Part shown: piece after piece, positions 1 to 64,000 of the stretch
Layout: each line of letters opens with the position of its first letter
Position numbering within the stretch: the stretch's first letter is position 1
From: Curvularia clavata
Lineage: Eukaryota
Assembly (NCBI GenBank): GCA_023920165.1
Contig: CP089274.1
Coordinates: 4,588,001 to 4,652,000, forward strand
Direction: 5' to 3'
Length of the DNA stretch: 64,000 nucleotides
The notes under the pieces: model-generated
What the model was told of the DNA's origin: nothing
What the model saw: the letters and a program-made list of their open reading frames with translations, nothing else
The model's database searches: none
Made by a program: the position numbers and the translations under genes

Positions 1-1658
1 ACAGCTTGGTCCGATGGTTCATTGCGTGTGCTAGGACGACAGCAGTTATGCGTATCGCTTCGTATTTCCAGTCTTCTGCTGTAAGCACAGTATCCCTGGG
101 CATTTGATGTATGGTTGGGTATTGGGCAATGTGGCTAAACATGCCCGCGAGCTTGTCCGGGTTCCGCCGGGGGTTCCTCGACTCCTTGAGGAACTCAGCA
201 ATCATTGCTCGCATTTCATTTACGAGCTTCAGTGTGTTGGGCTGGTACTCGACTGATCTTGATCTTTCAATCGTCACATATTTTCCACGAGGACAGTATA
301 GCGGAGACTCTGGTACAGTGGCGTTAGGCGGGTACTCTTTTGTCGAATTGGCGATGCAGTATTCGACATACATTAGTGTTGGTGTCGATTCGCGTAGGAC
401 GGCAGTGGCGAGGTGTGCCCAGGAGACTGCAGATGCGAGAAGACCGTTCATGCCCAATTTGTTCAGCCCACCACGCTGCCTGATCATTCTCTCAATACCG
501 ACTTGGTGAAAAGTCAGACTTGTTTCTGTCCTGCCAATGACTTCGCCAAGGATAAGCTGGCTGACTGCAATGATGTTGGCATCATCCACCATTTTGTCAG
601 GATCGGTCAGGTTCCCTCCGACAAGATGAATGATATCCTGACGCAATGCTGCCGTTTCAAGGCTCTCAACTTCGCGCTGCATGATGACATCCTCATGTAT
701 AGCTGCCATGAACAGGGTACTGAGAAAAGTGTGGGGATGGTCAAGACACTTTGGAATCCATAGCCTCCCGAGACTTCGTGTTCCAAAGTAGGTTCGGCAG
801 TGGTGCTTCAGTTTCACGACCGAAACTCGTGGATTGTTGGACTGGAACATGGTCCGGAAGGGATCCAGGGACTCGCCTATGGATACCAAGGGCGGCATGT
901 TGTGGTGGTCAAACGGATAGTTGATGTCCGGCATTATGGGCACAACTATGGGGGCTTGGGGGATAGTGGACTGTAATGACCTTCGGGCTACCCGGGTATC
1001 AGAAACTGGTGGGCTATATTCTAGGGTCTGTGGTGTTGAAGATGTGTTGGGCGGAGTTGACTTGTTGGCGTTGTTGGTGCTCTTCTTTCTGGGTTGGCGA
1101 CTTTGCGACTCTCCACCTGACTGGGGGGATGCTGCGGAACCCTCACTACCCGCCCTTGACTTTGCATTCTCCTTGCTTTTTTCCGTCTTTAGATAACTGA
1201 CCATGGCAGTTTTGCGCACCTTGTGCATGGTGTCTCTGGACTTGAAGTCAGCGGGCGTGCCGCCGACGATCCAACACAGGCCCTCATTTTTGGGCGGTGC
1301 TTCAGTCGGCGAGACGCTCGATGTCTTTCGCGGACGCAATGCTACAGCACATGGTGTCAGTGTATGCGAGCACAGAAGAGACGACTAGGAGGCATGTGGG
1401 CGTGGCTGGTGCAGCATCGACCAGCCATGTCGGGTGGCTGCGGCAGGCCCTGGTGGAGGTCGGGCTAGGCGGCGTGTGGAGTACACAGATGTTCAGACGA
1501 AGAGAGCTTCGCTTACATTTTGAATCGGAGCGTGGCGACATCGGGGAGTAATGTGAGGTGGTGTCAGAGTCAACGGTGGATGCAGGTGAGGGATAGGCGA
1601 AATGCAAGGGAGGAAGGGTGGCGGCAAAGAAGGAGAGCTCAGCAGGAGGGGCAGTCAT
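1..1658 (-). CDS. Fungal-specific transcription-factor-domain protein (Fungal_trans_2/DUF3468-like); 3' end runs off the window
   Basis: ATG at 1658 (MTAPPAELS) and a GTAAGC..TAG intron at 1516-1342. An open minus frame follows, absent from the ORF track because it has no stop in the window: ...LDPFRTMF...WIPKCLDHPHTFLSTL...DDANIIAVSQL...HQVGIERMIRQRGGLNKLG. Confidence 0.65.
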
Positions 1659-2920
1659 TGTTGTCGACGGACTAGCTCGATGCTTCAAGGGGGTTCGCCC
1701 AGCACAATCAAGTCGACGAGATGTTGCAGACAAACGGACCATGCCTCGATCGGAACCAGCACAGGAGTAGTGGATCCGCACGAGGAGCGAGGAGATCGGT
1801 CAGATTCCAGGTAGGGCTGAGAGGATGGGGGCCATATGCATATATAGGCGGCCTGGTGCTGGTCCTGGTCCTGGAGGATGCGTGCAGGTGTGTGGGTGTG
1901 TGCCTTGCCCGTCAGGCTGAGCCCGCGCTGCACTCGCCGCGCACCTCGAGGCGGTCTAACAGTCGCCCTTGGTCGCACCGTCGCGCGGCCAGCACGCAGG
2001 CGAGCGTCATGCAGCATGCGTTGGGGGTTGTGTGGGTGTGGTGGTGCTGGGGCGCCATGTGCATGGCGGCGGAGAGCAGCCGTGGCTGTGTTCCTGAGAT
2101 GCTGGCACGGGCGAGTGAACGACGGTTCTGCCCTGCAACTGCTGGCCTGAAAGAAGGCCAATGCCTTGCGCCTCCCAGAGAGACTGACGGTGGCTCTGCA
2201 CACGCCCATTGGATGCGCTGCCTATCGCCTCACACGTGCGATGCTGACACCAATACCACCCTGGCTTTGGGTAGGGCTTAACCCACTCTCACCGCCTCTG
2301 CTGCCCTTCCGCGACATTTTCCACATACACCTACTGTCCTGCTCCCCCTTGTCTGGACATGTGCATCTCGGCCGCATGAGTCACAGATTAACATTTCATC
2401 GAGCAAAGGCTGCTAGGCTGAAGCCTGCCAACACCCAGTAGGGGGGTGTAGCTGCTCGCTCGCTGCACAAGACACGAGCTGTCATGCAATCCCACATTAC
2501 ACATGCACCTCGCACAACCAATGCAGCCATATCGCAACCGTTCGCTTACCACCGTACCGCCTGGCTGGATCCGCCATGCCCTTGGGGTCCAGATGGATAG
2601 GCAACGTGTTGGCAGAGGGCATGTCGGCCGATAGCTTCACCAATCACTATTTCCACCCTGCTCGGTGCGAAGCTCTGTCAGCAGCCCTGTGGGGCACATA
2701 CGCACCCGAAGCTTTTGGTCATTGGAAGATTCTTTTCATTCTACCACCATCTTGGGACCATGGCGGCAGCCTCAGGTCTTCGAAGCACCTGGATTCCCCG
2801 GCTGTACCAACACGACCTTGGCAGTGCGAGATGTGCCCTACACTTGAAACATGTTTCTCTTCGTATTAATACGTCTCTCTAAAAAAAACCCCTTCCTTGG
2901 GCAGCCCGTCCCTGCTGCCG

Positions 2921-5900
2921 TCAATTGTCGATGCCAAGACCAAAATAGTCCCCGGGGGCTTGCCGCCCTGTATGCGTCCCAGGACTAACTTCACCTTCGC
3001 CAGGACTAACACTGTCGCTCTCTCCCGACATTCCGCCAACGCTTTCAGCCCCAAATTCGTCGCCTAGTCCCCCCAGTCCGGCCAACGCACGATGTCCCCT
3101 CAACGGTACATTGAGCCGAGTAGAATCAAATGTGAAATGGGACTGGCCCACACCAGATTGTGCTGACGGCGTCTTCAGCTCGACAAGCTCCAGCGTGCTT
3201 CGGAGCGTCGCGCCTGACTCGTCCAGAGCCATGAGAAACCGCGCTAGTTCTTTACATAGCTCCCAATCACGCTCGTCTTTGGCACATTGTAGTAAGCGCA
3301 CTACCTGGTCTCCCGTAGCCCGCAGCTCTTCAAACGTGTGCAGTACCAACAGGTAGCCGCCCGCAGTCTTGAGGTTCCCTTTTTGGAGTGATTCCTCAAA
3401 CAGCTCTTCCGGTGGTGGTAGATTGGAGAATAGAGTTCTCCACGAACGCACCTCAGTCTTGCGAGTACATTGCACCACAATGTCAAGATACTGAGGGAAC
3501 GAACTCAAGAACGACAGTACGCTTGGCAGTAGTGCTTGCTCAATTGGTGGTTGAGTATCAACCTCTTCGTCCAATACTTCATGCAACAAAATCTCCAGGG
3601 CATGAGGAAAGTACAGCAAGTGCTGATAGTGATGGCTGAGATGCAGAGCTGCAGGGTGATTGAATTGAGCCAAGTGAGAGCGCAGCAATGCAGGGAGAAA
3701 CAAGTGGGTCTGCCGTATATGTCAGCTGGCAAGCACTCAAGTGCTGAGAGGCGCAAAGAAACTCACCCTTGTTCCAAAACGCAAAAAGGCAAAGTTTGTG
3801 TCCCTGCGCTGGATCAATTCCGACTCGACACCAAAGATAATGGCCTTGTTGATCAATGCAGAGAGGGGGTAGAAGTCGACGGGAATGTGTACCGGCGTGG
3901 GCAGCTCTCTGCCAATCTCGGGAGACACCGAAGCCAGGACGTCTTGCATATCGATCCACACTCGCATATTTTGGCCATCAAAAAACCACAGCGAGTCGCG
4001 TAAATCGTGCCCATGCATGCCATCCAATGTCAGCCCTACAGAAGGACTGGGCGGTAGAGAGTCCACCTGCATCTCGAGTGCAAAGGCAGGATGGTCGCGC
4101 ATGAGAGCATACGTCTCGACGTTTTGTGCAATAATGCGCATTTCATACTTGAGTTGACCGCCTTCTGTCGTAGTTGGCTGCAGCAGTACAAGTTTGCCAT
4201 CTACAAGAAACAATATCGTGGCTACCGACACATCTTGCGACGGGTCTCCACTGTCTACAATTTGTCAGTATCGGCGCCGCCGTTGTCTGATACAACTTAC
4301 GCATCTGGTCTTCGGGCAGGATCCAGCTGAGTGCTCGCACTCGTGGGGGCGCGCGGATAATGCCATGCAGCGCAATTTGGCCAACCTGAACTAGCTTGAC
4401 GCTGGCGTCTGCAACACTAATGACATAGTGGTATAGAACGTTTTCGTATGTATAGACCAGAAGTGAATCCTCTCCTGATGGCGCGATCAGAACAATTGGT
4501 GCAGGGAGCTTCTGCACATGCATGACACGGCCCTTTTCGAGAGCCGACTCTCGAGAATACACCCGGATCTAGACGTTATCAAGTCAGCATGGGCCATGCA
4601 GCATGTCTCACATTGAGCATACCTCGTGAGAGTCCTGACACTCGACTGCTGCAATCAGAACATGCTGAAACCAGCACATGCCCCCTCGGACAGTGAACTC
4701 GTTCTCCCCGAATGGGTCATCAAACATTTTCCAGCGCCCGCTATTAACGCTATAATGCGCAAGTCCTCTTTTGCCTGCTATGGCGACGTACCGGCCATCG
4801 TTTGAGATGACTGCACTTCTGATTGGCCACTGGTCAACGAGATAGGCCGAAGGAACCTGCACGTGGTGCCACAGAGAGACATCAGCCGAGATTGTCGTCA
4901 GGTCTGGAAGGTCATAGCCGCGGTAGATCATGAAGCCGGTGCTGGTCTGCATCAAAGAACGTGATATGTTGGCGGATGAGAAGCAACCAGTGACGGCGCT
5001 CCGAGCCATCTCTATGGTGTAGAGACGGTTCTCGTTGTTGGCCAACATCAAGAGTTCGGCGCCACCGCCGATCCAAATGGCCTCCTTGATGCTAAGAAGC
5101 CATCCCTCTTTGTTCGTTTCAGAGAGTGCCCTGTCTGCGGTGAAACTGGTAGCACCAGGCTTGCCATATACGCTCCACATTGCCCAGCCATTCTCATAAC
5201 CAGCAAACAAACAGTACCCATCGGGCGAGTAGGTAAGGATAGTCAATTGCCCAGGCGACGTGGTATTCGGGCGCAGCTTGTGAGAAAGAGGAATATTACC
5301 TGTGTAGTCCTTTGCAGTGTATACGAATACCTCCCCACTGGCGCTTCCAACTGCAAGCAGAGAGAATCGTGCATTGATTGCGGCCTTGACCCCTCTGTCC
5401 GCATCAGCCTCGGGCATGTGAAAGCCGTGCCCGCGAAACATGTTGGTTTCTGCGCTGTCTTTCTTCGTAGCTTTCTGGACGGCAAAGGCACGCCCGTCAT
5501 CAGTGATCCAACAAGATAGGTTCATAGGCCGGTCATGAACCATATCACGCAGTGCCGTCTTTTTTCCAATCCACGCCATTTTGGATAACAACTCGGTGCT
5601 CGTTTGGTTCCCAGTGCTGTCAGGGGCCCATCGAATGCACTGCACTGCGGCAGGCTTCTCCGTTGCAACAATCAGTTCATCATCTAGAGCGAGGGCTCGT
5701 ATTATTCCAGCGTCAACCCGTATGACCATGCGGAAACGCAGACTGAGCTCCGTGAAGCCATTGCCCTCTCCCGGCCCCGCATTGGTATCATGCTGCCGTT
5801 GTATCTTGAAGCCAGTGATTGCACTGCCTCTTCTTGTATGTCCTCCATGTGTGTTTGTGAATTGGGTCTTGTAGACGCGTGATGAACGATCTGTCGCAAG

Positions 5901-6428
5901 GGAGTACGTAATCAAATAGCCCAATGTAGTTTGTACGACGAATATCTGAGAGTCGGGACGGATGAGTACATCGATATTTGGCCCGTAGGTTTTGACGGAC
6001 TGTTCTGAGCGCAACACAGAGGCTAGAACAACGGTGGGCTATAGAGCAGTCAGCAATTGCCACCCAAGCAGGCGCGTACATTGTACCTTTGTCTGCCAGA
6101 CTGTGAGGGTTGTTCTCGTGAGGGTTGCGAAGAGGTGACCGCTCCTGGTCAATCTAACAGCAAGAATGGTTCCATGGATGTCGTCCTCTACCGGCTGGTT
6201 CGGAGCCGCCGTTTGTAGCAGCTGACCATCTCCCTTCTCTTCTACCACGCTTGTGTTGTTCACGACCTTGCTGTCTCCTGACTGAGAGTCTGAGCCAGGA
6301 TCTGACCAGGCGTGTCGGTCGCCTGACTGCTTGCCCTCTACACCATCGTGGGAGACAAGCGGGCCCCCCAGATCTGTACGTTTAGTAGCCGCGAAGACGG
6401 AGGGCGACGAGATAGGCCAATACGTCAT
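2921..6428 (-). CDS. RIC1: Ric1, WD40 subunit of the Ypt6/Rab6 GEF complex (multi-exon)
   Basis: Start MTYWP, beta-propeller segments, GKRGLAHYSVNSGRWKMF and C-terminal VVQCTRKTEVRSWRTLF / DWELCKELARFL. ORF pieces are joined by GT-AG introns. Confidence 0.9.
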
Positions 6429-7052
6429 GGCGCTTTACCACAAGCGATGGCTGCATTTGCGCGCGCCCACCTCACTGCGGGGATGTGTGCTTGACAAAGC
6501 TCATGCTAGCTGGCTGGATGCAGGGGAAAGTGGCTGTGGTGTCTGACGGTGAACTTGTCGATCCACGAGGCGCAGTACAGTGGTGGCTGCGTCCGTGCTT
6601 AGGTACGGAGATACTGGACTTGAAAGGCGACGCCAAACCGATCGTCCATTGAATCGGCGCAATATCATCATCGTACACTCCACTTTACACCGCCGTATGG
6701 GCTTGCAGCAGATAGTGAATCTCGGTAAGTGTAATCGTCGGTAGTGCTTAGGAAGGCGACCGGCTCCTACCTGGGCGCCCGCAGGTTGATTGAGATGTAA
6801 GCTCATAGCTACGCCTAGTGTGGTCCCACGAATCTGCATCGACATGGGCACCCCCGATACCCAGTCTGATCTGATGCTCGAAAACTACGGGTTGGCTTCT
6901 GATTGGACGACCGAGACCGAAATAGAGAACGAATGGTGCTTGAGCACATCGGCAGGCTCGGCGAAAGTTAGAGGTCGTAGGCCTGCTTGCTCTCTCATTT
7001 AACGTTTTGGATATATTTTGGATAACATTTCAATCCTCCATCAAATCCATTA

Positions 7053-7151
7053 GGTGAGATGGCCGAGTTGGTTATGGCGCCAGGTTAAGGTTATCTTAAC
7101 ATCATATTCCTGGTCACGAAAGTGGCGTGGGTTCGAGTCCCACTCTCATCA
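7053..7151 (+). tRNA. tRNA-Leu(AAG) with canonical 17-nt intron (7091-7107)
   Basis: Acceptor GGTGAGA/TCTCATC, anticodon arm CCAGG-TT-AAG-G[intron]T-CCTGG, long variable arm, intact GGTTCGAGTCC B-box and a T-run near 7186-7195. Confidence 0.93.
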
Positions 7152-7711
7152 GCATTCGTCTGGCTTCAGTCAGATACCCCAGGATCTTTTTTTTTGCAGT
7201 CGCGGAGGCTGGGATAGTTGTGAAGACTTGTGAGTTGGGTAGATTCTACTCAGATCACCAATATTTTTTGCTGGAGCTTAGAGTTGCAAGCAGCTCTATA
7301 GACGGGTCATTCTACCTTGTATTGTGTCGATTCTAATGTATCAATCGGAAGTTACTTTAGTGTTTGTCGTTATCTAGTATTGCGGTGTTCTCAGAAATCG
7401 AAGACCTGTTGCGAAGTGGTGGCGTGACTGCAGGCATAGAGCTCCAGGAAGCAGAGCTTACAACAGGTCCTTACGCACAGCTTCTAAACACCTTTTGGCT
7501 TAAAAACCTCCGATACAAGACGAGGGCAACATGCATCATTGACTTTGCGCTGTGTAGTCATGCGTACCTGAAGCACTGCGATGACGTACTACATACTTAT
7601 CCAGGACCCTGTAGATCTGCGCCAGAAAAATCACCCCCCAACATCCTGCTTTGTATCCAAAGCACCGTCACATGTTTGTAGAAGCAAAAATTTAGCTTCC
7701 TGTCATTTCCA

Positions 7712-8987
7712 ATGTCTGGTAATTCTAATTCAGACATTCTTATTGTGAGTGACTAGCTATATTGTCTACACAGGTACTTGCATGCGCGCCGTTGGATGGT
7801 ATACATCCAGACCTGCAGTGAGTACGATTCATGTATCTGTGGGGAGAGAACAGTATACTCGGATATATCAGTAAATGATAGCTGATGAAAAGAAAATAGG
7901 CTGGCGCAATCGCAGCCTTCACAGTTGATCTGCTTGTATACCCCCTCGACACACTGAAAACACGCATTCAATCTCCAAACTATGCAAAGATATACACGAA
8001 TCCTCAGACGGGGAAGCCCAATCCAGCACTATTCCGCGGTGTGTATCAAGGAATCGGAAGTGTAATAATCGCCACATTACCGTCTTGTAAGTAGCCTGCT
8101 CTTACTTCAATGTATTATTTCCAGCTTCATCACGAGATTTTGCGAGAAGAATAATATCAACCTGAACAACCCATCTGACACACACTTTAGCAGGAGCCTT
8201 TTTCACCACCTACGAGCGCACAAAATCCCTCTTTACACGCCTTAACACCACCACCAATTCGCCCCATGGCGTCCTCCCCATAGCCGTAATTCACGCCTCA
8301 GCCTCTTCCCTCGCTGAACTCGTTTCCTGTGCCATCCTCACCCCGGCAGAAGTTATCAAGCAAAATGCTCAAATGGTCTCTTCGTCCTCCTCTGCCTCTA
8401 ACGCCACTCTTCAAACCCTGTCTAAATTCCGCTCCAATCCCCTCGCACTGTGGCGTGGCTACACGGCTCTCGCTGGACGAAATCTACCCTTCACAGCGCT
8501 GCAGTTCCCGCTGTTGGAGCGCCTGAAAGAAGGGATTAAGCGGTACCGCGACGACCGGGGCCTGACGCGTGGCACGGTAGTGGAGAGCGGGTGCATCACG
8601 GCGTTTAGCGCAGGGAGCGCGGGTGCGGTTGCGGCTGTACTAACGACGCCCGTGGACGTCATCAAGACGAGAATTATGCTTGCGGCGGCTGAGAATTCAC
8701 CGTCGTCTTCGTCGGCGCCGGGGGGAAATGAACAGGGTGCCAAGCAAGCGCTCAAGAGTGCGGCGCAGAGTCTTGGTTCGGGACAGGAAAACGGGAGAAA
8801 GAGCAGTTGGAAGATTGGGCAGGAAATTGTGGCAGAGAAAGGACTCAAGGGTTTGTGGAGGGGCGGGGCTTTAAGGGCGGTATGGACGTTTATGGGCGCA
8901 GGTTTGTATCTAGGTGCGTACGAGAGTGGGAGGGTGTATTTGGCTAGTCGGAGAGGAGAGAAGCTGGATGAGGAAGATTTGCTGTAG
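7712..8987 (+). CDS. PET8: Mitochondrial carrier, S-adenosylmethionine carrier (Pet8/Sam5)-like
   Basis: Three carrier signatures (YPLDTLKTR, TPAEVIKQN, TPVDVIKTR) plus RNLPFTALQFP; two GT-AG introns in the 5' part. Confidence 0.8.
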
Positions 8988-9700
8988 TTAGGGCTGCAAT
9001 GAGAAAACACCAGTACGAATGGAGTACCAGAATATCTGGCGCCAATCATGGGTCTATGTTACGTTGAAATAGCTAGAGGGCAGGAGGATAGTGTGGAAGA
9101 TGTCTAACGAAGAGAATCTTGCTCAGGGTTCTGAAGAGACAAGGCTAGTATTTAGCAAGAAGAAGCTGAAATACACTACTGCTCCTGCAACTGCTAAGTA
9201 TCCTTGTTATTGCATGGTGACTATCGGCGACTTTCACCTCCTCGCAACAATATTCCAGAGCATGAGGGAAATATCACCTCACAAGATTGTCTCGCAACGG
9301 GGCGACACATTCCACTTGAAGTTAAGCACGACTTCAATGGTCTATAAATTAACCATTCTTCAAGCTGTGATTGTTTTCAGAAGCACATAGCTAGACCTAC
9401 CAACATGCGCTGGTCTTGAGTCAATCGAAATGGGTATAGAGCTTCAACCCTTGTAAAAATGGAGAAAGTCGTGCAATTATGTGACTGTAGTTGAGGTGCT
9501 GTAACGAACCAAAGGCTCTTGTAGCATGAAACAAGAACGTCAGAGCGAACGCAAAAAATCATCCTGGGTACAAAGACGCCATGCCATTATCACCAAAGAT
9601 AAAACTACCTGGTTTGGATCAACTTTAATCCACCTCCACCTTAACTATCCACCGCCTCCAGTAGGAAAGAGAGGCAAAAAGAAAGGTAAAAAAAGAATGT

Positions 9701-9848
9701 TGACAAGAGTGGGATTCGACTGTTGTGAATTAGCAAGGTTATTGTTGAAGCTAAATGTGGATATAACTTACACCCACGCCCGTGAAGACTGCGGAGGATG
9801 TTTAGAACGACCTAAACGCAGCGCCTTAGACCACTCGGCCATCTTGCC
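9701..9848 (-). tRNA. tRNA-Leu(TAG) with a canonical 16-nt intron (9795-9810) plus a 52-nt GT-AG spliceosomal-type insertion in the T-loop (9720-9771)
   Basis: Minus strand: GGCAAGA TG GCCGAGTGGTCTAAGGC G CTGCG TT TAG G[tcgttctaaacatcct]C CGCAG TCTTCACGGGC GTGGGT[gtaagt...gctaat tcacaacag]TCGAAT CCCAC TCTTGTC A; T7 run at 9688-9694. Confidence 0.88.
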
Positions 9849-10292
9849 TTAAGTAATTTATGAAAATCCGAGAGTTTTTAGCAAATATAATGGTGGGCAA
9901 AACCGCTAGGTCTCGATCTATCCATTAGCGTCTAGCATCTCGGCCCCCTCAAACCCCTCCTTTTTGGTTTTCATCAGATGATACGCCTCATTTTCGCGTC
10001 CACAAAGAGCGGGGCATTCGCTTGTACCTGCCCCGCTTTATTCCGAGCCGGCTTCAAGACACTCGACACAACCATCATTTGGACCAAGTTAGCAGGGACC
10101 ACTTCCAGACTCTCATTTTAAGTCATCTCCTGTGCAGACTGTAGCCATCTTATCCCCTTGTCGCTTTACTGGATTCACTTCGTTGGTTACCACCTACCAC
10201 CTATTCCTTACCGCTTTTTGACTTCACCTTACCTCCAAGGACAACGAATTTTCTGGAAGAAATTCGCAGAAAATTGAACGTCTTACGCAGCC

Positions 10293-10718
10293 ATGCCACC
10301 TCCGTTAGATGACCTGTTACTCTCTGTAAGTCACCAGGTGCATAGCCGGGTGTGCATGTTGATCTTCAGTTTCGCACAATGAAGCTTGCATACTGTAGCA
10401 TGATTATTTTAACATGTGTTTACGCTACTACTGTAGCATGGAGCTCTACATACACAGTATCAAATAAATCAGAGAACTTCCTTACAACTAATCCTGTCTC
10501 CATTTTAGCTTCTGTGACGCTCGTTCAGCGTGTCACTAACGACAGCACAGCTTCAGACATCCCTCCGAAACGCACTGGCGACCTTTGGGGCTGGCAGTAC
10601 GCAATACCGTAACATCAAGCTCATGGTCGACGAGCACATGGCTAAGCTTGCTATGGAAGGATTATCACTGACCTCGGGAGAAGCGCAAAAGGTTGACGGG
10701 GATGTGTGCATGGATTGA
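10293..10718 (+). CDS. Small (~66 aa) two-exon hypothetical protein
   Basis: GCCATG start, 11-codon exon, GTAAGT donor, CTAAC branch site and CAG acceptor in phase 0, continuing into LQTSLRNALATFGAGSTQYRNIKLMVDEH... Confidence 0.6.
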
Positions 10719-11140
10719 AACACTACATGCTTGGAAAGATGGATGATATCGCATTGTTTTTCTGCTACCTAGCTGGCGCTTTACGTTTTATAGAAGGTTG
10801 TAAAGAAACTGCATAGGTGAGGCGACGATCCAAAGGTCATATCGTTAATGGGAGTTAATGATACCCTTTTTGAACATGCAAAGCATAGAAAGACCCAGCT
10901 TAATATTCTGATAAAACTCCGTTGTATTAGAAAAAGTTTGCAATCGATATCGCAACTAAACAATTATGCAGATGCAACTACAGGAGCTTGAGGCAAATAC
11001 GGCTACGCAACACAGGTGGAGAGAATAGAAGCGCGGCGTCATACCCCTAAGATATAAGACTACAATAATTTCTGGGAAGCTCAGCTCAACATGTTCAGAA
11101 AACCCAGGACGCCACTTAACTGCAGTGATCTCTCTGAATT

Positions 11141-11354
11141 ATACTCTATGTAGGCAAATACGAACGATACGACGCTATTTTCTGCTGCCGACTGCAGCTG
11201 CCTTTTTTTCCTTATTGCTCTGCTAACTTATTCCCATAATAGTGACTAGACTGTTGGTACTAAGCTGGATTATGGACACACAAGACACGCTATATCAGTA
11301 GCAAAGATATATAACTGTTTTAGCGAAGCGAAGCGTTGCAGCAAAGGTATCTAG
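11141..11354 (+). mobile_element. Degenerate non-autonomous Helitron-like element (3' end recognisable, 5' end uncertain)
   Basis: Imperfect subterminal hairpin GCGAAGC-GAA-GCGTTGC, followed after ~11 nt by CTAG (11351-11354) and then T. Confidence 0.4.
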
Positions 11355-12169
11355 TGTTAATCCACGCACCAAGAGGGTTGGCTATGGTACGTAAGAAAAC
11401 ACGCTCAAGCAATAGCAAATGTTCTTCTTGTTAGACATCTACTATGCCACAGGCCCAATCTCGACACGATCTTGACATCAGTAGTATTAGTACAAGCGCA
11501 ACCGCCATTGGAGTTGTCCTGATCTCAGCAAGCATGCCCTGAGCACCCAAGCTACCAATTTAGCTTTGCTGCACCTCTACTATCCAACTTTCGCACGCGT
11601 GAAAAGAGAACGTCTAACTAACATGGTCAAACAATATATTTCAACAAGAGGTCCAATTCGTTTACTGCTGACCCTTCCATCAATACCAAACCAAAACGCA
11701 CAAACGCGAGTTATCCCTTAGCAAACTCAGCAACTTTTGAAAATTATTTTCATAAGCAATTCCTGTGATCTCGCTACAAAGTAGCCTCGACCCATCGGTT
11801 ATTACCAGTTTTTCCTGTACCAGTGGACAGTAAATAATCAACCACGTGCAGTGATAGTACATTGAAGACTTTTATACAGTGTTACTCCGCGAGTGCAGCC
11901 TAGAGGGGACACATCCAAGCTATTGTTACGTCATAATAGCGGGTTTTTCTACTTTCAGTTTGAAAGTGAATGTGAGAGCGGGCAGACGGCGCCAGGCACC
12001 CATACCTATCTCACCGCGCCCACAATCTTTCTTTTACTTACCAAATACTAAACCTATACCCATTACCCATACTCATACATCCCGCTCGTCTACTTCAGGT
12101 CTTTTCAAACCAACATATACAGTCCTCTTCCTTCTGTTTCTATCAGGATCATCTTAATTGATCTGCTCA

Positions 12170-13186
12170 ATATCTCCCCACAAACGGCAGTACTCTGAAA
12201 CGCCCATCAAGCGCGTCGCGCCACTCTATAGTAGTAAGTCCTTCTTTGGCTACAGATAGTCTAATAATGAGGCTAATAGAAGAAAGCGGCATGCCTGGAA
12301 GATCTGCTAGAAGGAAGCGTAATCGTTACTTCAAGAAGGTGTGCGATGCTCTAGGATTCGCGTCCGAATCCGCATATAATCAATGGCGCGCATTACCTCG
12401 ACCTGTTAAATTTCGGTGAGACAGGTTCGAGAGCGGGTACCTCCAAACACCATTTTTTGTTCCCGGGAAAAAAGGTGTCGAATTCGCGCAAGTTGTCGAG
12501 CAGGTAAAACGAGAAGAAGCCAATGGCACGGGTCGATATTCAGGACCAGACGTGCAAGAGAGATTCACCACCGCATTAGACTGGCAAGCTTGGCTTCTCT
12601 ACCATCTCGTCTAAGAGAACACGAACTTCCGAGAAGGCTGATTTTTTCAGAAAGGCTTCACTAAAATGGATTGTTATCGTGCGATGTGGGGCTTTATCAA
12701 ATGCGAGCTACGAGAACGAAGCCGCAACGCCAAATCCACCAACAAGAACAAATCGGCAAAACCAGTCGACTCGAATTTTTCAAAGGAGAAAATAACACTA
12801 GATCCATTATATGGCACTACTGTAGTGTATTGGAATAATGCATCTAAAAATCTGATAGAAGAGGGTGTTTCGACTAACACCATCATCAAACAACTTTGTG
12901 GATGCGACTATAATAGCTTCAAGCATCAAATCATTGCGCAATTGAGACTGCAAAACGGGGTCACGTGATTGCTTCACTGAAAATGGAAGATGACCTAGAC
13001 TTTCAGCATGCTCAGATCAGAGCTCTCAAGAAAGACCGGGTTAAGGTGTATTTTACCACTGACGAAGCCATGGTTGATGAAGCCGCACAACCAGCACCAA
13101 ATCCTCTCACCACCGCGTCTAAGGGTCTCGAAGACATAAAAGAAGAGGCAGAGAATGAGTCTCTGCATTACTCTGATGATCAATGA
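12170..13186 (+). pseudogene. Disrupted hypothetical gene
   Basis: Presumed start is ATA in place of ATG. After one GTAAGT..TAG intron a single frame continues with stops at 12417, 12612 and 12639 and a frameshift near 12965. Confidence 0.6.
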
Positions 13187-13239
13187 AGCACGCGAAGTCG
13201 GCGCAAGCCGCATGGGTATGAGGGGGAATCTCTGGTAGT

Positions 13240-14100
13240 TTAACTTGATGTAACTGCACGCTGTCGTAACCGGGACCAGACGTAGATCAAAACGGTACTA
13301 TAAAATGTATCCAATTCACTGCAGTTCACCCAGCTATCTTGATCAATTCCTTTTTCTTCGAGTAACTTTGTCACTGCTTCATTTGTGTTCACATAAAATG
13401 TTGATTTACTTGAGGGCACATCCCTGAGACATTGCACAGGTCAAACATCCTTACAAGATTCTCGCGTGGTGCATAGGTAAAGGCGAAATCTCGAGCTCAC
13501 AAAGTGTCGAATTTGCTTACTCTATGTGCAATGGGTTTGACGATGCTGTATTTGTCACAAGTAACTATAAAAACCGATATAGTAAGTGACTAAACACCGA
13601 ACGGGTACACAATGCATTGAGGTTTGGTATCTACTTGTTGTCTGGTCTTACCTTTATCTTTACCTTCACCTTTGTCTTTACCTTCACCTTTGTCTTTACC
13701 TTCACCTTTGTCTTTACCTTCACCTTTGTCTTTACCTTCACCTTTGTCTTTACCTTCACCTTTGTCTTTACCTTCACCTTTGTCTTTACCTTCACCTTTG
13801 TCTTTACCTTCACCTTTGTCTTTACCTTCACCTTTGTCTTTACCTTCACCTTTGTCTTTACCTTCACCTTTGTCTTTACCTTCACCTTTGTCTTTGCCTT
13901 CACCTTTACCTTTTTTTTACTTTTATGTTTACCTCTCTTTACCTCTATTATCACCCTTCATATACAATTCTTTCTCGCTTGCTATGGACTAGTCTTCAGC
14001 AAAGTTGAACTTGATCCCCTCTCTGCTACTTCCTCTCAACCGTAGTTGTCACTTCGAGATCTCAGGCGTACAACACAAATATTTTCCTGCCAGCGATGTG
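13240..14100 (-). pseudogene. Possible decayed gene containing the minisatellite as a (KGEGKD)n tract
   Basis: One minus frame reads ...FAED*SIASEKELYMKGDNRGKER*T*K*KKGKGEGKD(KGEGKD)n...KTRQQVDTKPQ; the stops are TAA/TAG. Confidence 0.35.
13658..13909. repeat. 18-bp minisatellite (CTTTACCTTCACCTTTGT) x13 perfect + 1 variant
   Basis: Directly visible tandem array; the unit is built from three related hexamers. Confidence 0.98.
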
Positions 14101-14464
14101 GAGCCCAATAACCCTCACCCGGACCAAAGGGAGTCCGCATATTCTATCAAAAAGTGTACCGTCAAAAACCGTCCGGCCATAGCAAGAATATTCTTTTGGA
14201 AAATTGAATAGTATAGGGTCTACGTGATACGGGTATATAAATCTGATGCTCCGAAAAAAGAAAATCAAGATCCCAAGAACTTTTCTCTTTTTTTCATCCA
14301 GTCCGCATTTCCCAATTCCAAGTCCAAACACCCTTTTTTCCCCTCCCTATTTCCCTAGAAATAACACCAGGGGAGCATACAAAAAAAGTCATCGACATCA
14401 TTAATCCGTGGTTAATCTTCAAACATCAAGTGAAAACGAAAATCGAAACTTCGCGGGACTCTGT

Positions 14465-17400
14465 CTACGCCTCGACAGAAAGGTCATTCCCTGTACCCAA
14501 CCAGTCCACATCTCCTAGACCCATATTAACTCCCGCACTACCATTGCCGTGTTCCGCGTCAAGTGCCACATCATCGAAGTTAAACGTTTCGCCAACAACA
14601 TCCAGATTAAGTAGCTGGTCGAAATCGCCGTCGTCAAACTCGTTGTTCAGCGGTAGACTTGAAAACAGCATCTCGTTGTCCTGGTGATGGTTGATGGTCG
14701 AGTAGGAATTCAGATCGTAGGAGCTCCATTTGTTGAAATTGCTCACATTGGCGGAGTGGTGGTGCGACATGGCGTCGGCGGTGGCGGTGATGATAGGGCT
14801 TTCTTGCGAGATGGTGATGCTGGACATGTGCTCGTGGTCAGAATCTGGGGGCGTGGACGCAAGGAAAGTTTCGAGGCGGCGGGCGACTTCTTCGTCGGTT
14901 ACGTTGGGTTCGTTGTGCTGTTTTTCTAGGGCGTGCATGTTGGTGGTGCCGTGGTCTGGAGGCGGCGTTAGAGTCGTCGGGCGGATGGTTTGTGCTGTTG
15001 ACATTGATGTGGTCGATACCGTTGCTCCGTTGACGAAATCTAGGCGTCGACCAGCATCGACGAGATCATCGACTGAAGTCGCGGGTGCAGGCTTGTCCAT
15101 GGGTGAAGCCTGGGTAGCAACAGGAGCAACGTGGATACCCGCTTTGCGGATGGCGGCTTCGAGGAAGGCCACCGAGTAGTCGGCAGCGGCGTAGAGATCT
15201 CGCAGTTTTCCCATGACGGCCATGCACTGGCAGAAACCTCGTAGCGATGATCGACGTGTCTCTTCTTCTGGTGCCTTAATGTCGAGCAAGTGGATGATAA
15301 TCGCCGGAAGGAGAACAGTAACACCGGTTGTTGGCAGGTACCTGACGAGGCCACCCTGGTCGAGCCGTTGAGCAATGGATGTGATTGCCGAAGCAGCTCG
15401 GCGGACGTTGCGGCGTGAAACATCGAGAAGTTCAGATTCGACATTGTTCTTTGCTGGGACACTGGCCGGACCGCCCTGAGAGTTTGGTAGGACCTGGGGC
15501 CGATGCAGCGCAGACAATGTCGTAAAGAAGACCATGTGCAACAGCGATCGCGCGAGATCAATTGCTGGAATGCCGGTTGGTTTGTCTGTGTACTTGGCTT
15601 CTTCAGGCAGCTCCGATACCCATTTTTGGAGTTGTTCGTCGCATGCCTTGACTTCACTCGTCTCCGGATCGAGCTTCTTGGGAAGCAGCATCATGGTTGT
15701 GCGGTCATTCTGGAGACCATGGTTGTTGTTAAGCACACAATATTGCTTGGACAGAACGTGCGAAATGCACAAACAAAGTCTGGCCTTCTCAATGCACATG
15801 ATAGCCAGATGCCTTTGAGCGTCTACATCTCTGGCAAGGCGACAATCCGCTGGAAGGCAAGTGATGTTGTCCGGTAGGGGTGCAATTTCAAAGTCGTCGA
15901 GTGTCAGCATTGGGACGTCATAATCCTCAGTCTTTATCCTTGTCGGTCGTCGCATGCCGAGGGCAATGAGTCGGTCTCGCATATATGTCGACCACCATAT
16001 TCGCTTCCAGAGCTTCACACGCTTGGGGTCAAGATTGGTATTATCGGGGTTTCTGTGCAGACCAATGGTATGGGCAACGGACGTGGCGACGCCCATCCAA
16101 TGCCAGGTATCCTTCTGGTCATCAGGTGTTTCATAATAGTATGTCAGCAGTAGTAGTGCCTGGACCAGGGAAACGCGGTCAGACTCGTAATCAAAGTCGT
16201 ACAGAATCTAGTCGCACGGTTAGTTCTGTGGCTTACAGGTCACCGGGCTCATCCACGACTGATTAGCTTGACATGGATGGCACTGGAAAGTCGGTGTATC
16301 TATAATATGCTCTCCGATCGTAACGGACCGATTGGGCAGCTGCAACGTGCCAAGCCGCCCGGTAAGAAAAGGGGTCTGGACTTACTCTAGTCTTTTGGAA
16401 AAAGTCTTTGCGGGCTTCCTTGCGAGTAGCGTAGCCCGCAGCGCGTAGGTGCTCCATATCGACAAATGCTGATCCTGCAAACATGACTGCTTGGAACAGA
16501 ATCAAGCTGACCTTGCCCTTGGTCGGGTCTCGTCCGTCAACCATTGTCAAAAAGTCGTGAAGATCCAGTAACGGCATATACGGATGAACAAATTCCACGT
16601 AAGCGCGGAGCATCTCACTGCGCAGGGTTCCTCTCGGTACACTCAGAGCACCCTTCTTCTGTAGATATGCAATCTCATCAGGTCCAATTTTGGCTGGCAG
16701 AGGTTTGATGAATCTTGGAAGTTCCCCAGACGCAGGCTTGTGTGGCAGGCTTCCAAAGAATGGGGCCTGGGGCTCTGTGGACAATGGCAGAAACGGTGGC
16801 ATTGGGAGACTGTTGATCTGCGAGGTGATGGAAAGGCGTCGCTGCATCTCCGACAGGGATGCAGTGGAATTGAGACGTTGGCCATGACTCTGGTCTATAG
16901 CATAGGTCAGTTTTGTGCATACAAGACTATTGTTGGTCCCACATACATATTGAATGAGGAACATGCTCATCTCGTCTCGATTCTGCCTCATGTGATGCTC
17001 GTGACGAGGCCGAGTTCAGGCTTTGGACTCCGTCCAATGCGTCACGCGACGCAATCTTACGAGTTGCATTTGCTGACGAGTTTGTGCTCTCTGCGCCTTG
17101 GTCATCATCTTTGCTCCATTTCCTATTTTCGTAGTCAGTAAGCGATGCGCAGCTCAGACAATGCAAATCGGCGGGTTGATGCTTGGTTGGTTGCACGCAG
17201 CGAATCGGACAGGTTCGACATGCCACATGTGGCTAGCTCAGCAGTAGCGAGATGTCTGCCGACTTTGCATGCCGCCGCTCATGACGGTACAAGTGCATAT
17301 CGGAGCCGTTGATCTGCAACTGCCGCGTGGTTTGCAATGTTGCAGGTAAAAAGAAAAAAAAGACGCAACTAACTTTTTACGCCTGCTCTCGGATACAATG

Positions 17401-17618
17401 CATTCCACCTCGTCCAGTCTGCAATTTGTGCATGGAGCGCCGTGCTCTGTGACATTGCATCGCACCTTACGAGCTCGACAACATTGACACGCCTTGGAAG
17501 CCCTCCTCTTGACTGAACGACCAGTTGTGTGTCCATCGAGGCCAGCCTGGGTGGCCTTGCGTTTCGATGCGTGGACATCGCTGTGGTGATCGGATGGCGA
17601 TGCGGAATAGTCAGACAT
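14465..17618 (-). CDS. farB: Zn2Cys6 transcription factor, FarB / cutinase transcription factor 1 beta
   Basis: RRASKACQCCRARKVRCNVTEHGAPCTNCRLDEVEC binuclear cluster and Fungal_trans domain (WKRIWWSTYMRDRLIALGMRRP); 3 introns. Confidence 0.88.
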
Positions 17619-17709
17619 GGCTGCCAAGTACTTGTCGTCTGCTTGTTTGTGTTGAAAGCCACGAGGGATATGGCAACAAAGACGTCTAGAAAACTTCTAT
17701 TACGCAAGA

Positions 17710-17894
17710 GGGGGACTGGGGGGGCACGCGAAGATTATAAAGTCATATTGCACCAGAGTGGATTACATTACCAGGGCTCAGCCCGTGTGCTAGGACTCAC
17801 GGACAAGCCGCGCTTCACCTGGTACGATTTAACCCTCATGACGCCGCCTCCGTCCCCACTGGGGGATCGCTAGCTGGTACCCCAGTCCCCCCAG
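17710..17894. promoter_or_regulatory. Cluster of CreA-consensus (SYGGRG) sites upstream of farB
   Basis: CTGGGG at 17716 and 17859, CCCCAC at 17854, CCCCAG at 17880 and 17889. Confidence 0.4.
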
Positions 17895-19637
17895 ATGTGG
17901 ATGGTCGGCGCTTTATCCTTGGCGATTTAGGGCGCCGACACTCGTCGGATGTCATCGGGACAAAGCCCACTCTTGGGACAAAACGCGTTTGGTAACGTCA
18001 GCTGCGAGCCGCAATCCCTGTGTCCTAGGAAAGATGCCGCGGTACATGTTTGCATTTAAAGCCGAGCGTGCCCTTGGTGCCACGCCTTATGACCTGCGGC
18101 TTGTGAACGCCAAGGGGCTCATTTCTTTATAGTGGTCTTGAAAAGGCCACGATACGAATGTCTGGCACGCCTTTCAGCGACGAGTGGCATCTGGACTTGC
18201 TCGAGTCCGAGAGAATGTGGGGTCCTGGCATTGTTGAATCACGAACAGTCCCACAGCCGACGAGCCAGGCATAGGATCATCGTGGTAAAAGTGCGGAAAT
18301 GAATACCCCAGCACCGGCGTGATTGGCTTATCGCAAAGGGCCTACCATTACCAAGCCAGACAGCTCTGGACTGTGTAGCCGAAGTGCTAGCCGTCTCGGG
18401 CGCACGTGAGTTGCATAGGCGTCTAAGCAGAGCTGCGCCTTTTTGCCATTTGGTCGCCCAGGTCCATTCCCCCGAAACTGACCCCAATAAAATCCTGCAT
18501 TGTGGGCGTTAGCGGGCACGGTGTTTGCCGGTTTTCTGTGGGAGCTGACCGCTTTCCAGCGACACACGGGTGTGTGACGGGATGCGATGCAAACACCACA
18601 AGGTACAGAATTGCCGTTGATGACGTGAAGTTGGACGGGGGAAGAGGGGGTGGCTTTCTGGCAGTCAGTCGGGGCTCGGAGGAAAGGCACTTCTCCAACT
18701 GCCTGGGCGCAACGACGAGTTGAGCGAACGAGTGGAGGGCCATGACACGCCGACTCCTGAGACAAGAAATTGCGGGGAGCGCCTTTCCTTCTCGGGGAAG
18801 TCTCGGGCGACGCCAACCCGTTGAATGGAGACGCCCTAGCAGCCTTCCACATTGCTCTTAGCCGTACCCCTTCTGCCACCCCACACTGCACCTCCCGCAC
18901 ATTTTTTTCTTCGTTGCATCGGCGATGGATATCCGCAGCCGCTAGGCGTATCTTCCTGTGCCTCCCGCACCGAAGACCTGGGGTCGGCTTCAGGGATAAA
19001 CTTGGACATGGACATGGACTCGACCAAGACATCAGAATCGACGACACCGACTCGAGCGGTCAAGCCCCCTTACGACCTCGACTTTTAGTTGCTCACTTAG
19101 CGGACCCATGCAACCTACCTGATCTGCAGGGTACCCGCGACGGAAATCGAGGTCTCGGCCGACCCAAGGTCATTACCGGAGAGTCGCATGTGTCAATTCG
19201 AACATTATGGCGCAACTAGCGTGTGTATATGTAAGTATGTGCATGTGTGGAACATTTCACCACATGCTTGCCAAAACCCACGACCAGGATGCATGGAAGA
19301 GGGTGTGCGGCAGTCCCGTTGGCGGTCGAATGGGTCGTCTTTGGGACGCACTACGGATCGATGCTCAGCTCCGACCTCCGCTACTTTCCGATCGAAGAAA
19401 TACCCAAGCCAACAAGGTTCAGAACCCATGACACCAGCCCTTTGACGCACATATACACAGCCTGGTGCACGCTCAGTGGCTGAAGCCACGGGAAAGTTAT
19501 CCGCTTACGTAGTGACGGAAAAGCACAACTGCCGCTACTGGTCCGTTTGGGGTCACAAGATAGCCAAGTAATATGCAGTATTATCATCGTGATTGTAATT
19601 CTGTCTTTTCGCTAATACCATACGATCACCATCTCTC

Positions 19638-21135
19638 TTACAGCTTCGATGAGCCCTGGGGCCTCTCCATGGCCTTGGTCTTGGCCTTGAAGTTCTTCAC
19701 CAATTGCCGAATTCCCAAATCAAGCATAACGTCTTCAGAGCCACCTGGGATTCTTACACCCGGAACTTCACGAGTGATGTCTAATGCACATGTTAGTTGT
19801 GTCTGAAATGTTTCAGTATTAGTGTAGCACTCACGCTCGACCAACTGTCCCTGTCCACTCAGCGTGTAACCGTTGCCGCCAAACAGCAATTGCGCTGTCT
19901 GCGCACACTCGTTCAAGACAATACCACTCTGCGCCTTAACCATAGCTGTCAAACCTCCCAGCTCAATATCCGCTGTCGCTTTGGGGAGTTGCGTCATTTG
20001 GTATACAAACTGTTCGACCCAAGCCCATTGTGATTCTAGTAAAGCCCCGGCTTTTGCAAGGCGATGTCGAACAACAGGCTGGTCAATGAGCGGCTTACCA
20101 AAAGCCTCGCGTTTGAGCACGTATTCCATCGCGGCGGCGAGTGCCACACGAGCTTGACGAGTTGCGCCAATGGCAATGGTCAGTCGCTCATGATTAAAGT
20201 TGGTCATTCTGTTGTCCATGCAGTTAGCCTCCCGACATACAGAAAGTCACGAGCCATGCTTACATGTACTTCATGCCCATTCCCTCCTCTCCAATGAGGT
20301 TCTCCACAGGTACTTTGACGTCATCGAGCTCAATGAAAGTCGTTCCTGCAGACAGCTGTCCGCCTACTTTGAGCCTTCGCATGTTGACACCTGGATATCC
20401 CTTCAGAGGCACAACCACCATCGACAGGCCTGCAGCCCCCGGGCCACCAGTCCTTACAGCCATGGCAGAGTAGTCGGCCCAAATGCCGTTGGTGATCCAC
20501 TTCTTTGTGCCATTGATAATGTAGTGTTTTCCGTCGGGTGTCTTCTTAGCCGTGGTTGTGATGTTTGCGACGTCTGATCCAGCTTCGGGTTCTGTAATGG
20601 CAATGCAAGCCCGTTTCTTGGCAGTTAGGAGTTCTGGGAGGAAGCGCTCTTGTAGCTGTTTGTTGCCAAACTTGAGAATTGGTGGTACTCCAAATGACAT
20701 GCCGGTCGTGAGAGAGCCTGACGGTCCTGCGAGACCGGATCGCATCATCTGGTATTTCCATTAGCTACGCCCAGTGTGTTATCTTGGGAATGGATGCGCT
20801 CGCACTTCATCAGCGTAGATCATGGTATGGATATAGTCCCATTCCTCGACCTTCACGACGCCGAGAATGTCGTGGATACCCAACTTCTTTAGCCATTCTA
20901 CTGGTAGTGGAGCTGGGAGCGTAGGGATCAGCATATTCGCCTTTCCGAATGTCTCAAAGACATGCTCTGGGAGTGTCCCATTTACATCCCACTCCAGCGC
21001 ATTCTCCAACAAGTTCTTCGACACGAACTCGCGACACGCTTTCTGCCATTTCCGATGTGTCTCCTTGTAGTATGGGGATGGAAGGCCGAGGATGTAGGGC
21101 GGCTCGGAGAACGGAACAAAAGCAGTCGAGGACAT
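19638..21135 (-). CDS. Acyl-CoA dehydrogenase with PTS1 (peroxisomal)
   Basis: IAITEPEAGSDVA, INGTKKWITNG, NFNHER, REAFGKPL, IPGGSEDVM and C-terminal SKL; 3 introns. Confidence 0.92.
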
Positions 21136-21297
21136 TGCGATGGCTAGCTGGAGTAGATTCGGATCAGTGGGGAGGGGGTTGATATGAGTGAGTGGGCACT
21201 CTTGCGTTGCGTCTACATGGTGATGTGGTGCTCGGTATAAGAACGGTGCCGCTTGCGGGTGAGCCAAAGGTGGAGTCCGGGGTAAACTGCGGAGGAA

Positions 21298-21303
21298 CCG
21301 AGG
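21298..21303. promoter_or_regulatory. CCGAGG/CCTCGG FarA/FarB-type site upstream of the acyl-CoA dehydrogenase
   Basis: Exact hexamer about 165 bp upstream of ATG 21135. Confidence 0.45.
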
Positions 21304-22210
21304 TTCGCCCAAACAACGCTGACATCGTTTCGTCAAGTCAGGGGCCAACAACCAGTCGAGGGTCGAGGGGCACAATGGCTCCAGCATGTGATGGATCCAC
21401 CCTAGTCGAGATCCCCGTGTATTTGATTGGAATCTGGTAATCCTTATCCAGATTTCACCAAACCACCGCAACTTGCTATCTCTTTAGAATATTCTAGTCT
21501 TGCTGGCTGCGCATTCATTTTATTCACTCTGCTTTAGCTTGGAGGATGTATTACGCACTCTATATGATCTAAGGTTGTGTGGCAAACCCGTGTTTAGCAC
21601 CTACCTCAGGTGAAGTGAGCTACAATACCTGCTAGATATCGTTTGAGCAAAAGTTGAGGAAACAAACAGCCGACATGTATACATTTATCCATGCCTATCT
21701 GCATAACTCTCCTACAACCAATGAAACCAGAAAATCAAAACGAGCTTACCTGCAAAGACAAGCTATCAACACAGAGATGATACATAACTATGACCACCAC
21801 CGCTATTTTTGAAAGTAGAGTTGTAAGTGCTAAAAACTTTGTAAACAAAAAACAATTGCGATAGTTAACTACAACTGCTTTTGGAAGTAGGGTAGGTTTG
21901 TAGGCTGGTCTACGAATTGTGAGAGAGGCAACTGAAGTAGTGCCTCCAGACGATGCATTCACATGAAGACAGGGCGCTGGTGTAAACACATAGAAGATCA
22001 ACATCAAAATCGGTGCACATGTAAAATACAACTGACTACATCTACAAGCAACTACGATACAGACCATGCATAGCCATGGTTACTGGACAATCGAGCAAAC
22101 GACTGACTGGTGAAAATAAAAGACTACATATAGGTTACTTACTAATGACCTGTATCACACACAACTGCCATAGTACGACTAGGCGTGGGGGCATGGATCT
22201 GATAAGACAT

Positions 22211-24702
22211 CTAATCTTCCTCAATCTCGCCTTCTTCACTTCCGCTGCGGAGAGCGCGGTCGTCCTCTTCTTTCTTCGCTGATGGTTCAGGGACGGGAGT
22301 CTTAGATTTGGAGTCAGCACGAGGGGAGTAACGTGCACGCTGGAAAAGTTAGTCATCTTCTGCTAATTGTAACGGCGTTTTTTTCCAAGTACCTTGATTT
22401 CACGATCACGCCTACTGGAGCTCTCTTCGCTGTCGCGACGACGCCGAGTCGACGAAGTGCGGCCACCACTGTCACCGTAGTCAAGCAGGCTAACAGTCGA
22501 CTCACGGGGATCGGCTCTGCTAACATAAGATCGTTCGCGCTCTACTTCACGTTCGCGGCGCTCACGACCGTAATGATCTCCAACAGAACCTCGACGGGAA
22601 CGCTCGTACCGATCGTCGTCTCGGCGGTCACGACGCGGGAGAGGTGACAGACCCGTGCTGTCACTGTTCCTATAGCGGGCCTCCCTATCTTGGACAGCTC
22701 GGCGACGCTCTGCGGCGTAGGGGTCATGTTCAGGTGAGCGAGTACGGGTACGGTGACGACGGTGAGAGTCAGAATGTCCGTTACGATACTCACGATCTCG
22801 GTCCCGTCTATCCCTATCACGATCATCGCGCCTGCTCCGGTCCCGGCGGTCATCCCGGCGCTGGCTCTCCTTTTCCTTCATTCGGGCAATATGTTTGTCG
22901 AATGCCAGCTCGCGTAGGTTATCTGATTTCAGTGCGCGATATTCCTCTGTCTTCTCAACACGGGGACGTACCGACTCCCAGTCGTCTGAAATCGACACTG
23001 GTGGATCAAGGTGCTTGATGACAGAGCGAAGTCTCTCTACAGCGTAGCGCTCGCTTTCCTCTTCGCCTCGTCGCTCTTCATTTTCTCGTTTCTTCACCTT
23101 GTTGAGGACGTAATTGTAGATACTGTGCATGGACTGTTCGTCAATATCAGCGGTGCGTGCATCTTTTCGCATGACACTTAGGAATTCTTCCACAGGGGTC
23201 GATGTGGTAACCTCGAAGCGTTGTTGCTAGAAAGCAGAGTCAGCAAAGAACAATAGTTTGGGGTAAAGTAGATTTACCTCCAGAACATCCAAAGCCCGTC
23301 GGCGCAAAGTACGGAATTTGGTGTCTTCTTCCTCCAGTGCATCACGGAACAAATCAAGTGGGGAAGATCCACTTTGCCCAAGCATGGCCGTGTAGCGGGC
23401 ATCATTTTCAATGTGGCCATGGATCTCCTTCCATTTGGTACCAACACGGAGCATGCCCTTATTTCTGAGCTCGTCTAGCAGCTCCATGAAGGCGTCGCGA
23501 TTCTTGCGCTCGATGCGGTGTTTGATGCGCCGCTCAGCCTGGACCCGATCATTGTGCTCACGTTGGAGCTGCCTGATGTGCTTTTCGAACTGATTGAGGA
23601 TATCGAGGCGAGTCAGCGCCTGGAGCTTCTCACTCTTGAACTCATCACTGTGCTCTAGCTTCTCCTCGGCCGTGTGCCAGCGAGTAAAAGGCTCCAGATC
23701 TAGCCCTTGTAGCAGATTCATGACTCGGTCGAGCGCGGACTGCTTGCTCTCTTCCTCTTCCTCTTCGTGTGCCTTCTTTAGCGAGATGATGTATTCCTCG
23801 AACAAAGCCCTCCGCTCATTATCGTCCTTTGCAGAGCGGAAGATGGTTTCGTCCTCGATGATGGGGAGAGCAGTCTTCCAGCGAGTGTAGTATTTGATCT
23901 CCGGGTGGGAACGCAGCATGGCAGTGAAGTCGGAGCGTAGCTTGGCCTGGCGGTCCTGCTCTTTGTGCTTCTCCTGGGCGCGCAGGTCTTCGCAATACTT
24001 GTGGAAGGCCTCTTCACGCTTTTCTGGCTCTGGTATCGCGCGCCAGTTGGGGTCATGTATACCAGCGCGCACAGCCTGCTGCCACGTCCAGTCAGGCTGT
24101 ACTTTGATCTGCTTGAGCACCTTGATAAAAGCAGCCTCAGCCTCCTGGGGGCTGGAGAACTGGAGTTCGGTGCCCATTGTGAAGCTGATATTGGGGCGGT
24201 CGCCGGCAAAGGCAGATTCGCGATCGCGGTCTCGATCATCGCGACGGTCATGACGGTCGGGGCGATATTCGTCGCGTTCGGGGCGCCTGTTCTCGTACGA
24301 CGGTGCAGTCACAGGAGCGCCTCCAGCCCAGCCAGAAGGACCAACTGGGGGAGGACGCTGAGGCGGCATATTCTGCTTCATCTGGTCGATCTTCTGCTGG
24401 ACAACATCGGGAACATTCCACGTTGTCTGCTTCGTCTCGGTGTGCGCAAAGTATCGCCTGCCGTCTGCGTAATGGGCCACCCAGCCGGTGCCCGAAAGTG
24501 CGCGCTAGACCATGTGTTAGATGTGAGTTGATCGAAGGGTTCGCGAGCTGTGCCTTACCTCTACATCGTCTTTCAACTCATCGGGCTTCTCCCATGTCGT
24601 GACGTTCGTGATGGTGTTATAATAGTATTCCCTTCCATCTTGCGCCTTATGGGTCTTCCAAGCGCTGCCTGGCGGCGCCATTGGTGGCGGAAATCCGTTC
24701 AT
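22211..24702 (-). CDS. PRP40: U1 snRNP protein Prp40 (WW + FF domains)
   Basis: Two WW domains ([30 protein letters not shown]), FF repeats, an R/D-rich tail and a SEEGEIEED terminus; 3 introns. Confidence 0.93.
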
Positions 24703-24815
24703 TATGGTCGTGTTGATGGAAAGTCGCGTGGGTGACTGTCCGATTCGTTGTCGAGCTGGTGGAAGTAGCTCTCTGCACGAAGTTTCCTAGTATGGTGCAC
24801 GGACGGACGTTGTGA

Positions 24816-25650
24816 CTAGCGTGAATCCTTGTGGACCCCTTTCCCTGATCTGGCACACGAGACGTGACTTGAACAAAGACACATACTCATGGGCCATAGA
24901 ATCTTTCGAGCTTTTGTTGTGCAACCAGGCCATTCGAAGGTATCTGGATCCTTGTATGCTGGGTATGAACGAGGATTGAGTAATTCTCTCATCTCCTCCA
25001 ACTCTCTTGGTCGCTCTTTACTACAGGTTCTTTCGTAGACCACAGTGAGGCATTTGATATACTTTAATAATAGTCGAATAGGATCGATATATCTCTAGTT
25101 ATTAAGTATATATAATAGGTTATCTCGTGGTGGTACAACACGCTAACAATTTACACACTTCAATCCTAGGGTAGGGCCTAGGTGTCTCCAGCCCTTGGCA
25201 AAAACACAGGTTAGATGTAAACTCTTAGTAAGTGTGGTAGCTAGATTTGTACCTAAACAGATATCTTGGAAAGTATTGTACAAACTTACGGAGATGAATC
25301 TACTTTCTGTTGATTTAATAGGCTGATCAACAGTGCCAAGCAGGACCATAAACATTCCTTCAGCGAGGTTTGGAAGGAATGGATCCGGAGATATCCCATA
25401 ATGAGCAAGGCAGCGTAATTTCATCGCGCTTGACGGATCACAGCTTGCTTGGCCATGTCTTGTAGGGCAGCGACCTTTGTAGTAGTCATGCCAGCGCTAC
25501 AAGCACCCCCCATTGGCCTGTAATTGAACCAACATACAGCGACCAGCTCTCATTTCCTTCGCGAGGCCTATGCTTGGTACAGTCGGTATACACGTATTGC
25601 TCGGAAATCGTCGCATTTGATAAACGCGGAAGTTGTAGGATGTGGTCTAA
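24816..25650 (-). pseudogene. Damaged gene with a GIY-YIG-like motif and GATA-like zinc finger remnant
   Basis: YVY-x17-YVGS, a frameshift, then GGCL*RWHDY...LAEGMF; GTAAGT donor at 25289; later KCVNC*...NN*RY...KCLTVVYERTCSKERP; TpA-rich. Confidence 0.45.
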
Positions 25651-25982
25651 GCTGAATTTAGAGGCGCCAAAAACGAAGACAGTTGAATCTGAAATTCCGC
25701 TCGTGACACAGTCGACGAGCTATTTGTGGTCTGCTGTACGAAACAAATGACCAAAACTAGCTGAGAAGAGAAGGAATCGAGACGGTTCCTTGTTTGAGCG
25801 CCACCGTATTGTGTTATTATTAGAAGCAAGTTTAACCAATGCTTGTAAATACTGACAACTACCTCCAATCTTGGATAGAACCCCCCAACCCGGGCTAATA
25901 CAAATGCGTGATAGTAGTTGCGCACGGACGCCATGGCTTAGCTCAGGCACCGCATTCATCTGCTGTTCACTTTAACCTACCC

Positions 25983-27864
25983 ATGGCTGCAGATACGGCC
26001 GAAGCGCAGCCGCGCACAAGTCTCGACTTCGTGGAGAGTTCTGTGCTGGAAGCTGTCGTCCCTGCAAAGTCTGAAATCGACATCAAGGACGCCATCGAGT
26101 CTTGGGACGGAATAGCAGATGATAATGGTTCCATATTGCCTTTCCTGGCACAGCGGCAGGTCCTTCTTCTTGGTATGTGCTCAGCAAGTCACCAGCGCCT
26201 GCATGTCTCTTACTCATACGTAGGCGTTTAGATGAATTACTGGCTGTATATGTTGTCTTTCGGACACCGCTGTTGGAGGACACCATCCTCAAGGCCTATC
26301 TAGCAAGATTAGTGGTCAATGTGGAAGCATTCGCATTCAGCACTGCTCCTCCACCTGAACAAGATCCCAAATCAGGGTCTCCCAAGGAGCTCATTTATTC
26401 TGGTACCATTAAGTCCACGGATGAGCCGACTATGGTGACCCGTGGCAAAGGTGATGATGCTCATACCTTTGTCATCTGGAAGGTTGATATCTTCATCGGT
26501 AAGGTCCACAGATTGCTATACATGCTATGTCTAATATCCAGTAGCCCGTCCTCAAGGCAGGTTTCACAAGCCTGCGGTTTATTTCCAACCTACAGCTTCG
26601 TTCAAGCCTGCTGAAAAGCCCGAACAAGACGCACTGGAAGATGACTACCTCCCAAGTCGTGTGCCAGTGCCGTTCAATCTACTCCAGTCATTTGAGAACG
26701 ACCCTGCTCTTGCTGGTGTTCACCCCCGGCTTTCAGCCATGCGTATCAGCAAAGTCACGCCAAGTGCCCCTATTGCAAAGGAAATGGTCCGCCCCATTCG
26801 GAATGGGCAGAAACCCATATTCAGGGTGCTGCCACCTCTGATGTGGAGGGTGAGACATTCAAGACTCCACGCTTCACTCAATGATCTCTCTTTGATCACC
26901 TCCTTGGACTTGGAAGTCGCTCAGTTTGCTACATATGAGGTTAGAATTAAAAAAGTCGCCTTAACATTGCATGGAGGCAAGACCAAGGAGTTGAGCCAGG
27001 AACAAGATGCATCAGTTAGCCACAAGCCTGGTGATCAACTGACATATCTGTACAAGACTATACCAGACCTTGCCCCGGACGGAACTCCAGCCCTCGGGAG
27101 TAAGGGTCATTATCTGACCTTGAATATTGAGGCTAGCGTCACCATGTCTAGCGATTGCCGACCGGATATTACTATTGAATGGAAAACACCTGTCGATTTT
27201 GCTTCCGAACAGATAGCCGGTCATGCAAAAGCTCTTCACCGCCCCAGCAGCTCTATGAGTCAAGCGACAAACGCATCCAACCCGGATGCACTTCATGGTT
27301 CTGATTCCCAAGAGCAGCATGGACACACGCTCCCGAGCAACGATGTGAATGTCACGCTTACAGTTTCTGGGCCGCCCAGTGTTCATGTTGGTGAGATCTT
27401 CACGTGGGATGTCTTCATTGTAAATCGGTCCGACAGAATGCGAAGGCTGGCAATCTTGGTTATTGTCAGACGGCCACGAGATGTTGAGAAACACAGACCA
27501 CAGTCATCTGCGTCATCCGTAGGCGGACTTCGTGCAGACAAACGAGAGCTGCTTGCAACCGCGATCACGGATGAGAATGTTGTTTATGCTAAGCAGAAGA
27601 GTGCGAGGACAGAGACAGCGGACCTGATCTGTTTGACAACCGACATACGCGTTGGGTACGTAAGCCAAACTGACTAGTTGCGGACCGAGAGTGCTAATCA
27701 TATGTAGGCAACTTTCACCTGGTTCATGCTACACAGCCGATCTCAAGTTACTTGCGCTTACTGCAGGCGTACTGTCTGTGGAGTCCATACGTGTTGTCGA
27801 CCTAGTCACCAACGAAGCTGTAGATATCCGCGACTTGCCCAGCATTGTTGCTGTAGCACCATGA
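25983..27864 (+). CDS. TRS65: TRAPP II subunit Trs65
   Basis: C-terminal VGEIFTWDVFIVNRS, LICLTTDIRVG..LSPGSC..LKLLALTAGVLSVESIRVVD; 3 introns. Confidence 0.85.
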
Positions 27865-28618
27865 GCTTAACTTAGATATTGTTATACCCATCCAACTTGC
27901 CCGAGTATCGCTGGAAACCAAAAACATTGCAGATTTGTACAGTATATTGCTCAGAAGCGTGCCTACCATTCTACCGTATACTTCTGACGGTGGGGCGTGG
28001 GGCCCTCCCTCTCAGCAGGTAAGCCGAGATATCCGAAGAAGTCTACGTAGCAAAACGTTGTGAGAGTAGGTGGGCAACACAGAAGATGCCATGTCAAAGT
28101 AGAATTGCATGGAACAAAGCAGTAGGCGCTCGGAGCTGGGCTGAGGCTAGCTGATGCCTGTCGCTTGATGTATGAAAGCTGCCATTGGTCCCGGCTCGTG
28201 AAACTCTCCGCCACTGCACCAAGTTCAGTCGTGCGTCAACCCCAGACAGGCTGCGCCATCTGACACTCTGTTAGCCTGCGCTGCTGCTCACAAGAAGATA
28301 ACTGACTCCTGCCCTCTGCCCACTGCCTTATCGCCCTGCGCACAACTGCTCTGATAGTAGATAGGGCTACTTGTCGCTACACACGGACCTTCGGCTGCGT
28401 TTCAGCAACGTCATCGGGCGCCATCGTCGAGCAACGCTACACCTAGAGCTTTTCGCAGGACCCAGCACTTACCATGAACAGCACCAGACACAGACTGCTT
28501 TACCAGCTCAATAGTCGCTGGATCTACGGAAAGATCGTGAGCGACCCCGCCGATAACGGCTTGATAGCCTACTGACAATGGCCAGCCGCTTCTACATTCC
28601 ATCGTCTTTCTTTTACAG

Positions 28619-29502
28619 ATGGCTGCAGTGAGTCTGCTCACGCGCAAGTACAACCAGTACTATGCGGCGCGACCAGTCCTTACCACCATGATCACCAACG
28701 CCGTATGTATCCTCCGCTCCTCGATAGGACGTCGCGCATTGTCCAAGCCCTGTGTCGCGTGCGGTCGCCACTCCGAAGTGGGCGAGTGCTGAACCCATGT
28801 CTACGCCAACCTTGAATACGTTTACAACAAATATTTTGGGAAAGAAACTAATGGTCATGCCAGATTTTGGGTGGCATTGCAGACACTGTAGCCCAGACGC
28901 TGACAGCTGTGCGAGAGCGCGCTGTTCGTAAGAAGGGCGGCCCAGGCAAAGACGATTTCCTTGCGATTGAGATTCATGACCTCGACAAGCGTAACCCCTT
29001 CAACGAGAACGATCTCATTCCCGATTCGAAGAAGTTGCCGCCGCCCTTCGACTTCGAGCGCACAACCAGATTCATGTCGTACGGTTTCCTCATGTCGCCC
29101 ATTCAACATAGGTGGTTCAGGTTCTTGTCGGCGACGTTCCCCGTGACAAAGACTGCTACATGGCTGCCAGCATTGAAGCGCGTGGCGTTTGATCAGTTTC
29201 TGTTTGCTCCGGCAGGTCTGGCAGCTTTCTTCACTTTCATGACCATCGCCGAAGGCGGCGGCAAGCGAGCTGTGCAGCGTAAGTTCCAGGACGTCTATGT
29301 GCCTGCGCTCAAGGCCAACTACATGGTCTGGCCAGCAGTGCAGATCATCAACTTCCGCATCATGCCTATCCAGTATCAGATTGTAAGTAGCCCGGCTTTG
29401 GTGCTTTGAACAGGACTAACTCTTGGCCAGCCTTTTGTATCCAGTGTAGGTATTGCCTGGACCGCTTACCTTTCCTTGACCAACTCCGCCGAAGACGCTT
29501 AA
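28619..29502 (+). CDS. SYM1: Mpv17/PMP22 family membrane protein (Sym1-like)
   Basis: RPVLTTMITNA, FDFERTTRF, KRVAFDQ, ANYMVWPAVQIINF and WTAYLS; 2 introns. Confidence 0.88.
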
Positions 29503-30276
29503 GGCTCTCCTACTGCATCAAGAAATTCCCATGTACCACTATCCTGATACTCAAAAATTGGACTATGGCGATTCTTACTTTCCCTTGCCGAATTTTTCGC
29601 GTGTTTGCACAGTCGAGTGGGCATTTGCACGGCGTAAGGTGTGTCCATGTTTTATTCTCAGTCGCTAAAGATTCTATATGCACCTTTCAATTAGATCAGA
29701 ATGAAATGCTCTTGTCATTGCACGCCACTGTTAGCCCTCTGTGAATACTGGTGATGGTGGTCGATTTCATTGGGAAAAGAAAAATTCTGGTCCTCTTGGT
29801 TGCTCTTGTAATGCGAAGCAAACGCAAGGATGTACATGCTCTTGTAGCTCTCCTCTCCGAAACCAGCCGTCACTCCCGGCCGCGGGAGGATTTGGGACCT
29901 ATCCGCGGACCCTGAGCGGCATTGGCAAAGCAAAAGTCTCCTGTTTTAGCTAATTAGTTGTTGGTTTGGTCACGCCGGATTGCTTTTTGGTGGTTCGATA
30001 AGGAGCAAGCAAGAGGCTTTGCATGCAGGAGGGACATCAGTGGACTGACTGCTGATTGCCCCGCTGCACACCCCACCAAGCCTAGCTATGACGACTAAAG
30101 CCCAACAATAAACACAAAACACCTCCCCTACCTCTTTTTCTTCCTCGATCCATATCCTCCAACGTAAGTGGGCCCTCAAACATAGCGCAAACAGTCAATT
30201 GCGCACATTGATAAATACCCTGCGAGACCAAGAGCATTGCTGAATGCGTCCTTCCAGTACACACCATACATCCACC

Positions 30277-31645
30277 ATGTCTCTTTCCAACAAGCTATCG
30301 ATCGCCGACGTCGATCTGAAGGACAAGCGCGTCCTGATCCGAGTAAGTCAAGCTTCTAGCTGTGCACATGCCTCAATGGTCGAGACTAATCACAGTAACC
30401 TATAGGTCGACTTCAACGTCCCTCTGGACGCCGATAAGAAGATCACCAACAACCAGCGCATTGTCGGCGCACTCCCCACAATCAAGTACGCCGTCGACAA
30501 TGGCGCCAAGGCAGTCATCCTCATGTCCCACCTCGGCCGGCCAGACGGTAAGCCCAACGCGAAGTACAGTCTCAAGCCGGTTGTTCCCGAACTCGAGAAG
30601 CTCCTCGGCAAGAGCGTTACCTTCACCGACGACTGCGTCGGCAAGTCGGTAGAGGATACCGTCAACAGCGCTAGCGGTGGTCAGGTCATCCTCTTGGAGA
30701 ACCTGCGCTTCCATGCCGAGGAGGAGGGTAGCTTCAAGGACGATGAGGGCAAGAAGCAGAAGGTCGACAAGAGCAAGGTCGAGGAGTTCAGGAAGGGCCT
30801 GACCGCTCTGGGCGACGTCTACATCAGTGAGGGACCCTATGAATTCTTGGGCGGAATCGCAAGGCTGACATTTCACAGACGACGCTTTTGGTACCGCTCA
30901 CCGCGCGCACAGCTCCATGGTCGGTGTCGACCTCCCACAAAAGGCTTCTGGCTTCCTTGTCAAGAAGGAGCTCGACTACTTCGCGCAAGCGCTTGAGAAC
31001 CCCAAGCGGCCTTTCCTCGCCATCCTTGGTGGTGCCAAGGTCTCTGACAAGATCCAACTGATCGACAACCTGCTTGGCAAGGTCAACAGCCTGATCATTT
31101 GCGGAGGCATGTCCTTCACCTTCAAGAAGACTCTCGAGGGCGTCAAGATTGGCGACAGCTTGTTCGACGAGGCTGGTAGCAAGACTGTCAAGGACCTCGT
31201 GGAGAAGGCGAAGAAGAACAACGTGAAGATTGTGCTGCCTGTCGACTACATCACCGCCGATAAGTTTGACAAGGACGCCAACGTCGGTTATGCTGAGGAC
31301 AAGGATGGTATCCCAGATGGCTGGATGGGTCTCGACTGCGGAGAGAAGTCGGTTAAGCTTTACAAGGAGGCCATCGACGAGGCGCAGACCATCCTCTGGA
31401 ACGGTCCCGCAGGTGTGTTCGAGTTCGATAAGTTCGCCAAGGGCACCAAGGAGACACTCGACGCTGCCGTCGCCGCTGCGCAGAGCGGCAAGATTGTCAT
31501 CATCGGTGGTGGTGACACTGCCACTGTGGCAGCCAAGTACGGTGTCGAAGACAAGCTCTCCCACGTCTCGACCGGAGGTGGTGCTTCGCTTGAGCTGCTC
31601 GAGGGTAAGGATCTGCCCGGTGTTTCGGCCCTGTCAAGTAAGTAA
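30277..31645 (+). CDS. PGK1: Phosphoglycerate kinase
   Basis: [28 protein letters not shown] and [12 protein letters not shown]; two coding introns and a likely 5'-UTR intron at 30164-30257. Confidence 0.99.
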
Positions 31646-31912
31646 ACAGTCACACTACGAGGTGAAAGGTGGCTCAAGGCAAAAGAAGGTATCTCTTCAA
31701 AGTTATGATTGTGTAGCTATAGCTCTTTCTGGTTCCAATATTATGAACCATGCTGCAATAACCGTCCTTGACTCTGTAGCTCTGGACATGCCGTGATGTT
31801 TCTGACACTTTTCCTGAGCGCTCAGGTCGTGGTCAAACTGCATTTTTATTGACTACTATTGCCGCCTTGCGGGGGAGTGCTATCGTGTCGTATCATCGTA
31901 GTGGTGCGTCGT

Positions 31913-32290
31913 TCATTTGCCCAGCTTCTTCAGCTCCTCCCTGCATGCGGTCAGCTTCAGCGCGCTGCAAAATCAGCGATGCATCTCTTACCTCAGCTGC
32001 ACAGCGAAATCATCGTTTGTGTCGTCGTCATCCCAGCTCTCTTCCCACAGGTGTGTGTTGCCGTTGGGGATCTGGGTGTCCTCTACTGTCCAGTCTAGAC
32101 CGGCCGTTAGCCAAGACCATATATGGCTGATTGCAAGACTCTTACTCTCTACCGGGAAGTCCTCAAACTCGTCATCCTCCTCGAGTTGTGTCGCCGGCTT
32201 CTTCTCGGGCGCCAGTGGTTGCTCGCCGTTCTTTGAGTCGTTGACCACGGCCTTCTTCATATCGTTGCTTCCTTGTGCTGAACCGGACAT
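31913..32290 (-). CDS. SEM1: Sem1/DSS1 proteasome lid subunit
   Basis: [11 protein letters not shown] and [21 protein letters not shown]; 2 introns. Confidence 0.95.
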
Positions 32291-32838
32291 TGTGCGGGAT
32301 CCGAATATGTGACTGGTACTGCGAAATCGTCCGGGTGTATCTGGGCTGATGGGAGGTTACGCGGTTATTGAGTTGCTGTAGGCTTGGTTGCGGCTCCAAT
32401 GTCGGAGGCGGCGGGCGATTGCCCGTAGAGCTTAGCGCATCACGTGGTAACCCATGAATCTGGGTTGTCAGGTATTAAGTTTTGGATGTCCCAGCTTGGC
32501 TTTATGTACCATTTTCTAGACTAAAGACGTTTTAATACGCTTCTACTGCTACATCTATATCGTTGCATCCGGAGTATACACGCGTCGCGGCGGACGATAG
32601 ACCTCCGGCCCCGACTAGAGTATGACGTACTTTTGTTAACTCCGAGCTGCCGATAGAGGCATTAAGCGCGTTCTCTGGATGGATTACTAGGCTATTTGAT
32701 GCCCGCTCAGCGTGCCAATTAGGCTCATCGCACTCCGCGGGTTGTTGGATTACTCTCCTTCCCTTTGATCTGCTCCACTTTCCTTTCTCTACTCTTTTGT
32801 AACATAGCTTGCTCCGTACCTACAGTCTTTTATTCAGT

Positions 32839-35415
32839 ATGTTCAAAGTCAGCGGTTGGCTGAAGGGCCACCATACGCCCGGGCACGCGAAGAGCCTGGA
32901 CTCTTTGAGCGAATTTGCACAGAGTAGGCCTCATGGTATTTACGAGCCAAAGCAACTACTGACACACAATAGTCCAGGATGCTATGGCCGGTACGGATCC
33001 GCTAGGCCGCTGCTTTGAGCGATATCAAGTACAAGACTAACAGCACGCGAGCACAGCTGTCACCTACATTATGGCCGATGATATCGAGAGCGCCGAAGCA
33101 CATCTTAACAAAGGCAGTTCGCCTTTCCACCAGGTCTGTTTTAGCGTCTAGCCTACAGGCAAAGGTTACGCAGGCCCGGGCTTACACATGACAGCTGGGG
33201 GCAGGTGTATGCGTCTTCATGAGGGCTACATTAGGATTCGAACCGGAAATCGTGCGCGAAGGTCTATACAGATACCCGTTTCTGGTGTCCCAGACCAAGA
33301 CTAACATACACTTTAGCTGCCAACGCCTTGTATGTAGCCGAGAACTCGGCCTACGAACAACAACGACGTGCCAGCAAAGACCCCAACTCGTATCGGTCAG
33401 CCATATACCCTCCAGGCACTGAATATGCCGTATGCATGGCGGAGGCACAGCTGATGAGCGCTGTCGTCGGTGTACTCAACGAGAGCTTGACCGAAGCCGT
33501 CAAGAGTTTTTACAAACTGAGGAAGGCATACCTTGCACTAGAAGGTGTGATGGAGAATGAAAAGAAATTCCTGAATGAGAGGAGCACAAGCAGCGTCAAT
33601 TCGATAGGATCACAGGGATCTTCAAAGGGAGGATCAGGTCCTTCGAGTATGAGAAGCAGTGCTGTTCAAGAATCTAAAGCCGCTACATCCGCGAATGCGT
33701 CTGCTGCAGCTTCGACTTCTAGCCTCAAACAGACTACGACAATCACCGAGCAGGGAACAAAGAAGACTGATTCACAAACAAAACAAACTACAGAAGCAGA
33801 CAATGACGACGACTTCGAATTTGTAGATGCCGCAGAAGACCGCCAGGATCCCGCGACACCTCTGGAGTACATGGGTCATGTCAATGTTGCTGTTGACGAG
33901 GATGCTTCCGTAGCAGTGGACAGTGCTCAAACCAAGGTTGAGGTGCAATCTAGCTCAGGACCGGCTCTCCCTGCAGTTGGAGAATCGCCTTCCTCATCTA
34001 TGCCGAATGCTATCGAGTATTTTGAGCAGCTCACACTGAATGATGAGGGCACACCGAGCGCAGATATTGCCACCTTCAGCGACCACCCCGTAGACGTATT
34101 TGTTCTGTCCGGATCCAACTTTTGTTTTGGAATGTTGCTGCTTATTCTCTCATTCATACCGCCTTCGTTTGCTTCCTTATTGAAGATAGTTGGGTTCAAG
34201 GGCGACAGGGAGCGAGGCATGAGGATGCTGTGGCAAGCCACCAAGTTTCACAACATCCATGGTGCCATGGCTGGCGTGGTACTCATGGGATACCTCAATG
34301 GCTTCACAAACTTCTGTGACATTATCCCCGCCAAAGGCGAGGGCTCTTACCCAAGAGAGAAGTGCCTGGCTCTGTTGCGCTATATGCGTGCACGATACCC
34401 TCAGAGCCATCTGTGGCTGCTTGAGGAATCGCGAATGTTGGCATCAGAGAAGCAGCTAGAGAAGGCTGTTGAGTTCATGGCTCATGCGGGCGAGTCGAAG
34501 CTCAAGCAGCTCGAGGCCTTGAGCTGGTTTGAACGCAGTTTGAACAACATGTACATGCATGACTATGAGGCTACTGCTTCTGGTTTTGAGAAGTGCATTT
34601 CCCTGAATAACTGGAGCCACGGACTGTACTACCACATCATCGCATCAGCCTACGTGGAGCTCTACAGACGAAACAAAACCACGAACCCCACGGAGGCGAA
34701 GAAGTACGGGGAGAAGGCTGAAGAGTACATGAAGAAAGTTATCCCAAATACAGGCAAGAAGAAGTTCATGGCTCGCCAGCTGCCATTCGACGTATTCGTC
34801 TCTCGCAAGATTCAAAAATGGGAGGCTCGTGCCAAAGAGTGGAATTGCAATCTAGTGGATGCAGTTGGGGTCTCGCCACTCGAGGAAATGATTTACTTCT
34901 GGAACGGCTACAAGCGGATGCGAGATGACCATCTCGAAGTTTCGCTCGCGAATCTGGCCTGGAGTGAATCGTCAGCTAACCCATACTGGGAGAAGGAAAG
35001 CGTAGACGAGAAGTCGATTCTCAATGTCCTCCGCGCTGCTACGCTGAGGAATATGAGTAAACCAGCCGAAGCCAAGGCTCTTTTGGAGAAGGAAGTGTTG
35101 CCCGTTGACCGCGCGCTTCTTAATGGAAACTTTAAGGACAACTGGACTGCGCCTTGTGCGCGCTACGAAATGGCTGCCAATATCTGGCGCGAGGCTGAAG
35201 TTGACGGTCATCCAGAGGCGCATCCGAAGATGTTGGCTCAGTGCAAGGATTGGCTAGAGGAGGTTACCAAGTGGGGCAGCTACGATCTAGATGCAAGGTA
35301 TGCATTTCTTTTGCCTTGTTTGTCGTTGACTATCACATGCTAACGACTACGCAGAATCGGAATGAAGGTTACGACGGGCAAGGAGACGCTGAGGAAATAT
35401 GGGATTCAGTGCTGA
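32839..35415 (+). CDS. IML2: Iml2/TTC39 family (DUF3808) TPR protein
   Basis: FMRATLGFE, AEAQLMSAVVGVLNESLTE, LLKIVGFKGDRERG, NNWSHGLYY, GVSPLEEMIYFWNG and YDLDARIGMK; several short 5' exons. Confidence 0.88.
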
Positions 35416-35702
35416 GCCATGCAGTTATGAAGAACATGTATGTGGATCTACGAAGCACATGTGAGGAGTATACGCAGAAGTTATAGAAGAGTACAATGCA
35501 GTAAGGATATACTCACTTGACTAAATTATGATGAGACCTATGGTAGTTGTGAATGTGCCGACTTGTCCATTGGTCTTCTGCAAGGGAACAATACATCGGT
35601 GAATTCTCGACAAGCCATGAGCACAACCAGCAACATTGGTACGGAACCCACCAGGTACCACACACCCAAAGAAGAAGGAACTCAGAACAGAAATCTGCCA
35701 AG

Positions 35703-35720
35703 CCCCCCCCCCCCCCCCCC
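35703..35720. repeat. C18 homopolymer
   Basis: Directly visible. Confidence 0.95.
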
Positions 35721-38036
35721 AACAACAACGCCAACCTTTAGGTCCCCTTATTTTACTGTTTGCTTGCTTTTTCCCTCCCGCGTTCCCGCCGCAGAACAGA
35801 AATATTTCCCAAAGGGGTAATGTACGATATTACAGTCGAGTATAGGACTGCGGGTGGGGCTGGTTGCATTTCTTTTTCCGGTCTTGTCTTGCTCAACAAA
35901 CGAAGAACAACCAACATAAAGCCATTTGCACAGGTCAATCAGTGATGAAGTCTAGTTACCTGAGAGGAAAGAGGGTTATTTATAGTTGTTTGTTTCGAAA
36001 GTTAAAGTTTCAGGGGGGTGGAAATGTGTTTGGCGTTGGTGTTGGCGTTTGGCGTTCAGGAGGTAACAGTACCTAGGCTAATTAGTTCGAGTTTCTGGTA
36101 TAACGCCTGGCTAGGTGGCATAATTGCAGAGGCTACATAGTTTGCTTCATACAGACGGAGTAGGCTTCCGGATTAGGATGTTCTATGAAGGATTTGGGGG
36201 GCAAATAGTGAAGATCCCGGGATAGTCGCTTGTTGCAACACTTCGACCAGACAGGCTTTATCCTTGGGTTTTCTAGTACATTGGCATGATGTCTGTGTTT
36301 GTTGCATGCTGGACACGACTTGTGTCAGCTGCATCTGGGCATGGAGATGGGGGAATCAAGTTTTGTCATGCAGTGAGTCCAGTTTACATGGACAACAGAA
36401 GGACATATTCGGATATAGAAACATGGCACAGGCAGAAAGAGATGTGGTGATGCCTAGCTAAGCACAACACGACGAACCCAACCACCTGGTTGATTCGTCG
36501 TCTTTGCCCGGTACTGTTCAAACTCAATCCACGTCGTTGTGATGCTGAGCAAGCAATGTGTAAGCGCCTTCACTCGGAGCCCTAGTCCACAAAACCCACT
36601 CGAGCAGACCGAACAGCGCCGAAAAAGCAGCGTATTTGACCGACTAGAATCAACACATTTTGGCCTGCCCTTCCCGTTGCAGTATAATAACCAAGCGGTT
36701 GGAAAGATCAAAGGGGCGGGGTGGAGCAAAACGGGGGGGAAGGGGGGGCGGGTGGTCGGTGGGCGGGGGCCTGAAAGCATCTAAGTGGCGATGTAAATCC
36801 GCCGAAGAGGGCGCATTGTTGTGGTGAATGGACATTGGCACAAAAGCAAAAAGAGAAAGAGCGAAAGGCCGACGCCGATGGTGGCCGATATGACCGTTCG
36901 GCGCCATGTGCGAAACACCAAGTTTGAACCGAAGAGGAAGTAGGTCCGATGGAGAAAGTCCGAAGTAATGCGACTGCAATCAACGGGTGATTGCTTTTTG
37001 CAGTGTCTTCCTACCGTGTACGGTAGGTTTGGATGGAGGAGAGTTTGGCGGCGCCCGGGAATAACGGACGGAGATAGGCGCATGCCGATATGTCGAGTCA
37101 AGCTTCGAGGCACAAGACTGGTCTTGGGGGGTTCTCTGAATCAGAACGAGGGTTGATAGTGAGTGCTTGTGATGACGATAGCAATGCACCCAAGAGAACT
37201 GGTTTCTGTGCTTTGCTCCTAGGTGGACCCAACTACAGTGAATACATATTCTCAGCCATGTGGTAGCTTAACACACACGCATACACCCGTCGACTCATTT
37301 GCCACCAACACAATCGTTGTCTCTGGACCTACACCTCCCAAACAATCTATCCATTTGCCTCTTATTAATCTGCATACGGAGCCATTTCCACTTCAGGCAC
37401 AGCATTCGTGGATCGCGCAGGGTGGAGTAGGAGTATCGCCGGTCTCGCCGGGCCGTGATTAACACATGCATGGTTCAACGCCGGCGGTAGTGGATCCGAT
37501 AGGGTTTACAGGGTGGACACAAGATGCCGAACATATATTTTTCCGACGCAAACAATGCAAGCGAATGGAGTTGGGCAAGGAATCATGAGGCTGTTGCTAG
37601 ACTCGCGCAAAGCGAGCTGATTGGCTGTGCTGGGATGCTTTGCATTTGACTGCGCAAGTTCAAGTGATGTGAGAATGCGACATGCGAGGGGAGGGGGAGC
37701 ATGCGGGGCTGAAGGACCCGCGCAACAGAAGTGAGGTTGAGAAGGGATGGTGAAACAAGCCTTGGTTTATTATTTGGGAACTACAAGTGCCTGGCTGGTT
37801 TGAATGGCCCCCCAACTGGACGATGCAACCAGAGAATGAGAAGCCTTAAGACCGTTCTCATACGGACTCAATGGTCATCGACTGGGCTGGTCGCAGGTAT
37901 ACTCGCAGGTATGTCGTAGCCCTGGTATCTCTTAAGCAGCGTCCAAGCATGCGAGATGTGCGCAGGGCCTTTGGTGAGTGGACACACTCTGTTGACTCGA
38001 CAACTGTCGCAAGTGCACAGTTGGCCATCATTGTCT

Positions 38037-38705
38037 TCAATCGACCCTTCTCTTGACACTCCTGCTTGCATCCTCGGTTCCCATGCCACTCACAACATTC
38101 TGCACCAGCTCTCTGAGTTGGCTCTGCACCTCTTCTGAATCGTAGTCCTCTCTTGCAGCCAGCTCCTCAATGCGCCTCCGGATTTCCGGGTCCGGTGCCT
38201 CACCAGCGTCTTCTTCCATGGTGCCCACGTTGACTTTAACACCGTTGGGCAGTGGCGGCGGCGGATGCACGCCCTCGGTTTCAACGACACCCGCGGGCAT
38301 TGGCTCTGAACCGGTTCTCTGACTCCTCAGATACTGGTATACTTCGTGTGCTTCGCCCTCTTCCTCGCCAATCTTGTCCTCGGCTGTCTGACCCTCGCTA
38401 TTCTGTATACTAATGTCTGCGCCGAGTTCCTCGACGAGGCATTTTGCGACGTCTACTTTTTCCGCAGCAAACAAGGGCGTCTCGCCGTCCTCGTCTAGGA
38501 TATTTACGTCGGCGTTATATTTTTGAACCAAGTCGCGCAGCACGGCGAGTTGGTTGTACGAGGCGGCGGCGTGGACGAGCGAGTAGCCATGGGCATCGCG
38601 GGCCGAAGCTAGGTGGGGATGCTGCGCCAGCGATGTGAGGATGGACTGTGGGCGGGTATCGATGAGGTTAAGGAGCAAGTCGATGGTTGGCGGCGGAAGC
38701 GCCAT
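38037..38705 (-). CDS. Small ankyrin-repeat protein
   Basis: DAHGYSLVHAAASYN, DEDGETPLF and GADISIQNSEGQTA. Confidence 0.9.
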   Translation of the reverse strand: MALPPPTIDLLLNLIDTRPQSILTSLAQHPHLASARDAHGYSLVHAAASYNQLAVLRDLVQKYNADVNILDEDGETPLFAAEKVDVAKCLVEELGADISIQNSEGQTAEDKIGEEEGEAHEVYQYLRSQRTGSEPMPAGVVETEGVHPPPPLPNGVKVNVGTMEEDAGEAPDPEIRRRIEELAAREDYDSEEVQSQLRELVQNVVSGMGTEDASRSVKRRVD

Positions 38706-39547
38706 GGTGGGCTGAGGCGAGCGGGTGGATGTGAAAATGTCCGAGAGCGTATCCGGCGTATGCAATACAGGATACGCAGTGCCTGGGGCTGAGTTTGGCT
38801 ACCGTCGAGCGTGGCCGCGTACACGCAATTCAGATTCGGCCCAGGCCTAAAAAAAATAACGATGGATGACGTGGGCGGAGTGCGGAGAGTCTGTCTACCC
38901 AGCATGGGTTTAGCCGGCGCCACTCGCTCCCCGGCCCTCGCACGCATCCTGGACCTTCATCGTCATCATCGCCATGGTAGCTGTACGCGGTCCCTTTGCG
39001 CTGTCCGCTGTCCGGCGTCGAATACAGAAACCGGATCAGGAACCTCAGCCTCCAAGCACATCCAAGGCGAGCAGTCAGCAAACCTCAGCCATGGACATAC
39101 GCCGCGCGCACTCCCATAGGCCACCGACGCTCTGGGCGCCTGCTGAGACGACGTCGTATCCATCTCCCTCACAGCCTCAAGCCGTCTGACTGGGCACTTG
39201 GCAGTGGTCGCGTGCTTCGTCCCCCCTTCACCCCTTCACGCCACTGCATCTACCTTTTCCTTCAACTACCAGCTACTTCCCGCTTGATGACATCTTCTGT
39301 GCTTGTACGCACAAACTATATACACGCCACACCACGACCGCCTCCTCGTCACCACGCTAGTCCAAGCCTCCCGCACATCTCTTGATACACGTGCCAAGGT
39401 CAATCCCATCTAAGCCCCCGTGTATGCGCCCGTCAATTTGATCCGTCCCGGACGCTGGTGTGCTCGTGCCAGCTAGTCGATTGAACATTTACCTCGCCCT
39501 ACCTCCGCTTCGCTGTTGTCCGTCGCATCCTCTTCACCGTGCCCAAT

Positions 39548-40846
39548 ATGCAGTCATTCAAGACAGCAAGTCGGCCGTCGTCACGGCTCATCGCATCGTA
39601 CATCTTTGATTGGATCGTCATCATCGCCATTGCTGCTGTCGCCGGCGGCTGGGAATTCCTCGAACCCTTCCGTCGACCCTTCTCCCCTGTCGATCTCAAC
39701 ATCTCGTACCCGCATCAGTTCAACGAAAAGATTCCGACATGGCTACTCGTCGTGGTTTCGCTCGTCATACCTGCCGCCATCGTCATGTTCGTGTCTCTCG
39801 TCTTTGTTCCTGGACCGACGGCTGAGCGTGGAACACCAAAGTCGCTGATTTGGAGGAGGAAGCTCTGGGAGTGGAACACGGGATGGATGGGCTTGGCTCT
39901 TTCCCTTGCCACGGCCTTTTTGATCACCCAGGGCATGAAGAACCTGTTTGGAAAGCCGAGACCGGATCTGCTCTCGAGATGCAAGCCCGACCTCGATCGC
40001 ATTGCCGAATTCGCTATCAACCCCGTTGTCAACGATGTCTTTGATCCCGCTTGGGTACTTGTTACTTCTGGTATCTGTACCCAGACAGACAACGACCTTC
40101 TGAAAGACGGATTCAAATCGTTCCCCAGCGGACACTCTAGCTGTAAGCTACCTTTCCAAGTTCCATCCATCAGCTTTCACTAACCTAGTACAGTCTCATG
40201 GGCTGGCCTCCTCTACCTCACCCTCTTCCTCGCCTCAAAATTCTCCGTCGCAATTCCCTTCCTCCCGCACCGTCCCTTCTCGACCAACCCCGCCTGGACC
40301 TCCGCTGTAACGCCCTCCAACCTAAAAAAACAAGCCACCCTCCCTATGCACAAGCAAGACACATCCCTCTCGTCCCCAACCTCCTACGCCGACGATGCCG
40401 TAGTACCCATCCGTTACCAAAACGCCGCACCACCCGTCTACACACTTGTCCTCATCCTTGTCCCCATCTGCGCCGCCATCTACATTACCAGCACTCGCTA
40501 CACCGACTTCCGCCACTTTGGCTTCGACATGCTGTTCGGCTCCCTCATCGGCATCACCTGCGCCTGGTTCTCCTTCCGCTGGTATCACCTTCCCATTACT
40601 AGAGGCGCTGGCTGGGCTTGGGGTCCTCGTAGCTACGAGCGCGCGTGGGGCATTGGCGTTGGTCGGGGCTCGTACGTCGGCACAGAAGGGTGGAGCAAGT
40701 CTGGGGCCAGGAAAAGGACAGACGCACGTGCTGTGCATTCGGTCGACGAAAGCGAACTCGGTGTCTTGAACTCAAATGGCGTCCCACATGCGGGGAACCC
40801 GCCTAGTTCGAGGCATTCGAGGACGCCGGGCTCACATGACGTTTAG
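39548..40846 (+). CDS. PAP2-family lipid phosphate phosphatase (Dpp1-like)
   Basis: KNLFGKPRP, SFPSGH and TRYTDFRHFGFD motifs; one intron at about 40143-40193. Confidence 0.9.
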
Positions 40847-41637
40847 GGTTTTGAACCTTTTGTCCTTTTTGCAGTATCAAAATGTTGGTAATATAAGCAA
40901 TATACGGGGTAGGATGCAATGTTGGATTTATACAGTAAAAAAAGCACCCCTACGTTCCCGAGTAAACGGAAAGGAAGACGTTTATATACGAGACGACTAC
41001 GACGAATTGTAATTAGATATCCCTGTCAATATGCAGTTTCCCTGTTCATAGATCGAACGTCTATTTAGTTTTTATCTGTCAGCCGATTTTAATCACGCAA
41101 GAGTATATCCTCTTGGTCTTGTGTACATGAATGCAGTAGTGATAATATATCCATGGATCCGCAAAAGCCAGCAGCAAATAGGTCTATGTGAAATGAAGCA
41201 AGATACCGTCGTAGAAAACTCACACACAACCTAGAAAGACGCAGGACCGACGTCAAGATGTTACAAAACAACGTGTACTTGACCTACCAGCAGAGAGAAT
41301 CGGAGGTAAAACAAGGAAATGTCGCTCTGGGTGTTTGTCGCTTTGGGCTGTATCTTGTCATGGCAAATTCGACTGTGCTTTTTCATGGTGCTCCTATATA
41401 TGCCTCCCTCCCTCCCTCTCTCTCTCTTTCTCCACCCACCTGGCATTTGAATACCCTTTCGAGGTAGACGTTAATGCCAGATATTGACTTGTTGTGTTGA
41501 AAACATGTAACTTCCCACCTCTTTATCTGCTGCGTTTCGGCTAACACATGACCGCTAGGGTACACGATTCTTAGACGATGTCGCAGGGGGCTAGCGCTAT
41601 CCAGCTGCTGTATAGCGCCGGCCATCGAAACAGGACT

Positions 41638-42492
41638 TTACTGGCCCTTCTTTCCCCTGGCCCTCTCCTCGTCCCTCTTGCGGTAAATCATAGCCGTGAA
41701 TGGGTCCTCCCACTTGCACGCAATCGAATACGCAGTCCAGACAAGTCCGGACAGCAAGATGCCGGCGGGCTTGCCGTACCAGATGGCAGACGCCAAGAAA
41801 GACATGGTGGAGCCATGGTACATGGGGGAGCTGGAGACATTGAAAGGGAACGTCGTTACGGGCTCGTCCATGAGAATTCCAAAGTAGTCGCCCAAGTAGG
41901 TACCGGTGACACCGAGCGCCCACATGGAAGTCAGGACGAGCGTGTTTCCAGTTAAAAAGAGCGGGATGGCGGAGTACTTGATCGCAGGGGATAGGAGAGT
42001 TGGGTGGGTGGGTTGGTCTGCAAGAGCTTCGGTGTAGCTGAGTGGGGTTAGTAAGTGAAGTCGGTAGATGCGTCCACGAATGGCTTTGTCGTCTGGGTAC
42101 GTACAGGTAGTCTCTGAAGATACCGAGCGAGAAGATGGTTACGGCGAGCGCATAGCAGCCAAGTCGTGAGTTACCACCGAACAGCTTGGTGATAACCTTG
42201 TTGTGGTATTCTGTCCCTCGTCAGACCAATGGCTCTCTCACGTACTCTCCTTTCGCTGCCTGTAGCAACAAAGATACATTACATACCCTGCTGAGCTGCA
42301 ATGCTACCGGATGTGTTAGTACATTCCGCAACCTCTTGACAGCGCCAACTTACTTCCAAAACGTCGGATTGAACGCAATGCTAGCCGCAGATACTGTTGC
42401 CTTGTCAGTTGTCGCATTCACAAAGAAAGGCAGCTTGGATCGCAATACTTACTCCAGAAGCTAGGCTTGCTGAAGTCGATGTATTCGCTCAT
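41638..42492 (-). CDS. OPI3: Phospholipid N-methyltransferase Opi3/PEMT
   Basis: IAFNPTFWN, LGVTGTYLGDYFGILM, PMYHGS and EDPFTAMIY, with a KKxx tail; short exons including a 17-nt one at 42287-42303. Confidence 0.95.
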
Positions 42493-42918
42493 GATTGCAA
42501 AGTTGACGCGAAGGTTCTTGCACAAAGGCGAGTCGAGCGTAGCTGAGAGAGAAGGATGAAAGAGCCCCGTGTTCAGAGGGATGTGGGGGATGTTGCCAGT
42601 TTACCGAGCATGTGTTGGTCGGCAGATGTGGAACTAGCGAACGTCATAGCTCGGCTTAGGCTTTGTGGGCGAACTGTCCGAGGACGTGGGGAGCGTCACG
42701 TGTAAAACATGGGTATTACCTTGTTCTCATTACTACAGAAGGCTGTGTGAAGAGAATAAGAAAAAATCCTGAACTGTGGGCCTGAATGTTTTTCCAACTA
42801 TGTAATCTTGTGTATTATGTATCTCTGACGTTTTTTTTATTTCACTGGCGCACTTATACTGTTCCAACCAGCCTGAACGAAGATCTTACATCTACCAACC
42901 CTCAACAACAACGCTCTA

Positions 42919-44607
42919 CTACAAGCCATTATCGGCGCATGTAAATGGTCCTCCAAATCCATCGGCTTTGTAACCGTCAATGATTGACTGAACCGTCGCA
43001 TACGTTCCTGCAGTAAGGAAGAGCAGGCCAATAAGGCAAAGTACAATATTGAAGAAGAAACCAAAGAATCCACGGAAACCACGCGTCCTCCAGTAGTTTG
43101 GTCCATACTTCTCGGAGCGGAGTTGAAAGTATGCGGCGCCCCAGAAGATGAAGCCAAAGAATGAATCAAAGAGCGAACTCATGAGCGACAACAAGTCGGA
43201 GAAGAATGGAATGACTTCGGCAATAATGAAAGCGAGGATCCAGAGCGCCGCGAGAATAGCAGTCCATGTGAGCCATCCAGTCGCGGTATGGCCGGTCCTG
43301 TGTCGCGAAGTAGGCCCGAAGATACGGAACAGCACGAAGCGTGCAGTCACTGAAGCGTACAGAACACCGAGAAAGATGATAGTAGGTACCATGAATGTGA
43401 ACGACACCTTCTTGTAGACCTCGTTGGAGATGGAGCCAAAAGCCGGCGATGTCATGTAGTTGGTGCCCGTGTATCCGTACACAACGCCTCCAACCAGAGA
43501 AAAGACGATGATCTCACAGATGGTGACAGCCCAGAGCGCCTTTGGGAAATCCTTGGGATCCCTCATCTCAGCAATAAAGCTGGGAAGAGTGATTTGGCCA
43601 ATGAATGTGTAGGAAATATTCATGAATGCGCTCATTCCAAGGACAAAGGTGGTGCCGGCTGGAGGCACAGCATAAACTTCGAGCTCGCCCTTGCTTGGGT
43701 AACCTGCGGGCTTCTTGTCGACACCTGAGAACGCTGCGGCGAGAATGACCGAGATGAAGGTGAATAAGGCAGAGGCGCTTGCTAGGGTTGCCAGGGTGTT
43801 GAATGTGCGAGGAAGAGAGGCCACGAATGAAATAATGGCAGTGATGGCGGCGAAGACAATGGTGCATACGCCGTGTCCGGTGATGGTATTCCACCATTTA
43901 GCTCCTACCAGGCAATGCAATCCCATGATAAAGACATCTGACGAGCGTTAGCAGAATGCAGTGAAAATAAGAACTTGCATGTGACAGCGAGGCCTTTGCA
44001 GCAGCAATTCCATGCAACTGGTCCGGCGACTCGAGCCCAAGCAGGGATGCTGGCTTACTGTTCAGGACGAACATGACCGCAGTAGCGTAAAAAGCCCATT
44101 TCTTCTTCCAGAAAAGCATCTGGCCAATGTCACAGACATCTCGAATCTGGGGATGGCGCATGCAGAACTCCCTGGTATAGCGTAAGTGGGTAATTCTGTT
44201 AAATATCCAGAAAAGATTGCTTACCATGTAATCAACGAAGTGTACAGCACAAGACCCGCGACCACACAGGTCAGAATCAATCCCGGCACGAGACCAAGGA
44301 CAGAGTAAGACCAGGGAAACGACATGATGGCCAAGCAAATATACTCGGAAAACAACAGCGCTGCAGTCTTCTTCCAGCTGCAAGTTCGGTACTTGATCGC
44401 ATTGTTGGCCTCTAGTTCAATCTGCCTGCCAATGGTGAAACTAGCATCCGAGTTATCATCGCTGGTGGGCGCGGTAATTCCTTTTGCGACGGCAGCTTCC
44501 GGGTCGTAATTCTTGTCTTGCTCGTTGGCAACCTTCTCGTTGCTACTGCTTTGGCTGGTATTATCGGATGGCGATGCCTTGCGGCCCAAGAAAGTCTTCA
44601 ACGCCAT
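42919..44607 (-). CDS. AAAP-family neutral amino acid permease (Mtr-like)
   Basis: IKYRTCSWKKTAALLFSEYICLAIMSFPWS and FIAEMRDPKDFPKAL; multiple TM segments; 2 introns. Confidence 0.9.
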
Positions 44608-46047
44608 TTCAAGCAGCGGATACACCTCTTGAAGGGTTTACTGTAAAAACAAATGAGAGAGACCGGTTGCGGGAGCATTAATTGCGCCGTTGAGCAGGGG
44701 AATAAATGTCCTAGGGTAAAGAAGCGAGTGAACTCAAGGGTCGAGGGAACCTGGCATGCGGATCGTTATATAGGGTTGTGGCGGCGGGGGGAGGGGGCCA
44801 AAAGGTGATGGATGGCGAGGAGTTTGTACCGGGATGGCTAGTCGATAATCAGCGGGGTGGGAAAGTCAGAAGTTCGGTGAAGGCGAACAGGGAAAGTGTT
44901 CGAGTGGAGTCGCTTCCCAGTCTGTTGGGCCGCAGAGCCTATGATGTGCCACGCTATGATTGCGACAAGTCAAACACCTCCCGCTATGAAATTCCAGCAA
45001 ATCCATGGCCGCCAGTGCCGCTTCGCGCTTCGTAACCGTGGCTTAGCTTCTGTCGAGGCGGCGCGGTGCCGCCGTGTTTGGTTCTGGTCTGCAGACGGCT
45101 GCTTAGTAGAGTACTCGAGCAGGGTGGAGAGATGAGTAGGTACCTTTGCAGCACCATGCACGTTCCAGGCAGACCTAGACTAACAGCCTCGACAGATTGC
45201 CTCCAGGCCGGGACTTACGACGACAATACGGTATCCAAAGCCGATAGCCGTTACGGGAGCCCACACAGCGCAAGAACCAGCCATCCTGATGTCACAGTGG
45301 CGCCCACTAGGCTCCCCGGCTAAGCTCCACGTTCAAGGCCTGTTAAGCTCGACTTGGCGTGCTTAGTCTACCGCTATTCGCTGTAACCCAAGCCTCGCCA
45401 ATCCTACGTGGAGGGCAAAGCATTCTCCATGCCTTGCTTATCTCCAGTCGCTACTGAACAATGGCACGTTTGCGCCTTCGACCTCATGGGATAGCTTTGA
45501 CGCCGCGGATGTACTATCTGCGCTTGTTAGTCGCTCGCTCGCCATATTGCGTGCTCGTCACCTGATAATAGCGTCATCGGCGTGGGCGCGTTAGGTACGC
45601 AGGGCTGCTTGGCTTTCTTAGGAACCCATAAGCCTCTTCTAGTGGCGTTCGAGGCTACAGGTGTACCGTTGCTATAAAAACGAGATGGTAGGCTTCAGTG
45701 GCCAGCAACGATAGCAGTGGCAACTCCAACTCCTTACAGCTGCCTCGCTATGGCCACGCGCTCTTGATGACAGCCTCGTCTCTTTCGTAGAGATAGTAGG
45801 TGGTGTCGCAAACTTTTGTATTATCCTGTTCTCTATGACCTACACGGACAGTTTGATCTGCCACTTTCAGAAACACTGTTGGAACATTCTCTCCTTGTCC
45901 TCCTTCACTTAAAAGAAAGAGACAAATACACATAGCATTCATCACTCTCTGAGTATTGCACGTAGGATAAAGAGAAGAAAAGAAAACGCCTCCGCTAACA
46001 TCGATCACGAACAAGCACATCTTTCCGTCTCCGCGTTAACCAACAAC

Positions 46048-49000
46048 TTAAATGAGACTATCTCCTCCACTACCCCAGTTCATCGGCTGCTGAGGTTTCT
46101 GCTGCTGTTGCTGTGGCTGTTGGGCCTGTGTCTGCGCCCTCAAACTCGCCATACTGTTGTTCATTCCCATGCCCATACCCATACTACTCGTCGAGCTCGC
46201 CGTCCTACTGCCCATTCCAGGTGGAGGCGGTATACTGAACGTGCTGCTACCGCTGCTCATAGTCGACTTCAGCGGCGGCGGTGCAATGCTGAACGACGAA
46301 TAAGGGTTCGACTGAGCTTGAGACTGTGCAGGCGGTGGTGCCATGGCGGGGAAGCTTGAAAACGAAGACGTGTTCATAGATGAAGAGTTGGCTGCTTTGC
46401 TCCAGTCGATACCTGAACTTGGTGTCATGGTGCTGATACTGGGAGATATGACACTGTTCATGCTCATTGCTGGTCTTTGCTGCTGTTGAGGCTGTGTAAA
46501 AGATGAGCTGCCAATACCAGGGTTGGCTGCACTCAGAGCTGGGAAGGACGAATTGAGTGAGCTTAATGTGTTGTCGGGTGTCACGGAGCGGCCCTGCGGC
46601 TTGGGGGCCGAGAGATTTGGATTTGGTGGAGGTGACACTGGAGGAGTAGACCATGAGAAGGTGGCTGCCGGGGAAGCGTTGTTGGACCTCATGCGGTTGT
46701 TCGCTGGTCGTGAGGGGAGAACTGTCGAGGACGCCGCAGATGACGGAGCGTTTGCCCATGGGTCTCCTCCAAGCATATCTGTGCCACCAGAAGATCCTTG
46801 CTGTCCACCACGTACGAGTGCTTCAAAATCTGCATCTCCTTCTCCGTTGCTCGTGTCAAAGCCGTTGCTGGCAGGTGGGCCTCCAAACGTCATAAACTCG
46901 TTACGTGTGGTTGCTGTTGAGCTGTTTGCGCCCAGCTCTTGTAGTTTTCTGGTCTGCTCATTCTCCACACGTGCTGATGTCGACTTGATGAGACTCATGT
47001 ACGCTTGGAATTGCTGAAGGTTGAGCAATGGCCCTAAACTGAATTGCCACAGAATGGGCAGAACGTCCATGGCTAAGAAATCGCTGTCGACCTGGGTGCT
47101 GATAGCGCTGAATACATCTAGCGCCGCCATCTGTCACAGTAAGCTTCTGTTTGAGGTTCGTGTAGTTGAACATACCATTACTGCAGGCTCCTTTGTCTTG
47201 ATAGCACGAAGCAGCGGAACCACCTTTTCTTGGATAGTGTACTTGTCCAGGATCGATACGTTGGAGCTTTTGGCCTTGGGTGCTGCGACCATGCCTGTCA
47301 GGCCATCACCCTGATAGTCGTCTTGCTGTTCATTCATGCCACCACCGCAAAGAGTCTTGAATGCTTCTAGGCCTCGGATCTTGATACCCATGCTGCTAGT
47401 CTTTGCAAAAATACTGGCTATAACAGGGAACAGCTCGTTCTTGACAGTTGAGAAGTCGAGAATCGGCAGGACGACGGGCAGAGTACGCAGGGCAGCATCG
47501 ACTAGTGAGTGGGTAGGAGATTCAAGAGCATAGTTGACAATAGGCAAGATTTCATCTTTGAACTCCTTGCCACTGCAGTTGTCGGCAGCGACCTGTATAT
47601 TCTCGAGCACCACCATGAGCCCAGCTTCCTTCAGACTATCTCTCTCCTGGCCTGGTGCTTTGGGGTTCGCCGCTGCAGGATTGAGAAATGTCTCTCGCAG
47701 CTTGGGAATGACCTTTTCGGTGAAAGCTCGCTTGCCGGACGGAAGCATAGTGATGATCTTGAACACGTTCTGGAGGATGAGTGTAAGGAGTTCCCGATCC
47801 TTCATCTCTTCAAGCAGAGCGGGCAGTATCTTTTTATCTATCACAGACTTGGGGAACTGGTTCAATATGCGTGGCAGGCCCCTCATGAATTGCGATTTTT
47901 CATTGGGCGTCTTTGCTGGTAGTGAGTCCAGGAAACGGATAGTGGACACGAGAATGTTGTCAAAGTATTGTGCCTGTTGGAACTCACGGGCGTCGAGCCG
48001 CTGAGCAGGTCGTCTGGTGATCAAACGATCCAACACACCATTGGTGATATCCCGTGGCAGCGGTTGCGACGACATGAAGTTATTAGTTTTGCTGGGAACC
48101 GAAGAAGAAGACGAAAAGGCTCGCTTGTAGGAGGAAGAGCTTCCATTGAACTCCAATGGGCTCTTGTGCGGCGAATTGTATAGTGCGATGATGAGCATGC
48201 CCAGACTAAACATGTCTGCTGCTGGTGTGATGTTGTTATCCATGACAAAGTCGGGCGAGGTATAATCGAGATTGAGTTGAACATGGCGAGGAAGTCGAGC
48301 GTCGTAGTTGAGGACTTCGGAAAGCGAGATTGGCGTTACCGACGTGGGTTTGGTGGAATTCTCGGGGGGTGTTGAGAAGCCTAGGCCTGATATTTTCCAA
48401 TCAGACTATCACCACGATCAGTAAGCTGCTCTCGAGGTATGTATGGTATTGCTACTGCCTACTTTTGCGTTGATAAAAATGGCATCAGGCGTCAGATTGG
48501 CATGTACCAAGCCTGCGCTCTCATGCAAGAACTCGAGACCTTTTGCGATCTGTAACAACCCCTTTTGTATCTCAAGCTCATCAATCTCGAGTTCACGCCT
48601 GCGCTTCTGGCCGTCCGCTTCCTCAACGACATAGCGACTGCGACGTCCTCCCACACCGCCGGCCTTCTCCTGTTCGTCTTTGTCCAGTAACAAACCAGAA
48701 AGTGATGCTGTGACGGGCTCTGTTGCGAACATGAGGCCCCCACCGCGCGTCTCCTCGACAGGCTCAGCCAACTCCAAGATGCTCGGGTGCCGTAATCTCG
48801 CGAGCGAGCTGGCCTCTTTCTTGAGCCGCTCGACAACTTCTTCATGTGCCCGCTTGAGCCCCGAGGCAGCCGAGCGGCCGCCAAAGCCAGCGCCAGCCGG
48901 CGGTTCCAACGACTTCTTCTCAAAGACAAAGACGGAGGCGGCCTTGCCCGTCGACTTCTTCTTTGCGTCGTATATCTTCCATGGCCCAGAGTAGGACGTG

Positions 49001-49068
49001 GGCTGTGGGCTCAGGGTATAGTTGCTCGAAATGTTCGATGTAAAGGACTTTAGGGCGTTGGAGAACAT
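46048..49068 (-). CDS. SCY1: SCY1-like pseudokinase with HEAT repeats
   Basis: GPWKIYDAKKK, LARLRHPSIL, LVHANLTP and DWKISGLGF, followed by a HEAT region and low-complexity tail; 2 introns. Confidence 0.92.
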
Positions 49069-49714
49069 GGTGCTCGTGGTCTAGTCGCCCGCGCGACAAT
49101 ATCGTGGACGTAGGGCGAGGGCGTCATGGACTGTGGTGTTGGGCGTAGAGAGTGGATTCGCGCAGGGCTCTGAGACTGACAGCTGGCTCCGCGAAGTCAG
49201 GGCATCTCAGACGTCAACCGTGTTTCCGCAAGGCGCGTCGCACCGTGTGGGCAGCGAGCGGATCGTCAATGGGCGTAGTATGTAGGTGGATGGTCGAGGC
49301 CAAGTGTTGGACCCCACGCGAGCTGTGGAGTAACTGTAGCTATTGCTGGGACCAGGGCATCCTTAGTGTCCGCCGCATGCATGCACGTCGAGGCGCACAG
49401 CGTGAATGCGGCCGCCGACGTCGCCGCTGTCGCATGCACTCGCAGGCCGCACCAACGCCTCGAGGTACGCGAATAACCCCAAATATCCGCCTTTGTCATG
49501 GCCAGCTGTCAGCCGCGCCCTTTTGTATATTGTCATGGCGGTGAGGGTGGGCTTGATTGCCGATGACTCTTCGCGCCTCCGTTGTAGGGGCTCCGATATC
49601 TCGAGCCGTCGGTCAGCTTCGGTTTTATACTAAAGTTCAATACCAAACCTCGCCCTCCCACTCGCACCACCACTCCACAACCACTCTGATTCTGCACGAG
49701 CAGCTCCCCCCACA

Positions 49715-51109
49715 ATGCTTCAGCAACGGTCTTCACGATTGATCTCTTCGCTGTCCCATTGCGCCTTTCGCGCGCCTGTAACTGCGCTGCGATGTCGGAG
49801 CCAGCGCATGCCCTACAGCATTCACGCTGACGCAGCGGTTGGCAACAAGATTCGGGACATTGATCCCACCCAGCTCAGCATCACCAGGACGACGACGCCA
49901 AAGGACTTGATGCCCCCGGAGGAACTCGTCTTTGGTCGCAACTTCTCAGGTAGTAGCCCCTACGCCACTGCGTCGCCCCATCTGACACTCAATCCCAAGA
50001 CCACATGCTCTCGCTCGAATGGACTGCAACTCAAGGATGGCTCCCACCACGCATCACGCCCTACCAGAACCTCAGTCTCGATCCCGCTACCTGCGTCTTC
50101 CACTATGCGTTCGAGTGCTTCGAGGGAATGAAGGCCTACAAGGACAAGAGCGGCAACATTCGGCTTTTCAGGCCGGATAAGAACATGGCCAGGTTGAACA
50201 AGTCATCGGCACGAATTGCGCTGCCTACCTTTGACCCCGATGCCCTGACTGAGCTCATTGGCAAGTTTGTCAAGGAGGACGAGCGTTTTGTTCCAGAGTA
50301 TGTTTCTTGAGCCTTGTATGCACCACATAACTGATTGCATGGCAGTGCGCGAGGATACTCTCTCTACCTTCGCCCCACCATGATTGGTACCCAGCGCACC
50401 CTCGGTGTCGGCCCACCTGCCTCCGCGCTCCTCTACGTGATTGCTTCGCCCGTTGGCCCCTACTATCCCACCGGTTTCAAGGCCATCTCGCTTGAGGCTA
50501 CCGACTACGCTGTACGTGCCTGGCCAGGAGGCGTCGGAGACAAGAAGCTCGGCGCCAACTATGCCCCTTGCATTGTGCCCCAGATGCAAGCTGCCAGCCG
50601 TGGATTCCACCAGAACCTCTGGTTGTTTGGCGAGGAGGAGTACGTTACTGAAGTCGGCACCATGAACCTGTTTGCCGCAATCAAGAACAAGGAGACCGGA
50701 AAGCCGGAGCTGCTCACTGCACCACTTGACGGTACAATCCTCGAGGGAGTCACGCGCGACTCCATCCTTGAGCTTGCGCGAGAGCGGTTGGAGCCCAAGG
50801 GCTGGACTGTGACTGAGCGCAAATTCACCATGAAGGAAGTGGCCGATGCCGCTGACGAGGGTCGCATGATGGAGATTTTCGGCGCAGGAACTGCTGCCAT
50901 TGTCGCCCCTGTCCGAAAGATTAGCTGGAAGGGCCGTCTGATTGACTGTGGACTCGAGGATCACGTCGAAGCCGGCTCTGTTGCCCAGCAGATGAAGGAA
51001 TGGATGGAGGCGATCCAGTATGGTGATGAGGAACACCCATGGAGGTATGTGCTCTGCAGCCATTATCTTAACATACTCGCTGACACATCGCAGTTACAAG
51101 GTTATCTGA
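49715..51109 (+). CDS. BAT1: Branched-chain amino acid aminotransferase, mitochondrial presequence
   Basis: [41 protein letters not shown] and GAGTAA; 3 introns. Confidence 0.93.
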
Positions 51110-51560
51110 AGAACGAAGAATTGATGGGTCTACTCATATTTAATGCTATTTTGTCCAGGCATGTGACGGGTAGACATGATAAAAGAACATTTCCATATCC
51201 TAGGCACATAGATTTATGCGAACAAGTATAGAAGACGGTGTCTTTAGCGTACAGCCAAGAGGCGTCATATGTTAATGTGCCGCCTAAAGCGGGAGCATGG
51301 TGACTGTGCTAATGAAGTATGTTGACAGTGGGGTAACGACATGGACAGCGGTGCCTGACTGCATGACGCTCCTAACTAGCTCGTAGCTCCCGAGCTCATA
51401 GCACAACCCCCAACCCAAGCTCATTGCGCTGTTTCTCTCCGCCCACACGCTCTGCCCACGTCCGACTGCCGTCCAATTCCCCGCCAGAGTTGCGCCGCCC
51501 GCTCGCTTGTCAATATCGCCAGCACACGTCTTTTCGCACATCTCCCCCGCAGCTCACACA

Positions 51561-52601
51561 ATGCTGGCTGGCGCACTCTGCCGCTTGGCAGCCGACGTTC
51601 CCAGAGCGTCCCCACACGACATGCCGCACCTCGCACGCCACCTTGGTCGCGCGCTCCTCGCTCGCAATGCCGCTGAACCCTCCACCGCCCGCGCCTTCTC
51701 GCGCGCTTTCGCCTATGCGCTCTACTCCCGCCGCTCCTATGCTACGACCACGCGCGCAACCAAGCCGACTGCGACGGTGAAGAAGGCGGTCAAGGCTGCC
51801 TCCAAGACCCCGCCAAAGAAGAAGGCTGCGTCAGCAACCAAGACGACCGCAAAGAAGCCAGCCGCGAAAAAAGCAAAGAAGAAGGCGACCAAGAAGCCTG
51901 CCGCCCAGAAGCGTGTCAAGAAGGTCCTCACCGAGGAAGAGAAGGAAAAGGTCAAGATACGCGAGTTGCGTGCCAAGGCTCTCAAGGAGCCCTTCTCGCA
52001 AAGGGGGGTAACAGCCTACAATGTCTTTATTGCTGAAATCTCTGCTGGCAAGGGAGACGGCAAAGACCAAACCACAAGGATCACTGAAGCCACCAAGGAA
52101 TTCAAGAACCTGACACCCGCCCAGCTCGAGGTAAGTCCAGAGCCTCAATCCAGCACAATTGCTAAACATACATACTGACTGCCATACCAGCACTACAACC
52201 ACCTCGCTAGCGAGAAGAACGCGGCCAGGAAAGCAGAGTTCGACAAGTGGCTCAAGTCGCACACTCCAGAGCAGATTAGAATTGCCAACCTTGCTCGTGC
52301 CCAGTTGCGCAAGAAACTCGCGGGTACCCAGAAACGCATGCCTGCTCACACTGCCAAACTCAACGACGACCGACGTGTCAAGTCTGCACCAACCCCCTAC
52401 ATTGTCTTCTCCAAGGCCAGGCACGCCAGCGGCGACATGAAGGGCATTGCTGTAACCGAGGCTGCCAAGCTGATTGCCAATGAGTGGAAGGCGTTGAGCG
52501 AGAGCGAGAAGAAGGTATGTTGTTGAGAAAAGACCAGGGTGAGATGTTTGCTAACGAGAGTGTAGAAATACCAAGACGAAGCTCAGGCTGCTAGGCAGTA
52601 G
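51561..52601 (+). CDS. Mitochondrial HMG-box protein (Abf2/mtHMG1-like)
   Basis: Arg-rich presequence, K/A-rich tract and two HMG boxes (TAYNVF..FKNLTPAQ; PTPYIVF..WKALSESEKK); 2 introns. Confidence 0.8.
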
Positions 52602-53689
52602 ATGAATGTCACCCAATGCCTTTGGCTATCACAATAGCCATGCATATGACAACCCACCAGCAGCAGCTCGACTCATTACAGCCTGCGTGTGCCTTTTTTT
52701 TCCTGGACAAGTTCGTACTCTGCACCGTAATCCTTTTCCTTTGTGTCACTTAAAGGCCGGGAAGGTTGGGAGGGAGGGGAATGTAATACCACTGTATCCG
52801 TTCTAGTCTGGCTACTAGACGTTCGAGCGACCTGGTTTTGGTTTTGTCTCTTTTTTTTCTTGATTCAGTTAAAGGAGACGAGACGATAGGTTCAATGTCC
52901 TGTCCTGTAGCCAATATATGTATGTTTTGATGAGTTTACTGAAACTCCTTTCTCTAAAACTTGACTTGACTTGAATTTACTTGAACACAGCTAATCACTT
53001 ATGCTACAATTCTCTCATTTCTTTTTCTTCGCGCTTCTTCATCTCAGTTGCTTGGGGTCTCCCAGATACTTGAGGCGACTAGTAAGACGGCCTGAAACGC
53101 CTCACCGGACCCTGACGATTTCTACCCCGCATAAAAAGAAAGTAAACAGAAAACAAGGGCGCAACAGTACTGTAAACAAAAACAAAACACGTACCCCTCC
53201 AACCCCTCACTTGGCAAGGTGATACAGAATGAAAATAAACATCGCTGTTTTTCTTCAACAAAGAATATGTGGACGAGTTTTCCAGCCTAGGATGGTAGTT
53301 CTCCAAGTTACATGCTGTTGGTACTGATAGCTGCAACTACGTTAAGATACCCCATCAAGGTTTACGGACAAGTCTGTTCGTTCTGAGACAGACAGAATAA
53401 CTAATCTCAATACAACAAAGTCATATTCATGCACTTCACAACACAGCACAGATTCGAGTATGATAATTGATTACAGCATCTTTTCGCTAACAAGAAGTTC
53501 AAAGAGAATGGTGCCGTTGCCCGTGACCATGCTTTGTCGCGAGAATCAAGACTACCCACTCCCGCACTAATGCATCCCATCAGACACGACCCAATTGCTC
53601 AAAGCACGAATCGAATTGATATGTATCCATGTTGGCCACCTTTTTCAATGTTCCAACAACGCCCGGGAGGGATGCTAGTCTTGGCCACC

Positions 53690-55259
53690 CTACTCCTCGG
53701 CCTCGAGAGGAGCCTCCTCGTCGTACTCCTCCTCACCCTCGGAGACGGAAGCCTCCTGGTACTGCTGGTACTCGGAAACCAAGTCGTTCATGTTGGACTC
53801 AGCCTCAGTGAACTCCATCTCGTCCATACCCTCACCAGTGTACCAATGCAAGAAAGCCTTGCGCCTGAACATGGCAGTGAACTGGTCACCGACACGCTTG
53901 AAGAGCTCCTGGATGGAGGTCGAGTTACCGACAAAGGTGGAGGACATCTTCAGGCCACGAGGAGGAATGGAGCAGAGGGCGGTCTGGACGTTGTTGGGGA
54001 TCCACTCAACGAAGTAAGAGGAGTTCTTGTTCTGGACGTTGCGCATCTGGTCCTCAACCTCCTTCATGGAGACCTTACCGCGGAAGTAGGCAGAGCAGGT
54101 CAGGTAGCGACCGTTGCGGAAGTCGGAGGCAGCCATCATGTTCTTGGGGTCGAACATTTGCTGGGTGAGCTCGGGAACAGTGACGGCGCGGAAGGAGTGG
54201 GCGCCACGGCTGGTAAGAGGAGCGAAACCAACCATGAAGAAGTGGAGACGAGGGAAGGGAACCATGTTGACGGCCAGCTTCCTCAGATCAGAGTTGAGCT
54301 GACCAGGGAAACGCAGGCAGGTGGTGACACCCGACATGACGGCGGAGACGAGGTGGTTCAGGTCACCGTATGAGGGGTTGTTCAGCTTGAGGGTCCTCAT
54401 GCAAATGTCGTAGAGAGCCTCGTTGTCAATGCAGAAGGTCTCGTCAGAGTTCTCAACCAGCTGGTGGATGGAGAGTGTGGCGTTGTAGGGCTCGACGACG
54501 GTGTCGGAGACCTTGGGCGAGGGCACAACCGAGTAGGTGGCCATCATGCGGTCGGGGAACTCCTCACGGATCTTGGAGATGAGGAGCGTACCCATACCGG
54601 CACCAGTACCACCACCAAGGGAGTGGGTGATCTGGAAACCCTGGAGGCAGTCGCAGCCTTCGGCCTCGCGACGGACAACGTCGAGGACCTGGTCGACGAG
54701 CTCAGCACCCTCGGTGTAGTGACCCTTTGCCCAGTTGTTACCAGCGCCGGACTGGCCGAAGACGAAGTTGTCGGGGCGGAAGAGCTGACCAAAGGGACCA
54801 GCGCGGACAGCGTCCATGGTACCGGGCTCGAGATCGACGAGGACGGCACGGGGCACGAACTTGTTGTTGGAGGCCTGCTGCATATCAGTATTGGTCTTTT
54901 GTCTGCTGTAGGCTCACCGGGTGACGTACTTCGTTGAAGTAGACGTTCATGCGCTCGAGCTGGAGGTCAGAGGTGCCGTTGTAGACACCAGAGCCGTCGA
55001 GGCCATGCTCGCCGGAAATGGTCTGCCAGAAGGCGGCACCAATTTGGTTACCCTGCAGAGACTGTTAGCAGTCGTTCTCGTGGTGTTTTCAGATAGCGGG
55101 AGACTTACGCATTGACCGGTCTGGAGGTGAACCTGCAGCAGAAAAAGGTGGTTAGCTGTGTTGCCTGCAATCTTGTGTTGTCCCTGAGTGCAGATCGCGG
55201 GGCAGGGATGCGCCACTGGTTGCACTCGAGGGGGCTCATATACGTACAATCTCACGCAT
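53690..55259 (-). CDS. TUB2: Beta-tubulin
   Basis: [17 protein letters not shown]..., GGGTGAGMG and acidic C-terminus; 3 introns. Confidence 0.99.
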
Positions 55260-55653
55260 GATGGCGGTTTGGGGTGTGGGTAGTAAGAGAAGTAAGGTAG
55301 AATGGGAGGAGCTGGGTTTGGAGCTGGGGCAATGGGCGTTGGTGGTGCTGGTGTGGAGAGCAGGAGGGAGCAGAGCGGTGTGGTTAAACACTTCAGTGGG
55401 TCTGCACAGGCCCTCGGCGCTAACGCGTTTTCATAACAACGCGTGCGACCAGGCACCAGCAAATGTAAACTGTACACAAGACATGGCATAACGCTCACCA
55501 ACGCCAAGCTTCGTATACATCTTGTGCAATGCATTTACTCTATTGCTCTCCTTTCTATCATCATTTCTCCTGAAATCTATTGCTTCCGCCGGTCGACTTT
55601 TCGCAGCGCCACGGCAGCATACCGTGCTGCGGGCCCGTGAACTAATCCCTCTT

Positions 55654-56792
55654 TCACAACCCTTTCTTTGCCGCTGCATTAGTACGGCCGTTAGTTGCCA
55701 CGCCCTTTCTCCTGACCACCACCGGCATCGTCCACAGGTTTGGCCACAGCAGCTCGTACTCATCCTGTCTATAGTTGAGACAGTGTCGCAGCCAGATGCC
55801 CCACACAATGTAGAAGTAGGCTCCTACGCCTGTCATGAGATGCCTGTCTTTCTTTGAGCTTTTACCACGCACCACGCCTAACACATGTACTCACCACCAT
55901 CCGTGCCCTTCGAGAACGAAGCCCCAGGGCATGCCGATTCTCCTGCGCCACTGGATCAGCCGCGAGCAATGCTCGTTGTCAAGATTCCAGATGGCAAAAC
56001 CGCCCAAGAAAATGCTTAGACCAAATGCAATCATCTTCCACATGGTACTGAGAATCTTTGCATCCCGCTGATCCTCCTGCTCTCGCTCGGTCTTTGCACC
56101 GCTCTGCAAACGTGGATTCGCTTCATCTCGCTCCTGGGAGCGGAAACCCGGCCGGATGTTGACCTCCATCACATAGATGGCGCGAAACAGCACAATCGCC
56201 GTGAGGATACCGTACGCAACCTGGTGAAAGACTGGGTCTTGCAGGTAGTGGTAGTAGAGCGTGATGAAGACTGCAAGGGATGCCAGGAATATGGCCAGGA
56301 CTGTGGCGTACTGTCGCGACTTTCCATACGAGAACGTCGCAAAGTTCATCAGACACGTTGTGTAAATCATCGAGAGCTCATCGACAAGCTGCCAGGGGTC
56401 TGCTCTGCATCAGGGTTGGGTTCATATTTTTCTCCTATGCTGCTAGACGTACACTTCAATGTCGCGTGAAAGCAAAAGCTGCCGCTCCCGACAAGAAGAT
56501 AGCCAACAAAAGCAACAAGAAAGACTGTATCGTGTTCGTTCTTCAAGCAGTTGCGTATGCCCTTGGCAGCCAGGTACATGAACAATATGTTGGTGAAGGA
56601 ATTCACCATCTCCGCCACGTAGTGGGTGACGACATAGTTCTTGCAGGGTTAGGAACACGCTCTGCCCAATGTACCGCAGCTGCATCGACACACCTCTTCA
56701 CACCAGTCTATCGTGCTACTGATAGGCGAAAAGCAGCCCTCCTGCTCGGGTGGATAAGGTATCGACAGTAGATAGGAAAGTAAACCAAACAT
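55654..56792 (-). CDS. Alkaline ceramidase (Ypc1/Ydc1 family)
   Basis: IDWCEENY, GSFCFHATLK, QLVDELSMIY and LEGHGWWH, with a KKxx tail; 3 introns. Confidence 0.92.
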
Positions 56793-57342
56793 GACGACTG
56801 GTTAAAACTGAGGAAAGAGGTAAAGATGCTAAAGGTGCGCAAAACGTGCATGGATTGCTCTAGGGTGATGACAAAGGTAGGTACCGGGCAAACAAGAATG
56901 CTGCGTTGGTTGAATCGGGTCCAAACGCGCCTGATGACATCCGAGGACTCCGCAATAGCCAAAGAACTGTGTTGTTGTCCGAAACACGTGGGGTAGAACA
57001 AGCCTTTCGACTTGAGCACCGCGCCCTGCAGCTCAGTGCGATTTGGAAATGGCACTTTAGTCACTATCTCATTGCCTATAGTATAGTCTCTGAGAAGTAC
57101 CCAGTAAGAAAAGAAATGGATAGTGGCAGACGCAACGTTTCTCACCAGCTACTGTGTGCCGTGTTATTCTATCAAGAGCGCCATCTGTATTTGTCTCAAC
57201 TACAGAGTACACAATGCTCCTGTTTCCTTTCTCTGCGACAGTCAGACCCTTGAAGCCATAGCCAATTTAGTTGTTTAGGAAGTTGCGCCCAGCTTGCACA
57301 TGATCTCCACGTGACTTGGGCAAAAAGATCAAAAAGTCAAAA

Positions 57343-57461
57343 ACATACGACAGTGGGGATTCGCCAGTGGTCACCCACCTGACTACTAGTCCACCGGTCT
57401 CGAGCTTAAGTATGATTGATCGAACGGGGAATCCTGCTTCCTCGAGCCTATGGTCGTATGT
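57343..57461 (-). rRNA. 5S rRNA (dispersed copy)
   Basis: 119 nt ACATACGACCATAGG...TAGTAGTCAGGTGGGTGACCACTGGCGAATCCCCACTGTCGTATGT, followed by T-runs; ATATAAAT at -27 to -20. Confidence 0.95.
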
Positions 57462-57628
57462 ACGAGGAATTGAGATTTTGATTTATATGAATGTATTTTA
57501 TTTGACAGAGCCGTTTTGAAGCCGGCGTTGAGTATTGGAACACCGACAAGGGCCGAACCGAGAAAGCACGACCACCAGCACCTACTCCAGCCTGTGCCTG
57601 GGCATCGTCAAATCACACGCTCGCCACC

Positions 57629-58122
57629 ATGTCTATGCCAAACGAGGCTTTGCAGAAGGTGCGTCAGACCTGGTGCATTAATCCAAGCAGCGCGGTTGGG
57701 TCTGATAAAAAATCAGGTCCTGCAAGAGATCAGCCAGAAGAAGGCCTTCGCCGAACAACAACTCGTCATTGTCAAACAGCAAAAGGCGGCGCGGGCGCGC
57801 GAGAGCCGCATGCTGCAGCTGACGTCGTCTGAAGTGTCTTCACTGCCCGCCGACACCAAGGTGTACGAGGGCGTTGGAAAAATGTAAGTCACATGCGCTT
57901 TGACTTGCGTCGTAACTGCGGGGACACGCGATAGGAGAGAGGAGATTGACGCCTCGCAGGTTCGTCTGCACACCGATCCCAGATGTGCAGAAGAGGTTGA
58001 AAGAGGAGAGTGAGGCCTTGACCAAGGAGATGGCCAACTTGGATAAGAAGGAGGATTACCTGGAGAAGACATATGCGAACAGCAAGAGCAGTCTGGAACA
58101 GGTGCTCAAGGGTGCGGCTTGA
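57629..58122 (+). CDS. PFD1: Prefoldin subunit 1
   Basis: MSMPNEALQK|VLQEI...TKVYEGVGKM|FV...YLEKT; 2 introns. Confidence 0.9.
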
Positions 58123-58375
58123 GCATTTTCATGAATTGCAGCGAATGCAGACTGGGTAGCCTAGAGTATGGGAGAGACCAAGATCTAGCAATGGCAGTGT
58201 GTTGATATACCTGCTGCAACGCAAACCGCTACAAGAAGCCTTGTCAAGGAGCAAACAACCTGAACTGAAAAATCCACGGCACATCTGAATGCACAACAGT
58301 CTATTCAGTGAGACAAACGTCCAACACCAGCAATGCATTCAGTCTATTTTAAGCTTTTTTGACTCGTCTGACCCT

Positions 58376-60022
58376 CTACCGCATCCTGACGAGCATGCTC
58401 TCTACCCCCTCGATATACTTTCTAACCTCTTCCGCCGCCCTTGCAACGTATGCTCCATCTACAACCCTGTGATCCGCACTCCAGCTAAATACGCACTCCT
58501 CCCGCTTTATCAGCTCCCCGTTCTCTCCAAACGCAGGCACCACCTTGGCTTTGCCAATACCCACTATGCCCACTTGTGGTCCTACAATAACAGGCGCCAC
58601 GGTACCTCCGCCAATGCTACCAATGTTACTGACGGTAAAGGTTGCGCCGGTGAGATCGGCAGATGTGAGTTTGCCAGAGCGAGCAAGGCTGCTCAGGCGC
58701 TGAATCTCCTGTGCCAACGAAGCAATGCTGTGGTTTTGTACATTTTTGATTACAGGCACAAGCAGCCCAGACGGCGAGTCAACAGCCACCCCAATGTTGT
58801 GGCTCCCCTTCAGCACCATCTGGGGCTTTTCTGGGTTGGTAGTTGTGTCTAGGTGAGAGTTGAGCAGGGGAAACTGCTGGAAAGCCAGGGAAATTGCTTT
58901 AATGATGACCGGCAGTGGTGTGATTCGATCCGGCTTTTCGCGGCCAGTGTTGTATTTTTTGCGAAGCGACGTGAGCGAACTGAAATCCACAGTGTCTGTG
59001 TACAAGAAATGCGGTATTGACAGCGACTTGGTCATTTGCTTGAACATGCCAGCCTGAACCGGTGTGAGTGGCTTGACCTGGTCTTCCAACTGTTGGGTTG
59101 GCACAGATGTAGGTACGGATGGTGTGCGTGGTGCGCTCGCGGTCTGTTTGGCAGACTCGAGGTATCGTTGGACATCGTCTTTGAGCACACGGCCGTCTCT
59201 TCCTGTGCCTTCTATGTCTTCTATGTTGAGTTTGTGTTCCTTGATCATGTGTCGTACTGCTGGTGTGGCTAGCGACGCATGTTTACCCGGTTGCCGCGGT
59301 GTTGGTGGCTCCACTCGAGATGTCTCTGATATTTGAGTGTCGTTCTGACCAGCCGGTACGTCTCCAGTAACGGCTTTTGTATCGTTGCGCCCAACTTCAA
59401 TACCCTGTTCTGTTGTCTTCGCTGGTTCTTGTTCGGGTTGTTTGCCTGATCCTCCGTTGAGCAGGGCTTCATCGGCAGCGGAGATCTCGCTCTGGATGTC
59501 AATGTCTACCAAAGGCTGCAAAAGTCAGCTTGAATGTGCGACATCTTGTGTGGAGCAAGACTACCTTCCCAACCTTAGCCATGTCATCTGGCTCATAGTA
59601 CAGCTTCTTGATAACGCCATCGAATCGCGAGGTAATCTGCTTGTGTTAGCAGTTGCTTGCGCATATATTGAACAGTATCTACCTCTACGGATGCTTTATC
59701 CGATTGCACCTCGCAAATGGGGTCGAATTGCTCAACGCGTGCACCAGGCTTGACGAACCACTGAATGACCTGGCATTCTGTGATACCTAGACGCAGTATG
59801 CTTAGCTTTGGCCAATACATATTTCCCCTCTGCATATTCACCTTCTCCAATATCTGCCAAAAGGTATGGCTTGACCACCAAGAGTTTCCTCGTTTCCCCA
59901 AACCCTCGTCTCTGATCGAATATGCGGCTGTTTGCACTCCGCCGTCCAGCAATTGACGTCCGCGGCGCGAGGCTTGGCCGGGAGAAAATGCGCGAGGCTT
60001 CTCTGCTTGCAAACGACTTCAT
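58376..60022 (-). CDS. Branched-chain alpha-keto acid dehydrogenase E2 (dihydrolipoyl transacylase)
   Basis: LADIGEGITEC and lipoyl motif EVQSDKASVE, E3-binding ATPAVR..GTGRDGRVLKDD, catalytic ADHRVVDGA; 3 introns. Confidence 0.93.
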
Positions 60023-61007
60023 GGCGGGTGGGTTGTGTCTTCAGGACCTCTCAGCGGAAAAAACATATCCAAGTACTGCCGCCGAGGTGTGGTAATTGTG
60101 AAGGCTCAAAGCCGATGGTTACCGGCCTCGGTCACGACCGATGACACAAGCGGAAGCTGGGGAACCGCTCCAGACACATCAGGCATAGCGGCCCGCGGGT
60201 TAAGAAAACATGGATCCACCCCACAGTTTCGCTGGAGCCTTTGGTACTGTTCCTTGTTTGAACCATTGATCATCGACAGGTTTGAACACGGTCTGTTCGT
60301 ATGGGGCAATATTATTGTGCCATGTTGACTATCTGGCCCGTCGGGAATTTAGGTTTCAATACTAAGGGTTCTATAGGTCACATGACTACACTGTTTACCA
60401 AACATAATACCATTATGCTCTCATCTAGGCTTTAATATATATGCTGTTTGCACGCTCAAGTCTGAGGTCAACGCGTTTATCGACAGCAATGGATTCAGTG
60501 GTGAGCTTGGGCTACCCTCAGGCTAGTGCTGTGTGGTGAAATTATGGGCAAGAAGCGCTTTAGTGAACGCGCCTACCAGTCACTGTTCAAGACGGCTGGC
60601 TTTACTTCAACATCAAACACTTCGTGCTGGATTCGAGAACTGGTACTAGAATATTGACTAGAGACGGGAACTTTGAAGCTGAAGGTCTAGATTGGAACAC
60701 GACTTTGAGGTGAGGGCACTGTCAGATCCTGAACTACCTTACCGGTATCTACGACCGCAACAGTGGAATGCAACTTTCAAGATATACTGGATCATTACTG
60801 ACCTAAATTTGGCGGAACAAGGCTCATGACTCGAAATGCTGTTTGTCCATATTGTTTCGGAGATGACGTTGGAGCGTGGAGATCGAGCGCACGAGCCTTC
60901 GTGATGCGCGCGACTCCCGTTACGCGTTTGCGGAGGAAGCCTATCCATCCCACTTCGAGAATTATTGGCCGCATCCCACAGCCTACGAACAGCCATGCGC
61001 AGTTCCA

Positions 61008-63707
61008 ATGTCCACATATGCATTGCAAACAAAGACAATGCTGCAACCCGTTTCAGACACGTCAAGTCAACTGCTGCGAATAGCCGCCAGACCTGAAGAG
61101 CCCAAGATCCAGCTGCCCTCGAGACTGACGAGAGACTCTCTATGCGGTCTCGGAACTTTCAATAAGCCTTTCACAATTCGGCCGTACCCCGCGTCATCAC
61201 ATACCAGTCCCCTGACCCTCAAACCCGTCCGTGTGATTCGGCGCTCTCAACTGCCTCTCACGCTCCTTGACCCATCCACCGACGACCACTTTGCTTCAAA
61301 CAGCCTCTTTGTCGCTCAAATCGATATTCTGGAGGACAATGGGTTGGACAGGGAAGATGATGGGGCCTCCAGAGTGCTCGTCGCACAGCTGGAGGCGAAG
61401 AAAAATCTTTATGCTATAGAACGGGTACACACTCGCATCTACAGCATCCACAAGCTTGCTAGTTGGTTAAAGGAAAAGGACGTGGCCGACCTATGGGATC
61501 CGGGAAATCTGCACAAACTACCGATAAGACCCAGGATGGATACAAGTGCAGGCAAAGCTGGAAAGTGGTGGCAACATGCTGCAGTAGAGACGCAGGCTAT
61601 GGAACCCTTAATACGACCTACAAAAATGGGTATGCTGCGAACGAAGCTGCCACAGATGTCTGGCATCATGGAGCCTGAGCAACTGGGAGGGTACCCAGCA
61701 TTGCAACGCTTAGACAATCTGGATGTCATACCAACAGAGCCCTCGCTTGAACCGCAGCCGATACAACTGTCGCCACAAGAACAGCTTGATTCACTGGTTC
61801 ACCAATACTTGGATGCCATCTACATGTCGAAAACATCACTTGCGTATTTTGCAAAAGGGCCACTCACTCGAATACGCAATGCCTTCACCTTGGCTGAAGA
61901 AGGCGCACCGCCCACCTGCGAGCTTATCGCGTCCCTGCGAGCCATGCTACTGAGTCCGAAGGCCAGCGAGAAAAAGTACTATGAAAAGCTACCGTCGCTG
62001 ATCAAAGGCATGGCGCCGGGTAGCTATTCGGATGACGAGGCCAATGCGGGGACTAGCAAGCCGAAAAAGTCAAAGAAGAAAATCAAGCTTAGTCGGGAAG
62101 GTGTATACCCGCAGGAAGAAGTCTTAGTCAAGAAATGGTGGCAGTCCGAATTGCCTGGTGGCGACGCCATGGCTGCAGAGACTATTGACCAACGCATTAA
62201 GAGGCGGATTGGCGACTTGCGAGTTCGCGAGACCCTGGCACAACTAATACTCATGCTCGAGATCATCGCACTTGAAGCAATGTCAACGAGCAAAGCGGCT
62301 GGTCAGCAGCCTGTAAAAGAAGAGGACCAGGACCAAAGCGAGCAGCCCCCACTGAAGAAGCGCAAGAAGAAACTCGAGGATATCAACGTACAACTGGATC
62401 TAGTACTGGATAAACTTTGCATATGGCATGCCACCGAGGAGTTGGGCATTCTAGATTTCGATACTAAGCCATCACAGCATAACGAAGGATTGGATGGAGA
62501 CGGTCGCAACCGATCCAGCGATCGCCTACACAGCTTCTGCGTGGAAGTCATCATACCTTTCTACATCAACCGACTTCCCGAGCAGGCGCTGATGGTCAAC
62601 AAGAAGCTTGGTGGACCAGCACACAGCTTGCCCTCTAAACGAAAGGCGAACAAGCCGCCCATCACCTCACATAGGTCAAGAGATTCTAAAGAACCCGACG
62701 CAAAGAAATCACGGCGGTCATTAGCACGAGTCGCCACAGACAGCACTGGGAAGACGGTTGAGCGGATAACACCATCCCTGGGCCGATCAGCCACAGACTC
62801 AGTACTAGTAGAAGGCATCAAAAGAGAAGCAAGCGAGACTCCTCTGTCTGCGATTCCTTTCCGTCGCAGTCCTTCCAAGGGTGCAAGACAATCCATGTCC
62901 CAGATCCGACATCTACAGGGGCGTCAAATTGATCTTGCGCAGCCTTCGGCGGCTGCATCAGCAAAGATGAAACAGAAGCAGCGAGTAGAGGAGGACTTGC
63001 AGGAGGCTATCCTAGCACTGAAAAAGCCAAATCGGGGACTAGCTGCTGGCAGTTATGTTACCGAGAGGGAGCAACGTGGTCTCGGGTTGCCGAGCAAGTC
63101 CAGGAAACCAACAGTCACAGTAAGGAAGACGATCAAGGATGTCCAGGTAACCGCGACACCACGGGTCAGCAGGAGGACAAAGAACGTGGTTGAACAGACG
63201 CCTGTGCAGCAGCGCCACGATCCTTTTGTTCGGTCTCCTGGGGAAGAGACACCTCACTCGAGTGCTTTTTGTGTACCATCGTCGGGCGCCCGGCCAAGAC
63301 CTACGATGTTACCTGCAACGGCCCATGCAACGGCCACAGACCTAGCACAGCCTAGCATTGCCGAGACACCATCCAAAGCGCCACAGGGCAGAACCTTTTC
63401 GTCGGAAACGGTGCGGAGGAGAATTTTTGCAACCCCGTTGAAGGCTTCAGCCCCTGATGGGCACAGCAGACTCGATGATGGGCCGTCACACGTGTTCGAG
63501 ACACCAGCCAAAGCCATCGGGAGGTCGCCGCCGCCGGCGGATGAGGCTAAGAGGGCGCCACCAGCTGCTACAACGCCCACAAAGTCGGTTCCGATCTCGA
63601 CTGGTGAGGTCGCTTTGGTAGTGCCGGAACTGGAAGACGATGGAACGGAACCGTCGATATACGAGGCATTGGGATGGAACGATGACGATGACGACGGATT
63701 TGTATAG
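61008..63707 (+). CDS. SLD3: DNA replication regulator Sld3
   Basis: LRVRETLAQLILMLEIIALE, LDLVLDKLCIWH and FCVEVIIPFY..RLP, with many C-terminal S/T-P sites. First in-frame ATG is 61008. Confidence 0.82.
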   Translation: MSTYALQTKTMLQPVSDTSSQLLRIAARPEEPKIQLPSRLTRDSLCGLGTFNKPFTIRPYPASSHTSPLTLKPVRVIRRSQLPLTLLDPSTDDHFASNSLFVAQIDILEDNGLDREDDGASRVLVAQLEAKKNLYAIERVHTRIYSIHKLASWLKEKDVADLWDPGNLHKLPIRPRMDTSAGKAGKWWQHAAVETQAMEPLIRPTKMGMLRTKLPQMSGIMEPEQLGGYPALQRLDNLDVIPTEPSLEPQPIQLSPQEQLDSLVHQYLDAIYMSKTSLAYFAKGPLTRIRNAFTLAEEGAPPTCELIASLRAMLLSPKASEKKYYEKLPSLIKGMAPGSYSDDEANAGTSKPKKSKKKIKLSREGVYPQEEVLVKKWWQSELPGGDAMAAETIDQRIKRRIGDLRVRETLAQLILMLEIIALEAMSTSKAAGQQPVKEEDQDQSEQPPLKKRKKKLEDINVQLDLVLDKLCIWHATEELGILDFDTKPSQHNEGLDGDGRNRSSDRLHSFCVEVIIPFYINRLPEQALMVNKKLGGPAHSLPSKRKANKPPITSHRSRDSKEPDAKKSRRSLARVATDSTGKTVERITPSLGRSATDSVLVEGIKREASETPLSAIPFRRSPSKGARQSMSQIRHLQGRQIDLAQPSAAASAKMKQKQRVEEDLQEAILALKKPNRGLAAGSYVTEREQRGLGLPSKSRKPTVTVRKTIKDVQVTATPRVSRRTKNVVEQTPVQQRHDPFVRSPGEETPHSSAFCVPSSGARPRPTMLPATAHATATDLAQPSIAETPSKAPQGRTFSSETVRRRIFATPLKASAPDGHSRLDDGPSHVFETPAKAIGRSPPPADEAKRAPPAATTPTKSVPISTGEVALVVPELEDDGTEPSIYEALGWNDDDDDGFV

Positions 63708-64000
63708 AAATGCATCTTGTGCGGAGTTTGTTTTTTGTCATTGCTCTGATGGTTCCTGCATTAGCGAACATGGGATGGATGATCTCTGCATAGCAGCACG
63801 GGACACCTTTGTCACGTGTATGGAGGTCTAGCGAGTCGCTGCAGGCGGCGTGGAGCTCGGCCCGAATGCGGTCCGCGTGCGCCTGGTTCTCTTTGCACGG
63901 CGGGCTAGCACTAGGCCTCTTGGAGCGCGTCACCAAGTCGAGGACAGGTCTGCGTGCGCGGCAGGATAATGATTTAGGTTGCTCATTTGGTGTTCCCTTG

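Follow-up and report, generated by a model that had tools for sequence, protein, structure and literature searches.

A probable spliceosomal intron in the T-loop of a nuclear tRNA-Leu(UAG) gene of Curvularia clavata

Can the maturation of a nuclear tRNA depend on the spliceosome? Introns of nuclear tRNA genes lie at position 37/38, and it is a protein endonuclease, "not the spliceosome", that removes them, in the wording of the relevant passages of reviews on the subject (including PMC10485636). The question is raised by a tRNA-Leu(UAG) gene within the window, which is the whole stretch of 64,000 nucleotides (64 kb) of Curvularia clavata DNA that was analysed. Besides a 16-nt intron at the usual place, this gene contains a 52-nt insert in its T-loop with the sequence signals of an mRNA intron. 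The original prediction, made from the letters alone, was that the RNA would need both the spliceosome and the TSEN endonuclease to mature.

Anatomy of the interrupted gene

The gene runs on the minus strand from 9848 to 9701, and its parts and surroundings are listed here.

9701..9848, minus strand: whole tRNA-Leu(UAG) gene, its three exon pieces separated by a canonical and a spliceosomal-type intron
9811..9848, minus strand: exon piece 1, with the acceptor 5' strand, the D-arm, the anticodon stem 5' strand and the loop to UAG-G37
9795..9810, minus strand: canonical tRNA intron of 16 nt at 37/38, TSEN type (from ARAGORN)
9772..9794, minus strand: exon piece 2, with the anticodon stem 3' strand, an 11-nt variable region, the T-stem 5' strand and T54
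9720..9771, minus strand: spliceosomal-type intron of 52 nt between T54 and T55 (from the sequence and the RNA contigs)
9771-9766, minus strand: donor GTAAGT (from the sequence)
9734-9729, minus strand: branch site GCTAAT; its branch A, 9730, lies 10 nt before the 3' end of the insert (from the sequence)
9722-9720, minus strand: acceptor CAG (from the sequence)
9701..9719, minus strand: exon piece 3, with T55-C56 and the rest of the T-loop (TCGAAT), CCCAC, TCTTGTC and A73
9688..9694, minus strand: T7 run, a Pol III-type terminator, 6 nt beyond the gene end
9883..9889, minus strand: TATATTT word, about 35-41 nt 5' of the tRNA start

The sequence reads as the original prediction had it, both in the combination of a 16-nt 37/38 intron with a T-loop insert and in the GTAAGT donor, GCTAAT branch site and CAG acceptor, each of which stands where it was placed within 9771-9720. 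The acceptor stem forms 7 of its 7 pairs. In exon piece 3, CCCAC is the T-stem 3' strand, TCTTGTC the acceptor 3' strand and A73 the discriminator, and the word CTAAAC within the canonical intron is complementary to the anticodon-loop word GTTTAG. Among the features related to Pol III, the A box TGGCCGAGTGG in exon piece 1 (9811..9848, minus strand) is intact and the T7 run is there; the insert at 9720-9771 splits the B box, and the RNA described below passes the T-run. The TATATTT word (9883..9889) may be functional, and similar words lie upstream of every interrupted homologue described below and of the ordinary Leu(AAG) gene of the window.

Standard tRNA finders had been expected to miss a gene of this kind, and they do. 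ARAGORN returned no gene from the intact stretch, and the Rfam tRNA model, run over the whole window at gathering settings, did not report it. With lax filters the Rfam model gave exactly 9701-9848 at 29.9 bits (the gathering score being 29), with a gap of 55 nt in the T-loop. Excision of 9720-9771 in silico, which had been proposed as a check, yields a clean tRNA-Leu(UAG): ARAGORN then called tRNA-Leu(tag) of 80 nt with a 16-nt intron.

The resemblance of the insert to the mRNA introns of the window, in size as well as in signals, also bears out what had been claimed, with the mRNA introns taken as candidates. An ORF-joining finder returned 31 candidates from the window; these are noisy, many having weak donors, and the subset with strong donors and long flanking ORFs, which falls at 48-62 nt, was used as a consistency check only. 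The putative intron in the Trs65 gene (27656-27707) is 52 nt long, joins ORFs and has TGCTAAT 10 nt from its end, and the T-loop insert has TGCTAAT at the same distance of 10 from its 3' end. The ORF downstream of the Trs65 candidate had no match in Pfam. On the side of the protein-coding neighbours, the ORF at 8373-8987 encodes a mitochondrial carrier (Pfam Mito_carr), in agreement with the earlier assignment. A RIC1-like protein is also encoded nearby, and its protein atlas assignment is Ascomycota.

RNA and DNA contigs across the locus

The junction predicted from the splice signals, 9772|9719, is present in RNA contigs from two studies and absent from a DNA run of the same organism. In runs X8 and X9 (organism A, studies P8 and P9), one contig each joins 9719 to 9772 and skips 52 nt; the X8 contig spans 9500-9719 and then 9772-9874, and the X9 contig spans 9500-9719 and then 9772-9862. 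The skipped ends read CT..AC on the plus strand, that is, GT..AG on the gene strand. There are zero shared letters at the joint in either contig, and a template-switch artefact is therefore unlikely. Both contigs retain the 16-nt canonical intron. The only contig from X1, a DNA run of organism A, to match the stretch carries it whole, without any joint.

9448..9874, minus strand: minimum extent of the spliced RNA (X8, 9874 to about 9448; X9, 9862 to about 9486), with the low ends computed from contig sizes beyond 9500 and the strand deduced from GT..AG

The spliced RNA has a leader of at least 26 nt before the tRNA and continues for at least about 240 nt beyond the T-run. Because it reads through the T-run, the T7 "terminator" is unused in that RNA. 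Contigs of this kind are blind to strand, transcript ends and rare forms, and unspliced RNA may therefore exist unseen.

The kind "RNA?" attached to runs X8-X13 is an automatic guess, and the share of sampled words that each run contains provides a second view of it. The six runs contain 0.41-0.48 of the words, where the predicted shares are 0.48-0.51 for a spliced transcript, 0.68 for unspliced RNA, 0.78 for DNA lacking the insert and 0.95 for DNA bearing it. The word shares of these runs behave as those of RNA, not DNA. The interval 9875-10000, which is uncovered in X8 and X9, enters only through this arithmetic and is no proof of a transcript start. Run X21, from the same study as the "RNA?" runs, has a word share of 0.00. 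Partial matches by word share were also seen in organisms B-D (0.61-0.83) and in six leaf-litter metatranscriptomes (0.11); these have no bearing on the insert, the strain or the habitat.

The T-run is T8 in X8, X9 and the DNA run X7 (an extra A behind 9687), and not in X1. Having one T more, the strain of X8 and X9 differs from that of the window. A contig from X7 is identical over 9501-9759 and carries the T8 allele together with 40 nt of the insert, and the X7 alignment also returned an uninterrupted relative from another organism.

Interrupted leucine tRNA genes in other fungi

One metagenome scan gave 10 matches, which represent 6 distinct further Leu tRNA genes interrupted at 54/55: four Leu(UAG), one Leu(CAG) and one probable Leu(CAA). 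The search pattern required the donor and the YAG acceptor of the T-loop inserts, so that of the features of the matches only the tRNA context, the D-loop inserts and the branch sites count as independent evidence. All 10 matches are class-II tRNA genes; ARAGORN found nothing in any of them with the T-loop insert left in, and the right call came only after excision of the insert or inserts. L002 was read by hand as Leu(CAA), ARAGORN miscalling it, and it was not recovered by a single excision, since both of its inserts must go. L002 and L005 bear a second insert in the D-loop (15/16), which splits the A box. These D-loop inserts start with GTATGT and GTCAGT and end with TAG and AAG, at places where the pattern made no demand.

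All nine inserts (7 T-loop and 2 D-loop) have a CTRAY word that places the branch A 10-13 nt before their 3' end; the average for shuffled inserts is 1.29 of 9, and 0 of 2000 shuffles reached all nine. The insert interiors are unrelated between genes (most z below 1.5). Orthologues and paralogues thus agree in the insertion site and in the splice signals, with complete divergence of the interior, which is the pattern that an alignment of such loci had been proposed to look for.

In the exons, stem cells are paired in 105 of 105 cases, and the acceptor stem forms 7/7 pairs in all 7 genes, even though 6 of the 7 acceptor pairs have changed on both sides (matched in 0 of 500 shuffles); this pairing spans the insert. 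A73 is invariant and the A box is kept in all 7 genes, runs of T5-T8 lie downstream of every homologue, and a B-box-like TTCGA word occurs inside three of the seven T-loop inserts. The invariance of the T-stem across the genes is a product of the search pattern.

The window and L006 have exons that are 100% identical, and the same 16-nt canonical intron, in flanks that blastn does not align. A protein exon about 0.4-0.6 kb from the gene (window 10518-10715; no Pfam family) is also found in L006, with 72% amino acid identity, in the L001 group (L001, L007 and L008; 68%) and in L005 (58%). Because this neighbouring exon is common to them, the four Leu(UAG) loci are orthologous and belong to well-diverged species.

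Two wider searches were made. Excise-and-rescan of the window and 10 loci evaluated 287 candidate introns and made 11 junction-spanning calls, all of them in known genes, so that no additional hidden tRNA was found in these sequences. A pattern with an unconstrained insert gave one match in genome contigs, L011, and none in viral contigs; L011 was rejected as an interrupted tRNA gene, being a chance match in a GC-rich bacterial coding sequence without a tRNA.

Alternative readings, known systems and significance

The 52-nt element is probably a true spliceosomal intron of the U2 type (GT-AG), and the nuclear tRNA-Leu(UAG) gene in which this ascomycete carries it is probably a working one. It has a fungal-type donor hexamer (GTRNGT-like), the CTRAY word, the HAG end and the mRNA-like size of such introns, and it is exactly excised in RNA. 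Its position at 54/55, and its absence from RNA contigs in which the canonical intron stays, are not those of a TSEN/BHB-type intron. A non-canonical tRNA intron, cut by the tRNA endonuclease at a bulge-helix-bulge (BHB)-like fold and showing GT...AG by coincidence, is accordingly extremely improbable. Introns in the D- and T-loops, and several per gene, are known for the BHB type, according to sections of PMC10485636 and PMC8450103, and a weak motif is compatible with the scoring used, in which shuffles, too, reach about 6.7 of 10 pairs once the best-scoring of 18 registers is taken, and canonical-intron controls are not distinguished. In this test, which is too permissive to be decisive, no insert forms the complete 4-bp central helix in any register and none scores above its shuffles. 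A BHB intron would also have no need of the branch site found at 10-13 nt in all nine inserts, and fungal TSEN is described as restricted to 37/38 in the corresponding part of PMC10485636. The insert lacks any notable fold as well (-3.2 kcal/mol, compared with -2.7 +/- 1.9 for shuffles). This last property, together with the short length of the insert, also speaks against a recently landed mobile intron of the introner-like kind, inserted by chance and tolerated. Such elements are multiplying in fungal genomes, as portions of PMC3609843 and PMC4457414 relate, but they are longer than regular introns and have a stable structure, according to the relevant portion of PMC3609843. Neither many near-identical copies nor a stable structure was found in the 64-kb window and 10 loci, where the only other matches to the 52 nt are chance 10-11-mers. 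The unrelated interiors at the same site in orthologues point to age and not to recent arrival, and a recent mobile intron has very little to recommend it.

The joint in the RNA contigs would be identical if the strains of X8-X13 simply lacked the 52 nt in their genomes, through precise loss or as an ancestral allele; X8 and X9 are indeed not from the sequenced strain, as the one-T difference shows, and the kind of these runs was guessed. This reading is nonetheless very unlikely. The T8 allele is found together with the insert in X7, the same joint appears in two independent studies, and a short transcript would account both for the shares of 0.41-0.48 (0.78 being predicted for DNA) and for contigs that stop at 9874 and 9862. 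The site is also filled in orthologues of at least 3 other species; the insert is therefore old, and its loss would have to be both recent and precise. An insertion-inactivated tRNA pseudogene is unlikely too, on somewhat different grounds. Here the insert would be spliced out of a Pol II transcript, as from any non-coding RNA, and no tRNA would be made. The split B box agrees with this, as does an observed RNA of at least about 375 nt that has a leader, a trailer and the canonical intron and ignores the T-run. A perfect cloverleaf is not expected of a dead gene where the neighbouring exon is only 58-72% identical, however, and the exons of the window and L006 have remained 100% identical between flanks that blastn cannot align. 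Each of the 7 genes has a fully paired acceptor stem (7/7), syntenic orthologues differing by compensatory changes, and none has lost A73, the A box or the T-run downstream. A near-identical intact copy in organism A should have shown itself, since X1 gave a single contig while X7 gave an uninterrupted relative; an intact Leu(UAG) gene of different sequence may exist elsewhere in the genome.

The preferred reading is thus a spliceosomal intron in a functional gene, and the claim that this tRNA needs both the spliceosome and TSEN is supported by the excision in silico, the RNA junction, the conserved signals and the acceptor covariation, with the spliceosome as the presumed agent of removal. 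In the proposed pathway, the precursor would be transcribed with both interruptions, and the spliceosome would cut out the 52 nt by way of GTAAGT, GCTAAT and CAG, rejoining T54 to T55. The elbow between the D-loop and the T-loop could form only once T54 and T55 are joined. RNase P, RNase Z, TSEN and ligase at 37/38, and CCA addition would then complete the tRNA, presumably in an order of this kind, and the product would be a mature, charged tRNA.

The polymerase that makes the productive precursor may not be the one responsible for the RNA in the contigs. The observed RNA begins no further downstream than the TATA-like word and continues past the T-run, which gives it the appearance of a transcript made by Pol II or by read-through. 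It is not a normal Pol III primary transcript, because it extends past the T7/T8 run and its start is too near the TATA-like word. The A box, the T-runs, the upstream word shared with a normal tRNA gene and the B-box-like word in three of seven inserts fit transcription by Pol III, like that of the U6 gene of fission yeast with its intron, while the split B box, and the split A box in L002 and L005, should weaken Pol III promoter function. The observed RNA could be a by-product and not the productive precursor.

No earlier account of a spliceosomal intron in a tRNA gene was found in the literature searched. The closest analogue is provided by the mRNA-type introns of fungal U6 snRNA genes, such as that of Schizosaccharomyces pombe. 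A B-box match inside the S. pombe U6 intron was reportedly described by Frendewey et al. in 1990, and the TTCGA word inside 3/7 T-loop inserts is a parallel to it. Unlike U6, the host here is a tRNA and not a component of the spliceosome, and a TSEN-type intron lies in the same gene. Because the host is a tRNA, the origin proposed for the U6 introns, reverse splicing into an RNA of the catalytic centre, is not obviously applicable. The self-splicing group I introns of bacterial and plastid tRNA genes, which are usually associated with tRNA-Leu, are likewise removed by RNA catalysis and not by a protein endonuclease. Their presence in tRNA genes is said to have been described by Reinhold-Hurek and Shub in 1992. 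They are hundreds of nucleotides long, with a ribozyme fold, and interrupt the anticodon loop, whereas the present insert is 52 nt long, unstructured and in the T-loop.

Canonical nuclear tRNA introns, removed from 37/38 by TSEN and tRNA ligase, are represented in the gene itself (9810-9795), and both interruptions must go; the 52-nt insert differs in lying at 54/55, in having GT...AG ends and a branch site, and in being absent from RNA contigs in which the canonical intron is still present. The BHB introns of archaea, red algae and nucleomorphs are similar in that they occur in the D- and T-loops, can be several per gene and escape tRNA finders; as parts of PMC10485636 and PMC8450103 recount, they came to light through apparently missing tRNAs. 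They depend on a local bulge-helix-bulge and an endonuclease, in contrast to the full spliceosomal signals, the absence of a convincing BHB and the fungal host seen here. Ascomycete rRNA genes host spliceosomal introns (Bhattacharya et al. 2000, as cited in a passage of PMC5855946), and they share with the present case both the type of intron and a structural RNA gene that is not transcribed by Pol II; there, however, the interrupted RNA is large and its gene is transcribed by Pol I. In the section of a review that deals with the hosts of such introns, the U6, U2, U5 and U1 snRNAs and rRNA are named, and tRNA is not among them.

It is likely that an ascomycete clade makes Leu tRNAs, including perhaps the only Leu(UAG) of the genome, through obligatory spliceosomal splicing, with one or two GT-AG introns, in the A and B boxes (15/16 in the D-loop, 54/55 in the T-loop), in addition to the TSEN intron. 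A conserved, exactly spliced GT-AG intron in tRNA genes would break the rule of the 37/38 position and the endonuclease. If the reading is true, it is a new class of tRNA gene interruption, in which a single RNA of about 80 nt can have as many as three introns that belong to two mechanistic classes, and tRNA would join the U6, U1, U2 and U5 snRNAs and rRNA as structured hosts of spliceosomal introns. It would also account for fungal tRNA genes that are missed by finders and may have been seen as "missing" isoacceptors.

Either the spliceosome would routinely work on Pol III pre-tRNAs, or tRNAs would be matured from Pol II transcripts. Several questions become testable in this way: whether the spliceosome acts on Pol III transcripts beyond U6, how introns enter non-coding RNAs, and how two unrelated splicing systems are ordered on one small RNA. 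For the fungi that carry these genes, the supply of a decoding tRNA would be tied to the activity of the spliceosome, which would give a natural handle for coupling translation capacity with splicing.

Anatomy of the interrupted gene

The interrupted tRNA-Leu(UAG) gene is real. The original prediction of such a gene, with a GT-AG insert in the T-loop in addition to a 16-nt canonical intron, was borne out in every detail by reading of the sequence, ARAGORN and Rfam. The acceptor 5' strand (GGCAAGA) is followed by a D-arm whose A-box-like TGGCCGAGTGG is intact, an anticodon stem CTGCG/CGCAG with the loop TT-TAG-G, a variable region of 11 nt, and the T-stem GTGGG plus T54, which extend up to 9772.

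Features of the interrupted gene and of the window (the gene parts by sequence reading)
9848-9701, minus strand: class-II tRNA-Leu(UAG) gene
9810-9795, minus strand: canonical 16-nt intron at 37/38 (also by ARAGORN after excision)
9771-9720, minus strand: 52-nt insert; GTAAGT at its start, GCTAAT with the branch A lying 10 nt before the 3' end, CAG as its last letters
9719-9701, minus strand: remaining T-loop and T-stem TCGAAT-CCCAC, acceptor 3' strand TCTTGTC, A73
9694-9688, minus strand: T7 run, 6 nt past the gene
7053-7151, plus strand: tRNA-Leu(AAG), the sole further tRNA of the window (Rfam, 48.7 bits); canonical intron of 17 nt, T-loop uninterrupted
8373-8987: mitochondrial carrier, neighbouring gene (family match)
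4608-5729, minus strand: RIC1-like frame (nearest protein-atlas cluster mainly Ascomycota)
27656-27707, plus strand: candidate 52-nt mRNA intron of the Trs65 gene, GTACGT...TGCTAAT...TAG (from ORF joining)
57342-57461, minus strand: dispersed 5S rRNA gene (Rfam, 75.5 bits)

The expectation that standard finders would miss the gene proved correct: ARAGORN reports no gene in the intact stretch, and the Rfam tRNA model, run over the whole window at gathering settings, does not detect it. Under lax filters the same model scores 29.9 bits, and its match, interrupted by a T-loop gap of 55 nt, coincides exactly with 9701-9848. The tRNA is restored in silico, as anticipated, only when exactly 9720-9771 is excised, whereupon ARAGORN calls an 80-nt tRNA-Leu(tag) with a 16-nt intron. 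The eukaryotic mode of tRNAscan is described as considering only canonical introns (in a passage of PMC10485636).

The insert also resembles the candidate mRNA introns of the window, as had been proposed. When GT..CTRAY..HAG segments joining long open frames were sought de novo, 31 intron candidates emerged, many of them doubtful; those combining a strong donor with long frames on both sides are 48-62 nt in length. The Trs65 candidate shares with the insert the branch heptamer TGCTAAT and its spacing, 10 nt from the end. Upstream of this candidate, the Pfam IgD3_Trs65 match breaks off precisely at the putative donor, having reached position 123 of the 172 in the profile; the downstream frame has no Pfam match.

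Loss of the insert from RNA

Public sequencing runs were queried with 9500-10000 and scored by the share of sampled words present. All sampled words are present in two DNA runs of one organism (X1 and X2); the share is 0.41-0.48 in six runs of the same organism that were guessed to be RNA (X8-X13, from two studies) and 0.00 in X21, from the same study as these runs. The predicted share is 0.48-0.51 if the transcript is spliced as in the contigs below and 0.68 if it is unspliced; for genomic DNA it is 0.78 when the insert is lacking and 0.95 when it is present. All six runs fall at the spliced-transcript prediction. Together with the zero share of X21, this match argues that X8-X13 derive from RNA and that the assembled transcript of each of the six lacks the 52 nt (in X10-X13 as judged solely from word shares). 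Six leaf-litter metatranscriptome runs (X14-X19) each contain 0.11 of the sampled words.

Contigs of X8, X9, X1 and X7 were placed on the stretch. X8 yields a single contig of 376 nt in which 9500-9719 is joined to 9772-9874, and X9 a single contig of 326 nt in which 9500-9719 is joined to 9772-9862; from their lengths they reach about 9448 and 9486, respectively. Exactly 52 nt are missing from both, with ends CT..AC on the plus strand and hence GT..AG on the gene strand, and the two ends of the joint have zero letters in common. The predicted exon junction, 9772|9719, is thus found exactly in both of these presumed RNA runs, and it is absent from DNA run X1, where one contig holds the whole stretch with no joint. 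Both joined contigs keep the 16-nt canonical intron and sequence beyond the T-run, along with a 5' leader of at least 26 (X8) or 14 nt (X9). The 52 nt are removed exactly at GT|AG from RNA that still carries leader, trailer and canonical intron.

The same contigs could be explained by a DNA polymorphism, the strains behind the presumed RNA runs simply having no insert in their genomes, but this is unlikely. The T-run is T7 in the window and in X1, and T8 in the X8 and X9 contigs and in DNA run X7, which reflects either a strain difference or homopolymer error. An X7 contig identical over 9501-9759 joins T8 to 40 nt of the insert, so that the T8 allele coexists with the insert in DNA. X7 also contains an uninterrupted Leu(UAG)-like gene from another organism, with 33 other letters between 9719 and 9811; its T-arm is the same as the window's, and its canonical intron and variable arm differ. 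Since X7 reveals this intact relative, a near-identical intact paralogue in X1 would have shown; none was found, and only one X1 contig matched the stretch. Depth in X7 over the 5' half of the tRNA is very high, up to about 10,000, and comes from many organisms.

Relatives of the gene and selection on its fold

A metagenome scan for T-stem plus T54, GTRNGT, a gap, YAG and the remaining T-arm returned 10 loci, representing 6 distinct genes; fewer than one chance match is expected, by a rough estimate from an assumed collection size. Each of the six is a class-II tRNA gene, called correctly by ARAGORN only with the insert or inserts excised (L002 is miscalled and was read by hand); with the T-loop insert left in, the program finds no gene in any of them.

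Interrupted tRNA-Leu genes of the metagenome loci
L006: Leu(UAG), canonical intron 16 nt, T-loop insert 55 nt
L001 = L003 = L007 = L008: Leu(UAG), canonical intron 22 nt, T-loop insert 56 nt
L004 = L009: Leu(UAG), canonical intron 15 nt, T-loop insert 50 nt
L005, 2493-2696, minus strand: Leu(UAG), canonical intron 25 nt, T-loop insert 49 nt, D-loop insert 51 nt
L010: Leu(CAG), no canonical intron, T-loop insert 56 nt
L002, 1386-1610, plus strand: probable Leu(CAA), by hand (ARAGORN miscalls it), canonical intron about 40 nt, T-loop insert 55 nt, D-loop insert 49 nt

The L006 gene is identical to the window's in exons and canonical intron, and its flanks are unalignable. L002 and L005 have three interruptions per tRNA gene (D-loop, 37/38 and T-loop), and L005 becomes Leu(tag) in ARAGORN only with both inserts excised. 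The D-loop inserts interrupt GCCGAG|...|TGG, inside the A box; their starts (GTCAGT, GTATGT), branch words (AACTAAC, TGCTGAC) and ends (AAG, TAG) were in no way set by the scan pattern. For the metagenome T-loop inserts, that pattern forces donor and acceptor and leaves the branch site free. In 9/9 inserts there is a CTRAY whose branch A lies 10-13 nt ahead of the 3' end; shuffled interiors average 1.29 of 9, and none of 2000 shuffles reached all nine. Apart from the signals the interiors are unrelated (most z < 1.5, maximum 3.8), and so the relatives keep the splice signals while the interior diverges, as the original prediction had envisaged.

The acceptor stem, which closes across the insert, has 7/7 pairs plus A73 in all seven genes. 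When acceptor, D and T stems were tested on the alignment of interrupted genes (A1), 105/105 stem cells were paired, against 34-57% in slid controls, the invariance of the T-stem being a product of the scan pattern. Both sides have changed in six of the seven acceptor pairs (11 cells), a result reached by 0/500 shuffles; the compensatory changes are C-G/U-A at 3-70, A-U/C-G/G-C at 4-69 and A-U/G-C at 7-66. A protein-coding exon at 10518-10715 (plus strand), which matches no Pfam family, recurs about 0.4-0.6 kb from the tRNA gene in L006 (72% amino acid identity), L001/L007/L008 (68%) and L005 (58%). This common neighbour argues that these Leu(UAG) genes, those of the window and of three metagenome species, are orthologous in well-diverged species, and hence that the 54/55 insert is old and that the compensatory changes arose among genes all carrying it. 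Relative to the conserved exon, the tRNA is upstream and in the same orientation in the three metagenome species; the window's tRNA is inverted, head to head with the exon.

These data bear on what the insert is. A pseudogene lying within a spliced non-coding transcript is contradicted by the acceptor-stem covariation and the orthology of the Leu(UAG) loci, since compensatory changes among insert-bearing orthologues are hard to reconcile with loss of function. That the insert is a tRNA intron of the TSEN, bulge-helix-bulge (BHB) type is very improbable: the X8 and X9 contigs have lost it and kept the TSEN intron, all 9 inserts have a branch site, and part of PMC10485636 reports that in fungi and animals the four-subunit TSEN removes 37/38 introns only. 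Permissive BHB scoring gave shuffles an average of about 6.7/10, with canonical introns not distinct, and a full central helix in no insert. We give equally little credence to a mobile introner, as the window and L001-L010 contain no further copy and the insert has no stable fold (-3.2 vs -2.7 +/- 1.9 kcal/mol for shuffles). The interpretation originally offered, a spliceosomal intron in a tRNA gene, is supported by the RNA joint, the relatives and the covariation.

Transcription, order of processing and wider meaning

The spliceosome would excise the 52-nt insert. The insert splits the T-loop (in L002 and L005 the D-loop is split as well), so that the D/T elbow presumably cannot form before the insert is removed, and TSEN and other enzymes that read the mature tRNA body would act only afterwards. 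Such an insert-first order agrees with the intermediate seen, which has lost the insert and kept the canonical intron.

The spliced RNA has the appearance of a Pol II transcript or of read-through, in that it starts only about 9 nt downstream of TATATTT (9889-9883), or upstream of it, and runs past T7/T8. However, the ordinary Leu(AAG) gene and every interrupted homologue likewise have a TATA-like word of this kind at about -40, each of these genes is followed by a T5-T8 run, and a mid-intron TTCGA in B-box-like context is present in 3/7 T-loop inserts. These three (L006, L005 and L010, at offsets 21-25 from the donor) read GAGTTCGAAT, GAGTTCGATT and TAATTCGACT, and as many TTCGA-bearing inserts were reached in only 8/5000 shuffles. 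A Pol III precursor resembling that of U6 also fits; the S. pombe U6 intron has a B-box match inside it (in part of PMC5855946), to which the B-box-like TTCGA of the three tRNA inserts may be compared. Both precursor models are kept standing. CCAC occurs 12-20 nt into the inserts of the window, L006 and L002, and in the predicted fold can pair with the T-stem 5' strand. The B-box-like and CCAC words could represent either an intronic promoter element like that of S. pombe U6 or a vestige of how the insert originated.

Eukaryotic tRNA introns are placed between N37 and N38 and their removal is contrasted with that by the spliceosome in a passage of PMC10275265; non-canonical tRNA introns of red algae are described in part of PMC10485636. 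Section 14 of PMC5855946 reports up to four spliceosomal introns per U6 gene, with conserved signals and unconserved interiors, and others in U2, U5 and U1 snRNAs and in rRNA genes; that section makes no mention of tRNA as a host. The available sections of PMC8450103, PMC12530127 and PMC3879985 contain nothing relevant to spliceosomal tRNA introns, and no report of one was found in the full-text literature searched (few subscription journals, no supplements), so an earlier report is possible. The inserts are best described as spliceosomal introns of structured, Pol III-type RNA genes, now in tRNA genes; the class of host is known, and what is new, as far as the literature searched shows, is the tRNA. 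Such inserts are conserved across several fungi and isoacceptors, and a single tRNA gene can carry as many as three introns, belonging to two mechanistic classes.
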